DNA of 64,000 bases. It comes from Candidimonas sp. GTDB lineage: Bacteria > Pseudomonadota > Gammaproteobacteria > Burkholderiales > Burkholderiaceae_B. Under the pieces are notes generated by a model that saw only the letters and a list, made by a program, of their open reading frames with translations, did no database searches and had not been told where the DNA came from. The stretch spans positions 1,801 through 65,800 of the forward strand of contig SCRC01000006.1 in assembly GCA_004297945.1 (NCBI GenBank). Direction: 5' to 3'. Of this stretch, positions 1-64,000 are shown piece by piece. How positions within the stretch are numbered: position 1 is the first letter of the stretch; every line of letters begins with the position of its first letter. The position numbers and the translations under genes are program-made.

Positions 1-101
1 AAAAACAGCATGACACGCTAGCGACGTGCGCCGTCTCCCCTGAACACCCCTTGACTGAACGGATTTTACCCCGTTCAGCCGATTATTCCATCTTAAATCG
101 A

Positions 102-848
102 TTACATATACATGCCGCCATTGACATGCATGGTTGTACCGGTGATATAGGCGGCCTGTGGGCCGGCCAGAAAGGCCACCGCATTGGCGACATCGGCAGG
201 CGCACCCATGCGGCCCAATGGTATTTGCGACAATATGGCTGCTGCTTGCGCGTCGGTGAGTGCGCGCGTCATATCGGTTTCTATAAACCCGGGCGCCACG
301 CAATTCACCGTGATATTGCGACCTCCCAGCTCACGCGCCAGAGCGCGCGCCATGCCCGCCACGCCGGCCTTGGCGGCTGCATAATTGGCTTGGCCCGGGT
401 TGCCGCTGGAACCCACCACTGACGTAATGTTGATAATGCGGCCCCAACGGGCCTTCATCATGCCTTTCATGACGCAGCGCGACAAGCGAAACACCGCAGA
501 AAGATTGGTGTCGAGCACCGTATCCCAGTCCTCGTCCTTCATGCGCACGGCCAGATTGTCGCGCGTGATGCCGGCATTGTTCACCAGAATATGAGGTCCG
601 CCACCGTCGAGCTTGGCCAGATCATTGCACAGGGCTTCGCAGGCCGATGGATCGGTGACATCGAGCACAACGCCACGCCCACCCATCGCAGCCAATGCCT
701 CGGAGATGGTCTGGGCGCCAGCAACAGAGGTTGCCGTGGCGACAACGCTGGCGCCGCGCGCGGCCAATTCAAGCGCGATGGCGCGACCTATGCCACGGGT
801 AGCGCCGGTGACGAGGGCTACTTTGCCCTGAAGCTGCGTGTCTTGCAT
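102..848 (-). CDS. fabG: 3-oxoacyl-ACP reductase
   Basis: SDR motifs TGATRGIG, NNAGITRD, YAAAK; fab cluster; start moved to ATG 848 (MQDTQ). Confidence 0.96.
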   Translation of the reverse strand: MQDTQLQGKVALVTGATRGIGRAIALELAARGASVVATATSVAGAQTISEALAAMGGRGVVLDVTDPSACEALCNDLAKLDGGGPHILVNNAGITRDNLAVRMKDEDWDTVLDTNLSAVFRLSRCVMKGMMKARWGRIINITSVVGSSGNPGQANYAAAKAGVAGMARALARELGGRNITVNCVAPGFIETDMTRALTDAQAAAILSQIPLGRMGAPADVANAVAFLAGPQAAYITGTTMHVNGGMYM

Positions 849-853
849 TATAT

Positions 854-1786
854 TTACCCTTGTAAGATGCCCAGCGCAGTATCGAGCGAGGCCGGATCGC
901 TGATCGATAGCCCGGTCAGGCTGGCATCTATGCGTTTGACCAAACCACTGAGAACCCGGCCCGGCCCGCATTCGACGATATGGCTGATGCCTTGCGCCTT
1001 CATGGCATGCACAGTTTCCACCCAGCGCACCGCGTGCCAGGCCTGACGCACAAGCGCGCTCTTTATAGCGACGGGTTCAACGGGACTGGCCACATCGACA
1101 TTATTGATGAGGGGGATGAGCGGCGTTTTCAGCTCGATCTGCGCCAAAGCCTGCTCGAGCCGAACAGCAGCCGGTCGCAAAAGGCTGGAGTGAAATGGCG
1201 CGGACACGGGCAACGCCACGGCGCGCTTGGCGCCCGCCGCCTTGGCCAGGACACAGGCGCGTTCAACAGCGACTTTATGCCCGGCGATGACAACTTGCGA
1301 GGGCGCATTGAAATTAACCGCCTCGACAACGTCGCCCTGTGCCGCCTGCACGCAGACGTTTTTAACGGCTTCATCGTCCAGCCCCAGAATCGCCGCCATC
1401 CCTCCCGTCCCCACAGGCACCGCCGCTTGCATCGCGTCGGCGCGTACGCGCACGATCCGCGCTGCGTCGTCCAGCGCCAAAGCGCCGGCAGCCGTTAGCG
1501 CCGAATATTCGCCCAGGCTATGGCCAGCCACCAGCACGGGCACCGCCCCGCCCGCCGCAATCCACGCACGATACATCGCGACCGCCGCCGCCAGCATGAC
1601 CGGCTGGGTATTGCTTGTGAGATTAAGCTGTTCAGCCGGGCCCTGGGAAATCAGAGCGCCCAGATCCTGGCCCAGCGCCACCGACGCCTGCTCCAGTGTT
1701 TGGGTGACTGTCGCGTTACCGGCCCAGGCGTCCAGCATGCCTACCGATTGCGACCCCTGGCCGGGAAAGACAAATGCAATGTTCAT
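854..1786 (-). CDS. fabD: malonyl-CoA:ACP transacylase
   Basis: FPGQGSQ, GHSLGE, SAPFHS motifs; start ATG 1786. Confidence 0.96.
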   Translation of the reverse strand: MNIAFVFPGQGSQSVGMLDAWAGNATVTQTLEQASVALGQDLGALISQGPAEQLNLTSNTQPVMLAAAVAMYRAWIAAGGAVPVLVAGHSLGEYSALTAAGALALDDAARIVRVRADAMQAAVPVGTGGMAAILGLDDEAVKNVCVQAAQGDVVEAVNFNAPSQVVIAGHKVAVERACVLAKAAGAKRAVALPVSAPFHSSLLRPAAVRLEQALAQIELKTPLIPLINNVDVASPVEPVAIKSALVRQAWHAVRWVETVHAMKAQGISHIVECGPGRVLSGLVKRIDASLTGLSISDPASLDTALGILQG

Positions 1787-1787
1787 T

Positions 1788-2774
1788 TCACATCCTCGCG
1801 AGGATCGAGCCCCATGTAAAGCCGCCGCCCACACCCTGCATCAACACCAAATGCCCGGGCTTGACGCGGCCGTCGCGGCGCGCCACGTCAAGCGCCAGAG
1901 GAACACTGGCGGCCGACGTATTGGCATGCTTATCGAGGGTAATAACCACTTTTTCGTCGGGAATGCCCAATCTTTTACTCAAAAAATTCAAGATCCGAAC
2001 GTTCGCCTGATGCGGCACCAGCCAGTCGATATCGGCGAGGCTCACATCGGCCTCGGCGCAGACCTCGTGGGCCGAACGGGTCAAGGCAGTAACTGCCAGC
2101 TTGAACACCGCCTGCCCATCCATCCGCAAAAACGGATCACCCACCACCTTGCCATGCGCCACATTGCCCGCTGCGCAAAGAATGCCCATCTGGCTGCCAT
2201 CGGCATTTAGCCGGGCGCCTATAATCCCGGGCTCATCCGAAGCTTTCAACACTACAGCGCCCGCACCGTCGCCAAATAGCACGCACGTGCCGCGATCATT
2301 CCAGTCGAGGATGCTGGAGAACACCTCCGCTCCGATCACCAAGGCAACGCGGGCGCGTCGGGCCTGAATGAATGCGTCGGCGGTGGCCAGGGCATAGACA
2401 AAGCCGCTGCATACCGCCTGTACATCAAAGGCGGCCCCGTTTTTGATGCCCAGACCCGCCTGCACCAGGCACGCGGTACTCGGGAATACAAAATCAGGCG
2501 TGGACGTCGCCACGATGATCAGGTCTATCTCGTCGGCCTCGACGCCCGCATCGTCCAGCGCCGCTCTGGCAGCGCGTGTCGCCAGCAGGCTGGTTTTTTC
2601 ACCCGCTGCGGCAATATGGCGCTGCTTTATGCCAGTGCGCTCCACGATCCAGCTGTCCGACGTTTCAATCTGCCGCGTCGCCAAGTCGGCGGCAAGCTCG
2701 TCGTTGCTCACCACCCGGGAAGGCAGATAAGCCCCCGATCCAATTATCCTAGCGTAAGACATATTAGATTCCAT
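1788..2774 (-). CDS. fabH: beta-ketoacyl-ACP synthase III
   Basis: [27 protein letters not shown] motifs. Confidence 0.96.
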
Positions 2775-3866
2775 CTAGACACCCGGGTAAGGTGCGGATT
2801 GTGGCGTGTCGTCGCAAGCCTGCGCCGTTCGCACATCGGCCACCCGCAAACTCTGGTGCAATTGATCTATCGCGCTGGTCGTACCCTGAAGCAGTCCATT
2901 CTGCACGGCCTCGTAGGCGCGCTGCAAAGCACAGCCGAAGGCATAGATATCGGCCGAACCATGGCTTTTAAAGACGATTCCGCGCAAGCCCAGCAGGGCC
3001 GCGCCGTTATAGCGCCGGTTATCGACCCGCGCGCGGAAGCGATTCAGGACCGGCGTGGCCAACAAGCCCGTAGCCAGAGACAAGGGATCGCGCTTGAACT
3101 CTTGGCGCATCATGCTGGCGACCATTTTGGCCAGGCCTTCGAGCGACTTGAGTACCACGTTGCCGACGAACCCATCGCAGACCACAACATCAACCGTGCC
3201 CTTGCAAATATCGTCGCCTTCGACATTGCCGTAGAAGTTCAGCCCGCTGGCCCGCAAAAGCTCAGCCGCATGCTTGACCACCTCGTTGCCCTTGATGACT
3301 TCTTCGCCAATATTCAGCAGCCCAATGGTGGGCTTGTCGCGCCGGTCGACGGTCTGCGCCAGGGCCGCGCCCATGATGGCAAACTGCAACAAATGTTCGG
3401 CCGTGCAGTCCACGTTCGCACCCAGATCGAGCATGATTGTGGCGCCGCCGGTCTGGTTGGGGATAGACGTGGCAATCGCCGGGCGATCAATGCCGTCCAG
3501 CGTTTTCAACACATAACGCGTAATGGCCATCCAGGCCCCGGTATTCCCGGCCGAAACGCAAGCATCGGCCAGGCCGTCCTTGACGGCTTGGGCCGCCACG
3601 CGCATGGACGAATCCTTTTTGCGGCGCAACGCCACCTCTACCGAATCGTCCATGGCGACGACTTCGGAAGCGGGCAGAATTTCGCAGCGATCGCGAGCGC
3701 TGCCCAGTTCTTTGAGCTTGAGGCCTATGACCTGCGGGTCGCCCACCAGCAAAAAACGAGTATCGGGGTGCTTGACCGCGAACTGACAGGCGGCCGGAAT
3801 CGTAACCGCCGGGCCAATGTCTCCCCCCATGCAGTCAACAGCAATTCGAACCACGGATGTAGTCAT
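2775..3866 (-). CDS. plsX: phosphate acyltransferase
   Basis: [25 protein letters not shown] motifs; between rpmF and fabH. Confidence 0.95.
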
Positions 3867-3907
3867 CGAGGGCGTGCTTTACAGTCCAGGCCGCACACGC
3901 AACACAA

Positions 3908-4090
3908 TTATTCGTCGTTCTTGGTTTTAAGAACTTTACGACCGCGATAAATTCCGTTGGGGCTGATGTGGTGACGCAGATGCAACTCGCCCGTGGTGGG
4001 CTCGACGGCCGTGGAAGGGGTAGTCAGAAAATCGTGTGCACGATGCATGCCACGCTTAGACGGACTCTTTTTGTTTTGTTGAACGGCCAT
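3908..4090 (-). CDS. rpmF: 50S ribosomal protein L32
   Basis: [17 protein letters not shown]; 60 aa; canonical context. Confidence 0.97.
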
Positions 4091-4153
4091 AATGACTCCT
4101 GAAAAACGGGTCGCAATTATAAGCGATCGATCCCGCCTGTTAGATTAAAAAAC

Positions 4154-4684
4154 TCAATTCTTCTTTAGCTGACCCAGAACCGCGAACGGCGAGGGCCTGC
4201 CGACATCGGAATCGGACTCATCGCGCTGAACAATGAAGGGCGACACCGATGGACAAACATCGTGCTTGGGCACATAGGGCAGGCTCAGGATAATTTCGTC
4301 TTCGACCAGCGCCTGCACATCAAGGCGCGGCGAACCCACGATACGCTCAATGAAATCTTCGGGCTGCCCTTCAACGAGCACCGCATCCTCTTCAAGGCCT
4401 GCTTCGTTATTCACCATTTGCAAGCGATTTTCGGTATCTATCGGCCAGGCAAACGGCGCCAGACAACGCTGGCACTCCAGCATAGGGCAAGCCTTGACGC
4501 GCAAATACAAATAACTGCGCCCAAATGAATCTTTTTCACCCCGCAGCGACCACGACACAGGGCTATCGTCCTGCTCGGGCAAATCTTCGGTCAGTCGTAC
4601 GCAATGCAGCAACGACGTCTGGCCGCTAACTTCCAGACCCGTTCGGGTCAGCTCAAACGTGTCCACATACTTGCCCGCATCCAC
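4154..4684 (-). CDS. yceD: DUF177/YceD family protein
   Basis: CQRCL and EDEIILSLP motifs; SPFAVL C-terminus; upstream of rpmF. Confidence 0.9.
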   Translation of the reverse strand: MDAGKYVDTFELTRTGLEVSGQTSLLHCVRLTEDLPEQDDSPVSWSLRGEKDSFGRSYLYLRVKACPMLECQRCLAPFAWPIDTENRLQMVNNEAGLEEDAVLVEGQPEDFIERIVGSPRLDVQALVEDEIILSLPYVPKHDVCPSVSPFIVQRDESDSDVGRPSPFAVLGQLKKN

Positions 4685-4717
4685 GTCAGTTCCTCCACAG
4701 TTCCCACGAAAGTTGCC

Positions 4718-4793
4718 AATAACCCATCAACAATAACCCATCAAATTAGCTGGGTGCACAAATCCGGGCGCACAAATATCTGGGTGCACAAAT
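4718..4793. repeat. short direct repeats in the yceD/maf divergent intergenic region
   Basis: AATAACCCATCAA x2 (4718-4744) and CYGGGYGCACAAAT x3 (4750-4793). Confidence 0.75.
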
Positions 4794-4895
4794 AGTACCT
4801 GCGCGGTTTCTTAAACATGGAAAACATTAGATAATAACGCGTCTGGCAATTTTCAGTCAAACCAAACATCAGGCAAACACCAAAACCCACCAATC

Positions 4896-5471
4896 ATGCG
4901 TCTTATTCTGGCCTCAAGCTCTCCATATCGCCAAACCATGCTGGCGCGCCTGCGCGTACCCTATACCGCCATCGCCCCCAATGTGGACGAAACCCCCCAT
5001 TTCCAGGAAAGCCCCGCCGATCTTGCGCTAAGGCTTTCAATCGCCAAGGCCGGCGTTGTGGCCAGCCAACATCCCGGCACTCTGGTCATCGGCTCGGATC
5101 AGGTCGCCACCATTAAAGGCGAACCCATCGGTAAAGCCGGCAGCTTCGAGCGGGCGCAAATCCAGTTGCGGCAACTAAGCGGCCAAACCGTAGAATTCCA
5201 CAGCGCCTTGTGCGTCACCGATGGACGGCGCCTCGAAACCGCCGATGTGCTCACCTGCTGCCAGTTTCGCGTGCTCGACGACGCCGAAATCGACAGCTAT
5301 CTGCGCATCGAACAGCCCTACGATACGGCAGGCAGCGCCAAGGCCGAAAGCCTGGGGATCGCACTGATGGAAAGCATGCGTTCGGACGACCCCACGGCCA
5401 TCATCGGCCTGCCGCTTATTGCCCTGTGCCGCATGCTGCGCTCATTTGGGCTTAACCCCTTGACCCCTTAA
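4896..5471 (+). CDS. maf: Maf family nucleotide pyrophosphatase (YceF-like)
   Basis: LILASSSPYR, IGSDQ, IIGLP motifs; divergent from yceD. Confidence 0.9.
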   Translation: MRLILASSSPYRQTMLARLRVPYTAIAPNVDETPHFQESPADLALRLSIAKAGVVASQHPGTLVIGSDQVATIKGEPIGKAGSFERAQIQLRQLSGQTVEFHSALCVTDGRRLETADVLTCCQFRVLDDAEIDSYLRIEQPYDTAGSAKAESLGIALMESMRSDDPTAIIGLPLIALCRMLRSFGLNPLTP

Positions 5472-5479
5472 GAGAAACC

Positions 5480-6199
5480 GTGAAAACAGGCGGAATTTTA
5501 CATTTGATCCCCGTAGGCATGGGCGAGGCGGCGCCGTCCATCTGGCTGCCGCAGGCCGTCTGCGAACTGGCTGCCGGCCTGGACACCTATATCGCGGAAA
5601 ATGCCAAGACGGCACGTGCTTTTCTGAAACTGATCGGCGCGCTGCGCCCTCTGCGGGAAATCACCATCCACACCCTCGATAGCCGCGTCGACGTCCAGCA
5701 GATGCGCGCCTGGTTGACGCCCTTGCTGGAAGGCGGCGAAATCGGCCTGGTTTCCGAAGCCGGCTGCCCCGCCGTGGCGGATCCGGGCGCCAAAGTAGTG
5801 GCCATCGCCCACACTCTGGGCCTGCGGGTTCGCCCCTGGGTGGGTCCCTCGTCGATCCTGCTTGGGCTCATGGCCAGCGGCCTGGACGGCCAGCGCTTCG
5901 CCTTCCATGGCTATGCGCCAGTCGAACCAGCCGCGCGCGCCAAGCAGCTCAAAGCATGGGAGACCGTCTCGCAACAACAGGCACAAACCCAAATACTGAT
6001 CGAAACACCCTACCGCAACGCAGCCATGTTCGAGACGCTCAGGCAGACGCTAAAAGGCCATACCCGCTTATGCGTGGCCCGCTCGCTCACGACAGCCGAC
6101 GAATGGATACAGACTCACACCATCGCCGAATGGGAATCGCGGCCTGCACCCGATTTGAACAAAATGCCCACCCTCTTCCTGTACCTGGCAGGGGCCTAA
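5480..6199 (+). CDS. tetrapyrrole-methylase (RsmI-like) SAM-dependent methyltransferase
   Basis: LVSEAGCPAVADPG, GPSSI, IETPYRN motifs. Confidence 0.85.
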   Translation: MKTGGILHLIPVGMGEAAPSIWLPQAVCELAAGLDTYIAENAKTARAFLKLIGALRPLREITIHTLDSRVDVQQMRAWLTPLLEGGEIGLVSEAGCPAVADPGAKVVAIAHTLGLRVRPWVGPSSILLGLMASGLDGQRFAFHGYAPVEPAARAKQLKAWETVSQQQAQTQILIETPYRNAAMFETLRQTLKGHTRLCVARSLTTADEWIQTHTIAEWESRPAPDLNKMPTLFLYLAGA

Positions 6200-6202
6200 T
6201 CC

Positions 6203-7090
6203 ATGCGAGGGGAAATTTCCGGGGATGATAATGGCACCCACAAGGGGTGTCCCGAAAAGAATGGCAGCCACAAGAATGGCAGCCACAAGGGCTGCCGCTA
6301 CACTAGCAATCGCGCCCTCGCCGTCTTTGTCGCCACCGGCCTGATCACGCTACTGGCCTCATGCAGCAGTTATTCCCCTGGTGGATTACGGATTGACCGC
6401 AACATCCACGCAAAGAGCCAGGACAGCCGGGTCGAACTGGTGGTGCTGCACTATACGTACGCCGACCGCGCGCAATCCCTGAAAATATTGTCCGAGGGAA
6501 ACGTCAGCAGCCATTATCTGATCACCGACGATGCCGTACCTCATGTTTACCAATTAGTGAGCGAAAATCGACGCGCCTGGCATGCCGGAGTCAGCCAATG
6601 GTATGGCCACAACAACCTCAACGCCGCCTCGATCGGCATCGAAATCGTCAATCGAGGCCCCGAGGGTTCGCATTGGGCCGCCTACACGCCAGCCCAGATC
6701 GCCACGGTCATCACGTTGCTGCGTGACATCATCCAGCGCCACCAGATCAAACCCTACGATGTTGTGGGGCATAGCGACATCGCCCCGCAACGCAAAACGG
6801 ATCCGGGTCCCGCCTTCCCCTGGAAACAACTCGCGCAAGCGGGCATCGGGCGCTGGTATGATCAGGCCCAGGCTCGCTTATACGAAAGCAATTTCAAACG
6901 CAACGGCCTGCCTGATATCGCCTGGATTCAAAAAGAACTCAAGCGCGTGGGCTACGACACGCCGAGCACTGGGGTGCTGGACCATGCCACCAAAAGAGTG
7001 ATAGCCGCCTTTCAGATGCACTATCGGCCCAGCCGCTACGACGGGGTTCCAGACGCCGAAACAGCCGCCATTTTGAAAGCGCTGCCTTAA
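6203..7090 (+). CDS. amiD: N-acetylmuramoyl-L-alanine amidase lipoprotein (AmiD-like) with peptidoglycan-binding domain
   Basis: VVLHYT, SSHYL, RAWHAG, IGIEIVN, GHSDIAPQRKTDPG; lipobox LASC; AFQMHYRP C-terminal domain. Confidence 0.85.
   Translation: MRGEISGDDNGTHKGCPEKNGSHKNGSHKGCRYTSNRALAVFVATGLITLLASCSSYSPGGLRIDRNIHAKSQDSRVELVVLHYTYADRAQSLKILSEGNVSSHYLITDDAVPHVYQLVSENRRAWHAGVSQWYGHNNLNAASIGIEIVNRGPEGSHWAAYTPAQIATVITLLRDIIQRHQIKPYDVVGHSDIAPQRKTDPGPAFPWKQLAQAGIGRWYDQAQARLYESNFKRNGLPDIAWIQKELKRVGYDTPSTGVLDHATKRVIAAFQMHYRPSRYDGVPDAETAAILKALP
6232..6302 (-). repeat. REP cluster (degenerate, partial and full copy) inside the amidase 5' end
   Basis: TGGCACCCACAAGGGGTGTC, AATGGCAGCCACAAG x2, GGCTGCCGCTACA. 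Confidence 0.9.
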
Positions 7091-7818
7091 GGTTTGAGGC
7101 GGCGTTGCCTAACGGAGTAAACAACCCGGGCGAGCAATAGCAACGCCAGGATGATTCCGTAAGCGTAGGGCTCGAAAAAATTGTTTTTACCCGCGCGTAT
7201 CAGCCAGAAATGCCATACCGACAGCGCTGCGATTGCGTATACGCTACGGTGCAAATACTGCCATCCACGCCCCAAGCGCCGCATCCAGCCCTGCGTAGAC
7301 GTGAAGGCCAGCGCCAACATGGGGATAAACGCCAACATGCCGATGGTAATGAAGGTACGCCCCAGAACATCGTGCCACATCGAAACCAAAGACCAGCCTC
7401 GCTCCCAAAAAGCCCAGCCCAACAGATGCAGTGTCGTGTAAAAAAAGGCAAACAAGCCCAGCATACGGCGGCAACGCACCAGGGCGGGCTGCCCAATAAG
7501 CCGACGCAAAGGTGTAACGGCCAAAGTCAGGCACAGCGCGACCAAGGCCCACACGCCCGATGATCGCACCAAAAACTCGGGAGGATTGGCGGTCAGCCCG
7601 TCGTTCAGCCCAAGGGCGATCCATCGAAACACGGGGTAAAGCGCAAGTAAAAAGATAAGGGGTTTGATGCGCCCGATCTGTTTGGCTGTCCAATTCGATG
7701 GCCGGACAGAGGCGGCACCCACACCGGGTGGGGTCGATTCTGATCGAATGGCGGAGGTGGCACCCACAAGGGGTGCCGCTACATTAGCGGCAGAACGCAA
7801 CTGATCCCGTATTTTCAT
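7087..7818 (-). CDS. msrQ: heme-binding membrane subunit of periplasmic methionine sulfoxide reductase
   Basis: RRMLGLFAFFY, WQYLHRSVY, conserved His; downstream of msrP; start uncertain (7830 TTG or 7818 ATG). Confidence 0.9.
   Translation of the reverse strand: MKIRDQLRSAANVAAPLVGATSAIRSESTPPGVGAASVRPSNWTAKQIGRIKPLIFLLALYPVFRWIALGLNDGLTANPPEFLVRSSGVWALVALCLTLAVTPLRRLIGQPALVRCRRMLGLFAFFYTTLHLLGWAFWERGWSLVSMWHDVLGRTFITIGMLAFIPMLALAFTSTQGWMRRLGRGWQYLHRSVYAIAALSVWHFWLIRAGKNNFFEPYAYGIILALLLLARVVYSVRQRRLKP
7758..7783 (-). repeat. single REP (type A) within the msrQ 5' region
   Basis: TGGCACCCACAAGGGGTGCCGCTACA on the + strand. Confidence 0.93.
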
Positions 7819-7826
7819 GACATCGC

Positions 7827-8795
7827 TCAAAAGTTTTTCCTCAGATCCATACCCTGGTATAGCGCCGCCACCTGCTCGGCGTAGCCGTTGTACATCAGGG
7901 TATCGACCCGAGGGGCGAAAAAGCCGCTGCCTATGCGCCGTTCGGTCGCCTGGCTCCAGCGCGGATGAGGAACCTTGGGATTGACATTGGCATAAAAGGC
8001 ATACTCGGTGGGTGCAATCTTGGGCCAGCTTGTCACGGGCTGCTTTTCGGTCAGCCGAATCTTTACGATCGACTTGCCTGACTTGAACCCATATTTCCAG
8101 GGCACCGCCACCCGCATGGGCGCGCCATCCTGATTAGGCAATGTTTTGCCATACAGCCCGAACACCAGCATGGTGAGCGGATTCATGGCTTCGTCGATAC
8201 GCAGACCTTCGACGTACGGCCAGTCAATAATCCGATCCGCCAGGCCGGGCATATTGCCCGGCTGCACGGCGGTTACAAACTCGATGTACTTGGCGCGGCT
8301 GGTAGGCTCGACCTGCTTGAGCAAAGTAGACAAGGAATACCCTTCCCAGGGAATAACCATCGACCAGGCCTCGACACAACGCAGCCGGTAAACGCGTTCT
8401 TCCATCGGCGCGAGCTTGCGCAAATCATCGATGTCAAAAGTACGGGGTTTAGCCACTTCGCCTTCGACGATAACCTTCCACGGACTGGTTTTCATGGCGC
8501 CCGCGTAGTTGGAAGGATCGCTTTTACCGGTGCCGAACTCGTAGAAGTTATTGTAGGAAGTGATATCTTTTTCCGACGTAGGTTTTTCCATTATCTGATA
8601 GACGGGATTGGGCTTGGCGGCAAACAGCCCCGAGGCCGCCGGAGCCGACTGCGCCATGGCGCGCAACGACAAGCCGCCCGTCCCCAGAGCCACCGCACCT
8701 ACCCCCAGCTGCTGCATCCAGCGACGACGCGCCAGCCATACACGCTCGGGAGTAATTTCTGAAGGAGCAATAGGGGGAGCTTTAAAATGGGACAT
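7827..8795 (-). CDS. msrP: periplasmic Mo-dependent methionine sulfoxide reductase catalytic subunit
   Basis: SEITP, Tat-like RR signal, [30 protein letters not shown]; GAGG RBS before ATG 8795. Confidence 0.96.
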
Positions 8796-8820
8796 GATAT
8801 TCCTCGTAAACACTTCTCTA

Positions 8821-8847
8821 TTTGAGGTATTTAGGGCAGTGAAGTTC
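8821..8847 (-). promoter_or_regulatory. sigmaE-type promoter for msrPQ
   Basis: minus strand GAACTT-N16-TCAAA, matching the RpoE consensus, 25 nt upstream of the msrP ATG. Confidence 0.65.
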
Positions 8848-9076
8848 AAGTTGCCTGTTTCGCTATCGGTATAGCGGGTATTGCCAACAACCGCCTCCGT
8901 AGGTATACGGAGAAACAAAAGCAATTATTCCATCCCACGGCGACAACTGGCGCTTTTTACACCTCTTGCGTCCTGTTTTTACCCCATCTGCTTCTATATA
9001 CGTTTGAAAGCACCAAATGGATGCGCGCCGCACGACTTATTCGTCCTGCTCGATAGCGAACGCTACGCCTCGAATT

Positions 9077-9730
9077 TCAAACCCGGTCGATCAGCCAGCT
9101 GCGCATTTCGCGAACACTGGACACCAGCACAGTAGGCTCGGCCGTAACCAAGGTTTGCTTGTCATGCGCGCCGTAGGTCACCGCCATGCTATCGACCCCC
9201 GCATTACTGGCCATCTGGACGTCGTGGACGGTATCGCCCACCATGATCAATTGCTCGGGCGCCAGATCAAGTTCATGCATTAGTTCCAGCAGCATGCCCG
9301 GATGCGGTTTGCTGAAGGACTCGTCCGCGCAGCGAGTGGCGTCGAACTGATCGTGCAGATTCAGGCTGTTTAACGCCCGATCCAGCCCCGCTCGGCTTTT
9401 CCCTGTGGCCACCGCCAACCGCACCCCCTGAGCCTTGAGTGCTGCAAATAGCGGCGCGATGCCGTCGAATAATTTGAGATCCGGGTCGCGGCTAAGGAAA
9501 TGAATGCGGTAGCGCTGCAAAAATAGCGGCATGTTCTCCGAAGTTAGCGTAGGGATAGCGTGGTACAAGGCGTCTTCCAGCGAAAGGCCTATTACCCAAC
9601 TCGCGTCGGCCGCCGTTGGAACCGGCAGGCCAAGATCAGCGCACGACGCCTGAATCGCAGCCACAATGGTGTGGGTGGAATCCATGACGGTTCCATCCCA
9701 GTCGAATACAACCGCTGCATAACGTTTCAC
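9077..9730 (-). CDS. HAD-IA hydrolase (phosphoglycolate phosphatase-like)
   Basis: FDWDGT, ATGK, KPHP, GDTVHD; GTG start overlaps the rluC stop. Confidence 0.88.
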   Translation of the reverse strand: MKRYAAVVFDWDGTVMDSTHTIVAAIQASCADLGLPVPTAADASWVIGLSLEDALYHAIPTLTSENMPLFLQRYRIHFLSRDPDLKLFDGIAPLFAALKAQGVRLAVATGKSRAGLDRALNSLNLHDQFDATRCADESFSKPHPGMLLELMHELDLAPEQLIMVGDTVHDVQMASNAGVDSMAVTYGAHDKQTLVTAEPTVLVSSVREMRSWLIDRV

Positions 9731-10677
9731 GAATTGCGCTCCAGCCAAGCCAGGATTTGCTCGCAGGCGGGCGGCAGCCCGGCCTGCAAAACCAGCGATT
9801 CACCCGAGAGCGGATGAGGAATTTCCAGACGACAGGCATGTAGAAACATACGATTAAACCCCACTCGCGAAAATCGGTCGCGCACCTCGTCGGCCCCATA
9901 TTTATCGTCGCCCACAATAGGATATCCCGCAGCGGCCAGATGCACACGAATTTGATGGGTGCGTCCGGTGCGCAGTTCCGCATCCAGCAAGCTGAAGCGC
10001 CCATAACGCCTTTTCAGGGTAATAATAGTATGAGCTTCCTTGCCCTCTTGATCGACCTTGACGCGTCGCTCGCCCGAGGCCGTTAGCCACTTGAGCAAAG
10101 GCTGGCGCAAATGCTGCTTGTCATTGACCCAGTCGCCCACGACCAGCGCCTGATAGTGCTTGCGCCCCCGCCCCTCGCGCATCATCTGATGCAGGGCCAG
10201 CAACGCGCGGCGTTGCTTGGCGATCATCAACAAGCCGGATGTTTCACGATCCAGCCGGTGCGCCAGCTCCAGCGTGGCGTCGGGGTGAGCGGCGCGCAGT
10301 TGCTCTATTACGCCAAACGCCACGCCGCTGCCACCATGAACCGCCACGCCAGCGGGTTTATCCACGACCAGGAGGGCCTCATCTTCGAAAACCACGGGAA
10401 ATACAGCTGGCGGAACCGCTCTGCGTTCCCCCTCCTGAGGCAGGCGCAAGGGTGGTACACGCACCGTGTCGCCCTGCGCCAGGCGGTAATCGGCGCCGAT
10501 GCGTCCCTTGTTAACCCGCACCTCGCCGCTGCGCAGCGCCTTGTATAAGTGGCTTTTAGGGACACCCTTGCACAGCCGCAGCAAGAAATTATCGATCCGC
10601 TGCCCCGCCTGCTCAACATCAATCTGCACAAAACGCACAATGGGGGCAGGGTTTTTATTATTTTCAGGTTTGCGCAT
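9727..10677 (-). CDS. rluC: 23S rRNA pseudouridine synthase C
   Basis: S4 domain GQRIDNFL, HRLDRETSG, TGRTHQIR; divergent from rne. Confidence 0.92.
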   Translation of the reverse strand: MRKPENNKNPAPIVRFVQIDVEQAGQRIDNFLLRLCKGVPKSHLYKALRSGEVRVNKGRIGADYRLAQGDTVRVPPLRLPQEGERRAVPPAVFPVVFEDEALLVVDKPAGVAVHGGSGVAFGVIEQLRAAHPDATLELAHRLDRETSGLLMIAKQRRALLALHQMMREGRGRKHYQALVVGDWVNDKQHLRQPLLKWLTASGERRVKVDQEGKEAHTIITLKRRYGRFSLLDAELRTGRTHQIRVHLAAAGYPIVGDDKYGADEVRDRFSRVGFNRMFLHACRLEIPHPLSGESLVLQAGLPPACEQILAWLERNS

Positions 10678-10759
10678 GGAGAAAAGCGGCATATAATCCG
10701 AATCAGCCTATAGAAGCTGGAAAATTGCCTGCGTAGAGATGCAGTGGATGCGCCTCCGT

Positions 10760-11190
10760 CTGGCATACAAGGGCCTATTGTACTGCCTGTGTTTCAGCTT
10801 CTGGGTCATAAGGTCGCCGGGCTAATCCTGGTTTGTTGAAGCAGTGGTGTGGCACACCGTGCCCGCTGTTCAGACAAACCGATTAACAACCGCGTGCGGC
10901 GCTAAAAGCTCTTGCATGTCAAGTCATCGTTTAATTGCACCAGATGCGAACGTAATTCCGCGTCTGCCGTTTCACAGCATCCCTTTCGTCAACCACTATT
11001 GTGCACCTGACCTCTCTGCTGACTGAACCGCGTGTCCACCGACACGTTGTGCCTACCTGACCTGTTGGTGGGTGCTGCCTGACGTCGTCAGCCTAGTCCC
11101 CTTCGCATTGCTCGATCCAGCGCCACACACCGAGTGACCCGCGGTTGTGCGCCGATAAACGGCGCGCCATGACTACGGAGAAAAACACTC
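10760..11190 (+). promoter_or_regulatory. long rne promoter/5' leader region
   Basis: about 500-bp non-coding gap between rluC and rne; long autoregulatory rne leaders are known in proteobacteria; boundaries inferred. Confidence 0.45.
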
Positions 11191-14142
11191 ATGAAACGGA
11201 TGTTGTTTAATGCAACGCACCAAGAAGAACTACGCGTTGCGATTGTCGATGGCCAAAAACTCATAGACCTCGACATCGAAGCCGCCGGTCGCGAACAGCG
11301 TAAAGGCAATATTTATAAAGGGGTCATCACCCGCATCGAGCCCGGGCTGGAAGCGTGTTTTGTCAATTATGGCGAAGACCGTCACGGCTTTTTGCCCTTC
11401 AAGGAGGTCGCCCGCAGCTACTTCAAAGAAGGCGTCGATGTACGCACCGCCCGCATCCAGGACGCTTTGGCCGAAGGCCAGGAACTGATTATTCAGGTCG
11501 AAAAGGAAGAGCGCGGCAACAAGGGCGCGGCTCTGACCACCTTTATTTCGCTCGCGGGCCGCTATCTGGTGCTCATGCCCAACAACCCTCGCGGAGGCGG
11601 TGTTTCGCGTCGAGTCGAAGGCGAAGAACGCCAGGAACTGCGCGACACCATGGATCAGCTTGAGCTTCCAACCGGGATGAGCATAATTGCCCGCACGGCC
11701 GGAATCGGCCGCAACGTCGAAGAGTTGCAATGGGACTTGTCCTATCTGATGCAACTCTGGAACGCCATTGACGCGGCCGCCCGCGAAAATTCAGCGCCCA
11801 TTCTCATTTACCTTGAATCCAGTCTGGTCATCCGCGCCATCCGCGACTACTACTCGCCCGAAATCGGCGAAATCCTGATCGACACGGACGATATCGCCGA
11901 GCAGGCCAAGGCCTTCATGAGCGTAGTCATGCCCGACAACGTTCAGTCCGTCAAAATTTACCGCGACGACGTCCCGCTGTTTTCACGGTTTCAGATCGAG
12001 CACCAGATTGAAACAGCCTACTCCCGTACGGTAGAGCTGCCTTCGGGCGGCTCAGTGGTTATCGACCATACCGAAGCCCTGGTGGCGGTGGACGTCAACT
12101 CGGCGCGCTCGACCCGTGGCGCCGATATTGAAGAAACGGCGCTGCGCACCAACCTTGAAGCGGCCGACGAAGTGGCTCGCCAATTGCGCCTGCGCGACCT
12201 GGGCGGACTGATCGTCATCGACTTCATCGACATGGAAGAAGGCAAGAATCAGCGCGCCGTCGAACAGCGTCTGCGTGATGCACTGCATTTCGATCGAGCA
12301 CGAGTCCAGATGGGCAAGATCTCGCGCTTTGGACTCATGGAACTGTCCAGGCAGCGTCTACGCCCTGCGCTGAACGAAGGCTCGCACATTACCTGCCCCC
12401 GCTGTAACGGCACGGGTGTCATTCGCGATGCCGAGTCCAGTGCCCTGCATGTCCTGCGCCTGCTGCAGGAAGAGGCCATGAAGGAAAACACGGCGGCCCT
12501 GCATGCGCAAGTGCCGGTCGATGTGGCCACCTACCTGCTGAACGAAAAACGCGCCGATATCACCAAGATAGAATCGCGCCTGAAGGTCAACCTGGTGCTG
12601 ATACCTAATAAGTACCTGGAAACACCGCATCACCACATCGAGCGCCTGCGTCACGACGACCCGCGCCTGGAAGAAATCAAGACCAGCTTCGATCTGGCCC
12701 AAAGCCCCAGCACCGATGTCGTCTGGGCGCCTAAAGAACACGAAGCCAAGGCACGCCCTGAAGCTTTGGTCAAAGGAATTACTCCCGCTCATCCAGCCCC
12801 AATTTCACGCGCAGCGGCCCCGGCAATTGCAGTTGCAACGGCCAGCAGCAAGGGCCTGTTCCAGCGTTTCATGAACTGGATCACTCATAGCGCAGACAGC
12901 ACCAGCACAACAGCCGCCCCCGAACCCATCGTTGAAGCCACCGAGAAACGCCCAACAGCCACCAATCGCAACAACCGGAATCCCCGCCAGGGGGACAGAC
13001 GTGAAGGGGGTGATCGAAATCGCCAGCGCCGCAGCCATAATCGCCGCTCCGAAAACGGCGAGACGAGCAGCGAAGACACACAACGCGCTTCAGCCCGTCA
13101 CCAGACCCAACGTAACCAGGCCAGCGAGCAAGATGCCGGCGACGTTCGGCCGGAGCAGAATCCTGACCAATCGGCCAGTGTGGCTGAAACACCCAACGGC
13201 CAGCGCAATGGACGCAATCGCCGCGGACGCAATCGCTCGCGGGATGATCGGCCAGCCGACGATCAGGTCGCAGACCAAGCGCCTGCCGTGGGCGAAAATC
13301 CAAGTACAGACGCAGCGACTCCCGAAGCCCAGCCCGTTGCACACGCAGACGAAGCCTTGGGCGGCACGATAACAGCTGACGCCATCGCGCAAGCTGATGG
13401 AGAACAAGCCGATCCCGAGCGCAAGCGCCGCCGTCGCCGCAGCCGTCGCGGTCGTCGCAGCCCGGATGCTGGCATCGAAAACAGCACCGACGCGGTCGAT
13501 GCCGTCGATGCCGTCGATGACGCTGAGCATGCCACCACCTTCGTCTCGCACGAAACACCTTCGTTCAACCCCGGCGCCCTGCCGGCGGCGGCCACGACTC
13601 TTGGCGCATTTCCAGCAGTCGCCCAGGCACCTGAACAGGCTGAGCCCGAATCGGTTGTGTCTGAGCCGGTTGTGTCTGAGCCGGTTGTGTCTGAGCCGGT
13701 TGTGTCTGAGCCGGTTGTGTCTGAGCCGGTTGTGTCTGAGCCTGTTGTGTCGGAACCTGTTGTGTCTGAACAGTCCGCTGCTGCGCCAGCCATAGCCGAA
13801 TCGGCGGCCATCTCTGACCCAACCGCCCAACGCGTCGTGGTGGCTGACACGCATGACGAGCACGACTTGAACAACGGCGTCGCCAATGGCCGTGCGCCCA
13901 GCGACGTCAACGCAGATCACAATTCGGCATTGGACCAGGCTCACGGCATCGACCCCGTCACGGTCGTCGGCGCGACCAGCGAACGGCTGCATGACATCGT
14001 GACCGGCGCAGGCATGGAGTGGATCGAAACAAAGCCTACTAATCAGGCACCAGCACCCACAACCCCGGTTCGCCTGGGCCGTGCACGCAAGCAATCAACC
14101 CGAGCCGCGTCAGAACCTTTGGAGCAGGTCGAAACGCACTAA
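11191..14142 (+). CDS. rne: ribonuclease E
   Basis: [25 protein letters not shown] Zn-link, amphipathic membrane helix [10 protein letters not shown], Arg-rich scaffold, VET end. Confidence 0.97.
13648..13767 (+). repeat. in-frame 15-bp tandem repeat (EPVVS) x8
   Basis: GAGCCGGTTGTGTCT units in the RNase E C-terminal region. Confidence 0.95.
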
Positions 14143-14177
14143 GGCTGGGTGTCACGGGCCGGATATTGGCTGCAGAT

Positions 14178-14248
14178 TGGCACCCACAAGGGGTGCCGCT
14201 ACAAGCATATAGCCGCCGCGAATGTAATGGCAGCCCTTGTGGCTGCCA
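14178..14248. repeat. inverted REP pair (A + B)
   Basis: 14178-14203 type A; 14223-14248 type B reversed (GTAG mutated to GTAA); 19-nt spacer. Confidence 0.9.
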
Positions 14249-14266
14249 TTTTCAATAGCTGCCCGA

Positions 14267-15190
14267 TCAGGCCCGCGCCAGAGGCGCGGCCACGTGGGCG
14301 GACAACGCTATGGCTTGCCCGCCATCCCACCAGAATATGCGCCCGACCGGAACACGGCGGGCGATTTCTATGGCCTGCCCAGGGTCGCTTTCAATAAAAT
14401 GAGTATGTCCGTATTCGAGCAAGCAATCGGCCTTGTGCGCGGCCGCGCCTGCTGCGTCGTGGCGCCGTGGATCACGCATCCGCAAAACCCCCCGATAACC
14501 ATGGCGGGTCAGCCAGCCTTGGGTGCGTGCCCGATCCTGTTCGGGCCGTCCAGTGATGACGGCCACTTGCGCCAGGCTAATTGGCGGGAGTACGGTGCAA
14601 GGCGCCAAGGCGTCGCGCAAAGCCAAAGCGATATCAAGCGTAGCCGCATCATAAAGGCGCGATGGTAAGTCGGGAACCAGCACGCCGTCTAAATCGACCG
14701 CCCAAGACGCATAATCAGACTCTGAACGATCTGGCCTATTGCCGGTGGCAGCAAAGGCCGCCGTTATGGTCTCGCGCTCCCAGGGAAACCAGGCTGCGGC
14801 GCCATTTGGCATCTCCAGACCGAAATCGGGCCGGATCCGCGACTCGCTGTCGTAGGCCAGCGTGAATACCACTACGCTGTAGCCGGCCTTGAGCAAAAAG
14901 TCGCGGCAATCCACCAGCGTGGTGCCTCGACCAGCCACATCCTCGACCAGCAACACACGAGCCCCGGCTGCGGGAACCCGCAGAGTAAACCAATCGATGG
15001 CCCGCGTCGGGCGCGCATAACTCAAGGCAAACAACGGCAGGGATAACGCGCTCGCCGCCATGATTGCCGGCGCCAGCCCGCCGCGGGCAATAGCCACTAC
15101 AGCGTCAAAGTGCATACAGCGCCATTGAGGCACATGGCGCAGAACTTCAGATTCAACGCGTGGGTAGTCGTAGGGAAAAGCCGTACGCAA
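14267..15190 (-). CDS. type I phosphoribosyltransferase fused to a HAD-like domain
   Basis: VAIARGGL and VLLVEDVAGRGTT (PRPP loop), FPWE, then AVDLDGVL, VITGRP, K, HFIES HAD motifs; TTG start. Confidence 0.75.
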   Translation of the reverse strand: MRTAFPYDYPRVESEVLRHVPQWRCMHFDAVVAIARGGLAPAIMAASALSLPLFALSYARPTRAIDWFTLRVPAAGARVLLVEDVAGRGTTLVDCRDFLLKAGYSVVVFTLAYDSESRIRPDFGLEMPNGAAAWFPWERETITAAFAATGNRPDRSESDYASWAVDLDGVLVPDLPSRLYDAATLDIALALRDALAPCTVLPPISLAQVAVITGRPEQDRARTQGWLTRHGYRGVLRMRDPRRHDAAGAAAHKADCLLEYGHTHFIESDPGQAIEIARRVPVGRIFWWDGGQAIALSAHVAAPLARA

Positions 15191-15234
15191 GGCTTAAGTC
15201 CTGCCTTTTAAAATATGGCGCGCTATGGCGTCTA

Positions 15235-15488
15235 TGGCACCCACAAGGGGTGCCGCTACATGATTCATGGGTAGGTATTTCTTATGGCACCCACAAGGGG
15301 TGCCGCTACATGATTCATGGGTAGGTATTTCTTATGGCACCCACAAGGGGTGCCGCTACATAATTCATGGGTAAGTATTTGTAGCGGCACCCCTTGTGGG
15401 TGCCATTTTCATTCAAGACGATATCTGGCATCGATGACAGGCACAAGGCCTGTCGCTACAGGCCCGCCGCTACAGGCCTGCCGCTACC
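15235..15488. repeat. REP array: 3 tandem 50-bp units, REP doublet (A+C), 14-bp stutter
   Basis: REPs at 15235, 15285, 15335 (same orientation), 15380 (inverted), 15435 (type C), then GGCCYGYCGCTAC(A/C) x3. Confidence 0.95.
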
Positions 15489-15536
15489 AAACAAAGGGGC
15501 CGCTAACAAATACGTATTCGCCAACCGGCAAACCTG

Positions 15537-16418
15537 CTAATTGGCTTTGGCGACGACGTCTGCAGGCTGTCGGGTCAAAAGCGCCAGCAGATGCGCCAGC
15601 TCGACGCGCATCTGGCGCCTATCGATCACCATATCGATTGCGCCCTTTTCGAGCAGGAATTCGGAACGCTGGAAGCCCTCGGGCAGCTTTTCACGCACGG
15701 TCTGCTCGATCACACGCGGCCCGGCAAAGCCGATCAGCGCCTTGGGCTCGGCGATGATCACATCGCCCATAAAGGCAAAGCTGGCGGACACGCCTCCCAT
15801 GGTGGGATCGGTCAGAACGCTGATAAACGGCAAACCAGCCGCCGACAGACGAGTCAACATGGCATTGGTCTTGGCCATTTGCAATAATGAAAACAAGCTT
15901 TCCTGCATGCGGGCTCCGCCCGAGGCGGCCACACAAATGAACGGAGTGCGATTCTTGATGGCTTCCTGCGCTCCACGCGCAAACCGTTCGCCTACCACTG
16001 ACCCCATTGACCCACCCATGAAATCGAATTCGAAGCAGGCCAGCACCACAGGCACCGCCAATATGCAGCCGCTCATCACGACCATCGCTTCGGATTCTTC
16101 GGTATGTTTGGAAGCTTCGGCCACGCGTTCGGTATATTTGCGAGTGTCTTTGAACTTGAGCGGATCGACCGGATAAATATCGGCTCCAATCTCGACTTGG
16201 CCCTCGGCGTCGAGCAAAGCGGCAATACGCGCTCTGGAGCCGATCCGCATGTGATGGCTGCAATTGGGGCACACATGCAGCGAGGCGGCCAAGTCTTCGT
16301 TATACAGCACAGCTTCACAGGATGGGCACTTGACCCACAGGCCTTCGGGAACCCGCCGCGCGCTCGTATCCGTGCTGCGGTTTATGCGTGGAGGAAGAAT
16401 TTTTTCGAGCCAGCTCAT
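15537..16418 (-). CDS. accD: acetyl-CoA carboxylase carboxyltransferase beta
   Basis: LWVKCPSC zinc finger, [25 protein letters not shown]. Confidence 0.97.
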
Positions 16419-16479
16419 TGTTATAGTCCCTTGATGAGGTTCGACTTGTAATCGAAACTATGTTTTTATGCTCTGGGGC

Positions 16480-17352
16480 TTACCCTGGAGCTTGATCCAG
16501 CGCATGGCGTATGCCCGCAAGCCAGACCTTCGCCGCCGTTATGGCGGCCGCATCGCTGTACTCGTTCAAGGCCTGGGCGCTTTGCGCCGCCTGATGAGCG
16601 GGCGCCGCCGCCGCCACGGCAGCCTCAATGGTTTCAATCAGCTTGCTGCCTATTACTACGGCATCGGCCACCCCGGCCAGGCGCCGTGCGCTTTGCGCGT
16701 CGCGTATGCCAAAACCCACGCCCACCGGCAGCGACACATGACGACGGATTTGAGCCACATGGCGCGCGACATCGTCGCAATCCAGATGGCCCGCGCCGGT
16801 TACACCCTTTAGAGACACATAATACACATAGCCGCGCGCTACCCGGGCCACGTTGCGGATGCGCTCCTCGCTCGACGTGGGTGCCAGCAAAAAAATCGGC
16901 GCAATGCCCACATCAGCCAGCGCGGTCGCGAAATCGCCGATCTCTTCGGGAGGATAGTCCACGACGAGCACTCCATCCACGCCAGCTTGTTGAGCGGCGG
17001 CGGCAAATTCCAGTTGCCCCATGCGCTCGATGGGGTTTGCATAGCCCATGAGCACCACGGGTGTGCGCGCATCGTCGCGCCGGAACTCGGCCACCATTTC
17101 CAGCACCTGGCGCAAGCCCACGCCGCGCGCAATCGCGCGGTCGCCCGCTCGCTGGATCACCGGGCCGTCGGCCATGGGGTCGGAAAACGGCACGCCCAGC
17201 TCCACCACATCGGCCCCCGCCTCCACCAGCGCATGCATCAGCTGCGGCGTGGCTGCCACTGACGGATCGCCGGCAGTAATGTACGGGATTAGGGCGGTGC
17301 GCCCGGCCCGCATGGCAAAGACGGCCTGGAATCGATCGATTGGAGAATTCAT
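16480..17352 (-). CDS. trpA: tryptophan synthase alpha
   Basis: [33 protein letters not shown]. Confidence 0.97.
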
Positions 17353-17371
17353 TGTGACGCGTCCTTCCTTC

Positions 17372-18571
17372 TTACAGGCTTATACCGCTAAAGTCGGCGA
17401 CCGTATGCATGTCTTTGTCGCCACGCCCCGATAAATTAACCAAAATGACCTTGTCTCGGGCCAGCCCGGGCGCCATGCGAACGGCGTGGGCAATGGCGTG
17501 GGCCGACTCCAGCGCCGGCATAATGCCCTCGGTGCGGCAGCAGTCGTGAAAAGCCGCCAGCGCCTCATCGTCGGTCACGCTGACATACTGCGCACGACCG
17601 CTGTCTTTCAGCCAGGCATGTTCAGGCCCTACTCCCGGGTAATCAAGCCCGGCCGAAATCGAATGAGTCTCCTGAATCTGGCCGTTCTCGTCCTGCATGA
17701 CATACGTTCGGTTGCCATGCAGCACGCCAACGACGCCGGCGTTCAGCGATGCGGCGTGGCGCCCGGTCTCCAAACCCTCGCCGGCGGCTTCGACGCCTAT
17801 TAACTGTACGTCGTGATGATCGATATACGGATAAAAGATACCCATGGCGTTAGAGCCGCCGCCCACCGATGCCACCACATAATCGGGCTGCCGGCCCGCA
17901 TCGACCGGCATTTGCTCCAGACACTCGGCGCCTATGACCGATTGGAAATCACGCACCATCATGGGATAGGGATGGGGCCCAGCCACCGTGCCAATAATGT
18001 AAAAAGTGTTTTCGACATTGGTGACCCAGTCACGCATGGCTTCATTGAGCGCATCTTTAAGCGTGCGCGAGCCAGACTCGACCGGCACCACCGTGGCTCC
18101 CAGCAACTTCATGCGATACATATTGGAGGCTTGACGGCGCACGTCTTCGCTACCCATGTAAACCACGCATTCAAGGCCGTAGCGTGCCGCAACAGTGGCT
18201 GTTGCCACGCCATGCTGGCCTGCACCGGTTTCGGCAATGATGCGCGGCTTGCCCATGCGCCGCGCCAGCAGTATCTGCCCTATGCAATTATTGATTTTGT
18301 GCGCGCCCGTGTGGTTCAAGTCTTCGCGTTTGAACCAGATTTGCGCTCCTCCCAGCTTTTCGGACCAACGCCGCGCATGGTAGACGGGGCTGGGACGCCC
18401 CACAAAATGCTTCAGCTCATAGGCAAATTCGCTCTGGAAGTCGGGATCGACCCGATACTTGTCATAGGCCTCGCGCAATTCATCGAGGGCATGCACCAAG
18501 GTTTCAGAGACAAACGAACCACCGTAACGGCCAAAGTGCCCCTGGCTATCAGGCAAACTATATGATTTCAA
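17372..18571 (-). CDS. trpB: tryptophan synthase beta
   Basis: [40 protein letters not shown]. Confidence 0.97.
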
Positions 18572-18717
18572 TTGAGTGCTCTCTAACGCAGCATGTTCCC
18601 GCTAACCTCCGGCAACACGTCTTAAATTTAATCCAGTATTTTAACAGTGCCGCGCCGGCTATCGCCACCGGCCATGTTGCGGGCCTCAAACCCTTTCGGG
18701 CGACAGACGGGGACACC

Positions 18718-20943
18718 TCAATGCCGACTCGCCGTTACGCCGGGGATCTCGTTCAAGGCGGCCAGCGCGCGGGTGATCTGCTCGCCGTTTTTTACCTCGA
18801 CGGTGAAGATCATATGAGCGAGCGAGCGGCGGCTCTGCGTATTGACGCCCACCACGCCGATCCGCAGGCGGGCGAACACTTCCGATAGATCGCGCAGCAG
18901 GCCCGGCGACTCCTGCGCCCGTATGCTGATGTCGATGGGATACACCGCATCGCCGGTATCACCCCAGTCCACTTCGATCACACGTTCGGGTTGCTCCAGG
19001 GCCAATGCAGCGTAAGACGGACAGTCATGCCGATGGATGGACACGCCACGCCCACGCGTCACAAATCCGGCGATCCGATCCGGAGGTGCGGGCCGGCAAC
19101 AGCGCGCCAACTGCGTCATCAGAGAATCCACCCCCACCACCAGAACTCCGCTCTTGCCGGTTCTGATCGCACTGGCGGCGCCGCTGGCCGACGCCACGTG
19201 CGTAGCGGGCCGCACGGGCTCGACCACAGGCGCCCTGAGCACATAGTCGATCTGGCGCAGGCTGAACTCTTCCTTAGCCACCGCGATGTACAAATCGTCG
19301 GCCCGCGCGAAATCCAGTTGTTGCGCCAGGTGTTCCAAATTGATGGCTGTTTTGCCCAGACGCTGCAACTCCCTTTCAACCAGAGCCTGGCCCGCGGCGA
19401 TACGCTGTTGCAACTCGACCGCATTGAACCAGGCACGCACCTTGGCGCGCGACCGCGGGCTGGCCAAAAAACCCAGTTGCGGATTGAGCCAATCGCGCGA
19501 AGGGCCCCCTGCCTTGGCCGCAATGATTTCCACCGTCTGTCCGGTGGACAGCCGAGTCAACAAAGGCACCATCTGCCCGTCCACCCGGGCACCGCGGCAA
19601 CGATGCCCCAGATCGGTATGCAGGTAATACGCAAAATCGACCGGCGTAGCACCCGCAGGCAACTCTATGACTCGCGCCTGCGGCGTCATGACATAGATGC
19701 GATCGACCGACGCGTCGGACGCAGCGGACGCAGCGGACGTAGGGGCCGGGTCGCCGTCCCTGTCCCAGGCCAGCAATTGACGCATCCAGGCCAGCTTTTT
19801 ATCGTAGCCGCTGGCGGCCACCTGCTCGCTGCCACGGGCCCCTGCCTCTTTGTAGCGCCAGTGGGCCGCCATTCCATATTCGGCAAACTGATGCATTTCA
19901 TGGGTGCGGATCTGGATTTCGAAAGGCTTGCCGTCGGCATCAGCCACGACCGTATGCAAGGAACGGTATCCATTAGCTTTGGGGCGCGAAATGTAGTCGT
20001 CGAATTCATCTGACACCGGCGCCCACAGCGCATGAACAATCGCCAGAACCGAATAACAACTGCGCTCATCGTCCACAATGACCCGCAAGGCACGCAGATC
20101 GAACAGGCGGTTAAACGCCAGATGTTTGTTCTGCATCTTGTTCCAGATGCTGTAAATATGCTTGGGTCTGCCCGAGACCTGCGCGGCAATATGCGAGTCT
20201 TTCAGCGCAGCCTGCAACTGCGCCACCGCATCGGCGATAAAGGCTTCGCGCTGCACCCGTTTTTCTTCAAGCTGGCGAGCTATCGTTTTATAGATATCGG
20301 GTTCCAGGAAACGGAAGGCCCGATCTTCCATCTCCCACTTCAACTGCCATATGCCCAGGCGATTGGCCAGCGGCGTATAAAGCTCCATGGTTTCACGGGC
20401 AAACGCAAGGGGGCAAGGCGTCTTTGAGCTGGCGTGCCAGCGCAGGGATTGCAAACGCGAAGCCAGACGCATCAACACAATGCGCAAGTCGGCCGCCATG
20501 GCCAGCAGCATCTTGCGCTGCATTTCCTTCTGGTCGCCGCTCGCTACGGACGCATCGCTGGATTGGCCCGCCAGGTGGCCCAGACGCAGCAGCGCGCGCG
20601 TGCCCTGCACCAACGACACTACCTCGGCGCCGAAGGCCTTCAGCAGAGGATCTTGCCTGGCATGGGCCGCCGACGACGCATCGGCCGGTAAAACCGTAAG
20701 CAGCGCGCTGGCACGGGTCACCGCGTCGGTACCCATCTCGGAAAGCAAACGCACTACAGCCGCACTATGTTCGGCCAAGGGCTCGCCGGTACTGGCCTGC
20801 AACCCCTTGAGCGGCGCTCGCGCCCACGCCACAGCCCGCTCGATCAACGCGCGTCCGGACTCATCCAGATCGGCGCCGACCTGCTCACTCCAGCCCGAGT
20901 CAAAGGGTGGTGTATCGTCAGCAAAAGAGGCAGTCATAGACAT
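18718..20943 (-). CDS. relA: (p)ppGpp synthetase RelA
   Basis: degenerate HD domain, PLANRLGI, GRPKHIYSI, YRSLHT, TGS, CC and ACT domains; start approximate. Confidence 0.92.
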   Translation of the reverse strand: MSMTASFADDTPPFDSGWSEQVGADLDESGRALIERAVAWARAPLKGLQASTGEPLAEHSAAVVRLLSEMGTDAVTRASALLTVLPADASSAAHARQDPLLKAFGAEVVSLVQGTRALLRLGHLAGQSSDASVASGDQKEMQRKMLLAMAADLRIVLMRLASRLQSLRWHASSKTPCPLAFARETMELYTPLANRLGIWQLKWEMEDRAFRFLEPDIYKTIARQLEEKRVQREAFIADAVAQLQAALKDSHIAAQVSGRPKHIYSIWNKMQNKHLAFNRLFDLRALRVIVDDERSCYSVLAIVHALWAPVSDEFDDYISRPKANGYRSLHTVVADADGKPFEIQIRTHEMHQFAEYGMAAHWRYKEAGARGSEQVAASGYDKKLAWMRQLLAWDRDGDPAPTSAASAASDASVDRIYVMTPQARVIELPAGATPVDFAYYLHTDLGHRCRGARVDGQMVPLLTRLSTGQTVEIIAAKAGGPSRDWLNPQLGFLASPRSRAKVRAWFNAVELQQRIAAGQALVERELQRLGKTAINLEHLAQQLDFARADDLYIAVAKEEFSLRQIDYVLRAPVVEPVRPATHVASASGAASAIRTGKSGVLVVGVDSLMTQLARCCRPAPPDRIAGFVTRGRGVSIHRHDCPSYAALALEQPERVIEVDWGDTGDAVYPIDISIRAQESPGLLRDLSEVFARLRIGVVGVNTQSRRSLAHMIFTVEVKNGEQITRALAALNEIPGVTASRH

Positions 20944-21019
20944 AACAGGTACTGCGCACAACCAGAAAACCCAGGAAGATCGTTCGTCATCCGCGGCGAA
21001 CGACGAACGATCCGATCAA

Positions 21020-21370
21020 CTACAGCGCCGCGGTCACCACAATTTCAACTTTGTAGTCAGGGGTTGCCAGACGCGCCTCGACAGTCGCCCGCGCGGGGGT
21101 ATGCCCGGCCGGCACCCAGGCATCCCAAGCCTTGTTCATCTCGGCGAATTCGGCAATATTGGCCACAAAAATCTGCGCCCGCAAAATGCGTGTCTTGTCG
21201 GTGCCTGCGTCAGCCAGCAAGCGATCAATCGTTGCCAGAATTTGCCGGGTCTGCCCCTGCGCATCCTGCGTGTGATCATCGGCCACCTGCCCGGCCAGAT
21301 AGGCAATTCCGTTGAAAATAGTCATGTCCGACATGCGTTTGCCGACATTTACGCGTTTGATATCACTCAT
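21020..21370 (-). CDS. RidA family protein (YoaB-like)
   Basis: YLAGQV, MNKAW, PARATV, VEI motifs. Confidence 0.88.
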   Translation of the reverse strand: MSDIKRVNVGKRMSDMTIFNGIAYLAGQVADDHTQDAQGQTRQILATIDRLLADAGTDKTRILRAQIFVANIAEFAEMNKAWDAWVPAGHTPARATVEARLATPDYKVEIVVTAAL

Positions 21371-21402
21371 TGTGCACTCCGTTATAGGTTAAAAAAACTG
21401 AA

Positions 21403-22578
21403 TCACGCGGGGGGCAGTTTAAACACTTGCCGCAAATAGGCCAGGTAAGCGGCATCGTCGCACATGGTTTTTTCCGGTGCATCGGATACCTTCGCTACAG
21501 GTTGATCGTTGCAACGAACCATCTTCATGACAATCTGCAAGGGCTCGTGCCCCAGATCATTGGTCAGGTTGGTACCGATCCCGAACGACACCTTGCAACG
21601 CCCGGCAAAACGGCGCGCCAGCTCGATCGCTCGAGGAATAGTCAGGCTGTCGGAGAAAACCAGGGTCTTGGTGCGCGGATCGGCCCGATTCGCCGCATAG
21701 TGGGCCAGCAACCGTTCGCCCCATACGAAAGGATCGCCCGAATCGTGGCGCGCGCCATCGAAAAGCTTGCAAAAATACATATCAAAATCGCGCAAAAACG
21801 CATCCATGCCATAAACATCGGACAGCGCAATACCCAGATCGCCACGATACTCCTTAGCCCATATTTCCAGGGCAAAGACCTGCGAGTCGCGCAACCTGGG
21901 CCCCAGCGCCTGGCAGGCCTGCAGATACTCATGTCCCATCGTGCCCAGCGGCGTCACGCCGTGGAGCATCGCCAACCAGACATTGCTGGTACCGGCAAAA
22001 TTCGGACCCATCTGCCGTCTCATGGTGGTCATGACTTCTTCGTGCCACTTCTTGGAGAAGCGGCGACGGGTACCGTATTCGGCTACCCGGAACTCGGCCA
22101 TCGCCGGATCATCGGTCACCAAATGCATCTTGGACTGCAGGCGTTTGCGTCCTTCAACCCAGTCGGGCTCCCGGCATTCGTTACGAAAATACACCTCGTT
22201 GACAATCGCCAGAACAGGTATCTCGAACAATATCGTATGCAGCCACGGCCCTTTGACGCAGATATCAATCTCGCCAGGCACGGCGCTCTCGGTTACCACA
22301 ATGCATTTCTCGGGCAAATGGAATAGCCCAAGGAAATCCACAAAATCGCTCTTGATAAAACGCAACCCACGCAGATATTTTTGTTCTTCATCGGTAAAGC
22401 GAAGCTGGCACAAGCCATGTATTTCGGCGCGGATTTCATCCAGATAGATCGCAAGATTAATGCCTGGATTGCGGCATTTATAACGATACTCGACCTGAGC
22501 AGCCGGAAAGTGATGCAACACCACCTGCATCATTGAAAACTTGTAGAGATCGGTGTCGAGTAACGAGGTGATTATCAT
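21403..22578 (-). CDS. pncB: nicotinate phosphoribosyltransferase
   Basis: [37 protein letters not shown]. Confidence 0.96.
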
Positions 22579-22648
22579 CAGAAGGCAAGAATCGTTTTAG
22601 CTACCATAGCACACCACAACCCGCCCGTACCGCGCGACGGGTACGTTT

Positions 22649-23128
22649 TGTAGCGGCAGCCCTTGTGGGTGCCATTTTTGTTATTGGCACTCACAGGTTC
22701 TTAAACCGCGGCAACGCCGGCTCAGCCAGGCGCACTCACCTCGTCCGGTCCTGGCGTTGCCAGGACTGCCTGCGTCAAGCATCTGGATTGGGGCGGTCGC
22801 AAACTCACAACATGACCCGTCCACTGGACGGGTCAAAACTGTTGTTCAAACAGTGCTCCCTTGCCTCCCCAATCCAGATGCTTGACGCCGCGGACTCAAA
22901 TTCGCCGCCTGGCTGAGCCGGCGTTGCCGCTCGGGCTGGTTTGAATGACGGGGATTGGTCGGTTTGCGCGACCGCCCCAAAGCCAGCCTGCGCGCGGGAA
23001 GTTCTGGCGCAACCAGAACCGTGCACGTCAGAGCCCGGCCCGCCTTGAACGACCACGACGCGGGGAAAGAAGGTTTTATCCACGATGGCGTAATGGGGAA
23101 GATGGCAGTCACAAGGGCTGCCGCTACA
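22649..23128. mobile_element. REP-bracketed element with a long branched palindrome (non-autonomous element or structured RNA)
   Basis: inverted REPs 22649-22674 and 23103-23128; perfect 25-bp (22708-22732/22906-22930) and 22-bp (22772-22793/22867-22888) inverted repeats; mobility is inferred. Confidence 0.6.
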
Positions 23129-23272
23129 AAAACCAATGACCAGCAACCAGTGACGACAAACCCAAAGACCAGCCGCCCGGACTGGTCAATCCGCGCTGCA
23201 CTTCGCTAATTGGGTAAAATTGTTCTGTAGCGCAATACGTTCACATTGCAAAGATAGAAGCGAGAGCCTTGA

Positions 23273-23596
23273 ATGACCCATGTCGTCACCGAAAACTGTA
23301 TTAAATGCAAATTCACCGACTGCGTCGACGTGTGCCCGGTAGACTGCTTTCGCGAGGGTCCCAATTATTTGATGATAGACCCCGACGAATGCATAGACTG
23401 TGCCGTCTGCGTACCCGAGTGCCCGGCCAATGCCATCTTCGCCGAAGAAGACGTACCCCAGGATCAGTTGGATTTCATCCAGATGAACGCCGACCTGTCG
23501 CCCGGCCTGCCCACTATCAATCGTTCCAAAAAACCGCCCGAAGACGCCGACCAATGGAACGGCGTCGAAGGCAAATTGAAGTATCTCGAACGTTGA
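23273..23596 (+). CDS. fdxA: 7Fe ferredoxin FdxA
   Basis: [14 protein letters not shown] and [12 protein letters not shown]; 107 aa. Confidence 0.93.
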
Positions 23597-23872
23597 CTTC
23601 AGCACTCTGGTGGCGCGGAAAAGCCATTAATGTTGCAACGCCGCAACACAGGGATTTATCTAATCGCCCATTCGCACACGACCTCTTCCGAGGGGCCTCC
23701 ATATCAGAAAACTACTGGCAATCCCCTCGTTTTTGTGATTAGCTAATAACCACATGGCCTTTGTGACCTCATTTCGAGGCGGCCAGATTCTGTTGCCAGA
23801 CTGGGGCCGTTTCGGCTCAAGCCTTCGCATCAGGCAGTAGCAAAAACAAAATTCGCGAGAGGGGCTTTATTC

Positions 23873-25105
23873 ATGTCCATGCTGTATCAGCTGCACGAGC
23901 TTCAACGCTCCATTCTGACGCCATTGGCTGCCTTCACCAGCACCGGTTCGCAACTTTTCTCACATCCGTACAGCCCCTTTGCCTATATGCCGCTATCGCG
24001 CCAGCTTGCTGCAAGCTACGAGTTCGTGCACCGTTTAGGCAAAGATTACGAGAAACCCCTATGGGATATCGACTCGACGCGAATCGCGAATCGAACCGTA
24101 CCCATAACTATCCATACCGCGATCACCAAGCCGTTTTGCCACCTGGTGCACTTCCAGCGCCAGCTCCCCGCCAAAACCAGACCAGACCCAACCGTCCTGC
24201 TCGTGGCTCCGCTTTCAGGACACCATTCCACGCTGCTGCGCGACACCGTGCGGGCGCTGTTGCCCGAGCACAATGTGTACATTACCGATTGGGTCGACGC
24301 CCGTATGGTGCCTGCAACAGCGGGTCCCTTCCACCTGAACGACTACGTCAAATACGTGCAAGAGTTCATCCGCTTCCTGGGCCCCGACGTTCACGTCATT
24401 TCAGTTTGCCAGCCCACGGTACCCGTCCTGGCCGCGATCTCGCTTATGGCCAGCAGCAAAGACCCTAGCCTGCCGCGCAGCATGATCATGATGGGAGGCC
24501 CCATCGACCCGCGCCAATCGCCCACACAGGTCAACCGTCTGGCCACCACCCATCCTTATTCATGGTTCGAGGATAATCTGATTCAACGCGTGCCCACCCG
24601 CTTCCCGGGTTCCGGACGGCTGGTCTATCCCGGATTCCTGCAGCATGCCGGGTTCATGGCCATGAACCCGGATCGGCATCTGCGCTCGCATTACGAGTTT
24701 TACCAACATCTGGTCAAAGGCGACGACAGCGACGCCGAGGCGCACCGCCGTTTTTACGACGAATACAACGCCGTCATGGATATGCCGGCCGAGTTTTATC
24801 TTGACACCATCAAATCCGTTTTCCAGGAACATCTGCTGCCATCGGGCACCTGGCAAATCGACGGCCAGCGGGTCAACCCGGCCGACATCAGCACCGTGGC
24901 CTTGCTGACCATTGAAGGCGAGCTCGACGATATTTCGGGCCTGGGGCAAACGCGTGCGGCGCAAACGCTGTGCCACGGCATCAGCCGCGATCGCAAGCAA
25001 CACTACACGGCCCCAGGCTGCGGCCACTACGGTATTTTCTCGGGAAGCCGCTGGCGCGAAACGATATGTCCTAAAATAGCAGCATTCATACGCCAATCGG
25101 CGTAG
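23873..25105 (+). CDS. phaZ: intracellular polyhydroxyalkanoate depolymerase
   Basis: VAPLSGHH, VCQP, MGGPID, EGELDDI, GHYGIF. Confidence 0.92.
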   Translation: MSMLYQLHELQRSILTPLAAFTSTGSQLFSHPYSPFAYMPLSRQLAASYEFVHRLGKDYEKPLWDIDSTRIANRTVPITIHTAITKPFCHLVHFQRQLPAKTRPDPTVLLVAPLSGHHSTLLRDTVRALLPEHNVYITDWVDARMVPATAGPFHLNDYVKYVQEFIRFLGPDVHVISVCQPTVPVLAAISLMASSKDPSLPRSMIMMGGPIDPRQSPTQVNRLATTHPYSWFEDNLIQRVPTRFPGSGRLVYPGFLQHAGFMAMNPDRHLRSHYEFYQHLVKGDDSDAEAHRRFYDEYNAVMDMPAEFYLDTIKSVFQEHLLPSGTWQIDGQRVNPADISTVALLTIEGELDDISGLGQTRAAQTLCHGISRDRKQHYTAPGCGHYGIFSGSRWRETICPKIAAFIRQSA

Positions 25106-25131
25106 CCGTTTGCGCTTGGCTTCGCACCCGT

Positions 25132-25164
25132 TCAGGAGCCTTTCGCGGCTCCTGATTTCATTTT
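25132..25164 (+). terminator. probable intrinsic terminator after phaZ
   Basis: TCAGGAGCC-6nt-GGCTCCTGA followed by TTTCATTTT. Confidence 0.55.
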
Positions 25165-25800
25165 ATGCCCGCATCGCAACTCACCGACCGTATCGACGCC
25201 CTTCTGCCGCAAACGCAATGCACCAAGTGCGGCTACGATGCCTGTCGCCCGTATGCCGAGGCGATGGCGCAAAGCCACGAAGCCATTAATCGATGCCCAC
25301 CGGGCGGCGCAGCGGGCATCGCGGCACTGGCGGCGCTGCTCGATCGGCCCATCGCCCTACTCGACCCCGATTGCGGCGCACATCAACCGCTACAGGTGGC
25401 GACCATAGACGAAGCCCATTGCATAGGCTGCACATTATGCATTCAGGCTTGTCCGGTCGATGCCATCGTCGGCGCTAACAAGCAGATGCATACAGTCATT
25501 GCCGATCTGTGCACCGGTTGCGACCTGTGCGTGGCGCCGTGCCCGGTAGACTGCATCACCATGGTCGCAGCAGACCACGATTGGACGCCCGCGCTCGCCC
25601 AAGCGGCCCGCACCCACTATCAGCAACGCCAATCCCGCCTGCTCGCACGGCACCACGAAAACTCGACGCTCGCCGCCAGAACGCTGGCCAACAAGGCCGA
25701 GCTTGCAAGCGCCGCGCAAAACGACACTCCCGCCAAACAGCAGCTCATCGCTGACGTACTGACCCGCGCCCGCGCGCGCCGCAACAAGGTCGCCCCATGA
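25165..25800 (+). CDS. rsxB: RnfB/RsxB-like Fe-S protein (stand-alone)
   Basis: [34 protein letters not shown]; upstream of nth. Confidence 0.88.
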
Positions 25801-25842
25801 GCACCGCGCCATGAGCACCGCGCCATGAGCATCGCGCTATGA
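25797..25842 (+). repeat. 14-bp tandem repeat forming chained mini-ORFs
   Basis: ATGAGCAYCGCGCY x3; ATGA at 25797, 25811, 25825, 25839. Confidence 0.9.
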
Positions 25843-26474
25843 ACGCCGCCAAGCGCGCTGAAATTTTCGCCCGTCTGCAGGCAGCCAATCCGCAACCCAC
25901 GACCGAGTTGCGCTACGACACTACGTTTCAGTTGTTGATTGCAGTCATGCTCTCGGCACAAGCCACCGACAGATCGGTGAATCTGGCTACGCAACGTTTT
26001 TTCCCTGATCACGGGACTCCCGCCGGCTTGCTGGCGTTAGGACAAGAGGCACTAAGTGAACAGATCAAAACGATAGGTCTATACCGGACCAAGGCGGGCA
26101 ATGTCATCAAAACCTGCCACATCCTGCTGGCACAGCATGGCGGTGAGGTCCCTCATGATCGCGCCGCACTCGAAGCCCTGCCCGGAGTAGGGCGCAAAAC
26201 CGCCAACGTCATACTCAACACTGCTTTCGGTGAACCGACCATTGCCGTCGATACCCATATTTTCCGGGTCGCCAACCGAACCGGCCTGGCATCAGGCAAA
26301 AATGTGCTGCAGGTTGAACTCAAATTGCAGCGGGTCGTGCCGCCAGCGTATCTTGTAAACGCCCACCATTGGCTGATTTTGCACGGTCGCTATATTTGCA
26401 CCGCTCGCAAGCCGAAGTGCCCACAATGCGCCATTGCCGACTTGTGTGAATACAAAAACAAAACACCTGCTTAA
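25839..26474 (+). CDS. nth: endonuclease III
   Basis: LSAQATD, HhH LPGVGRKTANV, VDTH, C-terminal 4Fe-4S cysteines. Confidence 0.96.
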   Translation: MNAAKRAEIFARLQAANPQPTTELRYDTTFQLLIAVMLSAQATDRSVNLATQRFFPDHGTPAGLLALGQEALSEQIKTIGLYRTKAGNVIKTCHILLAQHGGEVPHDRAALEALPGVGRKTANVILNTAFGEPTIAVDTHIFRVANRTGLASGKNVLQVELKLQRVVPPAYLVNAHHWLILHGRYICTARKPKCPQCAIADLCEYKNKTPA

Positions 26475-26573
26475 GGGTTTTCCATAGGCCTATGTAAAAC
26501 CCGCATAGCGTTTTGCCTGAGGCCGTCGCATACTAGCAGAATCTAAAAACGGCTTTCAAACAAATTGGCGCGC

Positions 26574-27347
26574 ATGAGCGAATACATTCTAGAAACCAAA
26601 AACCTGGTCAAAGAATTCCGGGGCTTTGTCGCCGTAAGCGACGTTAACCTGCAAGTAAAGCGCGGTCATATCCACGCGCTTATTGGACCCAATGGCGCAG
26701 GCAAAACCACGTGTTTTAACTTGCTAACCAAATTTCTTACGCCTACGTCGGGCAAAATCTTCTTCTCCGACACCGAAATCACGCACGAGCATCCCGCCCA
26801 GATCGCACGCCGCGGCATCATTCGCTCGTTCCAAATCTCGGCCGTATTTCCACAGCTTACCTTGCTTGAAAACGTACGCATCGGCTTGCAGCGCAGCACC
26901 GGCCTGTCCTTTCACTTCTGGCGCAGCGACCGCACGCTTGATCGCTTGAACGACCAGGCGACAGCGTTGCTCGAACTGGTCGACCTGGCCCAATACGCCA
27001 ACGAACAAACTGTCAACCTGCCCTATGGCCGCAAACGGGCGCTCGAAATCGCCACCACCCTAGCCATGGAACCCGAGCTCATGCTGCTCGACGAGCCCAC
27101 CCAGGGAATGGGCCACGAAGATGTCGACCGTGTCACGCAACTTATCAAAAAAGTCAGCGCCGGACGCTCCATCCTTATGGTCGAACACAATATGAATGTC
27201 GTCGCGTCCATCGCCGATAAAATCACCGTGCTGGCGCGTGGTGCAGTGCTGGCCGAAGGCAGCTATCAAGAGGTCTCGCACGATGCCGCCGTCATGCAGG
27301 CCTATATGGGCACGACCGCGGGCGAACTCGAAGGAGCCCACGCATGA
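26574..27347 (+). CDS. Liv-type ABC transporter ATPase (LivG-like)
   Basis: GPNGAGKT, LLDEP, VEH. Confidence 0.9.
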   Translation: MSEYILETKNLVKEFRGFVAVSDVNLQVKRGHIHALIGPNGAGKTTCFNLLTKFLTPTSGKIFFSDTEITHEHPAQIARRGIIRSFQISAVFPQLTLLENVRIGLQRSTGLSFHFWRSDRTLDRLNDQATALLELVDLAQYANEQTVNLPYGRKRALEIATTLAMEPELMLLDEPTQGMGHEDVDRVTQLIKKVSAGRSILMVEHNMNVVASIADKITVLARGAVLAEGSYQEVSHDAAVMQAYMGTTAGELEGAHA

Positions 27348-28057
27348 GCACCCACGCGCTCGAAATTTCCGACCTCCAGGCGTGGTACGGAGAGTCCCAC
27401 GTTCTGCATGGCGTGAACCTTACCGTGGCCCACGGCGAAGTCGTCACTCTGCTGGGGCGTAACGGCTCGGGGCGTACAACCACGCTACGCGCCATGCTTG
27501 GCCTGACCGGCTCGCGCGAAGGCTCCATCCGTATCCACGGCGTAGAGTCCATCCATTTGCCCACTTATAAAATTGCGCACCTGGGTATCGGCTACTGCCC
27601 CGAAGAACGCGGTATTTTCGCCGGCCTTTCCTGCGAAGAAAATCTGCTGTTGCCGCCTACGGTCGGAGATACACTGGGCGGCGGCATGTCGCTGACCGAG
27701 ATCTACGACATGTTTCCCAACCTGCAAGAGCGCAAGCATTCTGCCGGCACGCGGCTTTCGGGCGGCGAACAGCAAATGCTGGCCGTCGCCCGCATTCTGC
27801 GCACTGGCGCCAATATGCTGCTGCTCGACGAAATTTCCGAAGGGCTCGCGCCTGTCATTGTGCAAGCGCTCGCGCGCATGATCACAACCCTCAAGGCAAA
27901 AGGCTATACCATTATCATGGTAGAACAAAACTTCCGTTTTGCGGCACCCCTGGCCGACCGCTTCTACGTGATGGAGCACGGCCAGATCGTGGAACAATTT
28001 AGCGCGGCTGAATTACCAGCCAAGCAAGAAGTGCTTAATACGCTACTCGGCGTTTAA
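27344..28057 (+). CDS. Liv-type ABC transporter ATPase (LivF-like)
   Basis: GRNGSGRT (Walker A Lys replaced by Arg), LSGGEQQML, VEQN. Confidence 0.9.
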   Translation: MSTHALEISDLQAWYGESHVLHGVNLTVAHGEVVTLLGRNGSGRTTTLRAMLGLTGSREGSIRIHGVESIHLPTYKIAHLGIGYCPEERGIFAGLSCEENLLLPPTVGDTLGGGMSLTEIYDMFPNLQERKHSAGTRLSGGEQQMLAVARILRTGANMLLLDEISEGLAPVIVQALARMITTLKAKGYTIIMVEQNFRFAAPLADRFYVMEHGQIVEQFSAAELPAKQEVLNTLLGV

Positions 28058-28108
28058 ACACCTATTTCTGCCGGAGCACCCGGTAAATCACAACAAGGAG
28101 AGCCATTA

Positions 28109-29323
28109 ATGAAACTGCGCACACTATCCGCAGCACTCGCCGTAGCCGGACTAAGCATTACCGGGTTAAGTCACGCTGCGGGCATTTCCGACAACGTAAT
28201 ACGCATCGGCTTTATTACCGATATGTCGGGCGTTTATTCCGACATCGACGGCAAAGCCGGCGTCGATGCCATACGCATGGCCATCGCCGATGCCGGCGGC
28301 CAGATCGACGGCAAAAAAATCGAGCTGCTGGTCGCCGACCACCAGAACAAAGCTGACGTGGGCTCGGCGCGTGCACGTCAATGGTTCGACGAACAACATC
28401 TCGACATGCTCGTGGGCGGTACCAACTCTGGCGTGAATCTGGCCATGTCTGCCGTGGCTGCCGAAAAACACAAACCCATGTTCGCTGTCGGGCCGGGCTC
28501 GTCCAACCTGACCAACTCGGCCTGCACACCCTACACCATCCACTATGGCTACGATACGGTCGCGCTGGCGCGCGGCACAGCACCTACCATGGTCAAACAG
28601 GGCGGCAAGACCTGGTATTTCCTGACCGCCGACTACGCCTTTGGCCACTCTCTGCAACGTGACGCCACCAAGGTCATCAATGAGGCGGGCGGCAAGGTTG
28701 TGGGCAGCGTCGACGTGCCGCTTGGAGCCACCGACTTCTCCTCATTCCTGCTTCAGGCCCAAGCATCCAAAGCAAAAGTCCTGGCGCTTGCCAATGCTGG
28801 CGGCGACTTCGTCAATTCGGTCAAGGCCGCCAAAGAATTCGGCATCACCAAAACCATGAAACTGGCCGGCTTGCTGGTGTTCATCAACGATATCCATGCC
28901 TTGGGCCTGGAAGCGACTCAGGGTCTGTACCTGACCAGCGCCTGGTACTGGAATAAAGACGATGCGTCACGCAAGTGGGCCAAGCGTTTCTTCGCCCAGG
29001 AAAAACGCATGCCTTCTTACTTGCAGGCAGGCGATTATTCCGCCGTGGCGTTTTACCTGAAAGCCGTCAAGGCCACTGGTACCGACGATGCCGACACCAT
29101 CATGAAATGGGTCAAATCGCATAAAGTCAACGACTTCTTCGCCGGCAGCAACGGCTACGTACGCAAAGATGGCGCGCTGATTCACGACATGTATTTAATG
29201 CAAGTCAAAACGCCGGCCGAATCCAAAGAACCCTGGGATTACTTCAAGCTGGTTAAAGTCTTGCCCGGCAAAGATGTCTATAATTCACTGGCCCAGTCAA
29301 CCTGCAAGCTCATTAATAAATAA
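28109..29323 (+). CDS. Liv-type ABC periplasmic substrate-binding protein
   Basis: signal peptide, IRIGFITDMSG, DHQNKAD, TADYAFG; AGGAG RBS. Confidence 0.9.
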   Translation: MKLRTLSAALAVAGLSITGLSHAAGISDNVIRIGFITDMSGVYSDIDGKAGVDAIRMAIADAGGQIDGKKIELLVADHQNKADVGSARARQWFDEQHLDMLVGGTNSGVNLAMSAVAAEKHKPMFAVGPGSSNLTNSACTPYTIHYGYDTVALARGTAPTMVKQGGKTWYFLTADYAFGHSLQRDATKVINEAGGKVVGSVDVPLGATDFSSFLLQAQASKAKVLALANAGGDFVNSVKAAKEFGITKTMKLAGLLVFINDIHALGLEATQGLYLTSAWYWNKDDASRKWAKRFFAQEKRMPSYLQAGDYSAVAFYLKAVKATGTDDADTIMKWVKSHKVNDFFAGSNGYVRKDGALIHDMYLMQVKTPAESKEPWDYFKLVKVLPGKDVYNSLAQSTCKLINK

Positions 29324-29333
29324 AACCTTGCTG

Positions 29334-29376
29334 TAAAAGATCTGCAACCTGCCGGAGCGGTTGCGGGTCTTTTATT
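29334..29376 (+). terminator. intra-operon hairpin after the binding-protein gene
   Basis: TAAAAGATCTGCAACC...GGTTGCGGGTCTTTTA imperfect stem with T tail. Confidence 0.5.
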
Positions 29377-29417
29377 ACCTGAAGCGCACTACATTTTGTC
29401 ATGGATTTTCAAGAAAT

Positions 29418-30305
29418 ATGACTGAAATATTCGGCATGCCCATCCAAGCACTGATGGGTCAGTTATTGCTGGGCTTGGTGAACGGCTCGTTCTATGCAGT
29501 ACTTTCCCTGGGTCTCGCAGTCATATTTGGTCTGCTTAACGTCATCAACTTTGCGCACGGCGCCTTCTACATGCTGGGCGCATTTGCCGCGTGGATGGGC
29601 CTGCAATATTTTGGGCTCAATTACTGGGCGATGCTGATCCTGTCGCCCGTGGTGGTTGGTATTTTCGGCATAATCTGCGAACGCCTGCTCCTGCGGCACC
29701 TGTATAAGCTCGATCCCTTGTACGGCCTTTTGCTGACCTTCGGCATGGTCTTGCTCATCGAAGGCCTGTTTCGCAGCCTCTACGGCGTATCCGGGCAACC
29801 CTACAATGCGCCGGCCCTATTGCAAGGCGCCGTGAACCTCGGTTTCATGTACTTGCCCATTTATCGCGGCTGGGTCGTCGTCGCCTCGCTGATCGTTTGT
29901 TTTTCCACCTGGTTCCTTATCGAAAAGACCCGCTTGGGCGCCCTGCTGCGGGCCGGAACCGAAAACCCGAAACTGGTGGAAGCCTTTGGCGTGAATGTTC
30001 CGCTGATGATCACACTCACGTTCGGGTTCGGCGTGGGCCTGGCTGGTTTCGCCGGGGTGCTGGCCGCGCCTATCCTGCAAGTGTCGCCACTCATGGGATC
30101 GAACCTGATCATCGTAGTATTTGCCGTGGTGGTCATCGGCGGCATGGGGTCCATACTGGGTTCTATCGTTACAGGCCTGGCGTTGGGCGTCATTGAAGGC
30201 CTCACCAAAGTGTTCTGGCCGCAAGCCTCGACTACCGTTGTATTTATCATCATGGTCATCGTTTTGTTGGTGCGCCCAGCCGGCTTATTCGGGAAAGAAA
30301 AATGA
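29418..30305 (+). CDS. Liv-type ABC permease (LivH-like)
   Basis: INFAHG, multiple TM helices, GGMGS, RPAGLFG. Confidence 0.9.
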   Translation: MTEIFGMPIQALMGQLLLGLVNGSFYAVLSLGLAVIFGLLNVINFAHGAFYMLGAFAAWMGLQYFGLNYWAMLILSPVVVGIFGIICERLLLRHLYKLDPLYGLLLTFGMVLLIEGLFRSLYGVSGQPYNAPALLQGAVNLGFMYLPIYRGWVVVASLIVCFSTWFLIEKTRLGALLRAGTENPKLVEAFGVNVPLMITLTFGFGVGLAGFAGVLAAPILQVSPLMGSNLIIVVFAVVVIGGMGSILGSIVTGLALGVIEGLTKVFWPQASTTVVFIIMVIVLLVRPAGLFGKEK

Positions 30306-31285
30306 AGCGTCAACTCATCGGCTACCTGCTGGCAGTCATTATTCTGGCACTGCTGCCCGCAATGGGCGCGTACCCCATTTTCATCATGAACGTGATGTGT
30401 TACGCGCTGTTCGCGTGTGCATTCAACCTGCTCATTGGCTACACCGGCCTGCTATCCTTCGGCCACGCGGCTTTCCTGGGGGGCGCAGCCTACGCCACGG
30501 GACAGGCTCTGGCGGTATGGGGCTGGCCCACCGTCGGCGGCTTGCTGTTTGGCACGGTCGTGGCCGCCATCATGGGTTTGGTCATGGGCGTGCTGGCCAT
30601 TCGCCGCAGCGGCATCTACTTCGCCATGATTACGCTGGCAATGGCGCAGATGGTCTTCTTCTTCTTTCTTCAAGCGCACTTCACCGGCGGCGAAGATGGC
30701 TTGCAAGGCATCCCGCGCGGCTATCTGTTCGGCCTGGACCTGAGCAAGGATCTGAATCTTTATTATCTCGTCCTGGCCATTTTCGTTCTGGGTTATGCCC
30801 TGATCTGGCGCACCATCAACTCGCCGTTTGGCCAGGTTCTGAAAGCCATACGGGAAAACGAGCCGCGCGCCATCTCGCTGGGCTACAACGTTGATAATTT
30901 CAAGTTGCTGGCCTTCGTTCTGTCCGCTACGCTGGCCGGTCTGGCCGGCGCCACAAAAGCCCTGGTGTTCGTCTCCGCCACGCTCTCGGATGCCACCTGG
31001 CAAATGTCCGGCCTGGTCATCCTGATGACCCTGATAGGCGGCCTGGGCACGCTTACCGGCCCGGTTGTCGGCGCGTTCATTGTGGTGCTGCTCGAAAACA
31101 AAGTAGGTGAGCTAGGCCGCTTTCTGGCACAAGCCACCGGCTTTACCGGCTTCCGCGTGCTGGGTGAATCGGTCACTATCGTTATCGGACTGATCTTCAT
31201 CATCTGCGTCATGGCCTTCCGCCGCGGCATAGTAGGCGAAATCCTTCATTATTTCCGGCCTAGAAAAGCCAACGCGACGTTGTAG
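30302..31285 (+). CDS. Liv-type ABC permease (LivM-like)
   Basis: GYTGLLSFGHA, YFAMITLA, TGGEDG, AIRENE. Confidence 0.9.
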   Translation: MKRQLIGYLLAVIILALLPAMGAYPIFIMNVMCYALFACAFNLLIGYTGLLSFGHAAFLGGAAYATGQALAVWGWPTVGGLLFGTVVAAIMGLVMGVLAIRRSGIYFAMITLAMAQMVFFFFLQAHFTGGEDGLQGIPRGYLFGLDLSKDLNLYYLVLAIFVLGYALIWRTINSPFGQVLKAIRENEPRAISLGYNVDNFKLLAFVLSATLAGLAGATKALVFVSATLSDATWQMSGLVILMTLIGGLGTLTGPVVGAFIVVLLENKVGELGRFLAQATGFTGFRVLGESVTIVIGLIFIICVMAFRRGIVGEILHYFRPRKANATL

Positions 31286-31293
31286 ACGCGCCC

Positions 31294-31678
31294 CGTAAGC
31301 CCCCCCTCGTGGGTGGCAATTCGACGCCTCATACTACATTAATCCCGGCTAGGGCATTTTCGGTTGACGTGCTTACGGAACGGAACGCGTTTCGAACGCT
31401 TTTTCTTGGGGCCGTTTAGGCGTTTTAGGTGGGGTAATTCTATTAACACGCCGCAGGGCGAGGGGTGGGTAGCGTCCGGTCCGTCCAGCGGTCGTGGCGC
31501 TCACGCGCCCCGACTGCCCGGGTCTGCCCAGATCCCATAGACGGCGTATTCAGATACCCAAACGTCCAGCCAAAAGATGGCCAAGAACCCGCGGTCGGCG
31601 CCAGTTATGGAAGCCGATAAAAGTGATGTCAACGCGTTGTTGTTGAACTGTTTGGCACCCACAAGGGGTGCCGCTACA
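31294..31678. mobile_element. second REP-bracketed structured intergenic element
   Basis: degenerate REP 31294-31317, intact inverted REP 31653-31678, nested imperfect inverted repeats between them. Confidence 0.45.
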
Positions 31679-32465
31679 AAACCGGCGACACAGCCTCGGC
31701 AGCTGCCGGCTTCTTATCCGCGCGGCCCAGACCCAGGTAGCTTTCGATGACGCGGGGGTTTCCTATCAGCGCGGCGGAAGGGCCTTCAAGCACCACCTCG
31801 CCGGTCTCCAGGACATAACCGTAATCGGCTACCTGCAAGGCTGCACGGGCGTTTTGCTCAACCAGCAAGATAGAGACTCCGATGCGCCGCAAGCGGGAAA
31901 TAATCTGGAAAATTTCTCGCACGATACGCGGTGCCAGCCCCAGGCTGGGCTCGTCGAGCATCAGCAACTGCGGCTGGGCCATCAGCGCGCGCCCCACCGC
32001 CAGCATTTGCCGCTCGCCACCCGACAAAGTGCCCGCCTCCTGCATCCGGCGTTCGCGCAGGCGCGGGAACAAATCATAAACTTCGTCGATCTTCGCCCTC
32101 CAGCCGGATACTCCAGCACGATAAAGCCTGAACCCGCCCAAGAGCAAATTATCTTCCACCGACATGCTGCCAAACAGTTCGCGCCGCTCAGGCACCAGCG
32201 ACATGCCGCCCCCCACACGTCGCTCCACCTGCCACGAACCCACCTCGGATCCCAGGTATTGAATTGAACCCGTGCAATGCCCCGTTAACGGCAGCGAACC
32301 CATAATTGAATTGAGCAAGGTCGATTTGCCTGCGCCATTGCCGCCAATGACCGTCACGATACTGCCGCGAGCCACACGAATGCGAGCTCCCGCAATAGCC
32401 GTGACCTTGCCGTATTTGGCCGACAGATCCGCAACCTGCAACACCATATTGTCAGACGGGTTCAT
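31674..32465 (-). CDS. Liv-type ABC ATPase (LivF-like)
   Basis: [27 protein letters not shown]; stop codon lies in the REP GTAG. Confidence 0.9.
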
Positions 32466-34300
32466 ACTGCCGCTCCCGCCAGGGGCGCGCCCACCGGATC
32501 ATCGAGATCAAGATCATCATCAATGCCGCCCAGGTAAGCTTCGAGCACAGCCGGATTCTGCTGCACCTCAGCCGGCAGGCCTTCGGCCAGCTTGATGCCG
32601 AAATCCATCACCACCAGGTGATCGGTCAAGTTCATGACAAAATCCATATCGTGCTCCACCAGCAAAATGCTCATACCCTCGCTGCGCAGCTGATCGAGCA
32701 CCTCGGCCAGTTCCTGCTTCTCCTTATAGCGCAAACCTGCAGCCGGTTCGTCAAGCAGCAAAAGCACGGGGTCGGCCGCCAGCGCGCGTGCAATTTCAAG
32801 AATACGCTGCTGCCCCAACGCCAGATTGCCAGCCTGTTCGTATAGATAATCGCCCAGCCCGACGCGCTGCAATTGCGTAGCTGCCTCGTGCAGCAGCGCC
32901 GCTTCGCCACGACGCTCGATGTGCATTACCGAGGCCAGCACGCCGATTTGGCTGCGCAGATGCGCGCCCAAAGCCACGTTTTCGAGCACCGTCATGGTGG
33001 GCAATATCTGTACGTGCTGGAAAGTACGCCCGACGCCCAATCGGGCAATTTCGCGCGACAGCAGATGATCGATACGGCCTCCCAGAAAACTGACCTTGCC
33101 GGCCGTCAGCGGCAAGACGCCGGTAATCAAGTTAAAGGTTGTGCTCTTGCCCGCGCCGTTAGGCCCGATCAGGCCCATGATCTCGCCCGCGCGCAGTGCG
33201 AAGCTGATGTCATTGACGGCGACCAGGCCACCAAACTCCTTGCGCACCCCCTCGATTTCAAGCACCAAAGAGCCTCTTTCAGGCCGGGCGCGCTGCGCGA
33301 GCGGCTGCCCGGCGGGTGGCGCAACCCTGCGCCGCGACAGCGCCTTGCCCGTCAGCGCGCCCCACCATGAGGCCAGCACCGGCCAGACACCATTGCGGGC
33401 ATGCTGCAATACCAGAATCATCAGCACACCGAAAACGATCAGCTCAAAATTAGCGCTGGTGTTGAGCAGCCGCGGCAATACGTTCTGGATCTGATCTTTA
33501 AGCGTGAGAATCAAGCCCGACCCCAGCACGGCACCCCATACGCTGCCGGCTCCGCCCACAACCGCCATGAACAGATATTCGATACCATAATTCAGGCCAA
33601 ACGGGCTGGGGCTGACGGCCCGTTGCATATGCGCGTACAGCCATCCCGACACACTGGCCAGCAGCGCCGCGTAGACAAAGATAATCACCTTGTACGATGC
33701 CATATTGATGCCGAACGACTCGGCCATCCCACCTCCGCTTCGAAGCGCACGAATGGCGCGGCCGGGCCGTGAATCGAGCAAATTGCGGGTGGCCCACATA
33801 GCCAACAGAAGAATCACCCATATCAGGTAATAAAGATGCCGGCCATTTTCCAGCGAAATGCCCAGGAAATGGATCGGAGCGATGCCGGCTATGCCATCGT
33901 ACTGTCCCAAAAATTCCAGATTGCCGAACAGGTAATACAGCGACAGGCTCCAGGCAATTGTGCCCAAAGGAAGATAATGACCTGAAAGCCGCATGGTAAT
34001 CACACCCAGCACATAGGCCACCAGAAAGGTCAAAACCAGTCCGACAATAAGCGTCAGCCAGGGCGACAGCCCCAGCGCCGTGGACATCCATGCCGTGGTG
34101 TAAGCGCCTATTCCTACAAACGCGGCCTGACCAAACGAGGTCAGGCCGCCCACACCCGTCAAGAGCACCAGCCCCAACACTACCAGACTGGCCAGGCCAA
34201 TATAGTTGAGCTGAGTAATCCAGAATTCAGGGGTGCCCGACAAAATCGGCAAAATCGCCAATATCAGCAAAACCACGAACAGCGCAAGCCGGTTCATCAT
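32462..34300 (-). CDS. fused LivM-like permease / LivG-like ATPase
   Basis: N-terminal TM domain ([10 protein letters not shown]) plus [21 protein letters not shown]. Confidence 0.9.
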
Positions 34301-34304
34301 GGCC

Positions 34305-35342
34305 TTATTCCTCTTCATCAACGTGGTGTGCGCTAAACGAGCGCCACATCAGCACGGGAATAATCAGCGTGAACACAAAAACCTCTTTGTAGGCACTGGC
34401 CCAGAATGACGAAAATGATTCGAGAATTCCCACGAACAAGGCACCCGCCGCCGCCATCGGATAGCTGACCATTCCGCCAAAAATGGCCGCCACAAAACCT
34501 TTCAGCCCGATAATGAACCCGGTGTCGTAGTAAATCGTGGTGACCGGCGCAATAAGCATGCCCGATAAAGCCCCGATCGCGGCGGCCAGCGTAAAGGTAA
34601 GGCTGCCCGACATATTGGTGCTGATGCCCACCAGGCGGGCACCACGGCGGTTCACGGCTGTTGCGCGCAGCGCCCGGCCATACAGGGTTTTGCCAAAAAA
34701 CAGCCATAAAGCCACAATCAGCACCACACAAGTGCCCAGTACGAAAAAAGTTTGCGCCGACCAGGTCACGGCGCCCAAGTGCACATCGCCGCCAAGAAAA
34801 GGCGGCGTGCGCCAGCCTTCGGGGCCGAAGAAAACCAACGCCAGTCCTGTCATGGCGAAATGAACCGCAACCGCAATGATCAACAGCACCAGCACGCTGG
34901 CCTCGGCTATCGGCTGAAACACCAGGCGATATATCATCGGGCCCAGGGGTACCACCAGCATCATGGCAAAAATCACATTGACCCACAGCGGTGTGGTAGG
35001 GCTGGCAACAAAGGGCGCTATGAAATACAGAGCCAGCGGCAGTGCCACCGCCCAGAGCAAAGTTTTAGGCACGCTCGCCCAGTCGTGGCTGCGCCAGGCG
35101 GCGACAAGCTCCACGACGAAGGTCAGAACACCTATGATCAACAGCAGATTCACGGTGCCAGGCACCTTGCCGTTAACCAGAAAGGCCAGCGTCAGGGCTC
35201 CAAAGGCCACAAACTCGCCCTGCGGGATGAAGATGACGCGTGTCACCACAAACACCAGCACCAGTGCCAGCGCCAGCAGACCATAAATCGCGCCGTTCAC
35301 CACGCCGTCCTGCAACAGGATCAGTACTATAGTTGAATCCAT
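34305..35342 (-). CDS. Liv-type ABC permease (LivH-like)
   Basis: hydrophobic; [17 protein letters not shown]. Confidence 0.9.
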
Positions 35343-35483
35343 CTAGCAAAACACCATCGATCAGAGTCCAGGAAAAACACGCGTCGCGTGCATCAAAATT
35401 GATGACAATAAATACCGGCCTCGGGGGCCGGCATTCGTAGACCGAAAGCAGCCGGCGCCGCGGCCGGCCTGTGCTGCAACATG

Positions 35484-36653
35484 TCACAGATCAGGCTGAT
35501 AGGTCCACTTGCCGTTAACCACTTTCACCATGACACGGGCGCGCTTGTCGAAGCCCGCGTGATCGGTAGGGCTCATATTGAACACGCCCTGCGATGCGGC
35601 CAGGTTCTTGATTTTCTCGAGGGAGTCGCGCAAGGCCGCACGGAATTCAGGCGTACCCGGCTTGGCTCCGGTCTTGAGCGCACCCGGAATTGCGGCAGCG
35701 ATCAAATGGCCGGCATCCCACATATGGCCGCCAAAGGTGTTCATCGTGCCAGCACCGTATTTCGCGTTGTAAAGGTGTTCGTAGGCGAGTGCGCTTTTCT
35801 TGACCGGATTGCTGTCAGGCAACTGATCGGCCACCAGTAACGGGCCGGCGGGAAGAATCATGCCTTCGCAATCTTTACCGCAAACGCGCAACACGTCGTT
35901 ATTGGCGGCGCCGTGCGTTTGATAAATAATGCCTTTGTAGCCGCGGCTTTTCAGTTCACGCTGGGGCAACGCGGAAGGAGTGCCTGCACCCGCGATCAGA
36001 ATGGCATCGGGCTTGCCTGCCATCAGCTTCAAAACCTGGCCGGTCACACTGGTATCGGAACGGCCATATTTTTCGGCATCCGTCATCTTGATGCCCTTGG
36101 CCTTGGCTTCAGCCTTCATCACATTGAGCCAGCCCTCGCCGTAAGCGTCCGAAAACCCAATAAAACCCAGGCTCTTGACATGCTGCTTGACCATGGCATC
36201 ACCCAAAGCCGAAGCCATCAACTGATCGTTTTGCGGCGTCTTGAAAACCCATTTGCGGGCGCCCTCTTGGGGTTCGACAATTTTGGCGCTCGCCGCTACG
36301 CTTATCAATGGCGTTTTGGTTTCACCCGCCACATCGACCATGGCCAGGGAACTGGGCGTCACGGACGAACCAATCACTACGTCGACCTTGTCATCGGTAA
36401 TGAGTTTGCGCATGTTCTTCACGGCGCGTGTGGTGTCAGTGCCGTCATCGAGCACGATGTAGTCGATTTTCTGACCCGCGATTTCCGTCGGCAGCAAAGC
36501 CACGGTATTGCGCTCGGGAATACCCAAAGAGGCTGCCGGGCCGGTGCTGGAGACCGTAATCCCAACCTTGATCTGCGCCGAGCTGACTAAAGGCAAGGCA
36601 AGCGCCACCGCCCCGGCCAGGATCGAAAGCCGAAATGACTGACTGATATTCAT
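35484..36653 (-). CDS. Liv-type ABC substrate-binding protein (resembles aromatic-acid binding subfamily)
   Basis: signal peptide, IKVGITVSSTGPAASLGIPE, YQTHG; GGAG RBS before ATG 36653. Confidence 0.85.
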   Translation of the reverse strand: MNISQSFRLSILAGAVALALPLVSSAQIKVGITVSSTGPAASLGIPERNTVALLPTEIAGQKIDYIVLDDGTDTTRAVKNMRKLITDDKVDVVIGSSVTPSSLAMVDVAGETKTPLISVAASAKIVEPQEGARKWVFKTPQNDQLMASALGDAMVKQHVKSLGFIGFSDAYGEGWLNVMKAEAKAKGIKMTDAEKYGRSDTSVTGQVLKLMAGKPDAILIAGAGTPSALPQRELKSRGYKGIIYQTHGAANNDVLRVCGKDCEGMILPAGPLLVADQLPDSNPVKKSALAYEHLYNAKYGAGTMNTFGGHMWDAGHLIAAAIPGALKTGAKPGTPEFRAALRDSLEKIKNLAASQGVFNMSPTDHAGFDKRARVMVKVVNGKWTYQPDL

Positions 36654-37012
36654 CGTTATCTCCAGGTAAAACAGCGTGCGCGCGCGACGCCTATGTTTGG
36701 TCGTTTGGTATAAAAAATTATACAAAAATCTATGTTTACAGAAAATTAATGTATCACATCAAATGTGCCGGAAAAACCGATACTTGTCTATCAATGGTTT
36801 AAGCTTCCAGCAATTTTACGTCTAAACGGCTGATTATCGACAGAAACAGATACAAAGTCTTTAAGGGGATTCCCTGTATCGTGGCATCGAAAGCGTGTTG
36901 ATCCGCCAAAAAGGCATTTCAGAAGCCCCCGCAACGGCCTCCGGCCGAAAATGCGGGCCATGAAATAACGGGGAACCATTCCGGTCTGTGAAAGTCGATT
37001 AACATAGGGGAA

Positions 37013-37038
37013 TGGCACCCACAAGGGGTGCCGCTACA
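37013..37038 (-). repeat. single REP (type A) upstream of msrB
   Basis: exact consensus, followed by partial echo AAGGGTGCTGCTA. Confidence 0.92.
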
Positions 37039-37107
37039 AAAAGGGTGCTGCTATCGAATAATACAATTCGACATGCCTTTCTCTCGTACTTGAAGCAGGA
37101 ACTTGCC

Positions 37108-37503
37108 GTGAACACAATCACCAAAACCGATGCACAATGGCGCGCGGAACTTAGCCCAGAAGAGTATCAGGTGGCCCGTCTAAAAGGCACCGAGCGTCCG
37201 TTTGCCGGGCGCTACTGGAACTTCACAGAGCCCGGCATATACCGCTGTGTGGGCTGCGGCACCGCCTTGTTCGCATCCGACACGAAATTCGACGCGGGCT
37301 GCGGCTGGCCCAGCTACTTTGAAGCGATCAATCCGGCGAACGTACGCGAACAAACCGATAGCAGCCTGGGCATGGTGCGCACCGAAGTCATGTGCAACAT
37401 CTGCGACTCCCATCTGGGACACGTATTTCCCGATGGCCCGCCACCTACCGGCCGCCGCTATTGCATCAACTCCGTATCTCTTAAGTTTGAACCTGCTGCA
37501 TGA
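37108..37503 (+). CDS. msrB: peptide methionine-R-sulfoxide reductase
   Basis: [29 protein letters not shown]; GTG start with AGGA RBS. Confidence 0.95.
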
Positions 37504-38090
37504 AAAAATTCCTGTTCGATCTGTTCCCGCTCATACTTTTTTTTGCAGCGTTCAAATTTGCCGACATCTACGTGGCCACGGCAGTTGCCATTATCGCCGC
37601 AGTGGCTCAATTCATCTGGCTCAAGCTCACAGGCAAAACGATCGAAGCGACGCACTGGATCAACCTGTCGGTCATCGTGATCTTCGGCGGCGCCACTCTG
37701 TTCTTCCACAACGATGTATTCATCAAATGGAAGCCGACGGTTTTATATTGGCTATTTGGCGGCATCCTGGTAGTAGGCAGGTGGGTCTTCAAACGCAACC
37801 TGATGCGCAAAGTGCTGGGTACGCAAATCCATATGCCCGAGGTTATCTGGGACAGGCTCAATCTGAGCTGGGCCGGGTTTTTCGCCGTCTCCGGGGCCTT
37901 GAACCTGTATGTGGCGTTTTCGGGCCGATTCACCGAGTCGCAATGGGTCAATTTCAAAGTATTCGGGCTCATGGCGCTGCTGCTTGTCTTTGCCATCGGC
38001 CAATCGATCTGGCTTAGCCGCTACATGAAAGACGAAATCGGTCAAGCCAAGGTCTTGACCAGCCCGGGGGAACCAAAGGAACCCAGTTAA
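37500..38090 (+). CDS. yciB: intracellular septation protein A
   Basis: [15 protein letters not shown] motifs. Confidence 0.92.
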
Positions 38091-38353
38091 TGTCTATTGA
38101 CCGTAAGGAACTGATACGGGAGCGCTTGTCCGCCTTGTCGCCCACACAACTCGACATCATCGATGAATCCCATCTGCACGCAGGGCACGAAGGCGCCAAA
38201 GGCGGGGCCGGCCATTACCGGGTTATTATTTCTTGCTCACAATTTAACGGCCTGGCACCGCTGGCTCGCCACCGGCTCGTGTATGATCGCTTGCACGATT
38301 TAATCCCCTACCCCATTCATGCCCTGGCAATTGTCGCCAGCGCAGTTAAATAA
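38090..38353 (+). CDS. bolA: BolA family protein
   Basis: DESHLHAGH, RHRLVY, IHAL. Confidence 0.92.
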   Translation: MSIDRKELIRERLSALSPTQLDIIDESHLHAGHEGAKGGAGHYRVIISCSQFNGLAPLARHRLVYDRLHDLIPYPIHALAIVASAVK

Positions 38354-38362
38354 AGGAATTAC

Positions 38363-39139
38363 ATGAAACGAATCGCCGTATTAGCCGCAGCATGCGTTAT
38401 TGCAGTCCCTGCCTTTGCGCAAAACATAGCCACCGTCAATGGCCAGGCCATTACACAAAAAAGCCTGGATCAGTTCGTCGCGCTTATGGTCAAGCAAGGC
38501 ACCAAAGACACGCCCGAACTACGCGCCCAGGTCAAGCAGGAAATGATCAATCGTGCTGTAGCCATCCAGGCCGCCGAAAAAGCGGGTATCGATAAACAGG
38601 CCGATATAAAGCAGGAAATTGACCTCTCGCGCCAGAGCATATTGGTGCGCGCCCTGATGGCCGACTACCTTGCCAAGCACCCTGTCACCGATGCCAGTGT
38701 TCAATCCGAATACGACAAAATCAAAAACGAACAGGCCGGCCGGAAAGAATATAAGCTGCGCCATATCTTGGTCAAGGACGAGAAAACCGCCATCGATCTG
38801 ACCGCTAAAATCAAAAGCAAGAAAATCAGCTTCAGCACTGCGGCCAAGCAAAAATCCATTGACCCGGGCAGTGGCAAGAATGGCGGCGAACTGGGTTGGG
38901 CGCCGGCCACCAATTACGTGCCCGAATTTGCGAAGGCCGTGGAAAGCCTGAAAAAAGGCCAGATGACCGACAAACCCGTGCAAACACAATTCGGCTGGCA
39001 CATCATTCAGGTCGAAGACACACGCCCCGTGAAATTCCCCGAGCTCAAGGACGTAAAACCGCAAATTGAACAAATGCTGCGCCAGCAAACCTTGGCCAGT
39101 TATCAGCAAGAACTGCTGAAATCGGCAGTCATCAAGTAA
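38363..39139 (+). CDS. periplasmic parvulin-type peptidyl-prolyl isomerase
   Basis: signal peptide, RHILV, SIDPGS, GGELGW, TQFGWHII. Confidence 0.9.
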   Translation: MKRIAVLAAACVIAVPAFAQNIATVNGQAITQKSLDQFVALMVKQGTKDTPELRAQVKQEMINRAVAIQAAEKAGIDKQADIKQEIDLSRQSILVRALMADYLAKHPVTDASVQSEYDKIKNEQAGRKEYKLRHILVKDEKTAIDLTAKIKSKKISFSTAAKQKSIDPGSGKNGGELGWAPATNYVPEFAKAVESLKKGQMTDKPVQTQFGWHIIQVEDTRPVKFPELKDVKPQIEQMLRQQTLASYQQELLKSAVIK

Positions 39140-39152
39140 AATTCCCCGCCAA

Positions 39153-39291
39153 TGTAGCGGCAGCCCTTGTGGCTGCCATGTTCGAGTTTCCACAAACCTA
39201 TGGCACCCACAAGGGGTGCCGCTACATGTGCAACAGGTACGTTTTTGTAGCGGCAGCCCTTGTGGCTGCCATTTTTTTGCAATGGCACCCC
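39153..39291. repeat. alternating REP cluster (B, A, B, partial A)
   Basis: 39153-39178, 39201-39226, 39246-39271, TGGCACCCC at 39283. Confidence 0.93.
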
Positions 39292-39343
39292 TTTCAGGCG
39301 CCAAGCCAACGCCAAACCTTTCAGGCGTCCAGCAAGGCCACTT

Positions 39344-42453
<3,110 letters not shown>

Positions 42454-42469
42454 AGTTAACCCCGTCGCA

Positions 42470-42559
42470 TATAGCGGCACCCCTTGTGGGTGTCATGTTT
42501 GTCTCTATAAATACCGTCTGCCTGCCTGGATTATGGCACCCACAAGGGGTGTCGCTACA
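42470..42559. repeat. inverted REP doublet (A + A)
   Basis: 42470-42495 and 42534-42559; a further degenerate copy may lie at about 42580-42606. Confidence 0.88.
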
Positions 42560-42615
42560 AATTTCACGGGTAAGTCTCTGGGCGACCTCCCCTGTGGGCG
42601 CTGCAACCTCCATAC

Positions 42616-45600
42616 TTACGCCTCGGCCAATTGCAACGCCGACTCGATATCGACAGCGACAATTCGGGAAACGCCTTGCTCCTGCATGGTCACACCCACT
42701 AGTTGCTTGGCCATCTGCATGGCAATTTTATTGTGGGAAATAAATAAAAACTGGGTCTGTGCACTCATGTTGCTCACCAAATTGGCGTAGCGCTCGGTAT
42801 TGGCGTCGTCGAGCGGCGCATCGACCTCGTCAAGCAAGCAAAACGGCGCCGGATTCAGCTTGAACAAGGCAAACACCAGCGCCGTGGCGGTCAGGGCCTT
42901 TTCGCCCCCCGACAGCAAATGAATGGTGCTGTTGCGCTTGCCCGGAGGCTGCGCCATGATCTGCACGCCCGCATCGAGGATTTCGTCACCTGTAATCGAA
43001 AGACTGGCCTCGCCGCCGCCAAACAGGCTGGGAAACAGCTCACCGAAATGCATGTTGACCGTATCAAAGGTTGCCTGCAACAGCGTGCGCGTTTCGCGAT
43101 CAATTTTACGGATTGCATCTTCCAGCGTTTCCATCGCCGTCTGCAAATCCAGATATTGAGAATCCAGAAAGCCCTTGCGTTCGCGCGCAGCACTAAGCTC
43201 GTCGAGCGCCGCCAGATTGACCGAACCCAAACCCTCGATCTGTCGCGAAATCCGTTGCACCTCGGATTGCAGCCAGTTGGGGCGGCGCCACTCTTGGGGC
43301 CGGTCGGCCAGGGCGGCGCGCAATTGTTCGCGATCGGCCTCATGCGCATCGAGCTGCTCGGCAAACTGCACGACCGCGAGCCGCGCGGCCTGCTCTTGCA
43401 ACTGCAATTCGGTAATGCGCGCGCGGCGTGGTTCCAGCAAGCGTTCCTGAGTAATCCGATCTTCGTCGGCAGCGCGCAACAAGGCGGCCAGATTATCCAG
43501 TTCAGTACGCGCCAGATTCAGGGCGTTTTCACGCTCTGCCCGCTGCTCCAGGGCCTCTTGCAAACCGGCTTGCGCGGCCGACGCGTCAAGTTCAAACAGC
43601 TCGCCCTGCAATCCTTCAAGCTCGTCTGTGCCGCGCCGCGCCTGTTCCGCCGCCAGTTGCAAATTGCGCGTCAGATCGGCAATGCGCCCCAGCAATGTGC
43701 GCTCGGCGAATTCAGACTCCTGCACGGCGCGCTCCATTTCTCGCAACTGCCCACGCGCTTGTTCGGCCTGGCGCGCCAATTCTTCACCGGAAATTTCCGC
43801 GTCGGAAAATACCGACTGATGCTCCCCCAGCTCGATATCCAGCGCTTCGAAACGCGCTTCCGCCTCTTCTTTGTTGGCGCGCACGGCCTCTTGTTGTGCC
43901 ACAATTTCGGCCAGATCGTCACGCAGACGCGCGGTGCGCTCGCCGGACTGCTGCACCAACTGCTGCAGGCGGGAGTGCTCAAGCTGTATATCGTGCAGGT
44001 GCCGGGTGAGCTCGGCCACGCGCAATCGTGCCGCCGGCATGGCCTGCGAAACCTGCTGCCACGCCGTCTCGGCGCGCGCCACATCACCCAGAACCTGATC
44101 GGCAATCAACTGTCTGGCCTTGATTTCGCGCTGCAGGTTTTCAATTTCCCGCTGCCGCGCCAGCATGCCGGCCTGTTCCGAATCGGGCGCATAGAAACGC
44201 ACGCTATGGCGATCTACAAGATGCCCAGCCTGCACCACATAAAGCGCTCCATCCGGCAAGGTGGCGCGCTGCGCCAACGAAGCGGCCAGATCCGCCGCCA
44301 CATAAACGCCGCGCAGCCAGTCCGAGAGCAAAGCACGCAGATCGGGGTCGCTCATGCGCAATAAAGACGCCAAAGGCGTCAAACCCTGCGCCGCAGATGG
44401 GCCCGGCCCAGCCGCCGGCATCTGATAAAAGGCCAGGCGTGCCGGCGGTGCGTCGGCGACAAAGGCGCGTGCATTTTCAAGCTGGCGCACTTCCAGCGCA
44501 GTCATGCGTTCGCGCAATACCGCCTCAAGCGCCGTTTCCCAGCCCGATTCGATTTTCAGCTTCTGCCACAGGCGCCCCAGGCCGGATAGCTCGTGTTTGG
44601 CCAGCCAGGGCTCCAGAGCGCCCTTTCTCTGCACATCTTGCTGCAAGGCGTCGAGCGCCGTCAGTCGTGCTTCGAGCCGCGCCAAATTCTGGGCCTCTTG
44701 TGCGGAGGCCGCATGGGTGGCCCGGCGTTCATCGTCGAGCCGGGGCAGACGTTCTTCAATTTCCAGCAACTGCCCCTGCGACTCTTCCACCTGAGCGCCG
44801 ACGATCTTGAGCTCGGCCGCCAATTGTTCAAGCCTGGCGGGATCGGGCGTATCCAGCTCGCGCATTTCCTGGGTCAGGCGTTCGTGACGCAACTCAAGCG
44901 CCTGCAGCTGGTGATCGGCATCGCGCTGCGTCTGCGCCGTCAGCGCCAGGTTCTGCTCGACTCGCGCCAGAGCGCTGCGCATGGCATCACGCGCGCCAGC
45001 CGCGTCACGCACCCGCGCTTCGATGTCGGGCAAATGCGCCTGCGCATCTTCGGCGCGGGCGCGGGCTTCTCCGATATGCTGCACGTTCGCCTCGATGGCG
45101 GCCTGCGCCTGGGCAATCTGCTCGGTGCAATGGGTTTGCTGATCGCCCCATTCCTGTATTTGCTGCTGCAACTGCGTGCGACGCAACTGCAAGCGATTGC
45201 GCGCATCCACGACATGCCTTATTTCCGCCTCAAGCCGGCTGACCTGGGCTCCTGCTTCAAACAGCAGGCCCTGCGCCGCATGCACCGCATCACCCGCCGC
45301 ATAATGCGCCTGTCGGCGCGATTCGAGCGCCGACTCGCCTGCCCGCAAGCCGGCCAAAGCCTCATCCAGCTCGGCTTGGGCCTGGGCAATGGCCAGTTGT
45401 TTTTTTTGCTGGTCTTCGTCGGCGCTTTCTTCCCGCAACAACCAAAGGGCATGCTGCTTTTGCTCGCCGTCTTCCTGCAATTCGCGGTATTGCCGCGCCA
45501 CTTCGGCTTGCGCGTCCAGTTTTTCCAGTTGCGAACCCAGTTCACGCAATATATCGTCCACACGAGCCAGGTTCTCGCGGGTATCGCCCAAACGGCTTTC

Positions 45601-46140
45601 AGTTTCACGGCGCCGTTCTTTGTAGCGCGATACGCCAGCCGCTTCTTCCAGAAAAACCCGCAACTCTTCGGGACGAGCCTCGATCAGCCGATTGATCATG
45701 CCCTGGCCAATAATGGCGTAGCCCCGCACACCCAGACCCGTACCCAGGAAAATATCGTGAATATCCCGGCGCCGCACCTGCTGACCATTGATCAGATAAC
45801 TGCTGGCCCCGTCGCGCGTAAGCACCCGCCGGACGGCGATTTCCGCGTAGGGGCTCCATTGGCCCGCTGCACGCCCTTCGGAGTTATCGAACACCAGTTC
45901 GACCGAAGCGCGAGCGGCCGCTTTGCGATGGCTGGACCCGTTAAAGATAACGTCCTGCATCGACTCGCCGCGCAACTCCGACGCTTTGGACTCGCCCAGC
46001 ACCCAGCGCACCGCATCGATGATATTGGATTTGCCGCAACCGTTCGGACCCACCACCCCCACCAACCGGCTAGGCGTGGGAATAACGGTCGGCTCGACAA
46101 AGGATTTAAAACCGGAAAGTTTTATCTGGGTCAAACGCAC
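42616..46140 (-). CDS. smc: chromosome segregation protein SMC
   Basis: GFKSF, GPNGCGKSN, coiled coils, LSGGE, LDEVDAPLD; GTG start. Confidence 0.96.
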   Translation of the reverse strand: MRLTQIKLSGFKSFVEPTVIPTPSRLVGVVGPNGCGKSNIIDAVRWVLGESKASELRGESMQDVIFNGSSHRKAAARASVELVFDNSEGRAAGQWSPYAEIAVRRVLTRDGASSYLINGQQVRRRDIHDIFLGTGLGVRGYAIIGQGMINRLIEARPEELRVFLEEAAGVSRYKERRRETESRLGDTRENLARVDDILRELGSQLEKLDAQAEVARQYRELQEDGEQKQHALWLLREESADEDQQKKQLAIAQAQAELDEALAGLRAGESALESRRQAHYAAGDAVHAAQGLLFEAGAQVSRLEAEIRHVVDARNRLQLRRTQLQQQIQEWGDQQTHCTEQIAQAQAAIEANVQHIGEARARAEDAQAHLPDIEARVRDAAGARDAMRSALARVEQNLALTAQTQRDADHQLQALELRHERLTQEMRELDTPDPARLEQLAAELKIVGAQVEESQGQLLEIEERLPRLDDERRATHAASAQEAQNLARLEARLTALDALQQDVQRKGALEPWLAKHELSGLGRLWQKLKIESGWETALEAVLRERMTALEVRQLENARAFVADAPPARLAFYQMPAAGPGPSAAQGLTPLASLLRMSDPDLRALLSDWLRGVYVAADLAASLAQRATLPDGALYVVQAGHLVDRHSVRFYAPDSEQAGMLARQREIENLQREIKARQLIADQVLGDVARAETAWQQVSQAMPAARLRVAELTRHLHDIQLEHSRLQQLVQQSGERTARLRDDLAEIVAQQEAVRANKEEAEARFEALDIELGEHQSVFSDAEISGEELARQAEQARGQLREMERAVQESEFAERTLLGRIADLTRNLQLAAEQARRGTDELEGLQGELFELDASAAQAGLQEALEQRAERENALNLARTELDNLAALLRAADEDRITQERLLEPRRARITELQLQEQAARLAVVQFAEQLDAHEADREQLRAALADRPQEWRRPNWLQSEVQRISRQIEGLGSVNLAALDELSAARERKGFLDSQYLDLQTAMETLEDAIRKIDRETRTLLQATFDTVNMHFGELFPSLFGGGEASLSITGDEILDAGVQIMAQPPGKRNSTIHLLSGGEKALTATALVFALFKLNPAPFCLLDEVDAPLDDANTERYANLVSNMSAQTQFLFISHNKIAMQMAKQLVGVTMQEQGVSRIVAVDIESALQLAEA

Positions 46141-46407
46141 AATAGACGAGGTATAAAAAGAAACAGACAGATCCGCCGCGCATACAGCCATTGCGCGGCT
46201 GCGAAAAAAACCAGACCGGAGCCGTTAACCAAACGGGAGGTCAGTTTTCTATGACAGCTATGATAGCGCAGCCTCGTCGGCGCCCTGGCCTAAATAACGC
46301 AAAAATCGCCCGGGCCGCATAAAATTCCATATAAATCCAAGGCTGACGCTATACTCGCTAACAATTTTTGCAGTTCCCGTTACTAATCCGCTGAACGAGA
46401 CATCCGA

Positions 46408-47712
46408 TTGAAAAAAGGCTTTTATCTGGTCATGATAGCCCAGGCGCTATCGTCCGTTGCCGACAATGCATTGCTCATTGCGGCCATCGCGCTTATCAGC
46501 GACTTGCGAGGACCCGACTGGATGGCGCCCATGATGAAGTGGTGGTTCGCCCTGGCCTACGTGGCGCTGGCCGCGTTTGTCGGCGCCTTTGCCGACTCGT
46601 ACCCAAAGGGCCGCGTCATGTTCATCACCAATGCCGTCAAGGTTCTGGGTTGCCTTTTGCTTTTTTCATATCGCAGCTTTGGCCTGGACACGAGCGGCCA
46701 GCTGATTCTGGTATTTTGCGCCTATACCCTGGTGGGGATTGGCGCCGCCGCCTACTCGCCCGCCAAATATGGCATCGTTACCGAGATGCTGCCGCCCAAC
46801 CTGCTCGTCAAAGGCAACAGCTGGATCGAGGGCCTGACGGTTCTGTCGATCATTTTCGGTACAGTGTTGGGCGGCGTGCTGGTCAACCCCCATGTATCGG
46901 CGATCCTGCTATCGCAGGCCTGGGTTCAGCTTTTGGCGCATACCCGCGCTGAAGCGGCCATTTTGCCTATCGGCGCCGTGTACATCCTCGCTGCCCTGTG
47001 CACACTGCTGATTCCACGCACCGGAGTCAGCTACCCAAAGCAATTGACCAACCCCATTGAACTGATAGGCTCATTCAAAAATTACGTCGTTATCCTGTGG
47101 CACGACAAACTGGGCCAAATATCGCTTGCGGTCACCACGCTATTCTGGGGCGCGGGCGCTACCTTGCAATTCATCGTCATCGAATGGGGAGCGCGTCATC
47201 TGGGCTATCGCCTGGATCAGGCCTCCATTCTGATGGGCGTGGCCGCCGTCGGCACAGTGATCGGGTCGATCCTGGCAGGCCGTGTTCCGCTCAAGCGCGC
47301 GCTCTCGGTCTTGCCAGTCGGGATCGTCATGGGCCTGGCGGTACTGCTCATGCCTCTGGTGCACCAAACCTGGGCCGTTTACAGCGTCTTGCTGCTCATC
47401 GGCGGCCTGTCGGGATTCTTTGTCGTGCCCATGAACGCGCTGCTGCAACACCGCGGCCACGTGCTGCTATCCGCTGGCCATTCGATTGCGGTACAAAACT
47501 TCAACGAGCAACTGAATATTCTGCTGATGCTGGCGCTCTACAGCGTGATGCTGTGGATGAATCTGCCCATCAATACCATCATCGTTATATTCGGTCTTTT
47601 GGTCGCCAGCCTGATGCTCGTCTTCATGCACTGGAACCGGCTGAACCATCGCGCCGACCCCACCCTGGAAAACAAGATCGGCCAGTACGGCCATGGCCAG
47701 GCGCTGCACTAA
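46408..47712 (+). CDS. lplT: lysophospholipid transporter (MFS)
   Basis: SSVADNAL, YSPAKYG, TTLFWG, VVPMNALLQHRG, SIAVQNFNE. Confidence 0.9.
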   Translation: MKKGFYLVMIAQALSSVADNALLIAAIALISDLRGPDWMAPMMKWWFALAYVALAAFVGAFADSYPKGRVMFITNAVKVLGCLLLFSYRSFGLDTSGQLILVFCAYTLVGIGAAAYSPAKYGIVTEMLPPNLLVKGNSWIEGLTVLSIIFGTVLGGVLVNPHVSAILLSQAWVQLLAHTRAEAAILPIGAVYILAALCTLLIPRTGVSYPKQLTNPIELIGSFKNYVVILWHDKLGQISLAVTTLFWGAGATLQFIVIEWGARHLGYRLDQASILMGVAAVGTVIGSILAGRVPLKRALSVLPVGIVMGLAVLLMPLVHQTWAVYSVLLLIGGLSGFFVVPMNALLQHRGHVLLSAGHSIAVQNFNEQLNILLMLALYSVMLWMNLPINTIIVIFGLLVASLMLVFMHWNRLNHRADPTLENKIGQYGHGQALH

Positions 47713-47714
47713 TT

Positions 47715-47912
47715 CCGTTTTGTAGCGACTGCCGTTTTGTGGCAGCAACCGTTTTGTAGCAGCAACCGTTTTGTAGCAGCAACCGTTTTGTAGCGACAGG
47801 CCTCGTGCCTGTCATCCATGCAAGATACAGTCTTGATTGTTGAATTGGCAGCCACAAGGGCTGCCGCTACAAGCGACGGATGCGTTATGTAGCGGCAGCC
47901 CTTGTGGCTGCC
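47715..47912. repeat. 17-bp tandem stutter, REP doublet (C+B) and REP B
   Basis: CCGTTTTGTRGC units at 47715, 47732, 47749, 47766, 47783; REPs 47789-47814, 47846-47871, 47888-47912. Confidence 0.93.
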
Positions 47913-48715
47913 GCCGAAACACTGGCGCGCGCCAGGTTCAAATCGCGCCATGCGTGGGCTTTGTCTTGAGGACGCGAGAGCAAAGAGGCAGGGTGATAGG
48001 TAACCACGAGCGGGATGTCGACCCCGTTTTCACTTTGAAACCGATGCGTCGCTCCACGCAATGCATCCAGGCCCGCCTCCTGACCCAGCAGAAACTGAGC
48101 TGCCAGCCGCCCCAAAACCACAATGCAGCGGGGATTCAGCAGCGCAATCTGGCGGCGCAAATAAGGCAGGCACGCATTTATTTCCGCCGCTGTGGGGATG
48201 CGGTTGCTCATTGGGCGGCATTTCACCAGATTGGTGAAAAAAACCTCGGACTCGGGATCCAGCCCCACTGCGGCCAGCATCGCATTAAGCAATACGCCTG
48301 CGCGACCCCGAAACGGTAATCCTTCACGATCATCCTGTTCGCCCGGCGCTTCGCCGATCACCATCCAGGCGGGAGACTGCACTGCACCCGACCCGAATAC
48401 AGCCTGGCGCCGATGCTCGCACAAAGAACACGCCGTGCATTGCTCCACCTGGGTCTGCAAAGCCGCCCAATCGGGCGCCACGGCCAGCGGCGGTTTTTTT
48501 GAAGCCGCAGGCACCACGGCCGCATCCCTGGCGCGTAGCGCCCGAGGCGCCACGGTTTTGGGCCGACTGGGCGGCGCGGCAGGCGCAGGAATCTCAGCGA
48601 CCGGAGGATTCTGTGCAAAACGCGCCAGAAACTGTCTGTCCAGACCTATTTCCTGCAAGCCGGCGATTTGCAGCGGGCTCAGTTCGGGCGAGGCCGGGCG
48701 CGACGGTTCATTCAT
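47885..48715 (-). CDS. family 4 uracil-DNA glycosylase (4Fe-4S)
   Basis: CTACSLC, GEAPG, KCRP, TYHPA. Confidence 0.9.
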   Translation of the reverse strand: MNEPSRPASPELSPLQIAGLQEIGLDRQFLARFAQNPPVAEIPAPAAPPSRPKTVAPRALRARDAAVVPAASKKPPLAVAPDWAALQTQVEQCTACSLCEHRRQAVFGSGAVQSPAWMVIGEAPGEQDDREGLPFRGRAGVLLNAMLAAVGLDPESEVFFTNLVKCRPMSNRIPTAAEINACLPYLRRQIALLNPRCIVVLGRLAAQFLLGQEAGLDALRGATHRFQSENGVDIPLVVTYHPASLLSRPQDKAHAWRDLNLARASVSAAATRAAAT

Positions 48716-50004
48716 GATCGGCCTGCGACATAGCCAGTGCTTTTTTCCAATACCCAGGCATCTTCACGCTCGCCATGGGCGGCGGGATAATAATTTTTGC
48801 GCACGCTCAAATGCTCAAAGCCATGGTGCTTGTAAAACGCGATGGCGCGCTCGTTGGACGGCCGAACCTCGAGAATCAGCTTGCACAGACCACGCCCCAA
48901 CGCCATGCGCTCGCAGCAGGCAAGCAAACACGCGCCCACACCCTTTTTCTGAGCATCGGGCGCCACGGCAATCAACAACACATGCCCCACATCGGGGGCA
49001 AACAGGGCCAGACAACACCCCACGACTTTGTCGTCCATACACGCCACCCAAGCGCCATAACCAGCCTTCAGGGCATCCTGGAAGTTGCCGCGCGTCCAGG
49101 GAAACGACTGGACCGCCCGTTCGATCTGCAGCACATCATCCAGGTCGTCCGGGGTCATGGCGCGCAACGATATCGCGCGTGCCACACCGCCGCTATCGGC
49201 GCCGGCCACTATCGATCCGGCCTTGGGGTTGCCGCCCAGCCCATGCTCGCGTTCCGCAGTGGTGTAGGCCACCTTGTCGCGCACATAAAGCGGGGCCGCC
49301 TGCTCGGGCGGCACACGCTCGCCACGCCGCCATGCCTGATAAGCCAGTTGCGCGACCGCCCCCACATCGGGGCGCAAAGGCTCGCCCAGCGCAACCTCGC
49401 CGCCCGCCAGCCCAGCCAGGTCGGGATAAGCCTCGAGTGCGTCGCCCACCACCCGCAACGACCGCAGCCCATGCTCGCGCCAGCCCGAAATTTTCCGCGC
49501 CAGCCAAAAAGATACATCGCCGGAATTCATTAAAATCGGCGCGCAAAGCTCTTGCCAGGCGGCGGGCGCCTCAGTGGCCGAGGCGGCCAGAGGGCAATAC
49601 ACTGCCAGGTAGACCTCGCCCATGCGAGCGTCCTGAACCACCAGGCGCCACGCGGACGGGTCGGCGCCAGGCCCTGTGGCGTCTTGCGCCGCCACCGCCA
49701 GCAGCGAGGCGACCGGCAACACCTGTAGCCCCAGAGCGTAAGAGATCCCTTGCGCCACTCCGCAGGCCACGCGCAAGCCGGTAAACCCGCCTGGCCCCTG
49801 GCCAAAGCCGATCGCGGACAATTGCTGGCGAACAATGCCCGCATCAAGCAAAACCCGATCAACCATGGGGAGCAGACGTTCGGCGTGCTGGCCTATTGCG
49901 TCCACCCCAGCGCAAATCAGGCTCTGGCGGCCTTCGACAACAGACAGCAAAGCCACGCCGCAGCGGCTTGACGATGTCTCCAGAGCAAGAATATAAGAAT
50001 CCAT
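48712..50004 (-). CDS. tsaB: fused TsaB (t6A biosynthesis) / RimI acetyltransferase
   Basis: ILALETSS, GPGGFTGLR, DARMGEVY, PLYVR, then GNAT domain PWT, LEVRPSN, YY, EDA in one ORF. Confidence 0.9.
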   Translation of the reverse strand: MDSYILALETSSSRCGVALLSVVEGRQSLICAGVDAIGQHAERLLPMVDRVLLDAGIVRQQLSAIGFGQGPGGFTGLRVACGVAQGISYALGLQVLPVASLLAVAAQDATGPGADPSAWRLVVQDARMGEVYLAVYCPLAASATEAPAAWQELCAPILMNSGDVSFWLARKISGWREHGLRSLRVVGDALEAYPDLAGLAGGEVALGEPLRPDVGAVAQLAYQAWRRGERVPPEQAAPLYVRDKVAYTTAEREHGLGGNPKAGSIVAGADSGGVARAISLRAMTPDDLDDVLQIERAVQSFPWTRGNFQDALKAGYGAWVACMDDKVVGCCLALFAPDVGHVLLIAVAPDAQKKGVGACLLACCERMALGRGLCKLILEVRPSNERAIAFYKHHGFEHLSVRKNYYPAAHGEREDAWVLEKSTGYVAGRS

Positions 50005-50139
50005 AAGCGTATTTTAATTGACAATGCTTGATGACGACTTTGCGCCGCCTGTGCGAAATATCTTTTCGAATGGCTTAATATGTAATATCTTGCTACTTAC
50101 CCCTATCCGTGTTCATTTTGCTCTGTTACATTTTCAACC

Positions 50140-50874
50140 ATGAATACTCAAAATCAATCACTATCACGCAAAATCCTAATTGTCGACGACGATCCTCGCC
50201 TGCGAGACTTGCTGCGACGCTATCTTTCGGAACAAGGATTCAACGTATTCGTCGCCGAAGATTCCAAAGAAATGAGCAAGCTCTGGCAGCGCGAGCATTT
50301 CGATCTCCTGGTGCTCGACCTGATGCTGCCGGGCGAAGACGGCCTGTCCATCTGCCGCCGCTTGCGTGGCGGGCACGACAACACTCCCATCATCATGCTC
50401 ACCGCCAAGGCCGAAGAAATTGATCGTATCGTCGGCCTCGAAATGGGTGCCGACGACTACCTCTCAAAGCCCTTCAACCCGCGCGAGCTGTTGGCCCGCG
50501 TCAACGCAATCTTGCGTCGCCGGGGCACCGAAGAGCATCCGGGCGCGCCCAGCCAGGAAAACGAATCGATCGAATTCGGCCCGTACGTGCTCAACCTGTC
50601 CACGCGCACGCTCACGCGCAACAATGAACAAGTGCCCATCACGACCGGTGAGTTCTCAGTTCTTAAAGTATTTGCTCGCCATCCCAAAATCCCGCTCTCG
50701 CGCGACAAGCTCATGGAGCTGGCTCGCGGGCGAGAATACGAAGCATTTGACCGCAGCCTCGACGTGCAGATCTCGCGTTTGCGCAAGCTGGTTGAACCCA
50801 ACCCGTCCAAGCCGGTGTTTATCCAGACAGTCTGGGGGCTGGGTTACGTTTTCGTGCCGGATGGCGGAAGCTAA
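50140..50874 (+). CDS. risA: OmpR-family response regulator (RisA-like)
   Basis: receiver DDD/DLMLP/KPF, winged helix DRSLDVQISRLR, QTVWGLGY. Confidence 0.88.
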   Translation: MNTQNQSLSRKILIVDDDPRLRDLLRRYLSEQGFNVFVAEDSKEMSKLWQREHFDLLVLDLMLPGEDGLSICRRLRGGHDNTPIIMLTAKAEEIDRIVGLEMGADDYLSKPFNPRELLARVNAILRRRGTEEHPGAPSQENESIEFGPYVLNLSTRTLTRNNEQVPITTGEFSVLKVFARHPKIPLSRDKLMELARGREYEAFDRSLDVQISRLRKLVEPNPSKPVFIQTVWGLGYVFVPDGGS

Positions 50875-50972
50875 ACAACAACATCCCTGTACAACAGGCT
50901 TGCGGCTATAGCCTGCTGGGTCATTAACGAATCAGGCTACCCAAGCAGGCGGTGGCTGTCAGGACAGCGTCA

Positions 50973-52367
50973 ATGACACCCCCGATACGACAACTGAAAA
51001 GGCTGACATCCCGGCTAAAGCTGGGCCTGTTCAGCCGATCCTTCCTGCTGTTGGCCGCGCTCATGCTAGTCAGCCTGGGTGCCTGGCTGCAGGTGTTCTT
51101 CAGCATGGAAGAAGGCCCGCGCGCTATCCAGATGGCGCAACGCGTCACCACCGCCGTCAGCATTACCCGCTCGGCGCTGGTGTATGCACCCACCAGTGTG
51201 CGCCCCGCCCTGCTGCTCGATCTGGCGACCAAAGAAAGTCTGCGAGTTCAGCCGCGCGAACCCACCGACGTGCTTGAACCTTTGCCCGACTCCAATTACT
51301 GGAATCATGTCGCCGCCGAAATCCACGATCGCCTGGGCGCCAAGGCGAAAGTCATGTGGGCGGTCAACCAGGCGGCCGGCATCTGGGTCAGTTTCGACAT
51401 CAACAAAGATCAGTACTGGCTGGTATTTGATCGTGAACAACTCGGCTTGACGGCAGGCATCGAATGGCTGGGCTGGGGTGCGACGGCGTTGCTGCTGGCC
51501 TTGATCGGCGCAGCGGCCAGCGTCAGTTTCGTGAATCGACCGCTGGCGCAGCTTGCCAAAGTCGCCCAACAGGTGGCGCGCGGCGAAACGCCCTCTCCGC
51601 TGCCCGAAAAAGGCCCGCTCGAGATTCGCGATATGAATATCGCCTTTAACCGCATGGCGCGCGACTTGCGGCAAACCGAGGCCGACCGCGAAATCATGCT
51701 GGCGGGGATTTCGCACGATTTGCGCACGCCCCTGGCGCGCATGCGGCTGGAAATTGAACTAAGCGGAGTCAGCGACGAAGCACGCCAAGCGATTGACGAG
51801 GATCTCGCTCAAATCGACCACAGCATCGGTCAGCTGATGGAATATGCGCGGCCCGCTGGCGTTGTTCCCGAGCAAGGGATAGACGTCTCCATAGTCCTGT
51901 ACGATCTGTATGAACGTGAACGCAGCCACACCGAATCAACAGGCAGCTTTCTGACGGCGAACATCGAGCCCGGCTTATACGCAAAAATCAGTGCCCATGA
52001 CTTGAAACGGATCGTCAGCAACCTGATTGAAAACGCCCGCCGCTACGGGCGCACGCCGGGAGAAGATCGCGCCTACATCCGGCTGGCAGTACAGGAAGAA
52101 GGCAATATCCTCGCCATCGAAGTGGCTGATCAGGGAGTCGGGATTCCGGAATCCGATATTGCGCGCCTGTTGCGCCCCTTCTCCCGAGGGGAATCGGCAC
52201 GTACCGGAGTCAGCGGCGCAGGTCTGGGCCTAGCCATCGTTGAACGGCTGCTGGGCCAGGTTGGCGGGCAGCTCAAACTGATCACTCGCCCGTCCTCCGG
52301 CCTGGTGGCGCGGATAGAATTACCTAAAACGCGAATTAGGAATTTTCAATTAGACAACAATAGTTAA
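50973..52367 (+). CDS. risS: EnvZ-like sensor histidine kinase (RisS-like)
   Basis: 2 TM, HAMP, SHDLRTPL, NLIENA, GAGLGL. Confidence 0.85.
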   Translation: MTPPIRQLKRLTSRLKLGLFSRSFLLLAALMLVSLGAWLQVFFSMEEGPRAIQMAQRVTTAVSITRSALVYAPTSVRPALLLDLATKESLRVQPREPTDVLEPLPDSNYWNHVAAEIHDRLGAKAKVMWAVNQAAGIWVSFDINKDQYWLVFDREQLGLTAGIEWLGWGATALLLALIGAAASVSFVNRPLAQLAKVAQQVARGETPSPLPEKGPLEIRDMNIAFNRMARDLRQTEADREIMLAGISHDLRTPLARMRLEIELSGVSDEARQAIDEDLAQIDHSIGQLMEYARPAGVVPEQGIDVSIVLYDLYERERSHTESTGSFLTANIEPGLYAKISAHDLKRIVSNLIENARRYGRTPGEDRAYIRLAVQEEGNILAIEVADQGVGIPESDIARLLRPFSRGESARTGVSGAGLGLAIVERLLGQVGGQLKLITRPSSGLVARIELPKTRIRNFQLDNNS

Positions 52368-52378
52368 TAGCGTAGAAT
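52314..52378 (+). promoter_or_regulatory. OxyR-like site and sigma70 promoter for ahpC
   Basis: ATAG-N7-TAAA-N7-TTAG-N7-CAAT abutting TAGACA-N16-TAGAAT. Confidence 0.55.
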
Positions 52379-52425
52379 TACATTCATCGGGCACACGCCC
52401 CTCTACAACCCCAACAGGAGCTCAC

Positions 52426-52974
52426 ATGAAAACTGTAGGCGATAAATTGGAGCCTTTCAAAGTTGCCGGCGTTAAACCTGGATTCAACCACCACGAAGAA
52501 AACGGCGTTTCAGCGTTCGAAGACATCACTGAAAGCTCGTTTCCCGGCAAGTGGAAAGTCATTTACTTCTATCCGAAAGACTTCACCTTCGTATGCCCTA
52601 CTGAAATCGTCGGCTTCAACAGGCTGGCAAAAGACTTCGAAGACCGCGACGCGATCTTGCTGGGCGGCTCGGTGGACAACGAATTCGTCAAGCTGGCATG
52701 GCGCCGCGAACACCCCGATCTGAACAAGCTGGGCCACTACCAGTTTGGCGATACCGCCGGCTCGCTGGTTGATCAGTTGGGCGTGCGCGAAAAAAGCGCT
52801 GGTGTCGCCTTGCGCGCCACATTTATCGTCGACCCCGACAACGTTATCCAGCACGTCTCGGTCAACAACCTGAACGTTGGCCGCAATCCGGAAGAAGTCC
52901 TGCGCATACTGGATGGCCTGCAAACAGATGAACTCTGCCCATGCAACCGTACCGTAGGCGGAGACACGCTGTAA
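52426..52974 (+). CDS. ahpC: peroxiredoxin AhpC
   Basis: FYPKDFTFVCPTE, GRN, LCPC. Confidence 0.95.
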   Translation: MKTVGDKLEPFKVAGVKPGFNHHEENGVSAFEDITESSFPGKWKVIYFYPKDFTFVCPTEIVGFNRLAKDFEDRDAILLGGSVDNEFVKLAWRREHPDLNKLGHYQFGDTAGSLVDQLGVREKSAGVALRATFIVDPDNVIQHVSVNNLNVGRNPEEVLRILDGLQTDELCPCNRTVGGDTL

Positions 52975-52990
52975 ATTCCAGGCTGTCCCC

Positions 52991-53012
52991 AAGCCCGGCT
53001 TGTCCGGGCTTT
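52991..53012 (+). terminator. hairpin after ahpC
   Basis: AAGCCCGG-5nt-CCGGGCTTT. Confidence 0.5.
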
Positions 53013-53039
53013 ATCGGCATATTTTAATAGGTAAAAACT

Positions 53040-53558
53040 ATGGAATTCCTATCAACAATCAAAGAGAATATCCCTGATTGGGCCAAGGATATACGCCTTA
53101 ACCTGGATGGCGTCATCGCCCGCTCCACCCTCAGCCCGGAAGATGCCGTAGGCGTCGCCCTGGCCGCTGCATTCGCCGCACGCAGCCCCGGATTGATGAA
53201 GGCGTTCAAATCAGGCTTGTCTGAAGCCGACGCCACGGGCGCGCTCACGGCGGCGGCCGTCATGGGCATGAACAACACCTGGTATCCCTACGTCGAAATG
53301 ACGGGCGACGCGCAGCTTAAAACCATGCCGGCTCAATTGCGCATGAACGCGTACGCCACGCACGGCGGCGTCGACAAGAACCGCTTCGAGCTATTCGCAC
53401 TAGGCGCCTCGATCGTGGGCAAATGTCACTTCTGCGTGAAATCGCACTTCGACAACGCGAAACAGGCCGGGTTCAGCACCGAGCAACTGCGCGACGTGGG
53501 ACGCATAGCTTCAGTCGTCAACGCGGCCGCCCAGGTGTACGCGGCACAAGGCCTGTAG
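53040..53558 (+). CDS. ahpD: alkylhydroperoxidase AhpD
   Basis: AKDIRLNL, MGMNN, CHFCVKSH. Confidence 0.93.
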   Translation: MEFLSTIKENIPDWAKDIRLNLDGVIARSTLSPEDAVGVALAAAFAARSPGLMKAFKSGLSEADATGALTAAAVMGMNNTWYPYVEMTGDAQLKTMPAQLRMNAYATHGGVDKNRFELFALGASIVGKCHFCVKSHFDNAKQAGFSTEQLRDVGRIASVVNAAAQVYAAQGL

Positions 53559-53567
53559 AGGACGACC

Positions 53568-53592
53568 TGTTGCGGCAGCCCTTGTGGCTGCC
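53568..53592 (+). repeat. single REP (type B, GTAG mutated to GTTG)
   Basis: TGTTGCGGCAGCCCTTGTGGCTGCC between convergent ahpD and ispF. Confidence 0.88.
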
Positions 53593-53604
53593 GTGCCCCT
53601 CCAG

Positions 53605-54090
53605 TTACGCCTTCTCAATCAACACTACTGCGTTCGCGGCAATGCCTTCCTTGCGCCCGATATGGCCTAGCCCCTCGCCGGTTTTGGCCTTGATGTTGAC
53701 CAAATGCGCCGCAATCTGCAAATCGGCGGCGATATTGGCGACCATGGCTCCTACATGCGGCGCCATCTTTGGGGTCTGGGCATGAATCGTTGCATCGACA
53801 TTGACCACCACCCAGCCCGCCTCCTTTAGTTTTTTATACACCTCGCGCAGCAACACCCGACTATCGGCTCCTTTATAAGCCGGGTCGGTATCGGGAAAAT
53901 GACGGCCGATATCGCCCAGGCCAGCCGCACCCAGCAACGCATCGCTTAAGGCATGCAGCAGGGCGTCCGCATCGGAATGACCCAGCAAACCATGGGTATG
54001 GGGAATCGTCACGCCGCCGATAATCAGCGGACGGCCCGGCGCCAGGGCATGCACGTCAAACCCCTGGCCAACTCGAAACGACATAGTCAC
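53605..54090 (-). CDS. ispF: 2-C-methyl-D-erythritol 2,4-cyclodiphosphate synthase
   Basis: [26 protein letters not shown]. Confidence 0.96.
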
Positions 54091-54100
54091 GAATGCTCCT

Positions 54101-54865
54101 TCATAGCCATTTTTCCATCAATTCAAAATCTTCCGGCCAGGTGACTTTGAAGTTGCGCGCCGAACCCGGAATCAGGCAAGGATGGTAACCAATACGCTCC
54201 AGCGCCTGCGCTTCGTCTGTCATCGTTATGCCACTTTCCTGTGCCGCTCGCAAGGCCTCGATCAATTGGCCTGCCGGAAACATCTGGGGCGTCTGTGCCA
54301 GCCACAGCGCATCGCGTGGCACCGTTGCCGACACCGCCACGACCGGGCCAGGCCCGCCCCTACTTTGCTTGACCGTATCAGCAACCGGTTGCGCCAGCAA
54401 TCCACCCGCACCGTGCTGCAGGCACGCGTCGATCAGCCGCCCAAGCGCCTCCGGCGGCAAGCCTGGCCGGGCCGCATCGTGCACCAGCACCCAATCATCG
54501 GCCTCCAGGTGAGCATCCTGCAACGCCGCAGTAACGGTGGCTGCGCGGGAAGGGCCTCCACAAAAACGCCAGACCGTGCGCGGCAAGCCCGCCAGAGCCG
54601 CCACCGCCCAGCCATCGTGTGGCGCTACGGCCACACGAACCTGCTCAACACGCGGATCGGCCAACAGCGCCTTGACCGCCCAGCGCAGCATGGGCTCGCC
54701 CTTGAGAAGCCGATACTGTTTGGGCAAATCCTCTTGCGCCACGACATTAACCGCCGACTCGTCGCCCGCCACGGCATCGCCTGCGCCAATGGCAGGAGCG
54801 ACACACATCCGAGCTCGTTCGCCCATCCCCGCAGCCGGTACAATCGCAATAATTTTTTTCGACAT
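54101..54865 (-). CDS. ispD: MEP cytidylyltransferase
   Basis: PAAGxGxR, PKQY, VHDAARP, AQTPQ, NFKVT; start ATG 54865. Confidence 0.94.
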
Positions 54866-54893
54866 AGAAAGAGATTTTATAATCGAAAGCCTA

Positions 54894-57800
54894 ATGGCGA
54901 CACATACTACTTTTATCCCCCGGCTTTCTTCCACCAAATCCTTGCTTGCGGCGTTAAAGCCTGGGCGACGTCATGCCCAGCCCACGCCTCCAGGATCGGG
55001 CGACGCATTGCTGCTGGCCGACCTGGCCTGCGCCAGCCAGCAAACGCTGGTTGTGCTGTGCGCCGACCCGCTAACCGCCCAACGCCTGACCGAAGAAATT
55101 CAACTCTTTGCGCCGCCCTTGCGGGTACGACAGTTGCCCGACTGGGAAACCCTGCCCTATGACAGCTTTTCTCCCCACCAGGACCTTATCTCGGAACGCC
55201 TGCGCACGCTGCATGCGTTGATGACCGAGACCGTCGATGTTCTAACTGTCCCTGTCACGACGGCGCTCTATCGCCTGCCGCCACCCTCCTTCCTGGCCGC
55301 CTACACGTTCTCATTCAAGCAAGGCGACAAGCTCGACGAAAACAGCCTGCGCCGTCAACTGACGCTGGCCAACTACACCCATGTCACGCAAGTCACGGCG
55401 CCGGGTGAATTCTGCCTGCGTGGCGGCCTGATCGACCTGTTCCCGATGGGCTCCGTGCTGCCCTACCGCATCGATCTGTTCGACAACGAAATCGAATCGA
55501 TACGCAGCTTCGACATCGACACTCAACGCAGCGTCTATCCCGTCAGGGAGATCCAGCTTTTACCGGGGCGTGAGTTTCCCATGGACGAAACCGCAAGGAA
55601 TAATTTCCGCGCCAGGTTCCGGGAAAAATTCGAAGGCGACCCTTCGCGCGCTACGCCCTACAAGGATATCGGCAGTGGCATTGCCTTTGCAGGTGTCGAA
55701 TACTACCTGCCACTGTTCTTCGAAACGACCGCCACGCTGTTTGACTACCTGCCCGCCAGTACGCTGACGGCCACCGAAGGCAATATCGAGGACGCCATCG
55801 GGCGCTTTCATCAGGACACGCACACCCGCTATCAATTCTTGAAAAGCGACCGTGAACGCCCGGTGCTCGCGCCCTCCGAGCTTTTTCTCGATAGCGAAAC
55901 CTTATTCAACCAGATCAAACCATTTGGCCGCCTGGCGCTGACCAGCGACGCGAATCATCCCGATTTCCTCGTCGCCCCCGACGTCGCCATTGCAAGACGC
56001 GCCGACGATCCGCCGGCCCGCCTGCGCGCACTGCTGGACCAGAATCAGAGCCGGATCGTCTTGTGCGCCGACTCGGCCGGCAGACGCGAAACCCTGCTGC
56101 AGATGCTGAGCGAATTCGGCATCGCCCCGGAAACGCAACCAGAATCCCTGCAAGAGTTCCTGCAATCGGACAGCCGCTTTGGACTCACCGTCGCGCCGCT
56201 GGGTGCGGGCTTCGGCCTGACTCCCGAATCGATTCTGCTGCTCACCGAAAACGATCTCTATCCCAGCCAGGCGCGCAGCACGCGGCGCGGACGGCGCGCC
56301 CAGGAGCACAGCAGCAACGTCGAGGCGATGGTGCGCGATCTGTCCGAACTGCGCGAAGGCAACCCGGTCGTGCATGCCCAGCACGGCATCGGCCGCTATC
56401 ACGGCCTGATCAACATGGATCTGGGCGAAGGCGAGATGGAGTTCCTTCACCTTCAGTACGCCAACGGCAGTACGCTCTACGTCCCCGTCGCACAATTGCA
56501 CGTTATTTCACGCTACAGCGGCGCCGATCCAGACGCGGCTCCTTTGCACCAGCTCGGCTCGGGCCAATGGGACAAGGCGCGCCGCAAAGCCGCGCGGCAA
56601 GTGCGCGATGCAGCCGCCGAGCTTCTGGCCCTGTATGCGCAACGTGCGATGCGTGAAGGCTATGCCTTCAAGATGCCTGCCAACGATTATCAGGCCTTTG
56701 TGGAAGGCTTCGGATTTGAAGAAACGCCCGATCAGGCAGCGGCTATCGAAGCAGTCATCGGCGACATGACCTCGGGCCGCCCCATGGACAGGCTGGTCTG
56801 CGGCGATGTCGGCTTTGGCAAGACCGAAGTCGCCTTGCGCGCGGCGTTTCTCGCCGTACTCAATGGCAAACAGGTCGCCCTGCTTTGCCCCACGACACTG
56901 CTGGCCGAACAGCACGCCCAAACATTTTCCGACCGTTTTGCCGACTGGCCCGTCAAGGTCGTCGAGTTGTCCCGTTTTCGCTCTGGCAAGGAAATCAACG
57001 CCGCCATTCAAGGGCTGCAGGCCGGGCAAGTCGACATCGTTATCGGCACTCACAAAATCCTGTCCAAAGACGTTAAATTCAAGCGCCTGGGCCTGGTGAT
57101 CATCGATGAGGAACATCGTTTCGGCGTCCGGCAAAAAGAATCGCTCAAGGCCTTGCGCGCCGAGGTCGACGTGCTGACCCTCACCGCCACGCCTATCCCT
57201 CGCACCCTGGGCATGTCGCTCGAAGGCATACGCGATTTTTCAGTCATCGCGACGGCACCGCAAAAACGCCTGGCCATCAAGACCTTCGTACGTCGCGAAG
57301 ACGGCAGCACCATACGCGAAGCACTATTGCGCGAGCTTAAACGCGGTGGCCAAGTCTACTTCCTGCATAACGAAGTCGAGACCATCCACAATCGCCGCGC
57401 CAAACTCGAAGAGCTGGTGCCCGAAGCGCGCATCGCCGTCGCCCACGGGCAAATGCCCGAGCGCGAGCTTGAAGACGTCATGAAAGGGTTTTATCAGCAG
57501 CGCTACAACGTTTTGCTGTGCACCACGATTATCGAAACCGGCATCGACGTGCCGACGGCCAATACCATCGTGATTCATCGCGCCGATCGCCTGGGGCTCG
57601 CACAACTGCATCAACTGCGCGGCCGCGTCGGACGCTCGCACCACCAGGCCTATGCCTACTTGCTCACGCCCGGCGAAGATGCCATCACCGGCAATGCCAA
57701 GAAACGTCTCGAAGCCATCCAGGCAATGGAAGAACTAGGCTCGGGTTTTTACCTGGCCATGCACGACCTGGAAATACGCGGAACCGGCGAAGTTTTAGGC

Positions 57801-58352
57801 GAATCCCAGTCAGGAAATATCCATGAAATCGGCTTTTCCATGTACGCCGAGATGCTCAATACCGCCGTACGCGCCCTGAAAGCTGGCGAAGAACCTGATC
57901 TGGAATCTCCCTTTGCCGTGGCGTGCGAGGTCAATCTGCATGCCTCGGCCCTGCTGCCGGCCGACTACTGTGCCGATGTCCATGCTCGCCTTGGCTTATA
58001 CAAAAGACTATCACACGCCCACCACGAAGATGAACTGATCCTCATCCAGGAAGAACTGATCGATCGCTACGGCAAACTGCCAGAGGCCGCGCAAACCCTG
58101 CTCGCCACGCACCGCCTGCGACTGATTGCCGAACCCATCGGTGTCATCAAAATCGACGCCAGCGAAAGCCAGGCAATGATCCAGTTCTCCGCCAAACCGA
58201 ATATCGACCCCTTGCGCATCATCGAACTGGTGCAAAAACAAAGACAGATAAAACTGGCCGGCCAAGACAAGCTGCGAATCGAAATCGCACAAGGCCAGCA
58301 AATCGTCGCCCGCATCGACACCGTGCGCAACATCTTGCGGGCTCTACAATGA
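54894..58352 (+). CDS. mfd: transcription-repair coupling factor
   Basis: LPYD, CarD-like domain, GDVGFGKT, DEEH, QLRGRVGR, TRCF domain; start ATG 54894. Confidence 0.96.
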   Translation: MATHTTFIPRLSSTKSLLAALKPGRRHAQPTPPGSGDALLLADLACASQQTLVVLCADPLTAQRLTEEIQLFAPPLRVRQLPDWETLPYDSFSPHQDLISERLRTLHALMTETVDVLTVPVTTALYRLPPPSFLAAYTFSFKQGDKLDENSLRRQLTLANYTHVTQVTAPGEFCLRGGLIDLFPMGSVLPYRIDLFDNEIESIRSFDIDTQRSVYPVREIQLLPGREFPMDETARNNFRARFREKFEGDPSRATPYKDIGSGIAFAGVEYYLPLFFETTATLFDYLPASTLTATEGNIEDAIGRFHQDTHTRYQFLKSDRERPVLAPSELFLDSETLFNQIKPFGRLALTSDANHPDFLVAPDVAIARRADDPPARLRALLDQNQSRIVLCADSAGRRETLLQMLSEFGIAPETQPESLQEFLQSDSRFGLTVAPLGAGFGLTPESILLLTENDLYPSQARSTRRGRRAQEHSSNVEAMVRDLSELREGNPVVHAQHGIGRYHGLINMDLGEGEMEFLHLQYANGSTLYVPVAQLHVISRYSGADPDAAPLHQLGSGQWDKARRKAARQVRDAAAELLALYAQRAMREGYAFKMPANDYQAFVEGFGFEETPDQAAAIEAVIGDMTSGRPMDRLVCGDVGFGKTEVALRAAFLAVLNGKQVALLCPTTLLAEQHAQTFSDRFADWPVKVVELSRFRSGKEINAAIQGLQAGQVDIVIGTHKILSKDVKFKRLGLVIIDEEHRFGVRQKESLKALRAEVDVLTLTATPIPRTLGMSLEGIRDFSVIATAPQKRLAIKTFVRREDGSTIREALLRELKRGGQVYFLHNEVETIHNRRAKLEELVPEARIAVAHGQMPERELEDVMKGFYQQRYNVLLCTTIIETGIDVPTANTIVIHRADRLGLAQLHQLRGRVGRSHHQAYAYLLTPGEDAITGNAKKRLEAIQAMEELGSGFYLAMHDLEIRGTGEVLGESQSGNIHEIGFSMYAEMLNTAVRALKAGEEPDLESPFAVACEVNLHASALLPADYCADVHARLGLYKRLSHAHHEDELILIQEELIDRYGKLPEAAQTLLATHRLRLIAEPIGVIKIDASESQAMIQFSAKPNIDPLRIIELVQKQRQIKLAGQDKLRIEIAQGQQIVARIDTVRNILRALQ

Positions 58353-58422
58353 CTGTAGGTGGCTTGGGCGGATCCGTATCAACGCGCACCGGCCTCCAAT
58401 TGCCCTTTTCATCTCTAAATTC

Positions 58423-59268
58423 ATGACACACCTAGTACTCCAAGCCCCCAACCTCGACGCAGCCAAGATCGAAAAACTCGCCGCCATCGCGGTTGCAAGC
58501 GGCCTGCAAAACCTTGGCCATACCGCAGCGCGACTGCTCAATGTCGACATCACCACACGCGCCGAACTGGCCCAGTGCTGCAACGAACTACAGGTGGACT
58601 TTGCTTACATCGAGCACTTCGTTCGCCTGCGCGACTGCAAGGTTCTCGCCACCGATATGGATTCGACCCTGATCAACATCGAATGCATAGACGAAATCGC
58701 CGACATGGCCGGGCGCAAGGCCCAAGTCGCCGCCATCACCGAGGCCGCCATGCGTGGCGAAATCACCGACTTCGCCGAAAGCCTCAGGCGCCGAGTGGCC
58801 TTGCTCAAAGGCGTTCCCATTACAGCGCTGGAACGCGTATATCAAGAACGTCTACGGCTCAATCCAGGCGCCGAAAGCCTGATCACCGCAGCGAAAGCGG
58901 CGGGCCTGAAAATCATGCTGGTATCGGGCGGCTTCACCTTCTTCACCGACCGTCTGCAACAACGCTTAGGAATCGATGCGGCTCACTCCAATGTACTGGA
59001 TATCGACAACGGCGTCCTCACCGGCCGCGTTTTGGGCGACATCGTCGATGCCCAGGCCAAGGCCAATCACTTGCAAGCCCTGGCGCAAAGCGTGCAAGCC
59101 AGCCCCGAACAAATCATCGCCCTGGGCGACGGCGCGAACGACCTGAAAATGCTGGCGCTGGCTCACTACGGTGTCGCCTACCGCGCCAAGCCCATCGTGC
59201 GCGCGCAAACCCCTTTCGCCCTGAATTTCAGCGGCCTGGATGGCGTATTGAATTGGTTTCGCGGCTAA
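58423..59268 (+). CDS. serB: phosphoserine phosphatase
   Basis: DMDSTLI, ECID, VSGGF, GDGANDL. Confidence 0.94.
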   Translation: MTHLVLQAPNLDAAKIEKLAAIAVASGLQNLGHTAARLLNVDITTRAELAQCCNELQVDFAYIEHFVRLRDCKVLATDMDSTLINIECIDEIADMAGRKAQVAAITEAAMRGEITDFAESLRRRVALLKGVPITALERVYQERLRLNPGAESLITAAKAAGLKIMLVSGGFTFFTDRLQQRLGIDAAHSNVLDIDNGVLTGRVLGDIVDAQAKANHLQALAQSVQASPEQIIALGDGANDLKMLALAHYGVAYRAKPIVRAQTPFALNFSGLDGVLNWFRG

Positions 59269-59282
59269 TCAACAGCCCGCAG

Positions 59283-59455
59283 CGATGGCAGCCCTTGTGG
59301 CTGCCATCGGCGTTCTAAAAATCCCACGACGGTCATCGACGATCTCGTCAACATCCACGACGCGGGGAAAGAAGGTTTTAACCAACGTTTGGGACGATGC
59401 CGGTCTACCGTAACGCCACCGGCTGCGAATGCCACCCACAAGGGGTGGCGCTACA
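59283..59455. mobile_element. third REP-bracketed element
   Basis: REP B hairpin 59283-59309, inverted type D REP 59430-59455, internal 26-mer identical to 23053-23078. Confidence 0.55.
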
Positions 59456-59469
59456 AGTGTATCGCTACC

Positions 59470-60021
59470 CTACTCCGGATAGGTCTCGTTGATTCTGCGG
59501 TTGCGCATGAGGTAGCGGAAAACAAAACCGGGGTAGCCCAGAACCAGAAACAGGCAGAGGGTAATGACGTAGAACTCCCAGGTCTGGTGAAAACTATTGC
59601 CGATATTGGCTTCGAAAGAGAATCCCAGCATGCCCACCAGCCAGTAAAAAACCAATACCTCAATCAGGCGCGCCAAAAATGACTTTTTTACCACGCAGCC
59701 CTTATTGCGCCACCCGGCATAGCCCAGCAAAGCCGCAGCAATCACAAAAAAAGCCACCAGCTTAAGCAGAAACAAGGCCACCGATACCTCGCTCGACCCA
59801 CTGAAAAAGGCGCGTCCTATCAAAAGCAAGGCTCCGTATCCCAGCGCCGCCAGCAAACAAAAAAGCACCAACGATTCAATCCAGCGCAGCCAGCTCGCCC
59901 GTGACGGCTCACCTGACTGCGTCCATGGCAGCGCCAAAAAAGGCCGCTCCACGACAAAAGGCAAATTGGCTGTGACTAGCGCCAGCACTACAAGTATCCA
60001 TACGGCCGACGACTGATCCAT
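59470..60021 (-). CDS. DUF2818-like membrane protein
   Basis: ANLPF, QTWEFY, PGFVFRYL; downstream of nuoN. Confidence 0.8.
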   Translation of the reverse strand: MDQSSAVWILVVLALVTANLPFVVERPFLALPWTQSGEPSRASWLRWIESLVLFCLLAALGYGALLLIGRAFFSGSSEVSVALFLLKLVAFFVIAAALLGYAGWRNKGCVVKKSFLARLIEVLVFYWLVGMLGFSFEANIGNSFHQTWEFYVITLCLFLVLGYPGFVFRYLMRNRRINETYPE

Positions 60022-60104
60022 TCCTTTCTCTAAGCCTCGTTAAATCTTTGATTTTAAAAACCGAATGCCTCGTCAAGCGGCCGCCTGCCCGCCATCAGCG
60101 CCAT

Positions 60105-61595
60105 TCAAAACTTCAGGGACTGCTCAACAACCTTGACGCACAGCGCCATCAGGCCGCCGGGCAAAATCCCCAAGGCCAGCAGCAGCAAACCGTTAACCGA
60201 CATCAGACCGCGTGTGATGAAGCCATTATTGCTTTGCGCGGCAACCACCTCATCGTCGGGCTCCTCAAAATAAGCCACCTTGACGACACGCAAATAGAAA
60301 AACGCGCCAATCAGGGAAAACATGACCGCGACGACCGCGACCACCACATGGTCGGCGCCCACCAACACCTGCAGCACGCTGAGCTTGGCGTAAAACCCTG
60401 CAAAGGGGGGAATTCCCGCCAGCGAAAACATCGACGCCAGCAACGCCCCGGCCATCACCGGATTACGGCGATTAAGCCCTTTGAGATCGGCGATTTCTTC
60501 GCACTCGAAACCCTTGCGGCTAAGCAACACAACGATACCGAACGTGATGGACGTGGAAAACACATAAATCAACAGATAAAACAGCGATACGCCGTAGGCC
60601 TTTTCAATCGCCCCCGCGTGGCCCGCCAATACACCCGACAACAGGCCCAGAAACACATAGCCCATGTGGGAAATCATTGAATACGCCAGCATGCGCTTGA
60701 AATTGGTTTGTGCAATCGCCACCACATTGCCAACGCCCAAGGACAACACCGCCAGAATCAGCAACATCGGTTGCCAATCGAGCGCAATGCCATGCAAGCC
60801 CTCCGCCAGCAGGCGCAGGATTACGGCAAAAGCCGCCACATAGGGGCTTGTCCCCAAAACCAGGGTGACGGCCGTGGGCGAACCCTGGTAAACATCGGGC
60901 ACCCACATATGAAACGGCACCACGCCCATCTTGAAGGCAAACGCCGCCACAATAAATACCACGCCAAACACCAGAGGCATGCGCTGGGCATGACCGCTGG
61001 CGATCACCTGCGCAATCTGACGCAGATCGAGCGCTCCGGTGGCGCCATAGATCATCGACATCCCGTACAGCAAGATGCCCGACGCCAACGCCCCAAGCAC
61101 GAAATATTTCATCGCCGCCTCGGTCGCCGCCACGCTTTCACGACGCAGCGCCACCAAGGCGTACAAGGCAAACGACATCAGCTCTATGCCCAGGTAAACG
61201 GTCAGCATGTTGCCGGCCGAAATCATGACCATTTGTCCGAGCAGCGTCAACAGGCTCAGGCAATAGAATTCGCCGCCATTTTGCAGAACATCGTTTTGCT
61301 CGGCGTAATCGCGGCCATAGATCAGCACGACGGCCACAACAAGGTATGACGCGATCTTCATCAGGTGCGATAAAGAGTCGGCCACATACAGGCCATCGAA
61401 CGCGCGACCGGAAACACCCGCGTGCCACTGCCACAGCGACACCAGGGTCATGAGCAACAGCGAGCCGATGGTAAGCAGAAACGTCAAACGACGCTCTTGC
61501 GTTTTATTGAAAGCATCGACCAGCAACACGACAACCGACAAGATCAGAAGCAGAATCTCGGGGGTCGCCAGGGCTATTTGAAAGGGAATATGCAT
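60105..61595 (-). CDS. nuoN: NADH-quinone oxidoreductase subunit N
   Basis: [33 protein letters not shown]. Confidence 0.96.
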
Positions 61596-61607
61596 AATGA
61601 GGCCGGC

Positions 61608-63107
61608 CTACAGTTTCGAGATAGAGACGTGGTGCAACAAGGCCTGTACCGACACGTGCATGACATCTGTAAAAGGTTTGGGATAAATCCCCATGAACAA
61701 TACCGTGACCGCCATAAGCCCCATGATGAAAAATTCGCGGCCGCTCAGATCTTTCATGGCCTTGACCCGATCATTGGCAATCGGACCGAGAGCCACTCGC
61801 TTGAGCATCCACAACGAATAGGACGCGCCCCAGATCAGAGCCGTGGCCGCCAGCAATCCGATCCAGAAGTTATGTTCTACCGCGCCCATGATGACCGTGA
61901 ACTCGCCCACGAAGCCACTGGTGCCGGGCAAGCCGGAATTGGCCATGGAAAACAGCACAAAGAAGGTGACGAACCGCGGCATGGTGTTGATGACGCCGCC
62001 GTAATCGGCAATGCGGCGCGTATGCATCCGGTCGTACAACACGCCGATGCACAGGAACATGGCGGCCGACACGAAGCCGTGCGAAATCATCTGCACGATT
62101 GCGCCCTCAAGGCCTGCCGTATTGAAGATGAAAAAGCCCAGCGTGACAAAACCCATATGCGCCACCGACGAATACGCCACGAGCTTTTTCATATCGTCCT
62201 GAACAATCGCCACCAGACCAATGTAGATCACGGCCACAATCGACAAGGCAATCATCAGGCCGGCCAGGCTGTGCGAGGCGTCGGGCGCAATAGGCAGGGA
62301 AAATCGCATGAACCCGTATGCACCCAGCTTGAGCATGATGGCGGCCAGCACGACCGACCCGCCCGTGGGCGCTTCAACGTGCGCATCGGGCAGCCACGTA
62401 TGCACCGGCCACATCGGTATTTTCACCGCAAACGACGCCAGCAGGGCCACAAAGATCAGAATCTGCGGCGTAAAGCCCAGCTTCGTCTGCTGCCAGGTCA
62501 TGATGTCGAAGGAACCGCCCGAAGCGTGCCACAGATAAATAAACGCGATGAGGGTCAGCAGGGAGCCCAGCAAGGTGTACAGGAAGAACTTGAACGCCGC
62601 ATAGACGCGGTTAGGCCCGCCCCAGGCACCGATAATGATGTACATCGGGATTAGCGTGGCTTCAAAAAACACGTAGAACAGCATGCCATCGAGCGCCGCA
62701 AATACGCCTATCATGAAGCCCGACAAAATCAGGAAAGCCGCCATGTACTGCGCCACGCGCTGGGTAATGGATTGCCAGCCGGCCAGCACCACTATTACCG
62801 TTATAAACGACGTGAGCAGCACAAACCAGAGAGAAATTCCGTCAATGCCCAAATGGTAATTAATGGCAAAGGTGCTGATCCAGGGAACATTCTCGACAAA
62901 CTGCATGTCGGCCGTGGTCACATCGAACCCCGCGTACAAGGGCAGCGTTACCAAGAACCCCAGCACCGCGCCGGCCAGGGCCAGCTTGCGCGTGAATTCA
63001 GGGCGATCATCGCGGCCCAGCAGCAGAACCAGCAGGCCGGCCACGATCGGTACAAAGATCGAAAGCGTGAGCCAGGGAAGAGTAGAAGACGCCATATCGC
63101 TAGCCAT
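61608..63107 (-). CDS. nuoM: NADH-quinone oxidoreductase subunit M
   Basis: FFEATLIP, HTWLPDAHVEAP, YSSVAHMG; start overlaps the nuoL stop. Confidence 0.96.
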   Translation of the reverse strand: MASDMASSTLPWLTLSIFVPIVAGLLVLLLGRDDRPEFTRKLALAGAVLGFLVTLPLYAGFDVTTADMQFVENVPWISTFAINYHLGIDGISLWFVLLTSFITVIVVLAGWQSITQRVAQYMAAFLILSGFMIGVFAALDGMLFYVFFEATLIPMYIIIGAWGGPNRVYAAFKFFLYTLLGSLLTLIAFIYLWHASGGSFDIMTWQQTKLGFTPQILIFVALLASFAVKIPMWPVHTWLPDAHVEAPTGGSVVLAAIMLKLGAYGFMRFSLPIAPDASHSLAGLMIALSIVAVIYIGLVAIVQDDMKKLVAYSSVAHMGFVTLGFFIFNTAGLEGAIVQMISHGFVSAAMFLCIGVLYDRMHTRRIADYGGVINTMPRFVTFFVLFSMANSGLPGTSGFVGEFTVIMGAVEHNFWIGLLAATALIWGASYSLWMLKRVALGPIANDRVKAMKDLSGREFFIMGLMAVTVLFMGIYPKPFTDVMHVSVQALLHHVSISKL

Positions 63108-64000
63108 CAGTGAACCGTGAGCACGAAAAAGGTTATAAGAGCCATGACGCCAATGATCATCGCAAATGCATAGTGGTAGATAAAACCGGACTGAGCCAGC
63201 CGGCCTACCGCCGCCGCCCAGCCTACCAGGCGCGCGCTGCCGTTCACAAAACCGTCGATCAGGCCGCGATCGCCGCCCTGCCACAAGCCGCGACCCAGGG
63301 CACGCGCGCCGCGTGCCAGCACCTGTTCGTTAAACCAATCGGCATAGTATTTGTGCACCAGCACCGTATTGAGCCCCGACAGGCTGCGCTGTATGGCGGC
63401 CGGCACCTTGGGATTGATCAGGTAGCAGTACCAGGCCACGACCAGGCCGGCGATCATCAACCAGAACGCGGTCGATGTAAATCCGTGCAGACCGTAGGCG
63501 ACCCATCCGTGCCAATGCTCGGCCAGATCGGCCATGGCCGGGTGCTGCGGCAAGACGGAAATTGAGTTTTTAAAGTAGCCGCCAAAGAGCAGCGGATCGA
63601 TAAACATCGCCCCGGCTACCACGGATGGAATAGCCAGCAAGATCAGGGGTATCGTGACCACCCAGGGCGACTCGCGCGGCGGGCCGCCATGATGATCATC
63701 GTGTTCGCCGTGCGCGTGACCCGCTTCCGCCTCATCAGAGTGATGCGCCTTGCGGAAATTTTCCTTGCCATGAAAAACCAGGAAATACACGCGGAACGAG
63801 TACAGCGAGGTCACGAACACCCCGATCAGCGTCGAGTAATAGGCAAAGCCAGCACCCCAGATCGTAGCGGCGCCTGCGGCTTCGATAATATGCTCTTTGG
63901 AGTAGAAGCCGGCAAAAAACGGCGTGCCCACCAGCGCCAGCGTCGCCAGCAAAAAGGTAATGGCGGTTATTGGCATGTATTTGCCCAAGCCCCCCATATG
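63107..64000 (-). CDS. nuoL: NADH-quinone oxidoreductase subunit L (5' truncated by window end)
   Basis: MGGL, GFYSKE, ESP, QSGFIYHY. Confidence 0.93.
   Translation of the reverse strand, partial: HMGGLGKYMPITAITFLLATLALVGTPFFAGFYSKEHIIEAAGAATIWGAGFAYYSTLIGVFVTSLYSFRVYFLVFHGKENFRKAHHSDEAEAGHAHGEHDDHHGGPPRESPWVVTIPLILLAIPSVVAGAMFIDPLLFGGYFKNSISVLPQHPAMADLAEHWHGWVAYGLHGFTSTAFWLMIAGLVVAWYCYLINPKVPAAIQRSLSGLNTVLVHKYYADWFNEQVLARGARALGRGLWQGGDRGLIDGFVNGSARLVGWAAAVGRLAQSGFIYHYAFAMIIGVMALITFFVLTVH

Follow-up and report, generated by a model that had tools for sequence, protein, structure and literature searches.

A structured non-coding interspersed repeat family of Alcaligenaceae, found as a divergent doublet between pncB and a ferredoxin gene

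Introduction

Structured interspersed repeats are already known in bacteria and include REP/REPIN, ERIC, Correia and TwoAYGGAY sequences. The ERIC (IRU) repeats of enterobacteria and the Correia (CREE) repeats of Neisseria are intergenic, measure 100-160 bp, adopt an RNA fold on co-transcription and keep their stems by compensation. REPINs and BIMEs reportedly go with RAYT/TnpA-REP transposases (Bertels and Rainey 2011; Nunvar 2010; Ton-Hoang 2012). The BRE of Bordetella is a beta-proteobacterial intergenic repeat of ~90 bp that is tandem at some loci and was found partly via small-RNA mapping (PMC3110155). The SRM of the Ssn nuclease is a hairpin of 20-50 nt (HGTCWY...RNCYNB) flanking a small GIY-YIG gene (PMC11893778). 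The extended Pseudomonas form of TwoAYGGAY RNA (RF01731) reaches up to 202 copies in a genome, with medians of 11-23; some of its copies are truncated, 68% of its doublets are divergent and REP arrays lie at a fixed downstream position, the mechanism being left unexplained (bioRxiv 10.64898/2026.09.22.753630).

Here we analyzed a 64,000-nt stretch of contig SCRC01000006.1, hereafter the window, in which the gap between pncB and a ferredoxin gene (fdxA) carries a large fold-back. A first-pass annotation had taken this gap for a single 480-bp unit bracketed by REPs and had proposed either a non-autonomous mobile element that targets or travels with REPs or an undescribed structured RNA. We find that the 480-bp gap is a divergent (head-to-head) doublet, made of a complete copy, A, and a 3'-half copy, B, of one repeat family that multiplies in Alcaligenaceae.

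Results

The pncB-fdxA gap holds two family members, one of them truncated

Searching the 480-bp sequence against its own genome (2.99 Mb in 125 contigs, 83% complete) gave 154 matches, most of them to its ~35-nt REP ends, and split the sequence into three repeat families: the REP, module A (22706-22933) with eight full copies of 75-87% identity, and module B (~22947-23075) with several partial copies. The modules correspond to copies A and B (Table 1), which were also detected by an nhmmer profile and by R1, a covariance model that covers P2 to P6 of the family fold (159 positions, 53 pairs). Copy A reads leftwards to pncB and the 5'-less copy B rightwards to the ferredoxin gene, each with a REP ~40 nt downstream, which accounts for the inverted REPs bracketing the folded gap. 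Copy B spans the 3' arm of P5, P3', P2', P6, the 3' arm of P1 and the tail GGGGAAAGAAGG, so that what had been annotated as a second multibranched domain of the same element (22932-23037) is the opposite-strand 3' half of a copy of a second subfamily. The full subfamily-2 copy at the orthologous site of a sister species (G001) likewise has REPs downstream.

The fold-back itself was borne out. Repeat finding recovered the inverted REPs, P1, P2 and the apical hairpin at the positions annotated, the side hairpin is visible in the sequence, and the 501-nt stretch at 22640-23140 folded as single-stranded DNA at -164.6 kcal/mol compared with -94.8 (sd 4.95) for its shuffles (z = -14.1), none of 100 shuffles being as stable. 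The two longest ORFs within the gap had no match in Pfam, in agreement with its annotation as non-coding. The truncated REP reported at 22685-22697 is present as sequence, but it probably does not testify to an insertion in a REP doublet: a similar, more diverged sequence lies at the same place in a sister copy (L035), and the REP-half-like stretch is therefore probably part of the 3' linker of this sub-subfamily.

Elsewhere in the window, 36 kb off, the 30 nt at 59355-59384 match the tail at the 3' end of copy B (23053-23082) with 97% identity; they are probably all that is left of a further subfamily-2 copy beside a REP. A folded, REP-flanked stretch at 31294-31678 gave no match to R1 even at E up to 10 and, if related at all, lies outside the core of the family.

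Table 1. Parts of the pncB-fdxA doublet and its flanking genes, in window coordinates.
Feature	Position	Strand	Description or basis
pncB (nicotinate phosphoribosyltransferase)	21403-22578	minus	start at 22578
REP downstream of copy A in the sense direction of A	22646-22678	plus (GTAG head)	inverted-repeat arm, 33 nt, 91% complementary to 23099-23131
Linker from copy A to its REP	22679-22697	minus	includes REP-half-like TGGCACTCACAGG at 22685-22697
3' tail of copy A	22698-22707	minus	reads GGTTTAAGAAC, the conserved YWAAGAAC end motif
Copy A, complete element, subfamily 1	22706-22933	minus	covariance model R1, nhmmer (full-length profile match), repeat finding, folding; also has a junction helix between P1 and P2
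Copy A, outer stem P1	22708-22732 / 22906-22930		perfect 25 bp
Copy A, side hairpin P6	22748-22766		GTCCTGGC-GTT-GCCAGGAC
Copy A, long stem P2	22772-22796 / 22864-22888		25 nt, 96%
Copy A, apical P3/P4/P5, hairpin	22813-22835		11 bp
R1 match on copy A	22741-22896	minus	155 bits, E 4e-25
Copy B, 3' half of a subfamily-2 element, 5' half missing	about 22947-23075	plus	nhmmer (positions 111-234 of the 236-position profile), R1, sister-species ortholog
Copy B, P6	23002-23020		GTTCTGG-CGCAA-CCAGAAC
R1 match on copy B, partial	22920-23026	plus	E 0.025
REP downstream of copy B	23099-23131	minus (GTAG head)	inverted-repeat arm
Ferredoxin gene	23273-23596	plus	start at 23273

The family is spread through Alcaligenaceae

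A profile search of the source genome found nine full-length copies and, away from contig ends, four partial ones, all of which kept the 3' end and had lost the 5' part. Running a loop pattern (GGGGAGGCAAGG, a gap of 5-6 nt, CTGTTYGAGC) on 185,579 species genomes yielded 39 loci, all but one or two of them in Alcaligenaceae, with Pusillimonas, Candidimonas, Pollutimonas, Paralcaligenes, Allopusillimonas, Parapusillimonas, Eoetvoesiella, Castellaniella and Pigmentiphaga as hosts; the exceptions were a chance match in a Verrucomicrobia bin and a locus, very similar to a Pollutimonas copy, in a 'Pseudomonas' bin. R1 matched 73 of 151 sampled Alcaligenaceae genomes and 30 of 51 genera, with 24, 31, 42, 57 and 25 matches in five complete genomes. 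Outside Alcaligenaceae, weaker matches were obtained in seven of 147 Burkholderiales genomes, belonging to four families. The distant relatives from these families (L133-L142) have the apical core and P6 in common and carry an extra conserved 3' hairpin, GGTTACTTT...GGCGAAGC...AAAGTGACT. They are followed by a different type of REP, GCCGGGCAGCCCCGGCA; the link between structured element and REP thus recurs with unrelated REP sequences.

Comparison with Rfam 15 gave for the window region a best E of 0.44 (18 bits, the cut-off being 36), and for 13 diverse copies and eight distant relatives only sub-threshold matches of long hairpins to microRNA precursors. The family had no match in plasmid and phage collections. 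All-vs-all comparison of the ORFs within 2.6 kb of ~50 copies revealed no recurrent neighbour protein, only translations of the element itself. A literature search did not find the family, and the invariant motif, searched as a text string, led to unrelated papers only. The copies are intergenic. Convergent neighbours are the commonest arrangement (17 of the 39 contexts that could be classified), and some copies lie between divergent genes, as in the window; a crude ORF survey showed no clear bias in the orientation of the element to neighbouring genes.

The proposal of a repeated, non-autonomous, structure-bearing element was thereby sustained, with many homologues, heavy covariation (below) and no Rfam or IS match. 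The first-pass annotation had named two outcomes that would speak against it, namely a match to a known Rfam family or IS end, or a single copy devoid of homologues, covariation and transcription, and we found neither.

One strand is selected for a conserved fold

All copies from the source genome, two congeners and a fourth genus fold to the same architecture, in which the outer stem P1 (~26 bp) leads through a short junction helix to the long stem P2 (~23 bp) and an apical P3-P4-P5, with a hairpin P6 on the 3' side, which makes six helices, P1 to P6, in ~230-260 nt. One defined strand, the window minus strand in the case of copy A, forms this conserved rod, P1-P2-P3-P4-P5, with P6 as its single side branch. 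The 39 loci recovered by the loop pattern fold alike although there is next to no sequence in common between their stems. Of the 70 pairs predicted in an alignment of 40 non-redundant copies, 64 showed compensatory double changes; 92% of the cells were paired, compared with 66% when partners were shuffled and 36-42% when the partner was slid by 1-3 columns, and the covariation score of 0.671 (vs 0.212) was reached by none of 500 shuffles.

The conserved sequence is in the internal loops. Their motifs, GGGGAGGCAAGG, CUGUUYGAGC/GAGUUY and CCGCCCC, are invariant or nearly so, AGGCAA being positioned between P2 and P3, CUGUUYGA/GAGUUY around P4 and the third being the CCGCCCC strand, and the terminal loops are variable (AGU, GGG, AAC, GCA and others). 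The P4 junction has GA on both strands and a UUYGA stretch, which could form tandem G-A pairs and a T-loop-like UUYGA, respectively. P1 is a long G+C-rich stem that is often followed by a short U run.

Read in the orientation of the window minus strand, the wobble cells of the alignment comprised 137 G:U and 45 A:C, with G:U in excess in 30 of the 40 sequences, indicating that one strand is selected for folding. The sense strand was also more stable than its complement in 39 of the 40 copies with RNA parameters and in 38 with DNA parameters. Together, the data show strong selection for a complex fold in a single-stranded form whose polarity is fixed.

REPs, element ends and doublets

In Paralcaligenes, the genus of the source genome, a REP is found by a strict pattern 38-66 nt downstream of 14 of 19 copies, its CTAC end always distal and the other orientation never seen; here the claim that the element travels with REPs held good. 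The linkers between element and REP are homologous within a sub-subfamily (C68 and C114; window and L035). GTAG-type REPs of ~35 nt, often in tandem stutters, fill the source genome, for example at 22646-22678 and 39200-39280 of the window, and the REP strand that reads GTAG is the poorly folding strand of the element. The GTAG REPs flanking the doublet are genuine but accessory to the ~250-nt element, and most copies in other genera have no REP downstream. Short tandem repeats are common in those genera; one copy (L034, genome G011) has tandem ~45-nt repeats, GTTACCCTGCCGCGCTGGCGCCCTTGCGCCTCGAA, where Paralcaligenes has REPs.

G065, a complete genome, has 17 near-identical copies, P1 included, which represent a recent burst. 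All of them stop sharply at the same 3' end, ...GCGYCTTAAGAAC, to which one or two further YTTAAGAAC units are sometimes added, whereas their 5' border is fuzzy and comes after degenerate ~25-nt repeats. The degenerate units (GCATGCAAAAAACG..GCC..ATAA; L103-L120) occur in variable number 60-150 nt upstream of each element. Among the 40 diverse copies, YWAAGAAC lies within 30 nt of P1 in 15, compared with a background of 2.5%, and the motif also marks the outer ends of the doublets of G069.

Pairs of R1 matches within 1.5 kb of each other numbered 24 in the five complete genomes, of which 23 were divergent, one was tandem and none was convergent. Three loci of G069 share an entire doublet at ~90% identity, its ~120-nt spacer included, so a doublet can be copied as a unit; the outer ends of these doublets, GGTTCTT...AAGAACC, adjoin A/T runs.

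Comparison of orthologous sites revealed turnover. At the pncB-fdxA site, sister species G001, whose loci are identical to contigs of Paralcaligenes ureilyticus DSM 24591 (L035 vs L072), has a full B and no A, and sister species G002 has neither. The doublet site of G069 is empty in G138, and orthologous sites in congeners are full, truncated, rearranged or empty. Thus both observations that the first-pass annotation had proposed to look for, multiple copies (nine full ones in the source genome) and sites that are empty or differently filled in sister species, were made. Filled and empty sites defined neither a target duplication nor exact ends, the intergenic regions of the compared species being too different; one truncated copy shows GCGCAG microhomology at its junction. 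With no mobilising enzyme found (below), mobility is deduced from copy number, site polymorphism and near-identical copies.

Orientation of the copies relative to replication

With the origin set at dnaA, the sense strand was on the lagging-strand side, the orientation of head-on genes, in 99 of the 150 copies of the five complete genomes (p = 1e-4), in the same direction in each genome, and the better-folding strand is accordingly mostly on the leading-strand template. The bias of 99 vs 51 points to some DNA-level, replication-linked process. In 1991, Trinh and Sinden reportedly observed more frequent deletion of hairpins whose more stable arm arrangement lay on the template of the lagging strand. 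We infer that the bias is best explained by preferential loss of copies with the more stable hairpin on the lagging-strand template; copies with the better-folding strand on the leading-strand template would survive longer, in line with the bias seen. Hairpin-stimulated deletion is also in keeping with the 5'-truncated copies, and loss of this kind makes the orientation bias reconcilable with an element selected as RNA. The active, folded strand of IS200/IS605 reportedly lies on the lagging-strand template (Ton-Hoang 2010). The family does not follow this rule, since 99 of its 150 copies have the better-folding strand on the other side.

Candidate mobilising systems

To determine which enzymes accompany the element, we examined their co-occurrence over the 151 genomes surveyed with R1. 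Y1_Tnp (RAYT/IS200; PF01797) was present in 27 genomes, 12 with the element and 15 without it; Y2_Tnp (IS91; PF04986), in 17 genomes, and strong ISL3 matches, in ~40, bore no relation to it either. RVT_1 (reverse transcriptase), present in 63 genomes, showed a weak positive association: 41 genomes had both element and RVT_1, 32 the element only, 22 RVT_1 only and 56 neither. Y1_Tnp, Y2_Tnp and strong ISL3 were all absent from the element-rich genomes G001, G041, G065, G069 and G138, and RVT_1 had no match in G004, G138 and G151, which are complete and element-rich. Among the families tested there was no element-encoded or consistently co-occurring transposase.

The link to RAYT made by the first-pass annotation had to be abandoned. 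Y1_Tnp was not found in the source genome (G000, 83% complete) or in G001 (99%), many REPs notwithstanding, nor in G041, G065, G069 and G138, and on this evidence we rejected a REPIN/RAYT system identified by its RAYT gene. A simple model of RAYT acting on the GTAG strand does not fit, as the better-folding strand of the element is opposite to the GTAG-reading strand of the REP.

Nearly every Alcaligenaceae genome contains a single weak DDE_Tnp_ISL3 match (E ~1e-8, profile positions ~80-200) in an ORF of ~400-430 aa, often with an in-frame TGA, which looks like a conserved non-transposase or recoded gene matching by chance. A simple sigma-70 scan, a weak test, found no promoter upstream of the copies examined. 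GTTC/CTTG-like flanks are present on the antisense strand of the element and presumably resemble the IS91 target.

Several other candidates were rejected. A transposase-derived MITE, of ISL3 for example, is not compatible with single copies that lack inverted termini and a clear target duplication, and strong ISL3 does not track the element. An RNA linked to a retron or another reverse transcriptase is contradicted by the lack of a recurrent neighbour gene and of RVT_1 in G004, G138 and G151; long terminal inverted repeats with a small and a long hairpin, as in a retron, fit only the poorly folding strand, again with no reverse transcriptase. Integron attC, Xer/dif and Tn3-type inverted repeats do not agree with a family whose conserved parts are internal loops rather than termini or core sites.

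Discussion

In organisation, the family has its closest parallel in TwoAYGGAY, without being a member. Both are multi-copy structured non-coding sequences with large copy-number differences between relatives (24-57 copies per genome in the complete relatives studied here), and both have truncated copies, mostly divergent doublets (68% in TwoAYGGAY and 23 of 24 in the present family), a fixed downstream position for the REPs, short tandem motifs and no known mobilising enzyme. Sequence and model similarity is nonetheless lacking: the window had no RF01731 match at E up to 10 and other copies had none at E up to 1. TwoAYGGAY consists of two hairpins on a common stem with AYGGAY loops, whereas the Alcaligenaceae element is a long rod with one side hairpin, conserved internal loops and variable terminal loops. 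Its short repeats are on the 3' side, with some genomes also having 5'-side repeats in units of ~25 nt, and the hosts are different, Pseudomonas for the one and Alcaligenaceae for the other.

With REPINs and BIMEs the element shares its intergenic, palindromic and non-autonomous nature, the inverted pair as the copied unit and, in the source genus, a true GTAG REP by each copy. However, each half of the pair measures ~250 nt with six helices, compared with ~25-35 nt for a REP, its helices covary while its internal loops are conserved, which is the reverse of a sequence-specific hairpin signal, and the element-richest genomes have no RAYT. ERIC and Correia are likewise structured intergenic repeats with compensating stem changes, but they are simple imperfect palindromes with conserved termini and, in Correia, a TA duplication, whereas the element is asymmetric and strand-specific and its single copies have no inverted ends. 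BRE is an intergenic repeat in Alcaligenaceae as well and is much shorter (~90 bp), being set apart from the element by length and description only. Neither the REP (GTAGCGGCA..) nor the element visibly fits the published SRM motif.

We consider the family, on balance, to be a previously unnamed ~230-260-nt non-coding interspersed repeat of Alcaligenaceae that is non-autonomous and structure-dependent, with RNA as the preferred form. It would behave as a selfish-like element, the folded single strand of which would be recognised by a trans-acting host or mobile factor. By analogy with TwoAYGGAY RNAs, we slightly prefer RNA, the second proposal of the first-pass annotation, to a single-stranded DNA transposition intermediate as the form under selection: the 3:1 wobble asymmetry, internal loops as invariant as in structured RNAs and the TwoAYGGAY parallel favor RNA, whereas the replication-linked orientation, the sharp 3' end motif and the failure to find a promoter favor DNA. 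An independent RNA gene is unproven, the scanned copies having no sigma-70-like promoter and no clear orientation bias relative to their neighbours. In a selfish repeat, moreover, covariation may arise because well-paired copies are the ones that get copied, and does not necessarily mean a host function. The alternative that the folded strand and REP are recognised at the replication fork by an HUH-type or other single-strand DNA enzyme encoded elsewhere, so that only well-folded copies are copied, was the main idea of the first-pass annotation; we take it seriously but regard it as less likely. It agrees with an orientation bias of 99 to 51 that is seen in all five complete genomes, with a REP whose position and orientation are fixed in the source genus and whose linker is copied along, with the negative promoter scan and with the retention of the 3' end by all four internal partial copies of the source genome; the sharp 3' end carries a short ...AAGAAC motif, sometimes tandem, whose antisense GTTC/CTTG resembles the IS91 target. 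Yet element-rich G001, G041, G065, G069 and G138 lack Y1_Tnp, Y2_Tnp and strong ISL3, the better-folding strand is mostly on the leading-strand template, contrary to the IS200/IS605 rule, and it is the poorly folding strand on which the REP reads GTAG.

Two further explanations were considered. That the copies are cis-acting parts of mRNA or chromosome, such as bidirectional terminators, 3'-end stabilisers like REP or ERIC, or BIME-like protein sites, which the host keeps and which are not mobile as such, appears improbable. Their intergenic position, commonest between convergent genes (17 of 39), and the G+C-rich P1 with its frequent U run would suit a terminator, and one element does replace the ordinary terminator hairpin of a sister genome, but a 250-nt multi-helix fold with invariant internal loops far exceeds the needs of termination, copies are found between divergent genes too, as in the window, orthologous sites differ in sister species and many copies are truncated. 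Bursts of near-identical copies, and doublets that were copied whole, moreover indicate spread rather than local origin. A bacterial counterpart of SINEs, in which the RNA is copied into DNA by a reverse transcriptase, seems to us very improbable indeed: selection of the sense strand for folding, partial copies that keep the 3' end, tiny tandem 3'-end fragments and the weak RVT_1 association (41/32/22/56) would all be in line with it, but genome size and shared ancestry confound that association, complete and element-rich G004, G138 and G151 have no RVT_1 match, the junction microhomology of the one truncated copy fits a simple deletion, and strictly head-to-head doublets are not expected from retro-copying.

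Structured interspersed repeats being known already, what is new here is the family itself, which departs from them by its size and complexity, near-obligate divergent pairing, replication-linked orientation and absence of an associated transposase. It stands out by six helices in ~250 nt, covariation support that is among the best, and presence in about half of the sampled Alcaligenaceae genomes while being absent from Rfam. The recurrence of head-to-head doublets, a trailing REP, truncated copies and no transposase in the unrelated TwoAYGGAY suggests a common mode of spreading. Whether the two stand for a general class of large structured RNAs, multiplying in bacterial chromosomes in head-to-head pairs with a REP in tow behind each member and no dedicated transposase, so that the fold or a universal host factor would drive both copying and the spread of REPs, is a conjecture that we put forward as rather doubtful. 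The covariance model is a handle for annotating hundreds of unexplained intergenic regions, and the family has cultivable hosts with recent copy bursts, for example Paralcaligenes ureilyticus DSM 24591, as well as a complete genome with 42 copies.
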